A DNA stretch of 25,623 nt from Candidatus Hydrogenedentota bacterium (GTDB lineage: Bacteria > Hydrogenedentota > Hydrogenedentia > Hydrogenedentales > SLHB01). Below, in pieces: positions 1-25,623 of this stretch (the stretch's first letter is position 1; each line of letters begins with the position of its first letter). The notes beneath the pieces are model-generated. The model saw only the letters and a program-made list of their open reading frames with translations, was not told where the DNA came from and did no database searches. The position numbers and the translations under genes were made by a program. Location: NCBI GenBank assembly GCA_029974275.1, contig JARKSN010000115.1, positions 1-25,623 on the forward strand, given 5' to 3'.

Positions 1-126
1 TCCCCACCCACCCCAACAAACAACTCCACCAACTCCTCCCCGACCACTGGAAACGAGACATCCTCCCAAACCTCGACGCCCCGCTCCGCATCTAACCCCC
101 GCCTCCCGCCTGCAAGCACACGCCCT
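1..126. other. C/A-rich, G-poor low-complexity terminal stretch, probably a low-quality contig end
   Basis: The first ~40 nt contain no G (tccccacccaccccaacaaacaactccacc...), unlike the balanced high-GC composition of the rest of the window. Confidence 0.6.
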
Positions 127-2451
127 TCACCGGACGGTTACGTCCTTTGCGGCGACGATTGCGCCATAGGCCGCGTGCTCCCCAGCGACCAGGCTCTTCC
201 ACGCGCCATCTTTTTCGGCCCAGATCTGGGGCTGGGCGGCGCCGTGTGTGAAAAACTCCGGGTGCATCTTGGCGTTGGGCCGCATCGGCTCGCTGGTCTC
301 GTTGATGAACGCCAACGCGACTTCGAGTTTGTCCGAACCGGGCGCGAGGGTCATCGTGCGTTCCAGCGCGGCGCCCGAGGGCAATTGGGCGCGTATTGTC
401 AGGGAGTGGGCGTCCTTGGCCACGATTGTGTATGTATCCGCGGCCGGATGCTCGGGGACGCCCGGGGTGTTGACCCAGTCCTGCCAGGCGCCGCCGCCGA
501 CTCCATAGCGTTCGTAGCCGCGAAGCAGTTCGACGCCCAGTTTTTTGTCGCGCCACCGCAGCATGCTGCCATTCAGTCCCGGAGCGACCCACACGAGGTA
601 GCGTTCGTTCTCGATTTTTTCCAGCGTTGACTCGGCGTAGCGATCGGGCCGCTTGCCTTGAATGGTCTCGAGCCACAGTTCGACCGGCGAGAAGTCCATG
701 ATGGTCTTCATGCCGTGACGGCGCAGCAGCGCCAGATAGTCGTCCACGTCCAGCGAGGGCGGACGCTCGACGGTGATGCGGTTGTCCGCGACCGTAATTC
801 GAGGAGGACAGTTGAAGGCGGCGTATTCCACCGTGGTGTTCAACGTCTCGAGGCGGGTGCGGACCTCGTCCGAATGCACTGCGGCAAATGCCTCGACAAA
901 GAGGGCGCGCGCCTTTTCGACCGTGTCGTAGTCGTACCAGTCGCCGTGGTCAAAGCATCCCATGAACTGGCCGCCGTCGGACTGTTGACGTTTGGCAAGC
1001 AGTTGGATGTACTGCTTCACCTGCGGGGCGGCCTCCTGGTAGTACAGGCCGATCCACTCGTTCATGACGGCATCGAAATCGATGTCCAGATTCCACATGA
1101 GCTTGCTGAGCAGGTAGGCTCGCAGCGGCGCGAACTCGGCCGCCCTGTCGTACGCCCCCTGCGGAAACATGCCCTTGACCTTGTGCGCGGCAAGGAACTG
1201 CATGTTGGGTTGGATGACGTGAAAATTCGGGATCGGCGACTGGAAATTGTAGAAATTGGTCAAATAATCCCACACGTGCAGGCGCGGGGCCACCTTGGAC
1301 CACGTATCGATATCTTCCGCGAAACGGCGATTGGAAACCGATTTCGGGTCGCTGAACGGCCGCGAGAAGTCGCACTCGATGCTGCACAGCTTGATGATGA
1401 CGTTGTTGCGCGGCGTGATGGTCTTCGGGGGTTTGCGCGTATAGGTGTAGGCCAGCGTTTCGATGCGGTGCTCGGGATGGCTCGCCGCCAGGCGATCGGC
1501 CACCTTGTTCAGGCCCCACAGGACCGATCCCATGTGGCTGCCTTCGCGCTCGTCAATCTCCGCGCAGGTCGGACATTCGCACCAGTTGCCCCAATCCATC
1601 TGGCTGATGTGGTGAACCGTGTTGTCTGGATTGGCCGCGATGTTCTGTTCGATGCGGTCATAGAGGATATCCAGCACCTCCGGATGGGTCATGCAGATCT
1701 GGCCTTGTTGTCCGGGATGATCGCGGTGGTTGCTGTGGTCGCGCCAGTCGTAGGTCGGCGCGATCCGCTTGCCGTTGACCAGCGAGTAGTACTCGGGATG
1801 CTCCGCAAAGTACACCTCCGGCGGCACGTAACTGTAAGAGGTATGGCAACTGAAACTCGGCCCCGGAAGCCACCGGTGAACCTGCCGATAGTACGCGACG
1901 GCCTCCCGGTCGTCTTCCCTGCTGAAATACGTGGAGTAGCGGAACTCGAAATGCGGCTCGTGCCGGTAGTCGATAGCCGGAAGCGCCGTCGGCGCGGCCG
2001 GTATATGCGTGACGCCGGGAGCCAGCCATCGCACGCCTAGGTAGTCTTCTATGAACTGGTACACGGCATATAATGTGCCGTTCTGCGGGCCGCCTGCGAG
2101 AATAAGCTTGGGCGCACCGTCCTGGGTCAGGCTTTTGAGATAGATTTCCTGCGGCCCGAAGCGATCCGGATCGACGCCTTGCGGCCACGCGCCGGCGGGG
2201 ACGGCCTTGGCCCCGACCCAGATGGCCGGACCCTCTTGGGGGGCGGTCAGGATCTCGGGACGATGGCCGGTGACCTCGCCCCAGTAGCGCTGCAATTCTT
2301 CGGCAGCGAGTTTGTCCGAAGCCGGTGCGTCGGCGGCGACGACCAGCATGAAAGCGGGAAGCTGTGCTTGGGTCACTTTACTGTCCTCTGCCGCGTTCGC
2401 GGCCATGCCGGTTGCCAATGCCACACACGTCAACAATAGCGGTTTATACAT
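127..2451 (-). CDS. Secreted DUF4838-family glycoside hydrolase-like protein (774 aa; true C-terminus may lie further left)
   Basis: Signal peptide MYKPLLLTCVALATGMAANA; N-terminal GH20/GH67-N-like domain (AAEELQRY...GTLYAVYQFIEDYLGVRW); DUF4838-typical motifs FAEHPEYYSL, QICMTHP, CECPTC, TLAYTYT, LRAYLLSKLMWN. Confidence 0.8.
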   Translation of the reverse strand: MYKPLLLTCVALATGMAANAAEDSKVTQAQLPAFMLVVAADAPASDKLAAEELQRYWGEVTGHRPEILTAPQEGPAIWVGAKAVPAGAWPQGVDPDRFGPQEIYLKSLTQDGAPKLILAGGPQNGTLYAVYQFIEDYLGVRWLAPGVTHIPAAPTALPAIDYRHEPHFEFRYSTYFSREDDREAVAYYRQVHRWLPGPSFSCHTSYSYVPPEVYFAEHPEYYSLVNGKRIAPTYDWRDHSNHRDHPGQQGQICMTHPEVLDILYDRIEQNIAANPDNTVHHISQMDWGNWCECPTCAEIDEREGSHMGSVLWGLNKVADRLAASHPEHRIETLAYTYTRKPPKTITPRNNVIIKLCSIECDFSRPFSDPKSVSNRRFAEDIDTWSKVAPRLHVWDYLTNFYNFQSPIPNFHVIQPNMQFLAAHKVKGMFPQGAYDRAAEFAPLRAYLLSKLMWNLDIDFDAVMNEWIGLYYQEAAPQVKQYIQLLAKRQQSDGGQFMGCFDHGDWYDYDTVEKARALFVEAFAAVHSDEVRTRLETLNTTVEYAAFNCPPRITVADNRITVERPPSLDVDDYLALLRRHGMKTIMDFSPVELWLETIQGKRPDRYAESTLEKIENERYLVWVAPGLNGSMLRWRDKKLGVELLRGYERYGVGGGAWQDWVNTPGVPEHPAADTYTIVAKDAHSLTIRAQLPSGAALERTMTLAPGSDKLEVALAFINETSEPMRPNAKMHPEFFTHGAAQPQIWAEKDGAWKSLVAGEHAAYGAIVAAKDVTVR

Positions 2452-2489
2452 GTCCTTGCATCCTGTTTCTTCACCGAAGTCGATGGTGG

Positions 2490-2518
2490 ATTATGTACAC
2501 GTCTTCCCGAGGATGCAA
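2490..2518 (-). promoter_or_regulatory. Putative sigma70-type promoter for the DUF4838 gene
   Basis: Minus strand TTGCAT (2518-2513), 17 nt spacer, CATAAT (2495-2490), ~40 nt upstream of the ATG. Confidence 0.45.
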
Positions 2519-2692
2519 ACGGGGGATATGGCGCGGTTATCCCCCAATCGTTGGACCCTTCAGTTGATTGATTCTAGGATAATCGAGTACATCTCTATCA
2601 AGACTCGGATGAGATTATTGGATGCGGGTATGCGGCGCAGAGGGCGTCATGTCCCGAGGAGTGTAGAGCGCACGAATAGGGGAGGAGCCACA

Positions 2693-4192
2693 ATGGCGAA
2701 CAGGGTGTGGACAGCGATGCATGTGGCGGCGGGTTTGCTGATAGCCGTCGCCGCGACGGCGGACGCGTTTTCGGGTCTCGGGCTAAATGGCCTTGCCACG
2801 TTGCAGGACGGCCGCACGATGCGCGCGTCGTCGTGCGCCGAGAAAGATTGGCCGACCAACAACGCCGATGCGCGCCCCATTGAACCGGGACAGACGTTGG
2901 TCTTGGCCGATCTGAAGGGTCCAGGCGAGATTCGGCATATCTGGAACACCATCGCGATGGATCGCGAGGGGCCTCTCTACTCGAAAATGCTGGTTTTGCG
3001 GATGTATTGGGATGGCGAGACGAATCCTTCGGTCGAGTGTCCCATCGGCGATTTCTTTGGGATTGGCCATGGCGCGTGGGTTCCGTACGACAGCCTGCCG
3101 ATTCGGGTTACATCGGACGGACGGGGGCGCAACTGCTATTGGCCGATGCCGTTCGCGAAATCGGCGAAGATCACGGTGACGAACGAGGCGCGTCAGCGAT
3201 GTGATGCGTTCTATTACTACATCGACTGGCAAAAATTGCCTAAGCTCAGCAAGAAGACGGGCTATTTCCACGCGGTGTATCGCCAAGAATATCCGGCGAC
3301 GATGGGCAAAAATTATCTCATCGCCGATCTTCAGGGCAGGGGACAATATGTGGGCACGGTTCTGAATTGGCGTTCGCGCATGCCGAGTTGGCCGGGCGAA
3401 GGCGATGATTTTTTCTACATCGACGGCGAGCAGGAACCGAGTTTGCGCGGCACCGGCACGGAGGATTATTTCTGCGACGGATGGGGCTTCCGCAAGCAGG
3501 CGGGCATTTTCTACGGCGCGCCGCTGTCGGAATGGGGCGAGACAAACGGAAAAACTTCCGTCTATCGATGGCATATCGCCGATCCCGTGACGTTCGCGAA
3601 ATCGTTGCGCGTCGAGATCGAGCACAAGGGACCGGTCTTTGACGAGTACGGAAAAATGACGAGCCATTACGACGAGCGTCCGGATGATTATTCTTCGGTG
3701 GCGTTCTGGTATCAGAAAGAGCCCCACAAGCCCTTCGATCCGATGCCGGCGGGCTATGCGCGTCAATACTTTGATCCGCAACAGGCCATCGAGGGCGAGT
3801 CGCTGATCGCCGAGGCGTCTGCCACGGCGGGGGCCATCGTGAAGCAGGACCTTCCCATGATGAGCGGCGGGGCCCAGTTGCTTTGGGCCCCGGAGGCGCC
3901 GGGCCAGAGCGTGTCGGTTTCGGTTGCCGTTGTGGAAAAGGGGAGCTACGACCTTTTTGTCAGGCTAGGGCAAGCGCCGGACTATGGCGCTTGGCAGATT
4001 GAGGTGGATGGCAAAGCCGTGGGCGGCATTGTGGATTTGTATCAAGCGAACGCATCGATACGCGAAGTCTGTTTGGCGAATCTTCATCTTGAGGCGGGCG
4101 CTCATAGCGTGACGTTCGTGAACAAGGACAAGAACAAGGAGTCCAAGGGGTTTCTGCTAGGACTCGATGCCATGGTTTTCGCCGCTCGCTGA
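2693..4192 (+). CDS. GH172 / DUF2961 glycoside hydrolase with signal peptide and C-terminal CBM-like beta-sandwich (499 aa)
   Basis: Start moved from 2312 to ATG 2693 (GGAGGA at 2681-2686, signal peptide follows). DUF2961 motifs LRMYWDGETNPSVECPIGDFFG, GEGDDFFYIDGE, GTGTEDYF, YRWHIADPVTF, DDYSSVAFWYQ. Confidence 0.88.
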   Translation: MANRVWTAMHVAAGLLIAVAATADAFSGLGLNGLATLQDGRTMRASSCAEKDWPTNNADARPIEPGQTLVLADLKGPGEIRHIWNTIAMDREGPLYSKMLVLRMYWDGETNPSVECPIGDFFGIGHGAWVPYDSLPIRVTSDGRGRNCYWPMPFAKSAKITVTNEARQRCDAFYYYIDWQKLPKLSKKTGYFHAVYRQEYPATMGKNYLIADLQGRGQYVGTVLNWRSRMPSWPGEGDDFFYIDGEQEPSLRGTGTEDYFCDGWGFRKQAGIFYGAPLSEWGETNGKTSVYRWHIADPVTFAKSLRVEIEHKGPVFDEYGKMTSHYDERPDDYSSVAFWYQKEPHKPFDPMPAGYARQYFDPQQAIEGESLIAEASATAGAIVKQDLPMMSGGAQLLWAPEAPGQSVSVSVAVVEKGSYDLFVRLGQAPDYGAWQIEVDGKAVGGIVDLYQANASIREVCLANLHLEAGAHSVTFVNKDKNKESKGFLLGLDAMVFAAR

Positions 4193-4228
4193 GAGGACGC
4201 GAAAGACGTTCGCGAGCGACCGTGTTGA

Positions 4229-7420
<3,192 letters not shown>

Positions 7421-7439
7421 GCGGTCCGGTTTACTCCAA

Positions 7440-7468
7440 TGGACAAGAAGGGCGCGGTCAGGTAGCAT
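7440..7468 (+). promoter_or_regulatory. Putative sigma70-type promoter for the aldo/keto reductase
   Basis: TGGACA (7440-7445), 17 nt spacer, TAGCAT (7463-7468); palindrome AGCATATGCT overlaps the -10. Confidence 0.4.
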
Positions 7469-7572
7469 ATGCTGGCCGGCGTTTCGCGTTCTTGCGAGTG
7501 GGTGAAGCGGCTTTGGGATCGTCTGATGGCGGCAAGCCTTGGCGCCGTTTCCAGCGATCCGGGAGAGATTTT

Positions 7573-8685
7573 ATGCATATGCGCCTGTTTGGAAAGCGTT
7601 CCGGATTCGATGTGCCCCGCGTCAACATCGGCGCCATGCGCCTGCCCGCGGATGAGGACGAGGCGATCGCGCTTATTCGGCACGCCATCGACCGGGGCAT
7701 GCGCTACATCGATACGAGCCGCGGCTATGGCGATTCGGAGATCAAGGTGGGCAAGGCGTTGAAGGACGGATATCGCGAGAAGGTCATTCTTTCAACAAAG
7801 TGGGCTCCGTGGGTTGTCAAAATCGAAGAAGGCGACGACGCTTCCGCGGACTGCGTGCGGCGGCGCATCGAGGAATCGATGCGGCGGCTCGATGTCGATC
7901 GCCTTGATTTTTACCAGGTGTGGAACATCATGTCTCGCGAAGCCTATGATCAGGCTGTCGCCAGGGGCGGCATGGTTGAGGGCATTCAGAAGGCCATGTC
8001 GGAGGGATTGGTCGGGCACACCGGCTTTACGACGCATGACACGCCGGAGAATTTGAGGACGTATTTCGCCGAGGCCGACTGGGCGGAGATCGTGCTTATC
8101 TCGTACAACATGCTCTATCAGGATTATGCCGTCGCGCTCGCCGAAGCTCACCGACAGGGCATTGGAACCATTGTCATGAATCCCGTGGGCGGCGGCAAGC
8201 TCACCGAGCCTAGCAAGGTGCTGCTCCGCCTCGCCGACGGCGTCGGCGCGGAAACCGTGCCCGAGCTTGCCATCCGGTACATCCTGTCAAATGCATCGGT
8301 CGATACGATCGTCGCGGGGATATCGAAGCAGTCGGACGTGGACGGAGCCATCGCCGCCGCCGAGCGCGAGGGTTTCAGCGAAGACGAAAAAGAGCGCATC
8401 GATGCCTTTTTGCAGCTTGTCAGCATCGAGAACACCGGTTTTTGCACGCGATGCGGCTACTGCATGCCGTGTTCGCAGGGCGTCGACATTCCATCCGTGA
8501 TGAGTTGCATTTATGATGATCGCTTCTGGGGCTTGACCGAAGCCGCGAAGCAGCGCTACGCGCACATCAAAGGCAACGCGGGGCTATGCACGCAGTGTGG
8601 CCAATGCCTCTCGAAGTGCACGCAGCGCCTCCCCATCGCCACGGAAATGGAATATGCCCGCAAACAGTTTGGCGCGACATCCTGA
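7573..8685 (+). CDS. Aldo/keto reductase with C-terminal 4Fe-4S ferredoxin-like domain (370 aa)
   Basis: Start ATG 7573 (GGGAG upstream). GAMRLP, YIDTSRGYGDSE, LSTK, SMRRLDVDRLDFY; Cys motifs CTRCGYCMPC and CTQCGQCLSKC. Confidence 0.92.
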   Translation: MHMRLFGKRSGFDVPRVNIGAMRLPADEDEAIALIRHAIDRGMRYIDTSRGYGDSEIKVGKALKDGYREKVILSTKWAPWVVKIEEGDDASADCVRRRIEESMRRLDVDRLDFYQVWNIMSREAYDQAVARGGMVEGIQKAMSEGLVGHTGFTTHDTPENLRTYFAEADWAEIVLISYNMLYQDYAVALAEAHRQGIGTIVMNPVGGGKLTEPSKVLLRLADGVGAETVPELAIRYILSNASVDTIVAGISKQSDVDGAIAAAEREGFSEDEKERIDAFLQLVSIENTGFCTRCGYCMPCSQGVDIPSVMSCIYDDRFWGLTEAAKQRYAHIKGNAGLCTQCGQCLSKCTQRLPIATEMEYARKQFGATS

Positions 8686-8705
8686 CCGCTTTCCTTATCA
8701 TGGAA

Positions 8706-8725
8706 CCGCCGCGTCGGCGGATTTT
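8706..8725 (+). terminator. Possible weak intrinsic terminator after the reductase
   Basis: CCGCCG-cgt-CGGCGG stem followed by ATTTT; the loop and U tract are both short. Confidence 0.3.
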
Positions 8726-8793
8726 CGGTCGCGGGTAGGGCATGGCGTTGCTTGCGTGAAACGCAGAGGATGTCGCTGCGATAGGAGGAGTGC

Positions 8794-10041
8794 ATGAAGG
8801 TTGGCATGGTGTGCGCCGCCGTGGCGTCGGCGGCGTTTTTTTTCGGGACGGCGTTTGCCCAAAGCGAAGAGGGCCCGCCGCCCCTTCCGGCGTTTCCGTT
8901 GATTGGTTTATGGGGACCGCCCGCCACGGAAGACGATTTTGCGATGTACCGGGATGCGCATTTCAACATTGTGCCGGTCACGTGGGGGAGCGGTTTCGAC
9001 GAGGCGGCGAGGCTTGCCCGGCGTCTGAGGATGCCGGTGATGGCTTCAAACCCGACGCTGGCGGGCGGAACGCCGGAAGCGTGGGCGGCGACTTTCGCGC
9101 AGCATGACCATATCGTGGGGCTGCATCTTGCGGATCGCCTGCGGATCGAGGAGCTTCCGCGCACGGTCGAGTTGATCAAGGAATACCGGAAACTCGACGC
9201 GAAGCGATTCATCCTGATCACGCTGCCGCCGCGCGATCAGCAGTCGCGCTGGGGCGAGATGATCGCGCAGCTCACGCAGGCCGGCATTCCGTTGCTGTGC
9301 TACTCGCGGCCCGCGTTTTTCGAAGATGGCGCGACCGACGAAAACGGCTATCTGCAAGACCTAGAACTGACGCGGCGTATCGCGGCGCAAGTCAAGCTGC
9401 CATTTTGGGGGATCGTGTACGCCACGAAGCACGAACGGTACCGGCGCGCGGCGGAAAGCGATCTGCGGTTTCAGGCGTACGCGAATCTCGCGGCGGGCGC
9501 GCGTGGATTGTGCTACTTCACGTACTGGGGGCCAGGGCCCAAGGATGTGGACGCAGGGGGCGTGTTCGCCTCATGGGGCATGCCGATGGTGGACCCTGCG
9601 ACGCGAGAGCCGCAATATGGCTACGAAAAGGCCGCAGAGCTCAATCGCGAGATACTGACTCTCGCGCCGATCCTGCTGGGGTTGACCAGCGCGGGCGTCT
9701 ACTATGCAGGCCAAATGCCCGAAGGCGGAAAACCCATCGATGCCGCGGCATCGCCCCTTGTTTCCGTGACCGCAGAAAAGGCGATGATTGGGCTGTTTTC
9801 CGGGAAACGGGGCGAGTCATGGGCGCTGATCGTGAACCGGCGCTACGGCAAGCAGCGGAGCGCTTTCACGCAGAGCAGCGTCATTCAAGCGACGGTCGCT
9901 CCATCCGTCCGCCGCGTCGTCGAAATCGACCGCGTCAGCGCTTGCGAGACGGACGTTCCCCTTTCCGGCGGACAATTTCTCGCCACCATTCCAGGCGGCA
10001 CCGGAGGCCTTTTCCGGTTTGACGGCGAGTCGCTTCATTGA
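8794..10041 (+). CDS. Secreted hypothetical protein, glycoside hydrolase-like TIM barrel plus beta domain (415 aa)
   Basis: Strong SD AGGAGGAG; signal peptide ending TAFA-Q; GH42-like C-terminal barrel motif DLRFQAYANLAAGARGLCYFTYW. Confidence 0.7.
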   Translation: MKVGMVCAAVASAAFFFGTAFAQSEEGPPPLPAFPLIGLWGPPATEDDFAMYRDAHFNIVPVTWGSGFDEAARLARRLRMPVMASNPTLAGGTPEAWAATFAQHDHIVGLHLADRLRIEELPRTVELIKEYRKLDAKRFILITLPPRDQQSRWGEMIAQLTQAGIPLLCYSRPAFFEDGATDENGYLQDLELTRRIAAQVKLPFWGIVYATKHERYRRAAESDLRFQAYANLAAGARGLCYFTYWGPGPKDVDAGGVFASWGMPMVDPATREPQYGYEKAAELNREILTLAPILLGLTSAGVYYAGQMPEGGKPIDAAASPLVSVTAEKAMIGLFSGKRGESWALIVNRRYGKQRSAFTQSSVIQATVAPSVRRVVEIDRVSACETDVPLSGGQFLATIPGGTGGLFRFDGESLH

Positions 10042-10066
10042 CTGCCCCACCGCGCTTTGGTAGCAT
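10038..10066 (+). promoter_or_regulatory. Putative sigma70-type promoter with extended -10 for the nucleotide-sugar dehydrogenase
   Basis: TTGACT (10038-10043), 17 nt spacer, TGg-TAGCAT (10061-10066). Confidence 0.6.
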
Positions 10067-10147
10067 GCCGACTTTCGAGATGTCTACATGAATGCGCCGC
10101 TCGCGTGAGCCGATGCGCGGATATCCGCATACAGCAGGAGAACAAAG

Positions 10148-11416
10148 GTGCGCGTTTGCGTAATCGGAATGGGATACGTGGGGCTGCCCCTTGCGGTCGA
10201 ATTCGCGAAGTCGGGACTGCGCGTCACCGGGATCGACGTCTGCGAAGAGAAGGTGCAACAGATCAACGCCGGCTCCTCCTACATCCTCGACGTGTCCGAT
10301 GCCGATCTACAGCCGCTTATTGAGAAAGGGCTGCTCGACGCCACCGCCGATTTTTCGGTTCTGCGCGAGGCCGACGCGGTGTGCATCTGCGTGCCGACGC
10401 CGCTTACCAAGACGAAGGACCCCGACATTTCCTATATCGTATCGGCCGTGTCGCAAGTGCAGCGGCATCTTCATCGCGGCATGCTCGTGATTCTCGAAAG
10501 CACGACCTATCCCGGCACGACGGATGAGCTACTGCTGCCGGAATTGGAGAAATCGGGCTTGACCGTAGGGCAGGATTTCTTCCTCGCTTTTTCGCCCGAG
10601 CGCGTGGACCCGGGCAATCCCACGTTCAACACGCGGAACACGCCCAAGGTGGTCGGCGGCATGACGCCCGAGTGCACGCGCCGCGCCATGGACCTCTACC
10701 AACACGCGGTGGATACACTCGTGCCGGTTTCCAGTCCGCGCGTGGCCGAGATGGTGAAGCTTCTCGAAAACACGTTCCGGGCCGTCAACATCGGCCTGGT
10801 CAACGAACTGGCGATCATGTGCGAACACCTCAACGTTGACGTGTGGGAAGTGGTCGAGGCCGCCAAGACCAAACCGTTCGGTTTCATGCCTTTTTATCCC
10901 GGCCCCGGCTTGGGCGGCCATTGCATTCCGATCGACCCGCTATACCTGCTGTGGAAACTCCGGGCCGTCGATTACACCGCGCGGTTTATCGAGGTGGCCA
11001 CGGCCATCAACTCCGGCATGCCGCGCCACGTCGTGGCCAAACTTTCCGAAGCCCTCAATGCCGATCACAAGAGCGTCAACGGCAGCAAAATCCTGTTCTT
11101 GGGCGTGGCCTACAAAAAGAATATCGGCGATGTCCGCGCTTCGCCGGCGCTGGAAGTGATCGATCTGGTGATGAAGAAGGGCGGCGACATTTATTATGCC
11201 GATCCTTTTGTGCCGTCCATCGAAATCGGCGGGCGCGTTTTTCATTCGACCGACGTGACCTGCGGGGTTGCGGCGTTCGATTGCGTCGTCATCTTGACGC
11301 CGCACGACGATTTCGATCTGCCCCGCATTCTGCGCACGGCGCGCTTGGTGTACGACACGCGCAACGCCACCGCCGGAATCGAAGTGCCGCCCACGTGCCG
11401 GCGGGTTCTGCTGTAA
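10148..11416 (+). CDS. wbpA: UDP-N-acetyl-D-hexosamine 6-dehydrogenase (WbpA/WecC family)
   Basis: GTG start with AGGAG SD; GMGYVG Rossmann motif, CVPTP, LESTTYPGTT, FSPERVDPGN, KLLENTFR, GPGLGGHCIPIDP (catalytic Cys), GVAYK. GlcNAc versus ManNAc/GalNAc specificity cannot be resolved by eye. Confidence 0.92.
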   Translation: MRVCVIGMGYVGLPLAVEFAKSGLRVTGIDVCEEKVQQINAGSSYILDVSDADLQPLIEKGLLDATADFSVLREADAVCICVPTPLTKTKDPDISYIVSAVSQVQRHLHRGMLVILESTTYPGTTDELLLPELEKSGLTVGQDFFLAFSPERVDPGNPTFNTRNTPKVVGGMTPECTRRAMDLYQHAVDTLVPVSSPRVAEMVKLLENTFRAVNIGLVNELAIMCEHLNVDVWEVVEAAKTKPFGFMPFYPGPGLGGHCIPIDPLYLLWKLRAVDYTARFIEVATAINSGMPRHVVAKLSEALNADHKSVNGSKILFLGVAYKKNIGDVRASPALEVIDLVMKKGGDIYYADPFVPSIEIGGRVFHSTDVTCGVAAFDCVVILTPHDDFDLPRILRTARLVYDTRNATAGIEVPPTCRRVLL

Positions 11417-11433
11417 CGCCGGAACCGGCTAAG

Positions 11434-12537
11434 CTACACGAGCCTTAGGAGCTGTTCGGCGACGTAGTCCCGTTGCGCCTCGGCGAGTTCGGGGTAGATC
11501 GGCAGCGCCAGCGTTTCGCGCGCCGCTTTTTCGGCTTCCGGAAACGCTCCCGCCGCATAGCGAAGGTAGGCAAAACACTCCTGGCGATGCAGCGGAACCG
11601 GATAGTAAATCTCGCACCCCACGCCGGCGTCTTGCAGCCCCTTCAACACCGCGTCCCGATTCGGCACGCGCACCACGTACTGATTGTAGATCATGTAATT
11701 GCCCGGCGAAACGATGGGGGTGACAATGTCCGGACGCGCCGCAAAACGTTCATCGTAATAGCGCGCATTGGCGCGGCGCGCCTCGTGCCATTGCGGCAAG
11801 TGCTTCAATTTCACCCGCAACACCGCCGCTTGCAGCGCATCCAGTCGGAAGTTCCCGCCGATGAGCGCATGATAATATTTCGGGTGCGAACCGTGAACGC
11901 GCAATATCTTGAGCTTCTCATACAGGACCGCGTCCGACGCGGTCACAAGGCCCCCATCTCCCGCCCCGCCCAGGTTTTTCGAAGGGAAAAAGGAAAAACA
12001 GCCGACGGTCCCCATCGTGCCGGCATTCCGTTCATGGTAACGCGCTCCGATCGCCTGGGCGGCATCCTCGACAACGGCCACGCCGTGGCGCCCGGCGATT
12101 TCCAGGAGGGGGTTCATATCCGCGCATTGTCCATACAAGTGAACCGGCATGATCGCGCGGGTCCTTGCCGTGATCGCGGACTCCAAGGCGCGCACGTCGA
12201 TGTTGTAGGTGGCCGGGTCGATATCGACGAACACCGGCGCGGCTCCCACGCGCGCAATCGCGCCGGCGGTCGCGAAAAAGGTGTACGGAGACGTGATCAC
12301 CTCGTCGCCGGGCCCCACCCCGAGCGCCATCAACGCCAGCAGCAACGCGTCCGATCCGGACGAAACGCCCAACGCATGCGAAGCGCCCAAGTAGGCGGCA
12401 ATGTCCTCTTCGAATTCAGCGACCGCAGGGCCGAGAATGAATTGCTGCGCATCGAAAAGCTGTTCGACGGCCGACATGATTTCCGGTTTCATGCCGGCGT
12501 ATTGGGCGCGGAGATCCAAAAGCGGGACGTTGATCAT
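11434..12537 (-). CDS. DegT/DnrJ/EryC1/StrS PLP-dependent sugar aminotransferase (WbpE-like)
   Basis: [47 protein letters not shown] (PLP lysine), [19 protein letters not shown]. Confidence 0.95.
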
Positions 12538-12634
12538 GCTGCCTCCTCATCGCTGTCGCGGTCGAAAGCGCCGGCGCGGACGCATCGGCGCAAGAATGCG
12601 CGCGGATTGCGCGCCGGGACATGGCTTTGCCTCG

Positions 12635-13618
12635 TCACTCGCGCCGGTGACCGTTCACGAGCAGATGCATGACGGCCATGCGGACCGCGACGCCGTTGGT
12701 CACTTGTTCGAGGATGACGTTGCGCGGCCCATTGGCCACGTCGGAAGATATTTCGAGGTCGCGGTTCATGGGGCCGGGGTGCATGATGATGGCATGCCCC
12801 GGCGCGGCCTTTAGCGATTCCGCGTCGACGCGGAACAGACGGATGTATTCGCGCATGCTCGGGAACAGGCACTTGGCTTGCCGTTCGAGTTGAATCCGCA
12901 ACACATACACCACGTCCGCATCGTGAATGGCCTCCCGCAAATCACAGGTCACGCGCGCGCCCATGCGGTCGATTCCCGGCGGCAGCAAGGTGCGCGGGCC
13001 GCACAACGTCACGTGCGCGCCGAGTTTGGTCAACCCCCAGACATTGCTGCGCGCGACGCGGCTGTGCGCGATATCGCCAATGATCGCGACGCGCACGCCG
13101 TCGAGGCTTGCGGCGGGGTCCTGACGCATCTTCCGCACATGTTCGCGGATCGTAAACGCATCGAGCAGGCCCTGCGTCGGGTGCTCGTGTGCGCCATCGC
13201 CCGCGTTGATGATTTGAGAATGATGGCGCTCGGCCAACATCCGCGACACCCCCGCGTGATTATGGCGGATAACGACGATATCGCTGTGCATCGCCTCGAT
13301 GTTGTCGAGGGTGTCGTGGAGGGTTTCGCCTTTTTTGGCGCTCGAGGCCTGCACGTTCATCGTGAGGGTGTCGGCGCTCAACCGTTTGGCGGCGAGCTCA
13401 AACGAGGTGCGCGTGCGCGTGCTCGGCTCAAAAAACCAGTTCACGACAAGCCGCCCCTGCAACAACGGCACCTTTTTGATGCCGCTCTCGCGCTGCGATA
13501 CGGCCAAGAACTGCGGAGCGGTGTCGAGAATCATCTCGATCTCGGCCCGCGAAAGGTCCTCCAATCCGATGAGGTCTTTTCGCGTCCAGCGCATGGGTTC
13601 GGCGGCGCCTGTGACCAT
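12635..13618 (-). CDS. pyrB: Aspartate carbamoyltransferase catalytic subunit
   Basis: FFEPSTRTRTSF, KGETLHDT, INAGDGAHEHPTQGLLD, LRIQLER, MHPGPMNR, QVTNGVAVRMA; ATG overlaps the pyrR stop (TAATG). Confidence 0.97.
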   Translation of the reverse strand: MVTGAAEPMRWTRKDLIGLEDLSRAEIEMILDTAPQFLAVSQRESGIKKVPLLQGRLVVNWFFEPSTRTRTSFELAAKRLSADTLTMNVQASSAKKGETLHDTLDNIEAMHSDIVVIRHNHAGVSRMLAERHHSQIINAGDGAHEHPTQGLLDAFTIREHVRKMRQDPAASLDGVRVAIIGDIAHSRVARSNVWGLTKLGAHVTLCGPRTLLPPGIDRMGARVTCDLREAIHDADVVYVLRIQLERQAKCLFPSMREYIRLFRVDAESLKAAPGHAIIMHPGPMNRDLEISSDVANGPRNVILEQVTNGVAVRMAVMHLLVNGHRRE

Positions 13619-14217
13619 TAGTCAGTACCCCCTGTGGCCTCCGGACTTCTTCGCTCCAGCAACACTGCGTCTTCTCCGTCCGTCTCCGCCAGCTTGACGG
13701 AGACATGGTCGTGCGGGCTGGTCGCCAGCGACCAGCCGAGATAATCGGCCTGAATGGGCAGTTCGCGCAACCCGCGATCGACGAGGCCTGCAAGCTGAAT
13801 GCGCCGCGGCCGGCCATAATCCATCACCTCGTCCAAGGCGGCGCGCACGGTGCGGCCCGTCGAGAGCACATCGTCCACCAACACGACCGTGACGCCATCG
13901 ACGTCGAAGTCAAAATGCGTTGCGCGCGATGCGATGCCGGACATGTCCGACGGCATCCTGCCGCTGCGCAAATCGTCGCGATAGAGGGTCGTGGCCAAGC
14001 TTCCCACGCGCGGTTTTTGGCCGACCATCCCCGCGATCTGACCGGCGATGCGGTCCGCCAGCGGGCGGCCGCGGCTCAAAATGCCCAGCAACGCCAACGA
14101 GTCCACGTCGGGGTTGTCGGCGACAATCTCTTGGGCTATGCGGCGGATCGCCATGCCGATGGCATCCGCGTCCATGACCACCGTGATTTCCAGGCGGGCG
14201 TTTTCAGAGGCGCTCAT
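13618..14217 (-). CDS. pyrR: PyrR-family pyrimidine operon regulator / uracil phosphoribosyltransferase
   Basis: TLYRDD, VVLVDDVLSTGRTVRAALD (PRPP loop), GRP, LVDRGLRELPIQADYLG; directly upstream of pyrB. Confidence 0.95.
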   Translation of the reverse strand: MSASENARLEITVVMDADAIGMAIRRIAQEIVADNPDVDSLALLGILSRGRPLADRIAGQIAGMVGQKPRVGSLATTLYRDDLRSGRMPSDMSGIASRATHFDFDVDGVTVVLVDDVLSTGRTVRAALDEVMDYGRPRRIQLAGLVDRGLRELPIQADYLGWSLATSPHDHVSVKLAETDGEDAVLLERRSPEATGGTD

Positions 14218-14319
14218 ATCGGATTCCTGGCTCGCGCATTTTCACGGACGATGCCCATGCGCCGCGTCTTCACGAGGCGCGGCGAAAATGCTCCAGCGGG
14301 TTGCGGCCTTGGCGCACAC

Positions 14320-14356
14320 AAAAAAGCCCCCCTCATGACCAATGAGCAGGGTTTTT
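14320..14356 (-). terminator. Intrinsic terminator-like hairpin in the pyrR leader (candidate attenuator)
   Basis: Minus strand AAAAACCCUGCUCAU-UGGUC-AUGAGGGGGGC-UUUUUU: ~9 bp stem with one mismatch plus a U6 tract, ~100 nt upstream of the pyrR ATG. Confidence 0.7.
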
Positions 14357-14365
14357 AGGTTTCAT
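14333..14365 (-). CDS. Putative 10-aa leader peptide MKPKNPAHWS overlapping the pyr terminator
   Basis: ATG AAA CCT AAA AAC CCT GCT CAT TGG TCA TGA; the stop lies in the 3' arm of the hairpin. No well-spaced SD, so translation is unproven. Confidence 0.25.
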   Translation of the reverse strand: MKPKNPAHWS

Positions 14366-14400
14366 GTGCCGGCACGGTGTTCGTTCCCAATCCTGGGAGG

Positions 14401-14430
14401 ATTCTACATGGCCACTCCCGCCCGGTTCAA
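14401..14430 (-). promoter_or_regulatory. Putative promoter of the pyrR-pyrB-degT unit
   Basis: Minus strand TTGAAC (14430-14425), 18 nt spacer, TAGAAT (14406-14401). Confidence 0.55.
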
Positions 14431-14455
14431 CCGGCAGGAAACACCGGCAGGAAAC
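14430..14455 (+). repeat. Perfect 13-bp tandem repeat ACCGGCAGGAAAC x2, followed by degenerate copies to ~14490
   Basis: 14430-14442 and 14443-14455 are identical; GGCGGGAA, GGCTGGGAAC and GCAGGGAAGC follow. Confidence 0.85.
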
Positions 14456-14594
14456 GGCGGGAAGGGCTGGGAACAGAGACGCAGGGAAGCGGTTCCGCAT
14501 TGGCGCAGCATCACCGATCATTTCTTCCATTGTTGGGAGCGGCGCGGGTGCGGTATGATGATTCGCCACAATGCGTCGGAGGATCGTTTCACAC

Positions 14595-16013
14595 ATGACG
14601 GCCCGTGCGGAAAACAGGATGGCGTTTCGCGTGCGCGGACGGCAATGGCGCCGGCCCTTGTTTTTGCTGGCGTTGGCGGCGTGCGATTTGGCGTCGCCGG
14701 TGGCGGCGTGGTATGTCGCCTACCGGCTGCGATACGAAGGCATTCCGTTCGCCCCGCCGGCGGCGGAGATCTTGGCCCTTTCGAGCGTGCAGCTGTCCCT
14801 TGTGGCGACGGCCTTGGCGCATGCGTTTGCGATGCGGCAAGGCGGGTTCTACCGGCTGCATGCGACGTGGCTTCCGCTGGATTTCGTTTTTCGATTGGCG
14901 TTTCTGGAAGTCTTTACGGCGCTCATGTATTTCGTGACGGCCTCGGCCTTGCACACGAACGTCACGTCGCGCGTCTTCGTGGCATACCTGGCGCTTGTCT
15001 CCTTCGCCCTGAGCATGGGGATCAAGCTGGGCGCCCGGATCGTGGTGTTGCTGATGTTGTGTTTCGGAATCGGCGTCAAAAAAGTCGCGCTTGCGGGCAA
15101 TGTCGACGTTATACGGCGCCTGCACCAGCTTTTCACCGGGCATCCCCATTGGGGATACCGCGTCCAAGCGGTCCTGCTCCACGGCTCCGATGAGATGCGC
15201 TTTGACCCGGGTTCCGTCAGCACGATGCGCAGCGGCCCGGCTTCGCGTCTATTTCGCGCTCTGGCGGACCGCAGCCCAGACGTAGTCGTCGTCGCCACGG
15301 CAGGCCAGCGCGGCGACGAGATGGCCGAATTGGTCGCGGAATGCATGGCCCGCCGGATCGAAGTGCGGCTGGTTCCCGAGTTTTCCGAACTCTATACGTC
15401 CAAGCGCCAGATCGATCGGATCGGCAACGCTTCGATGGTCTGTTTGCATGCCCAGGGGATCTCGTGGACGGCGGCGTTCTTCAAGCGCGTCGTCGACGTA
15501 GCGCTGGCGGTTCTGTTGCTGCCCCTTCTTGGGGTGGCGACGGCGGCATGCGCCTCCCGGGCAAAACGACGCGGCGCGCCCGTGTTCACGGCGGTTCCTC
15601 GCGTCGGCATGCAGGGGCGGCTTTTTGCGTTGTACCGTTTTCACCCGCTCCTCTTCGTCCGTTCCGGAGAAGATGCGGCCGGTCCTGTCGCGATGCCGGC
15701 GTGGGGGGTCGCGTTGCCGCAAATCTTGAATGTGCTGCGCGGCGAGATGAGTTTTGTAGGCCCGGGCGCAAGCGATCCGGAGCGGACGGCGCATTTCAGT
15801 TCGTGGGAGAAACGCAAACTGGCCGTGCGCCCTGGCATCGTGGGGTTTTGCGAAGTCAACGAAGCGCGCGACAGCCATGATCCGGCGGAGCGGATGGGGT
15901 GGGATATCGGCTACGTCGAACGGCAATCAATGGCCTTCGACGTGAACGTGTTGGCGGCGGGGATCATGCGCATGCTATCGCGGCGCGACCGGGTGACCGT
16001 ATGGACGAATTGA
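14595..16013 (+). CDS. WcaJ/WbaP-like polyprenyl phosphoglycosyl transferase (bacterial sugar transferase family), catalytic motifs degenerate
   Basis: Four N-terminal hydrophobic helices, a CoA-binding-like middle domain, then FKRVVDVALA, RVGMQGRLF, LPQILNVLRGEMSFVGP, VRPGIVG, DIGYVERQS. Start 14595 (GGAGG at 14578-14582); 14571 and 14619 are alternatives. Confidence 0.85.
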   Translation: MTARAENRMAFRVRGRQWRRPLFLLALAACDLASPVAAWYVAYRLRYEGIPFAPPAAEILALSSVQLSLVATALAHAFAMRQGGFYRLHATWLPLDFVFRLAFLEVFTALMYFVTASALHTNVTSRVFVAYLALVSFALSMGIKLGARIVVLLMLCFGIGVKKVALAGNVDVIRRLHQLFTGHPHWGYRVQAVLLHGSDEMRFDPGSVSTMRSGPASRLFRALADRSPDVVVVATAGQRGDEMAELVAECMARRIEVRLVPEFSELYTSKRQIDRIGNASMVCLHAQGISWTAAFFKRVVDVALAVLLLPLLGVATAACASRAKRRGAPVFTAVPRVGMQGRLFALYRFHPLLFVRSGEDAAGPVAMPAWGVALPQILNVLRGEMSFVGPGASDPERTAHFSSWEKRKLAVRPGIVGFCEVNEARDSHDPAERMGWDIGYVERQSMAFDVNVLAAGIMRMLSRRDRVTVWTN

Positions 16014-16020
16014 GGGCGTC

Positions 16021-17082
16021 ATGTTAATTGTGCGGGCCCCGGTGCGGATCAGCTTTTTCGGCGGGGGGACGGATCTGCCGAGCTATTATACGCGCCACGG
16101 CGGCGAGGTCATCAGCGTATCGATCAACAAGCATTTTTACGTCCTCGTGACCGAAGAGCCCGAGAATCGCATTCAAATCATCTCGGCGGACCTGCGCGTG
16201 ATGCAAACGCTCGACAACCTGCATCCGCACGACGTTGCGGGCGAACTTCAGATACCGCTGGCGGCGATTCAATTTATTGGCCTCGATCGCGGGGCCAACA
16301 TCTTCCTCGCCTCGGAAATTCCGCCGCAAACCGGGCTGGGGTCGTCGGGCGCGGTGAGCGTGTGCATGGTCAAGGCGTTGAGCGCTTTCACGGGAAAACA
16401 TTTCGACCGGCAGGGAATCGCCGAAGCGGCGTATCACATCAATGCGGGAATGCTGGGCCACCCCGGCGGCAAGCAGGATGAATACGGATCGGCCTTTGGC
16501 GGCCTCAAACACATTCAATTTCGCGCGGACGGCGTGACGGTGCGACCGCTTGACCTGGACCCCGTCGTGTTGCGTGAATTGGAATCCAACATCTTGTTGT
16601 TTTTCACCGGAAACGCCCGCGCTTCGGCGACAATCCTCAGCCGTCAAAAAGATGCGTGCGCGGCGGAAAAGGCCGATACGGTCGATGCATTGACCGAAAT
16701 CAAGGACATGGTGCGCGAAGGCCTCGCCATGCTTGAATCGGGCGAATTGCGCCGTTTCGGCGAATTGCTCCATCGAACCTGGGAAACAAAAAAACGCGTC
16801 GCCCCCGGCATCTCGAACCCTGTCATCGATCAACTCTACGACGCCGCGATCGCCAACGGAGCCGTTGGCGGCAAAATCGCTGGCGCGGGCGGCGGCGGCT
16901 TTTTGATGGTCTATGCCGAGGGGGACGCTCGCGCTGCGGTATCGAGGGCCATGCGGCAAGCCGGCGCGCGCGAGATGCTGTTCGCCTTTGATCACGACGG
17001 GGTCACGGTCGTGCACGATGACCCGTTCTTCGGATCTCGAACCGGCGCGGCTTCGCCGTGGCGCCTGGTGGAATTGTCATGA
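16021..17082 (+). CDS. hddA: GHMP-family sugar kinase, D-glycero-alpha-D-manno-heptose-7-phosphate kinase-like
   Basis: RAPVRISFFGGGTD, PPQTGLGSSG (ATP loop), GKQDEY, GGKIAGAGGGGF; starts 7 nt after the transferase stop. Confidence 0.85.
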   Translation: MLIVRAPVRISFFGGGTDLPSYYTRHGGEVISVSINKHFYVLVTEEPENRIQIISADLRVMQTLDNLHPHDVAGELQIPLAAIQFIGLDRGANIFLASEIPPQTGLGSSGAVSVCMVKALSAFTGKHFDRQGIAEAAYHINAGMLGHPGGKQDEYGSAFGGLKHIQFRADGVTVRPLDLDPVVLRELESNILLFFTGNARASATILSRQKDACAAEKADTVDALTEIKDMVREGLAMLESGELRRFGELLHRTWETKKRVAPGISNPVIDQLYDAAIANGAVGGKIAGAGGGGFLMVYAEGDARAAVSRAMRQAGAREMLFAFDHDGVTVVHDDPFFGSRTGAASPWRLVELS

Positions 17083-17450
17083 CGACTCGCTTTTCGCCGC
17101 GTGCGACTCATGGACGGCCCGTCCGCCAAGCCTTGTTGGCGACGCTGTTGTTGGTCGCGCATGCGGCGGCGACGACGGCGGCGATCATGGCCGTGTGGAC
17201 GGTGATGGATCGCCGTATGGACAAGGCGGTGGCGCGCGACGTCGCGCGGAGAGTCGATGCGTTGTTGGGCGATCGCAGCATGGCGGAAGCGGAGGCTTGG
17301 CTGATCGAGACGGCGAACCGGCGTCCTCGCATTACGGTCGAGTTGGTCCATCGCTACGAGGAGTACCTGCCCGTAATGCCCAAACTCGCGCATCGCCTGG
17401 GAGCCCGACCCGGCCCGAACGGGGCATGGACGATTTCGGACGTCCGCTGA
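17079..17450 (+). CDS. Small hypothetical membrane protein (123 aa)
   Basis: ATGA overlap with the hddA stop; one hydrophobic segment ALLATLLLVAHAAATTAAIMAVWTVM; fills the gap up to the GH20 gene. Confidence 0.65.
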   Translation: MTTRFSPRATHGRPVRQALLATLLLVAHAAATTAAIMAVWTVMDRRMDKAVARDVARRVDALLGDRSMAEAEAWLIETANRRPRITVELVHRYEEYLPVMPKLAHRLGARPGPNGAWTISDVR

Positions 17451-17492
17451 CGGAAACCAGACGGCCCTTGGGCCCAACAGGAGGAAACATCG

Positions 17493-19451
17493 ATGAAATC
17501 GCGAACGCTAGGCATGGCGTTGGGAACCCTGATGCTGGCAGCGGCGATGGCGGGATGCGCCACGCACAACCGGAGAGACAAGGAGGCTACGCCCGAAATG
17601 AAAGCGTCTGCCGAGAATATCGCGTCGCGTTGCGGCGAGTGGCTATTGCTGCCGGCGCCCCGCACGATAGCGTTTGAGAAAGGAATGTGCGCGATCGGCA
17701 AGCCCCGCGTGGAGATGGAGGGGATTGACGCGGAAGCGGAGGCGCGCATCGAGATGTGGATATTGAATGCCTTGGCGGCGCGCCGGGACACGGATCCGCA
17801 TGCATGCACGGCGTCTTTGCGCGTGGACCCGGGCGCGATCGCGCATCCGCAGGGCTATGCATTGCGCATACGGCCCTCCGGAATCGAGATTACGGGGCAT
17901 GATGCCGCCGGCGTCTTTTACGGGGTGATGACGCTGTGGCAATTGGCGACGCAATCCGCACGGCCCGGCGCGTTGCCTTGCGTCGATATCGCGGACTGGC
18001 CGGACTTCCCCAATCGCGGCGTGATGCTCGACATATCCCGCGACAAAGTGCCGGAGATGGAGACGCTCTACGCCATCGTCGACATGATGGCGAAGTGGAA
18101 GCTGAATCAACTGCAATTGTACACCGAGCACACCTTTGCCTATCGCGATCACCACCTCGTCTGGGAAAATGCCTCGCCCATGACGCCGAGGCAAATTCGC
18201 CAACTGGACGCGTACTGCAAGGCGCGCTACATCGAACTCGTGCCGAACCAAAACTCCTTTGGCCACATGGGGCGCTGGTTGCAATTTCCCGAATACGAAC
18301 CGTTCTGCGAGACGGCGGGAGGCGGCAGCGATCTCTGCCCCGTCAATCCGACGAGCGTGGAGTTTCTGCGCGGCCTCTATGCCGATTTGCTTCCGAATTT
18401 CTCGAGCAGGCAGGTCAATGTCGGCTGCGACGAAACGTGGACCTTGGGCAAGGGACGCAGCGCCGAAGCTGTGCGAGAGAAGGGGACGGGCCGCGTCTAC
18501 CTCGATTTTCTTCTGAAAATACATGGCTTGACGACGGCGCACGGTTCGCGGATGCAGTTCTGGGGGGACATCATTATGCAGCACCCGGAATTGGTGTCCG
18601 AATTGCCCAAGGATATCATCGCATTGGAGTGGGGGTACGAGGCCGATCACCCCTTCGCCGAACATGGCAAGCGTTTTGCCGCATCAGGCATCCCTTATTA
18701 TGTGTGCCCCGGCACAAGCACGTGGCTTTCGCTGGTCGGGCGCACGGACAACGCCGTCAAGAATCTGCGCAACGCCGCCGAAAACGGCCTGGCCAACGGC
18801 GCCATCGGCTACCTCATCACCGATTGGGGCGATTGCGGCCACTGGCAGTATCTGCCTGCTTCCTACCTGGGCTTTGCGTACGGCGCCGGAATGAGTTGGT
18901 GCGTGGATCGCAACAAGGACATGAACCTGCCGCGCGCGCTGGATGAGTTCGCGTTTCAGGACGCCGCGCGCGTCATGGGTTCGTTCGCGCACGATCTCGG
19001 CAACGCCTACCTTCGCACGGGCGCCACGGTGAGCAACGGGACGGTCTTCTACACCTTGCTGCAGCTCCAGCCCGAAGAGCCCCTTGCGAAAACGCCTGCA
19101 AAGTCCATCACCCGGGAAACGCTGCAAGCGACGATCGACTACCTAAATGCTCTTTCCGTAAAATTGTCCGAAGCTCAAATGGGCCGCCCCGACGCTGACC
19201 TAATCGTGCGCGAATACCGACAGCAGATCGCCGTGATGAAGTTTGCGTGCCGTCTCGGCCAGGCCCGAGTGGACGCCGGCGGCGTCGCGACGTCAAAATT
19301 GCCCGCCAATGTCCGGCGCGCGCTGGCCGAGGAACTGGCGCCGCTTATTCCGGAGCACCGGCAATTGTGGCTTGCGCGCAACCGGTGCGGCGGGCTCCGG
19401 GAAAGCGCCGATCGTTTTGAAAATCTGTTGCGGTCGCTGCAGACCCCGTAA
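17493..19451 (+). CDS. GH20 beta-N-acetylhexosaminidase, predicted lipoprotein
   Basis: AGGAGG SD; lipobox MAGC; PQGYALRI, DWPDFPNRGVMLDISR, ELVPNQNSFGH, VNVGCDE (catalytic Asp-Glu pair), FWGD. Confidence 0.92.
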   Translation: MKSRTLGMALGTLMLAAAMAGCATHNRRDKEATPEMKASAENIASRCGEWLLLPAPRTIAFEKGMCAIGKPRVEMEGIDAEAEARIEMWILNALAARRDTDPHACTASLRVDPGAIAHPQGYALRIRPSGIEITGHDAAGVFYGVMTLWQLATQSARPGALPCVDIADWPDFPNRGVMLDISRDKVPEMETLYAIVDMMAKWKLNQLQLYTEHTFAYRDHHLVWENASPMTPRQIRQLDAYCKARYIELVPNQNSFGHMGRWLQFPEYEPFCETAGGGSDLCPVNPTSVEFLRGLYADLLPNFSSRQVNVGCDETWTLGKGRSAEAVREKGTGRVYLDFLLKIHGLTTAHGSRMQFWGDIIMQHPELVSELPKDIIALEWGYEADHPFAEHGKRFAASGIPYYVCPGTSTWLSLVGRTDNAVKNLRNAAENGLANGAIGYLITDWGDCGHWQYLPASYLGFAYGAGMSWCVDRNKDMNLPRALDEFAFQDAARVMGSFAHDLGNAYLRTGATVSNGTVFYTLLQLQPEEPLAKTPAKSITRETLQATIDYLNALSVKLSEAQMGRPDADLIVREYRQQIAVMKFACRLGQARVDAGGVATSKLPANVRRALAEELAPLIPEHRQLWLARNRCGGLRESADRFENLLRSLQTP

Positions 19452-19552
19452 CGCCGCGTCGGTCCGCTTCATCGCAACGCGTTTCCGGCGTTGGTGGGCC
19501 CATAAACGCGCCGCTCGGGAGCGATTCCAACGTCATCGAATCCATCGGCCGC

Positions 19553-20617
19553 CTACAGTTTGTAGGCGTGCACGGGATTTCGCTTGAGCAACGAGATGAT
19601 GCGCATGACCCCGATCGCCTCGTCGAGCGTCACCGGAAAAGCCTTGCCCAAGCGAAGGGCCTTGTAGAGCTCATCCCAAAAATCAAGCGGTTTTTTGGGC
19701 GCAACGGGAATTGTCTTTTCCACCCACGCCAGTTCCTCGGGCGTGGCAGTATGGAGGCGCGGCGTTTTGACGATCGGTTTGCGGGCGCGCGGAATGCGAC
19801 GCGGGTCGAGGTGCCGAAGCGTGATGGTCGCGTCGTCGCAAGTCAGCGCGCCCCTGGTTCCGGCCACGTAGTAGACGGGCAGGTTCAAGGCCGAACCGCC
19901 GCTAATGGTGATGTGGACGACGCAATCGCTCGCGCCTGTCAGCGCGACGTTGAGATAATCCTCGGCATCGCCCGCGGCCACGATTTTTTTGAGAGAACAC
20001 CAGGTCGATTTGATGGGCCGTTGGGGCGCCCCGAGAAATTGGAGCGCGTGATCGATGAGGTGCGGGCCCCAATTGCGAAGCTGACCGCCGCCGAACCGTT
20101 CGAGCGTTTGCCAATCGTCGCGTCGCTGATACGAGGTGCGCGCCAGCCGAATGTCGTATACCTCGCCCAAGACTCCGGACGCGATGATCTCGCGAACATG
20201 CTGGAACCCCAGTTCAAAGCGGCGATTTTGGCGGATGAATAGCTGTCCTTGCGCGGCGGCGGCGGCGGTTTTTAGCCGCTTCGCCTCGGCATACGTCACG
20301 GTCATGGGCTTTTCAAGCAGAACGTCCTTCCCGGATTTGAGCGCGGCGATGGCGTGCGCATAGTGGTCTGCCGACACGGTGGCGATCGAGATCAGATCGA
20401 CATTGGGATCGGCGAACAACTCCTCCATGCGCGCATAGACGGCGCAGCCGGAATAGGTCTTGGCGAACCGTTTGCGCCAAGGCGCATACGGGTCACATCC
20501 CGCGCTCAGCGTAAACTGTTTGGAAGCGCCCATGATTTCGGCGCTGTGCATTCCAAAGCCTGCACGCCCCAACCCCAAAAGGCCCACTCGGACCGGACGC
20601 AGACGCGCTTTCGTCAT
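19553..20617 (-). CDS. Gfo/Idh/MocA family NAD(P)-dependent oxidoreductase
   Basis: AAGGAG SD; GLGRAG, LLEKP, QNRRF, GGGQLRNWGPHLID. Confidence 0.92.
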   Translation of the reverse strand: MTKARLRPVRVGLLGLGRAGFGMHSAEIMGASKQFTLSAGCDPYAPWRKRFAKTYSGCAVYARMEELFADPNVDLISIATVSADHYAHAIAALKSGKDVLLEKPMTVTYAEAKRLKTAAAAAQGQLFIRQNRRFELGFQHVREIIASGVLGEVYDIRLARTSYQRRDDWQTLERFGGGQLRNWGPHLIDHALQFLGAPQRPIKSTWCSLKKIVAAGDAEDYLNVALTGASDCVVHITISGGSALNLPVYYVAGTRGALTCDDATITLRHLDPRRIPRARKPIVKTPRLHTATPEELAWVEKTIPVAPKKPLDFWDELYKALRLGKAFPVTLDEAIGVMRIISLLKRNPVHAYKL

Positions 20618-20764
20618 GACGTATTTCTCCTTTATCTCCGGGACGGTTGCATCCGCCGCTGATTTGTATCGCCGTTTTCACAACGGTGATCGAGGCATCA
20701 ACCTTCGACGCGCTCTGCCTCGGGGCAAGGCATTGCGCCAATCCGGCCTCAATCCTGAGGGGGG

Positions 20765-20794
20765 AGCTTATACTCTTAGGGCCGCTTGGTTCAA
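20765..20794 (-). promoter_or_regulatory. Putative promoter for the Gfo/Idh/MocA gene
   Basis: Minus strand TTGAAC (20794-20789), 18 nt spacer, TAAGCT (20770-20765); an alternative -10 is TATAAG at 16 nt. Confidence 0.4.
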
Positions 20795-20849
20795 AGAGAA
20801 GGAAGGCTCCGTCGAAGGCTCAAGAAGACGCGCGGCGCGAGTCGATCCG

Positions 20850-20878
20850 TTGAAAAAGGCCAGATGAATGTCCACAAT
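20850..20878 (+). promoter_or_regulatory. Putative promoter for the metallophosphoesterase
   Basis: TTGAAA (20850-20855), 17 nt spacer, CACAAT (20873-20878). Confidence 0.45.
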
Positions 20879-20935
20879 GTACGCGCCATGACGCTATTTT
20901 CGGCATTGTCGTTGGGTGAGAGGAGGAGATGCTTT

Positions 20936-21958
20936 ATGCATTCGTCGTCTGATGAGACCCGGAGAGCCTTTCTGGTCCGATGCGCGTTGGCGACGGGGGG
21001 ATACGCCTTCGCTCGGCTTGCTCGCGCCGCCGAAAGCGCCGAGCTTCCGATCGCGGCTTCGGAAACGGATGGCGCGCGCATAACGCTTCGCCGCGCAGGC
21101 GCGTTCCGCATCCTGCAAGTCACGGATATCCATTTCTATAACGGGAAAGCGCCGCGCCATGCCCCGGAGAACGCCGCCACTATCAAGACCCTCACGCAGC
21201 TCGTCGCCCAAACCCAACCCGACATGTTGATGGTGACGGGCGATTTGTGGCCCAACAACCGCGACGGCATGGGCGAACAGTACATGCGCTATGCCATCGA
21301 ACAGTTTGAGAGCCTGGGCGTGCCGTGGGGATATGTGTGGGGCAATCACGACGAACTGCCGGATTTTGCCGTGGGGCACAAGGCCTTCGCCGAAGCCAAG
21401 AATTCGTTGTACCGGGGCGCCGCGTCGGACGGGAACTACGTGATCGATGTCATGACCCAGGATGGCAAGCGGGTGTGGCAATTGGTATGCCTGAATTCCA
21501 AGGTCGAAGGTCTCGGAAGCGAGCAGCAAGCGTGGCTGCGGGCGTTGGCCGAAAGAGATCGGCAACCGGTTCACCGACTGGCCTTCTACCACATCCCGCT
21601 GAAGCAATACGATGACGTCTGGACCTCGGGCGCGGCAACGGGGTTTAAGGCGGAGAAAGTGTGTTTGGAGAAGGAGGACGGTTCGACCCTGCCGTTCCTA
21701 AAGGCCCTTGGCGTGAAAGCCGGTTTCTGCGGGCATGATCATGTGAACGACTATTCGGGCGTTGTCAACGGCGTCGAACTCGTCTATGGGCGCGCCACGG
21801 GAACCGGCGGGTATGGAATCCCCCACTTGCGCCGGGGCGGAAAACTCATCTCCCTCAGCCGTTGGACCGGCGGGTACCGGTGGGTCTCCGTCACCGAAGA
21901 CGGCAAGAAATGGCATCCTAAGCGCGGCGAACGGATCGACGAGACAAAACCCGAATAA
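20936..21958 (+). CDS. Tat-exported calcineurin-like metallophosphoesterase (Dcr2/PAP-like, 340 aa)
   Basis: Start ATG 20936 (AGGAGG at 20921-20926); twin-arginine TRRAFL signal; metal motifs TDIH, TGD, GNHD, FYHIP, GHDH. Confidence 0.9.
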   Translation: MHSSSDETRRAFLVRCALATGGYAFARLARAAESAELPIAASETDGARITLRRAGAFRILQVTDIHFYNGKAPRHAPENAATIKTLTQLVAQTQPDMLMVTGDLWPNNRDGMGEQYMRYAIEQFESLGVPWGYVWGNHDELPDFAVGHKAFAEAKNSLYRGAASDGNYVIDVMTQDGKRVWQLVCLNSKVEGLGSEQQAWLRALAERDRQPVHRLAFYHIPLKQYDDVWTSGAATGFKAEKVCLEKEDGSTLPFLKALGVKAGFCGHDHVNDYSGVVNGVELVYGRATGTGGYGIPHLRRGGKLISLSRWTGGYRWVSVTEDGKKWHPKRGERIDETKPE

Positions 21959-21998
21959 TCCTGCGCTTTCGGCGGCGCGGTCTGCGCGGCATGCCTAG

Positions 21999-24050
21999 TC
22001 AGGATTCCTCCCGCACGACTTGCTGACTTGCCTGGAGGCGTTTCTCGGCAATAACCCGGCGAACCGTCTGTACGCTGGGATCGTCGTTGGAAGGACGCAC
22101 GATGCCGCCCTTGCCGTCGGCTACGCCGATGACCCTCGCGGGGTCTTTGACGCTGTCAACAACGATGTCCCCCGCACGCCCAATCAGCCCTCCCGCAACC
22201 ACAGGGACGCCGTCCCACGTTTCGCTGCCCATGCGCCCAAACACGATGCCCCGAAGGTTGATGAGTTCCAGTGCGGTCGCCGCGAGAGTCGACCGCATGT
22301 CCACGCGCACCACCTGAATCCCGCGTTCTTCCGCGGCCATGACGGCCTCCGGCGTGAGCGAACCGATGCCCCCGTCGTAGAGGAGCGCGCCCGGACGCAT
22401 GAGCCGCACCCAGTCCGGTCCCAGGATCGGATTGCGCGGCGATACGCACGCCACGGCGTCCATCTCCGGCAGGACTTCCTCCGGATCGGCAATGCCAATC
22501 GCGAAGCCGATGAACGATGCCGCTTCGGCCACGCGTTCGAATCCCGCCGGCGCGGACGCCTCCGCCCCTGCTTCCGCGAGCAACGCCAGCAAACGGGCCG
22601 TCAACCGGGGAACGCCTCGAACGAGAATCCGTTTGCCGCGCAGACTTCCGCCCAACAACAAGGCCAAATGACGCGCCGCCGCGCGCATCCACATTTCGTT
22701 ATCGCAATACGCCAAGAGAGCCGTCTTCTTCAACGTTCCTTCGGGGATGGGGCGATCCCCCGGATCAATCAGCACGTAGTCGACGACGCCCTCCGCCCAG
22801 CGCAGAACCGATTCCAACCATTCCGGTTCGGCAAGCATGATGTTCGAAAACGCGCAGCCGAATCCTGTTTCGACGGACGGCGACACGCTGGTCGTCTCGA
22901 ACGGCGTGACCACGACATTGAGCACGCTCGTCATCGCGAATTTTCGCGCTTTTTCCCGGAGTTCGCGCACGCGCGCCCGAACGAGCCCTTCGAACGTTTC
23001 CTCGGAAGACGCGGACGCTTCGCCAAGAGAAATCCGCAAGCTTGGACGAGGCCCCTCGCGGGCAAGTTCTTCGGCCAAACCTTCGACCAATTCTATTGGC
23101 GCGTTGATGGTGTCGCGTTCGCCCAGCCGCAGGATGAGATCGCGCGGATCGACGCCTGTCCGCGCCGCCGCCGTCAAGACCCGGCCCAAGAAGGAGGAAT
23201 GGAATTTCGCGCGCCCAAATGTCACGCCCAGGCCCGATAGCCCGCGCCGTCGCAACATCGGACGAACATACGCCTCCGAAATGTCCAACAAGCCGTTCAC
23301 GTCCATGTCAGGCACGAGACCGCGTTTTTGAAGAATCGCCACGAGCGCCTCGGTGACCGTGTTGCCCTCCGAACGCCCCATTCCTTGAAGGGAAGCGTCC
23401 ACGTAATCAACGCCTGCCTCGTGGGCCGCGATCGCGTTGGCCATTGCCAGCGACAGATTGTCGTGACCGTGAAAACCTATCCGCAGCCCGCAGGCCGCCC
23501 GCGCCGCCTCGACGTACGCGCGAATGTCTTCCGGAAACATGCAGCCCGCCGAGTCCACCAGACACACAACGTCCGCGCCGGCATCTTCCGCCTGACGCGC
23601 ACACACGCCGAATTGTTCCGGAGCGACCGCATACGACTTCATCAGGTTGCACCAGACTGTCAGGCCAAGTTTCTTGGCGATCGCCACGAAAGGCTGACTG
23701 GCGGCGATTTCGGTGATGTTGGTCCCCACGCGCACAAACCCCATGCCGCAGTCCGCCGCGAGCCGCAAATCGTCTTCCGCGCCAATGCCGGGAATGAAGA
23801 ACGCGCCGAATGCCGCCGTCCGCAATACCGCCGCTGCCGCGCGCAAATATGCTTCATCGCTGCTCGCCTGGCCTTCATGCCCGGCGCGCATTGCGCCCAG
23901 ACCCAGCCCATGCGCCACCTCGATGAGCCGAATGCCCGCCGATTCCAACGCCGATGCGATAACCGCTGTATCGTCCGCCGTGAACTGAAAATCAATGGCG
24001 TACGATCCATCCCGCAACGTCGTATCGAGTATCTCGATTCCATTCGCCAT
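21999..24050 (-). CDS. 4-hydroxy-2-oxovalerate aldolase-like (DRE-TIM/HMGL-like) protein fused to an uncharacterised ~340 aa C-terminal region
   Basis: DTTLRDG, IEVAHGLGLG, LVDSAG, GFHGHDNLSLAMANA, DASLQGMGRSEGN, HSSFL (DmpG communication-domain-like); the C-terminal half has a Rossmann-like segment LRGKRILVRG. Confidence 0.85.
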   Translation of the reverse strand: MANGIEILDTTLRDGSYAIDFQFTADDTAVIASALESAGIRLIEVAHGLGLGAMRAGHEGQASSDEAYLRAAAAVLRTAAFGAFFIPGIGAEDDLRLAADCGMGFVRVGTNITEIAASQPFVAIAKKLGLTVWCNLMKSYAVAPEQFGVCARQAEDAGADVVCLVDSAGCMFPEDIRAYVEAARAACGLRIGFHGHDNLSLAMANAIAAHEAGVDYVDASLQGMGRSEGNTVTEALVAILQKRGLVPDMDVNGLLDISEAYVRPMLRRRGLSGLGVTFGRAKFHSSFLGRVLTAAARTGVDPRDLILRLGERDTINAPIELVEGLAEELAREGPRPSLRISLGEASASSEETFEGLVRARVRELREKARKFAMTSVLNVVVTPFETTSVSPSVETGFGCAFSNIMLAEPEWLESVLRWAEGVVDYVLIDPGDRPIPEGTLKKTALLAYCDNEMWMRAAARHLALLLGGSLRGKRILVRGVPRLTARLLALLAEAGAEASAPAGFERVAEAASFIGFAIGIADPEEVLPEMDAVACVSPRNPILGPDWVRLMRPGALLYDGGIGSLTPEAVMAAEERGIQVVRVDMRSTLAATALELINLRGIVFGRMGSETWDGVPVVAGGLIGRAGDIVVDSVKDPARVIGVADGKGGIVRPSNDDPSVQTVRRVIAEKRLQASQQVVREES

Positions 24051-24056
24051 GCGAAT

Positions 24057-24085
24057 AGCATAGCATCGTTCCGTTATCGTTCCAA
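24057..24085 (-). promoter_or_regulatory. Putative extended -10 promoter positioned for a leaderless aldolase mRNA
   Basis: Minus strand TTGGAA (24085-24080), 17 nt spacer, TGc-TATGCT (24062-24057), 6 nt, ATG; no SD. Confidence 0.6.
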
Positions 24086-24181
24086 GGGATCATAGGGGCG
24101 GCAGCCGAAACGATCCGCAGCGATATGCGAAAAGCGCGCTTTCTGTCGCGTTTCACCCAAAAAGTGCACCCAGCTTTTCTT

Positions 24182-24190
24182 TGGTATAAT
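24182..24190 (+). promoter_or_regulatory. Consensus extended -10 element for the last gene
   Basis: TGgTATAAT, a perfect match, in an AT-richer intergenic stretch. Confidence 0.65.
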
Positions 24191-24334
24191 AGAGGGGGCG
24201 GTCGGCGTGTTTTGCTGCATCAAGTCGGGGATAAGATTCGTGAAGGCGGCGCGGCATCGGATGCGAACGACGGCGCGCACGCAACCGGGACATTGAGGAG
24301 ACGCTTGGGGCATGCAGTACGAGGTGGGCCTATT

Positions 24335-25623
24335 GTGACGCTGGGCAATGGCGAGAAACGTCCCGTTCCATTTCCCGAGCGCCGACGATCGGTCCGTATG
24401 CCGACAGCGCGACGAGCGTCGTTTTCGGCTCGCTTGCTGGCGGGCGTCCCGCGAGAAGGGATCGCGGTTGAATTGTCCCGCGAAGGTCTCCGGATTTGCA
24501 CGCGCATGCCGTTTCCGGTCGGAACGCTCATCGACGTGGAATTGGCCCCGCGAGATGAGGCGCGCGACAGCATGCCGATCCTGGTGCGAGGGGTTGTCTC
24601 TCATGTCACGGCGGGCGCCGATCGGGAATATGCGATGGGCGTTTACCTGCGGGCCGATAGGGAATCGAAACCGCGGAAGTTTGAGCGCGGCGAAATTCGA
24701 CTTGCCATGGCCAATGCGCTAGGCCGGCTTTCCGATTCGCATTTCGAGGAAACGGTGCCGGTTGCGCTTTCGTCGAAGGAATTCCGAGCCTTCCTGTTTG
24801 ATCCGGCGCATCGCGCGCGGGACCGAAGACGGCAGATGTGGGCCGCTTTGGCGTTGTTGGCGCTTTTGTTGCTTGCCGCGTTGCTGCTGGCGATGGGAAG
24901 CCCCCTCCGTCTTTCGGGGGGCATGGCGCTTGGCTCCGATAGCCAACCAGCGGCGGCGCGCTCTTTGGCCGCTTCAGGCAAACAAGACCCGCTTATGGGA
25001 TCCTTGACGTCATGGCCTGCTTGGAACATGCCGCGACGCGACGCGAACGAAACGGATCGAGCAACGGACGCATCTGTCACGCCGAAGGACGGCATCGTTT
25101 CCGCAAACCGCACCGGCTTGTCGCAAGGATCATCCGTGACGGACATTGCGCCTCTTGTGGAAAGACCGTCGCGAACAGACAACCCGGCGGCGCCGCTATT
25201 TTCAGAACGGCTGCGGATGGCGTCGTTGTCGGAGGCCCCCGCGGCGTTTCGTCCCGCGATCGAATCCGAGGCGAATGCCTCGCGGGCGCAACGCCAAGAT
25301 TGGGTCGCGGCGGCAGCGTTGGATCGTGTGCGCCCGGCGGTTGCTGCGGAGGACCGCGAATCTGCTTCGGATGACGACGGCCAAGCCGTTGCGAGCCCCG
25401 CTTCGTGGCCAATCGCCACGGAGACGAGCGATGCCGTCGGACAGGACCTGCGGCTCGAAGTTCGCAAAAGCGCCTATCAACTCGTGGCCTACCGCGGGAC
25501 AACGCCGCTCAAGACATTTCGCGTCGGCATTGGCGCGGATGACCTGACCCCAACGGGGTCTTTCACCGTGTCGAACAAGCTCGTCAATCCCGATTGGTTC
25601 CACCGGGGACAGATCGTAACCTT
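24335..25623 (+). CDS. PilZ-like domain + TM helix + linker + L,D-transpeptidase (YkuD) domain; 3'-truncated by the window end
   Basis: Not in the ORF track because it has no stop. Manual translation is open from GTG 24335 (GAGGTGG SD) to the end: ERRRSVR...ELSREGLRI...GVYLR; TM WAALALLALLLLAALLLAMG; then LRLEVRKSAYQLVAYRGTTPLKTFRVGIGADDLTPTGSFTVSNKLVNPDW. The frame is also open upstream to ATG 24125. Confidence 0.85.
   Translation, partial: MTLGNGEKRPVPFPERRRSVRMPTARRASFSARLLAGVPREGIAVELSREGLRICTRMPFPVGTLIDVELAPRDEARDSMPILVRGVVSHVTAGADREYAMGVYLRADRESKPRKFERGEIRLAMANALGRLSDSHFEETVPVALSSKEFRAFLFDPAHRARDRRRQMWAALALLALLLLAALLLAMGSPLRLSGGMALGSDSQPAAARSLAASGKQDPLMGSLTSWPAWNMPRRDANETDRATDASVTPKDGIVSANRTGLSQGSSVTDIAPLVERPSRTDNPAAPLFSERLRMASLSEAPAAFRPAIESEANASRAQRQDWVAAAALDRVRPAVAAEDRESASDDDGQAVASPASWPIATETSDAVGQDLRLEVRKSAYQLVAYRGTTPLKTFRVGIGADDLTPTGSFTVSNKLVNPDWFHRGQIVT

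Follow-up and report, generated by a model that had tools for sequence, protein, structure and literature searches.

A PilZ–transmembrane–YkuD fusion protein of Hydrogenedentota as a candidate c-di-GMP-responsive L,D-transpeptidase

The window analysed here, 25,623 nucleotides in length, is the entire contig C34 of a Candidatus Hydrogenedentota genome. An open reading frame on the plus strand runs into the end of this contig and is predicted to encode a PilZ domain, a single transmembrane (TM) helix, a long linker and the beginning of a YkuD domain. The features of this locus are as follows.

24321–24328 and 24335–24337, plus strand: Shine-Dalgarno-like GAGGTGGG and likely GTG start (sequence reading; start of P0001, a relative of 497 aa with 95% identity)
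24335–25623, plus strand: PilZ-TM-linker-YkuD open reading frame, the first 428–429 of ~497 codons, truncated where contig C34 stops
24377–24397, plus strand: ERRRSVR, the RRxxxR c-di-GMP-binding motif of PilZ, residues 15–21 (sequence; alignment of 130 relatives)
24398–24649, plus strand: six-stranded PilZ beta-barrel, residues 22–105 (AlphaFold2 model; Foldseek)
24470–24487, plus strand: ELSREG, the second PilZ motif [D/N]xSxxG with E in first place, residues 46–51 (sequence; alignment)
24686–24736, plus strand: predicted post-barrel helix, residues 118–134 (full-length model of P0001, block pLDDT 60–78)
24815–24898, plus strand: basic patch RARDRRRQ and single TM helix, core residues 169–188 at 24839–24898 (hydropathy; model)
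24899–25447, plus strand: putative periplasmic linker, residues 189–371, mostly predicted disordered (P0001 model)
25448–25623, plus strand: N-terminal part of the YkuD domain, residues 372–429 (Pfam PF03734; KTFRVGIG...NKLVNPDW from about 25448)

The other genes in the window are carbohydrate and housekeeping genes. The neighbours of the PilZ-YkuD gene include an HMGL-like aldolase, one protein without a Pfam name, and others that were assigned by eye to MFS, HAD and amidotransferase types. In the relatives BrkB/YihY is a conserved neighbour, but in this genome it does not adjoin the PilZ-YkuD gene. Gene context was rejected as a functional clue on these grounds.

A single stop-free frame extends from 24125 to 25621, where it runs off the end of the window. 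It comprises 499 codons, 429 of them counted from the GTG at 24335, in agreement with the uninterrupted frame of at least 429 codons proposed in the first-pass annotation. This GTG is the likely start of the gene, judging from the sequence comparison: it is also the start codon in P0001, and the orthologues carry only ~10–20 residues ahead of the ERR motif. Initiation further upstream, at an ATG in the same frame (24125), would lengthen the protein by 70 residues, which are shared with the sister strain and with no other relative. A promoter and terminator scan of positions 23950–24450 returned 0 sites, a result that covers the sigma-70-type consensus only and is uninformative for Hydrogenedentota. 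The public calls of this gene differ in size (440, 497 and 567 aa), which fits the earlier remark that the gene had been missed by the open reading frame track, and the 440-aa NCBI call begins downstream of both PilZ motifs. Public records name the protein only "L,D-transpeptidase" or "hypothetical protein". The version in the ESM Atlas begins at residue 58, and no usable match was obtained there. None of the NCBIfam models reaches its cut-off on the PilZ-YkuD protein, which therefore lies outside every curated NCBIfam family.

A membrane segment was indicated by hydropathy, charge distribution and structure prediction. The best 19-residue Kyte-Doolittle window starts at residue 170 and scores 2.74, with five Lys and Arg residues in the 15 residues before the helix and none in the 15 after it. 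The full-length model of P0001 places a helix at residues 160–187, corresponding to the membrane segment. Among the 130 full-length relatives, 126 have a hydrophobic helix, and the N-side flank is richer in Lys and Arg in 116 (mean 4.6 vs 1.9). The basic RDRRR patch described at first pass is present in the sequence, immediately ahead of the hydrophobic stretch at 24839–24898. The single helix together with the positive-inside bias supports a single-pass, N-in/C-out topology, which would place the PilZ domain in the cytoplasm and the YkuD domain in the periplasm; the positive-inside rule agrees with the earlier proposal of a cytoplasmic sensor tethered across the inner membrane to a periplasmic L,D-transpeptidase. 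The linker between the TM helix and the YkuD domain, previously estimated at ~180 residues, spans residues 189–371. In the model, pLDDT falls below 50 over residues 226–280 and 317–366, and residues 284–317 (25184–25285) form a hairpin of two helices (284–297 and 302–317). In most relatives the linker region shows TPR-like consensus repeats, and a few relatives reach the Pfam TPR models. One helix followed by a largely disordered linker of this length offers no clear allosteric path, a point against signalling.

The YkuD profile (PF03734; gathering score 23.4 bits) matches residues 373–422 of the window protein with 27.7 bits (E 4.7e-6); the KTFRVGIG stretch given earlier at about 25448 was also read directly in the sequence. 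The whole domain can be seen in P0001, where residues 373–495 score 63.9 bits over profile positions 3–146. The first-pass annotation expected the catalytic motif beyond the window. It was found on another contig of the same genome, C91, whose end carries the missing 69 codons plus the stop on the minus strand (G000:C91:27427-27633). The window being the whole of contig C34, the gene is truncated by the assembly and not by the window. The C91 fragment scores 32.4 bits against the YkuD profile and carries the motif YGIH...GRGCIR, followed by the stop. All 130 full-length relatives match Pfam YkuD. H456 and C472, which align with the catalytic His and Cys of Bacillus subtilis YkuD, are invariant in all 130, of which 125 also retain R474. 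The present copy is slightly atypical in having A458 (T in 118/130) and G469 (S in 116/130). The YkuD domain of P0001, used as a 95%-identical stand-in, was modelled with pLDDT 93–98 for residues 372–497 and matches B. subtilis YkuD (1y7m_A) with an E value of 3.1e-10 and an rmsd of 1.5 over 129 columns. Sequence and model identify the C-terminal domain as an L,D-transpeptidase of the YkuD type in which the catalytic His and Cys are intact, and which would act on peptidoglycan stem peptides.

The reactions known for YkuD-fold enzymes include 3-3 cross-linking, protein attachment and stem-peptide trimming. The sensor may work while the YkuD domain forms no 3-3 cross-links and instead links an outer-membrane protein or lipoprotein to peptidoglycan, or shortens stem peptides as an L,D-carboxypeptidase or endopeptidase. 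This reading, which we consider somewhat unlikely, is favored by the lack of a peptidoglycan-binding module (LysM occurs in 1 of the 130 relatives) and by the nearest NCBIfam models, which include the E. coli-type NF047955 LdtE, NF007563 and NF007612, all far below cut-off; a weak match to the ElsL carboxypeptidase appears in P0002 and P0005, not in P0001. The structural matches argue in the other direction, since B. subtilis YkuD is followed there by Ldtfm, LdtMt1/2 and YcbB, all of them true cross-linking enzymes. For the YkuD domain of this protein, 3-3 cross-linking is one putative activity among these. If attachment or trimming were the true activity, it is envelope tethering, and not cross-linking, that c-di-GMP would tune.

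The N-terminal domain was modelled by AlphaFold2 with an overall pLDDT of 84.4 (91–97 in the strand blocks) as a barrel of six strands (residues 22–32, 40–47, 51–56, 65–70, 82–93 and 99–105). The top Foldseek matches are BcsA (4p00_A, E 1.6e-5), VCA0042 (2rde), MotI (5vx6), Alg44 (4rt0) and YcgR (5y6g), that is, solved PilZ domains, mostly c-di-GMP-bound. All 10 matches at E ≤ 0.001 are PilZ chains, and PilZ structures make up 26 of the best 27 matches listed. A profile search of the PDB with 19 N-terminal domains also gave the BcsA PilZ domain as best match over positions 5–101, with ERRRSVR set against its QRRAAPR stretch. That match is weak (E 0.062); it took the comparison of folds to establish the identity of the domain. 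Residues 43–110 of P0001 match the PilZ-like model TIGR02266 with an E value of 9.9e-6, below the model cut-off. The Pfam PilZ profile (PF07238; gathering score 22.5 bits), proposed earlier as a check, gave no match on the window protein or P0001 even at E ≤ 1, and the locus is absent from the matches of a whole-genome Pfam PilZ scan. The same profile is matched by 110 of the 130 full-length relatives at E ≤ 0.001, for example by P0002 with 35.3 bits. Taken from model and sequence, the N-terminal domain is a PilZ fold, divergent in this copy, and the beta-rich domain noted at first pass corresponds to its barrel. The predicted helix at residues 118–134 occupies the place of the canonical PilZ C-terminal helix, whose function is treated in the main text of a PilZ survey (bioRxiv 10.1101/814665).

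The family consensus of the N-terminal motifs is ERRxxxR…DxSxxG. In the alignment of 130 relatives, R17 is kept in 106, R21 in 107, S48 in 109 and G51 in 122. Position 46 is D in 98, N in 16 and E in 5, so that one of these three residues is found in 119/130. We counted this conservation as selection on the ligand site. The first motif claimed by the first-pass annotation is present and aligns with the family ERRxxxR; of the second, the Ser and Gly stand, and the canonical D/N is replaced by the rare E. A sub-lineage (L001, P0073, P0100, P0101 and P0127) has retained the fusion and lost both c-di-GMP motifs, indicating that the PilZ-fold domain can persist without ligand binding. The protein could thus be a membrane-anchored L,D-transpeptidase whose PilZ fold no longer senses c-di-GMP here and serves only as an anchor, an oligomerization module or a docking and localization module. 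The blank Pfam result, the rare E and the motif-less sub-lineage point this way, and stand-alone PilZ domains that have lost binding are reported in the main text of the survey (bioRxiv 10.1101/814665). Nevertheless, RRxxxR, S48 and G51 are all intact in this copy, E retains the carboxylate of D, and the motifs are strongly conserved family-wide; according to the same text, PilZ domains in fusion proteins retain c-di-GMP binding. On balance, we regard a non-sensing domain as unlikely, and this E-variant copy may bind c-di-GMP.

The junction of the two contigs was also inspected. P0001 covers the query fully and spans the C34/C91 junction. The 69-codon frame of the C91 fragment is open, matches the last part of P0001 at 96% identity and stops at the same place. 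An end-to-end join of C34 and C91 is frameshifted, giving 508 codons without the GC(I/V)R motif, and the frame is restored only by dropping 2 or 5 terminal bases. The final 2–5 bases of the window are doubtful. Contigs from three other runs (X1, X2 and X3) stop at 25584, 25619 and 25505, respectively, and none bridges C34 and C91. Those of X2 and X3 also break elsewhere within the gene. In RNA library X17, a 206-base contig covers 25364–25569 with 0 differences, which indicates presence in the library, not transcription. An insertion sequence or repeat at the break was set aside, as neither end has a 17-mer in common with any other contig of the genome. A pseudogene in this genome, broken at the junction by a frameshift or insertion and leaving a working fusion to the relatives only, would suit the frameshifted join and the contigs that all stop at 25505–25619 and do not bridge, but is improbable given the open C91 frame, the few end bases that need discounting, the lack of any sign of a repeat or insertion element, and the frequency with which strain variation breaks metagenome contigs, as seen elsewhere in this gene in X2 and X3.

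The part order PilZ-TM-linker-YkuD recurs in the 130 full-length relatives, which excludes chance. In 72 of 135 Hydrogenedentota genomes, a single open frame encodes the fusion; with the single frame found here, this bears out the earlier claim that the two halves are one gene. The four named cluster members of the fusion family are all from Hydrogenedentota, a small sample (n = 4). A search of genome contigs with narrow peptide patterns retrieved a single locus, L001. The fusion design is conserved across the uncultured phylum Hydrogenedentota. The genome also encodes c-di-GMP enzymes, with nine GGDEF matches and one EAL match, and has 10 other Pfam PilZ matches over cut-off. No GGDEF or EAL gene adjoins the PilZ-YkuD gene.

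Among known systems, the closest design is that of Alg44 (4rt0, 4rt1), the alginate co-polymerase of Pseudomonas aeruginosa, which combines PilZ, a membrane helix and a periplasmic domain. In Alg44 a cytoplasmic PilZ domain comes first, followed by a helix, a span through the membrane and, at the C-terminus, a domain on the outer side; its output requires c-di-GMP binding to the PilZ domain. The likeness extends to structure, the Alg44 PilZ structures being among the Foldseek matches to the N-terminal domain described here. The two differ in that the outer domain of Alg44 is HlyD/MFP-like, non-enzymatic and part of a polysaccharide synthase complex, whereas here a stand-alone YkuD domain is carried on the linker; among the neighbours inspected, no polysaccharide synthase partner gene was found. 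In the main text of the PilZ survey, Alg44 is described as an N-terminal PilZ fused to an HlyD-family domain, with the C-terminal helices of two monomers forming a dimer (bioRxiv 10.1101/814665). By its predicted domains, the PilZ-YkuD protein shares the wiring of Alg44 and is not a member of the Alg44-type co-polymerases. The PilZ domain of BcsA (4p00, 5ej1, 4hg6) is the best structural and profile match, with RRxxxR and DxSxxG aligned. It is C-terminal, however, and gates a cytoplasmic glycosyltransferase site in the same protein, with no transmembrane signalling to a periplasmic enzyme.

The YkuD domain shares its fold, the His-x15-Cys spacing and GC(I/V)R with B. subtilis YkuD (1y7m), Ldtfm (1zat), LdtMt2 and E. 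coli YcbB (6ntw). Besides a signal peptide or lipobox, the L,D-transpeptidases known so far have LysM, PG_binding, Ig-like or scaffold domains, whereas PilZ and a TM helix are found here. Their known regulation is mostly transcriptional, and we know of no L,D-transpeptidase with a cytoplasmic nucleotide-sensor domain.

With a probability of about 0.55, we take the gene product to be a single-pass inner-membrane PilZ-TM-linker-YkuD protein of ~497 residues with a c-di-GMP-responsive periplasmic enzyme. In the mechanism proposed, c-di-GMP from the GGDEF enzymes of the cell would bind the RRxxxR/(D/N/E)xSxxG site of the PilZ domain. Binding may alter how the membrane-anchored protein associates with itself or which partners it has, as in Alg44, and the altered association could in turn change the place or activity of the tethered enzyme on peptidoglycan stem peptides, with 3-3 cross-links or the attachment of proteins as the output. 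A transfer of the signal across the membrane from PilZ to YkuD is presumed in this scheme. A broader reading is put forward tentatively, and we hold it to be possible rather than probable: that Hydrogenedentota possess a phylum-wide one-protein effector that places a periplasmic L,D-transpeptidase under direct, post-translational control by cytoplasmic c-di-GMP. Such control could run via ligand-driven dimerization or clustering of the PilZ-helix-TM module.

The first-pass annotation did not recognize the architecture as characterized. This agrees with the full-text literature searched and the main text of the PilZ survey (bioRxiv 10.1101/814665), in which no description of a PilZ-YkuD architecture was found. 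Nor did the literature covered describe any peptidoglycan cross-linking enzyme that is coupled directly to a c-di-GMP receptor.

The fusion offers a clear hypothesis and compact test objects, namely a PilZ domain of ~140 residues and an enzyme domain of ~125 residues. The family also supplies natural variants for comparison: copies that have D, N or E in the ligand site, and the motif-less sub-lineage. c-di-GMP is the main bacterial switch between motile and sessile life, and the proteins that it is known to target directly act on flagella, pili, polysaccharide synthases, adhesins and transcription. L,D-transpeptidases modify cell-wall architecture, stress tolerance and beta-lactam susceptibility. 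If the broader reading is true, the PilZ-YkuD fusion would represent a new output class for PilZ receptors and the first case in which a second messenger directly controls peptidoglycan cross-linking or envelope tethering.

The frame of the fusion gene runs without stops from 24125 off the end of contig C34, which the window covers entirely, in a genome of 4.38 Mb (342 contigs, 60.6% G+C). GTG 24335 is likely the start codon of the fusion gene. GAGGTGGG is located 7–14 bases 5' of this GTG, the 95%-identical sister-strain protein P0001 begins at the equivalent codon, and orthologues have only about 10–20 residues ahead of the ERR motif. The following features were read from the translation.

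24377–24397, + strand, ERRRSVR motif
24470–24487, + strand, ELSREG motif
24839–24898, + strand, one hydrophobic helix, preceded by a basic patch
Between the hydrophobic helix and 25448, + strand, long Ala/Ser/Pro-rich stretch
From 25448, + strand, KTFRVGIG...NKLVNPDW

The first-pass annotation had reported both motifs, the basic patch, the helix, the Ala/Ser/Pro-rich stretch and the start of a YkuD domain, and all of them were found where it had placed them. Its YkuD assignment was borne out by Pfam (residues 373–422, E 4.7e-6, above cut-off). Its PilZ assignment fared differently with the two approaches: the Pfam PilZ model has no match in the window protein, even at E ≤ 1, whereas the predicted fold supports it. 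The family consensus has the same order of parts, namely ERRxxxR, approximately 24 residues, DxSxxG, barrel, basic patch, hydrophobic helix, TPR-like linker and YkuD. At the level of architecture the earlier reading holds, with a probability of about 0.95.

For the N-terminal domain, window residues 1–122 were aligned with the corresponding domains of 18 orthologues from related genomes. The AlphaFold2 model of this domain has six strands (pLDDT 84.4). Foldseek against the PDB returned 10 matches at E ≤ 0.001, all of them PilZ chains, and 26 of the top 27 rows are PilZ structures. Among these are BcsA with c-di-GMP (4p00_A, E 1.6e-5), VCA0042, the K. xylinus CeSA PilZ domain and MotI/DgrA, and further matches are the P. 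aeruginosa PilZ domain 4xrn, PA0012, Alg44, MrkH, YcgR and PlzA. The best PDB match of the N-terminal sequence profile is the BcsA PilZ domain (positions 5–101), weakly (E 0.062), with ERRxxxR placed on QRRAAPR and the DxSxxG block on DASTSG. P0001 residues 43–110 match the PilZ-like model TIGR02266 at E 9.9e-6, under the model cut-off. A helix predicted at 118–134 in the full-length model takes the position of the C-terminal helix of canonical PilZ domains, as described in a PilZ domain survey (bioRxiv 10.1101/814665). The modelled fold identifies the N-terminal domain as a PilZ domain.

The closest structural match of the modelled YkuD domain (pLDDT 93–98) is B. subtilis YkuD (1y7m_A, 129 columns at rmsd 1.5 and 29% identity, E 3.1e-10), followed by L,D-transpeptidases of K. 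pneumoniae, E. faecium, mycobacteria and V. cholerae and by YcbB. B. subtilis YkuD is also the best solved relative by sequence (E 2e-6), with His and Cys aligned. The Cys/His active site of the predicted periplasmic enzyme is intact, and the enzyme would catalyse one of the YkuD-type reactions.

When 1.84 billion representatives were searched with P0001 (phmmer), there were 4094 matches at E ≤ 1e-3, 96 of them at E ≤ 1e-30. The 130 sequences of at least 380 aa among the best 150 of the 4094 were taken as the family set, and the 20 shorter ones were dropped as fragments. Pfam YkuD was found in 130/130 relatives and Pfam PilZ in 110/130 (86/100 plus 24/30), while Pfam TPR models matched a handful, inside the linker. 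In the alignment columns, R17 is present in 106 of the 130, R21 in 107, S48 in 109, G51 in 122, H456 and C472 in all 130, and R474 in 125; position 46 is D in 98, N in 16 and E in 5. The joint pattern RxxxR-(15–35)-[DNE]xSxxG occurs in 95/130, the misses being proteins with a called start past the first motif and P0073, P0100, P0101 and P0127, which have neither motif. Mean pairwise identity is 0.31 in the PilZ barrel, 0.16 in the segment after it, 0.30 in the membrane helix, 0.19 in the linker and 0.51 in YkuD. These column counts and regional identities show selection on the sensor domain's ligand-binding residues across most of the family. The window copy is a divergent member, with E at position 46, A458 (T in 118/130 relatives) and G469 (S in 116/130).

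A sub-lineage in the same GTDB family as the window genome retains the PilZ-fold-TM-YkuD fusion (541–569 aa) and has lost both RxxxR and DxSxxG. Its members are the related locus L001:675-2318 (+), P0073, P0100, P0101, P0127 and genus g30 (genomes G126–G133), and they can serve as naturally occurring 'ligand-blind' counterparts for comparison.

A 19-residue window with Kyte-Doolittle hydropathy of at least 1.6 is present in 126/130 relatives. The 15 residues before this helix window hold a mean of 4.6 K+R versus 1.9 in the 15 after it; the N-side flank is richer in 116 relatives, equal in 9 and poorer in 5. This bias is the positive-inside pattern and would place PilZ in the cytoplasm and YkuD in the periplasm, in a single-pass N-in, C-out arrangement. 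The topology proposed earlier, with one helix between the two domains, fits this bias, the window protein having 5 K+R before the helix and 0 after. Linker length, measurable in 105/130, ranges from 81 to 259 residues with a median of 172; in the P0001 model the linker is predicted to be mainly disordered, with one helical hairpin at 284–317.

The catalytic motif, expected beyond the contig end, was located on contig C91. A whole-genome YkuD search identified a 69-codon open frame at the extreme end of C91 (YkuD profile positions 87–146), which on the reverse strand starts KAGDPGNPLGKYWMGF and holds YGIH...GRGCIRIRHED, then a stop. P0001 (497 aa, 95% identity, covering 100% of the query) reads ...NPDWFHRGQIVKAGAPGNPLGKYWMGF... 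over the junction; therefore the C34 and C91 ends meet within one or two codons. The last 2–5 C34 bases (window 25619–25623, against G000:C91:27633) misfit the in-frame continuation. Joining the contigs with no base dropped from the C34 end gives a frameshift and 508 codons without GC(I/V)R; dropping 2 or 5 bases restores the motif, in 498 and 497 codons, respectively. The C34 end reads ...GTAACCTT and the next contig begins AAGGCC...; the terminal CCTT is the reverse complement of AAGG, the first four continuation bases, and so resembles a fold-back artefact. We read the last few C34 bases as a contig-end artefact; a real lesion in the window genome is improbable. 17-mers of the C34 or C91 end occur in no other contig of the genome, and the junction is not bridged by the contigs of three further public runs, which end at 25505–25619.

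Some YkuD match to P0001 is present in 133/135 genomes of the phylum Hydrogenedentota, and the N-terminal profile, built partly from these same genomes, matches 81/135 at E ≤ 1e-8. When 79 YkuD rows (all E ≤ 1.7e-17) and 91 N-terminal-profile rows were matched by genome, contig, strand and frame length, both halves lay in one open frame in 72/135 genomes, including the window genome, in agreement with the earlier claim of a single gene. In six more genomes an orthologue-grade YkuD match has no N-terminal partner in its frame, and most of the frames concerned are short, as fits contig ends; in G005, G044 and G111 the halves are on separate contigs. The N-terminal profile matched none of the 23 genomes of family f3 or the 10 of f8 at E ≤ 1e-8, and the weak YkuD matches there (E about 1e-9 to 1e-16) are read as a probable paralogue. 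The four cluster members that have names all carry the label Hydrogenedentota/Hydrogenedentes. L001, the one locus that comes from a named genome, derives from a Candidatus Hydrogenedentota MAG and has match coordinates identical to G127, a genome in the window genome's family. The fusion is conserved in this one uncultured phylum. Runs with the window stretch are wastewater, activated-sludge and anaerobic-digester metagenomes, and three studies contribute four runs that contain at least half of the window's sampled words. Window 25364–25569 is matched without differences by a 206-base contig of run X17, a metatranscriptomic activated-sludge library; this places the sequence in an RNA library and hints only weakly at expression.

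Other features of the window are as follows.

127–2451, − strand, DUF4838 (Pfam)
2312–4192, + strand, DUF2961 (Pfam)
4238–7420, + strand, five-domain GH2 beta-galactosidase (Pfam)
21999–24050, − strand, 683-aa HMGL-like/DmpG-like protein, divergent neighbour upstream of the fusion gene

Beyond the fusion gene and this neighbour, the window carries genes for glycoside hydrolases and sugar-nucleotide enzymes as well as pyrimidine genes. Pfam gives no match for a long antisense frame (4157–6745), probably a shadow frame of the GC-rich GH2 gene. In the 683-aa neighbour, Pfam (HMGL-like plus DmpG communication domain) covers only the first 316 or so residues, with no match at E ≤ 0.001 in the C-terminal 365 or so. 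The genes that follow on C91 encode a 651-aa protein and products that, judged by eye from the translations, resemble an MFS-type transporter, a HAD hydrolase and an amidotransferase. A BrkB/YihY-family membrane protein (PF03631) is the next gene downstream on the same strand in 13/21 related loci (1.5 kb flanks), namely L003:1-1446 (−), L001:2360-3217 (+) and 11 further loci; the only match in the window genome is on contig C59, not beside C91. The L003 protein has a weak C-terminal Rrf2-like match. The genome's closest other N-terminal-profile match (E 6.4e-9) is a stand-alone 164-codon PilZ frame, G000:C28:45942-46229 (+), and further genomes of the phylum carry similar frames, 156–187 codons long.

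Public names of the cluster members are 'L,D-transpeptidase', 'L,D-transpeptidase family protein' and 'hypothetical protein'. The sister-strain gene (94–95% identical; window 24125–24507 region) has been called as 567 aa (upstream ATG), 497 aa (GTG) and 440 aa (M58). The 440-aa NCBI form begins past both PilZ motifs; this truncation hides the sensor domain and accounts for the bare 'L,D-transpeptidase' name. The fusion is carried in public records without its sensor domain. No NCBIfam model matches the fusion protein at its cut-off. A full-text literature search (also c-di-GMP, ErfK and PilZ architecture with peptidoglycan terms) found no PilZ-YkuD or PilZ-transpeptidase fusion among the titles and abstracts listed; the papers listed for PilZ with transpeptidase were mostly clinical ones on gamma-glutamyl enzymes. 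In one of the papers that mention both PilZ and YkuD, YkuD is only a neighbour in a SpoT cluster. Transpeptidase, YkuD, peptidoglycan and periplasmic are all absent from the passages of the PilZ survey that were covered (bioRxiv 10.1101/814665).

The window genome is equipped both to synthesise and to degrade c-di-GMP, with nine GGDEF matches and one EAL match; no c-di-GMP enzyme or peptidoglycan gene adjoins its fusion gene. According to the survey, PilZ domains in fusion proteins retain c-di-GMP binding, and Alg44 is an N-terminal PilZ fused to an HlyD-family protein (bioRxiv 10.1101/814665). On that description the fusion is Alg44-like PilZ wiring with a new output, L,D-transpeptidase in place of the HlyD-family part. 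The protein combines a PilZ fold that keeps its Arg motif, one helix oriented N-in and an intact Cys/His enzyme predicted to be periplasmic. c-di-GMP would bind the PilZ domain; binding is likely for the family as a whole and only slightly favoured for the window copy with E46. Since allosteric signals would pass poorly through one helix and a flexible linker, c-di-GMP would most likely affect how the protein associates with itself or with partners in the cytoplasm or membrane, as in the Alg44 PilZ dimer (bioRxiv 10.1101/814665). That c-di-GMP truly controls the enzyme is a tentative proposal, in which changes in how the tethered enzyme clusters, where it sits or how stable it is would alter the local rate of L,D-transpeptidation.
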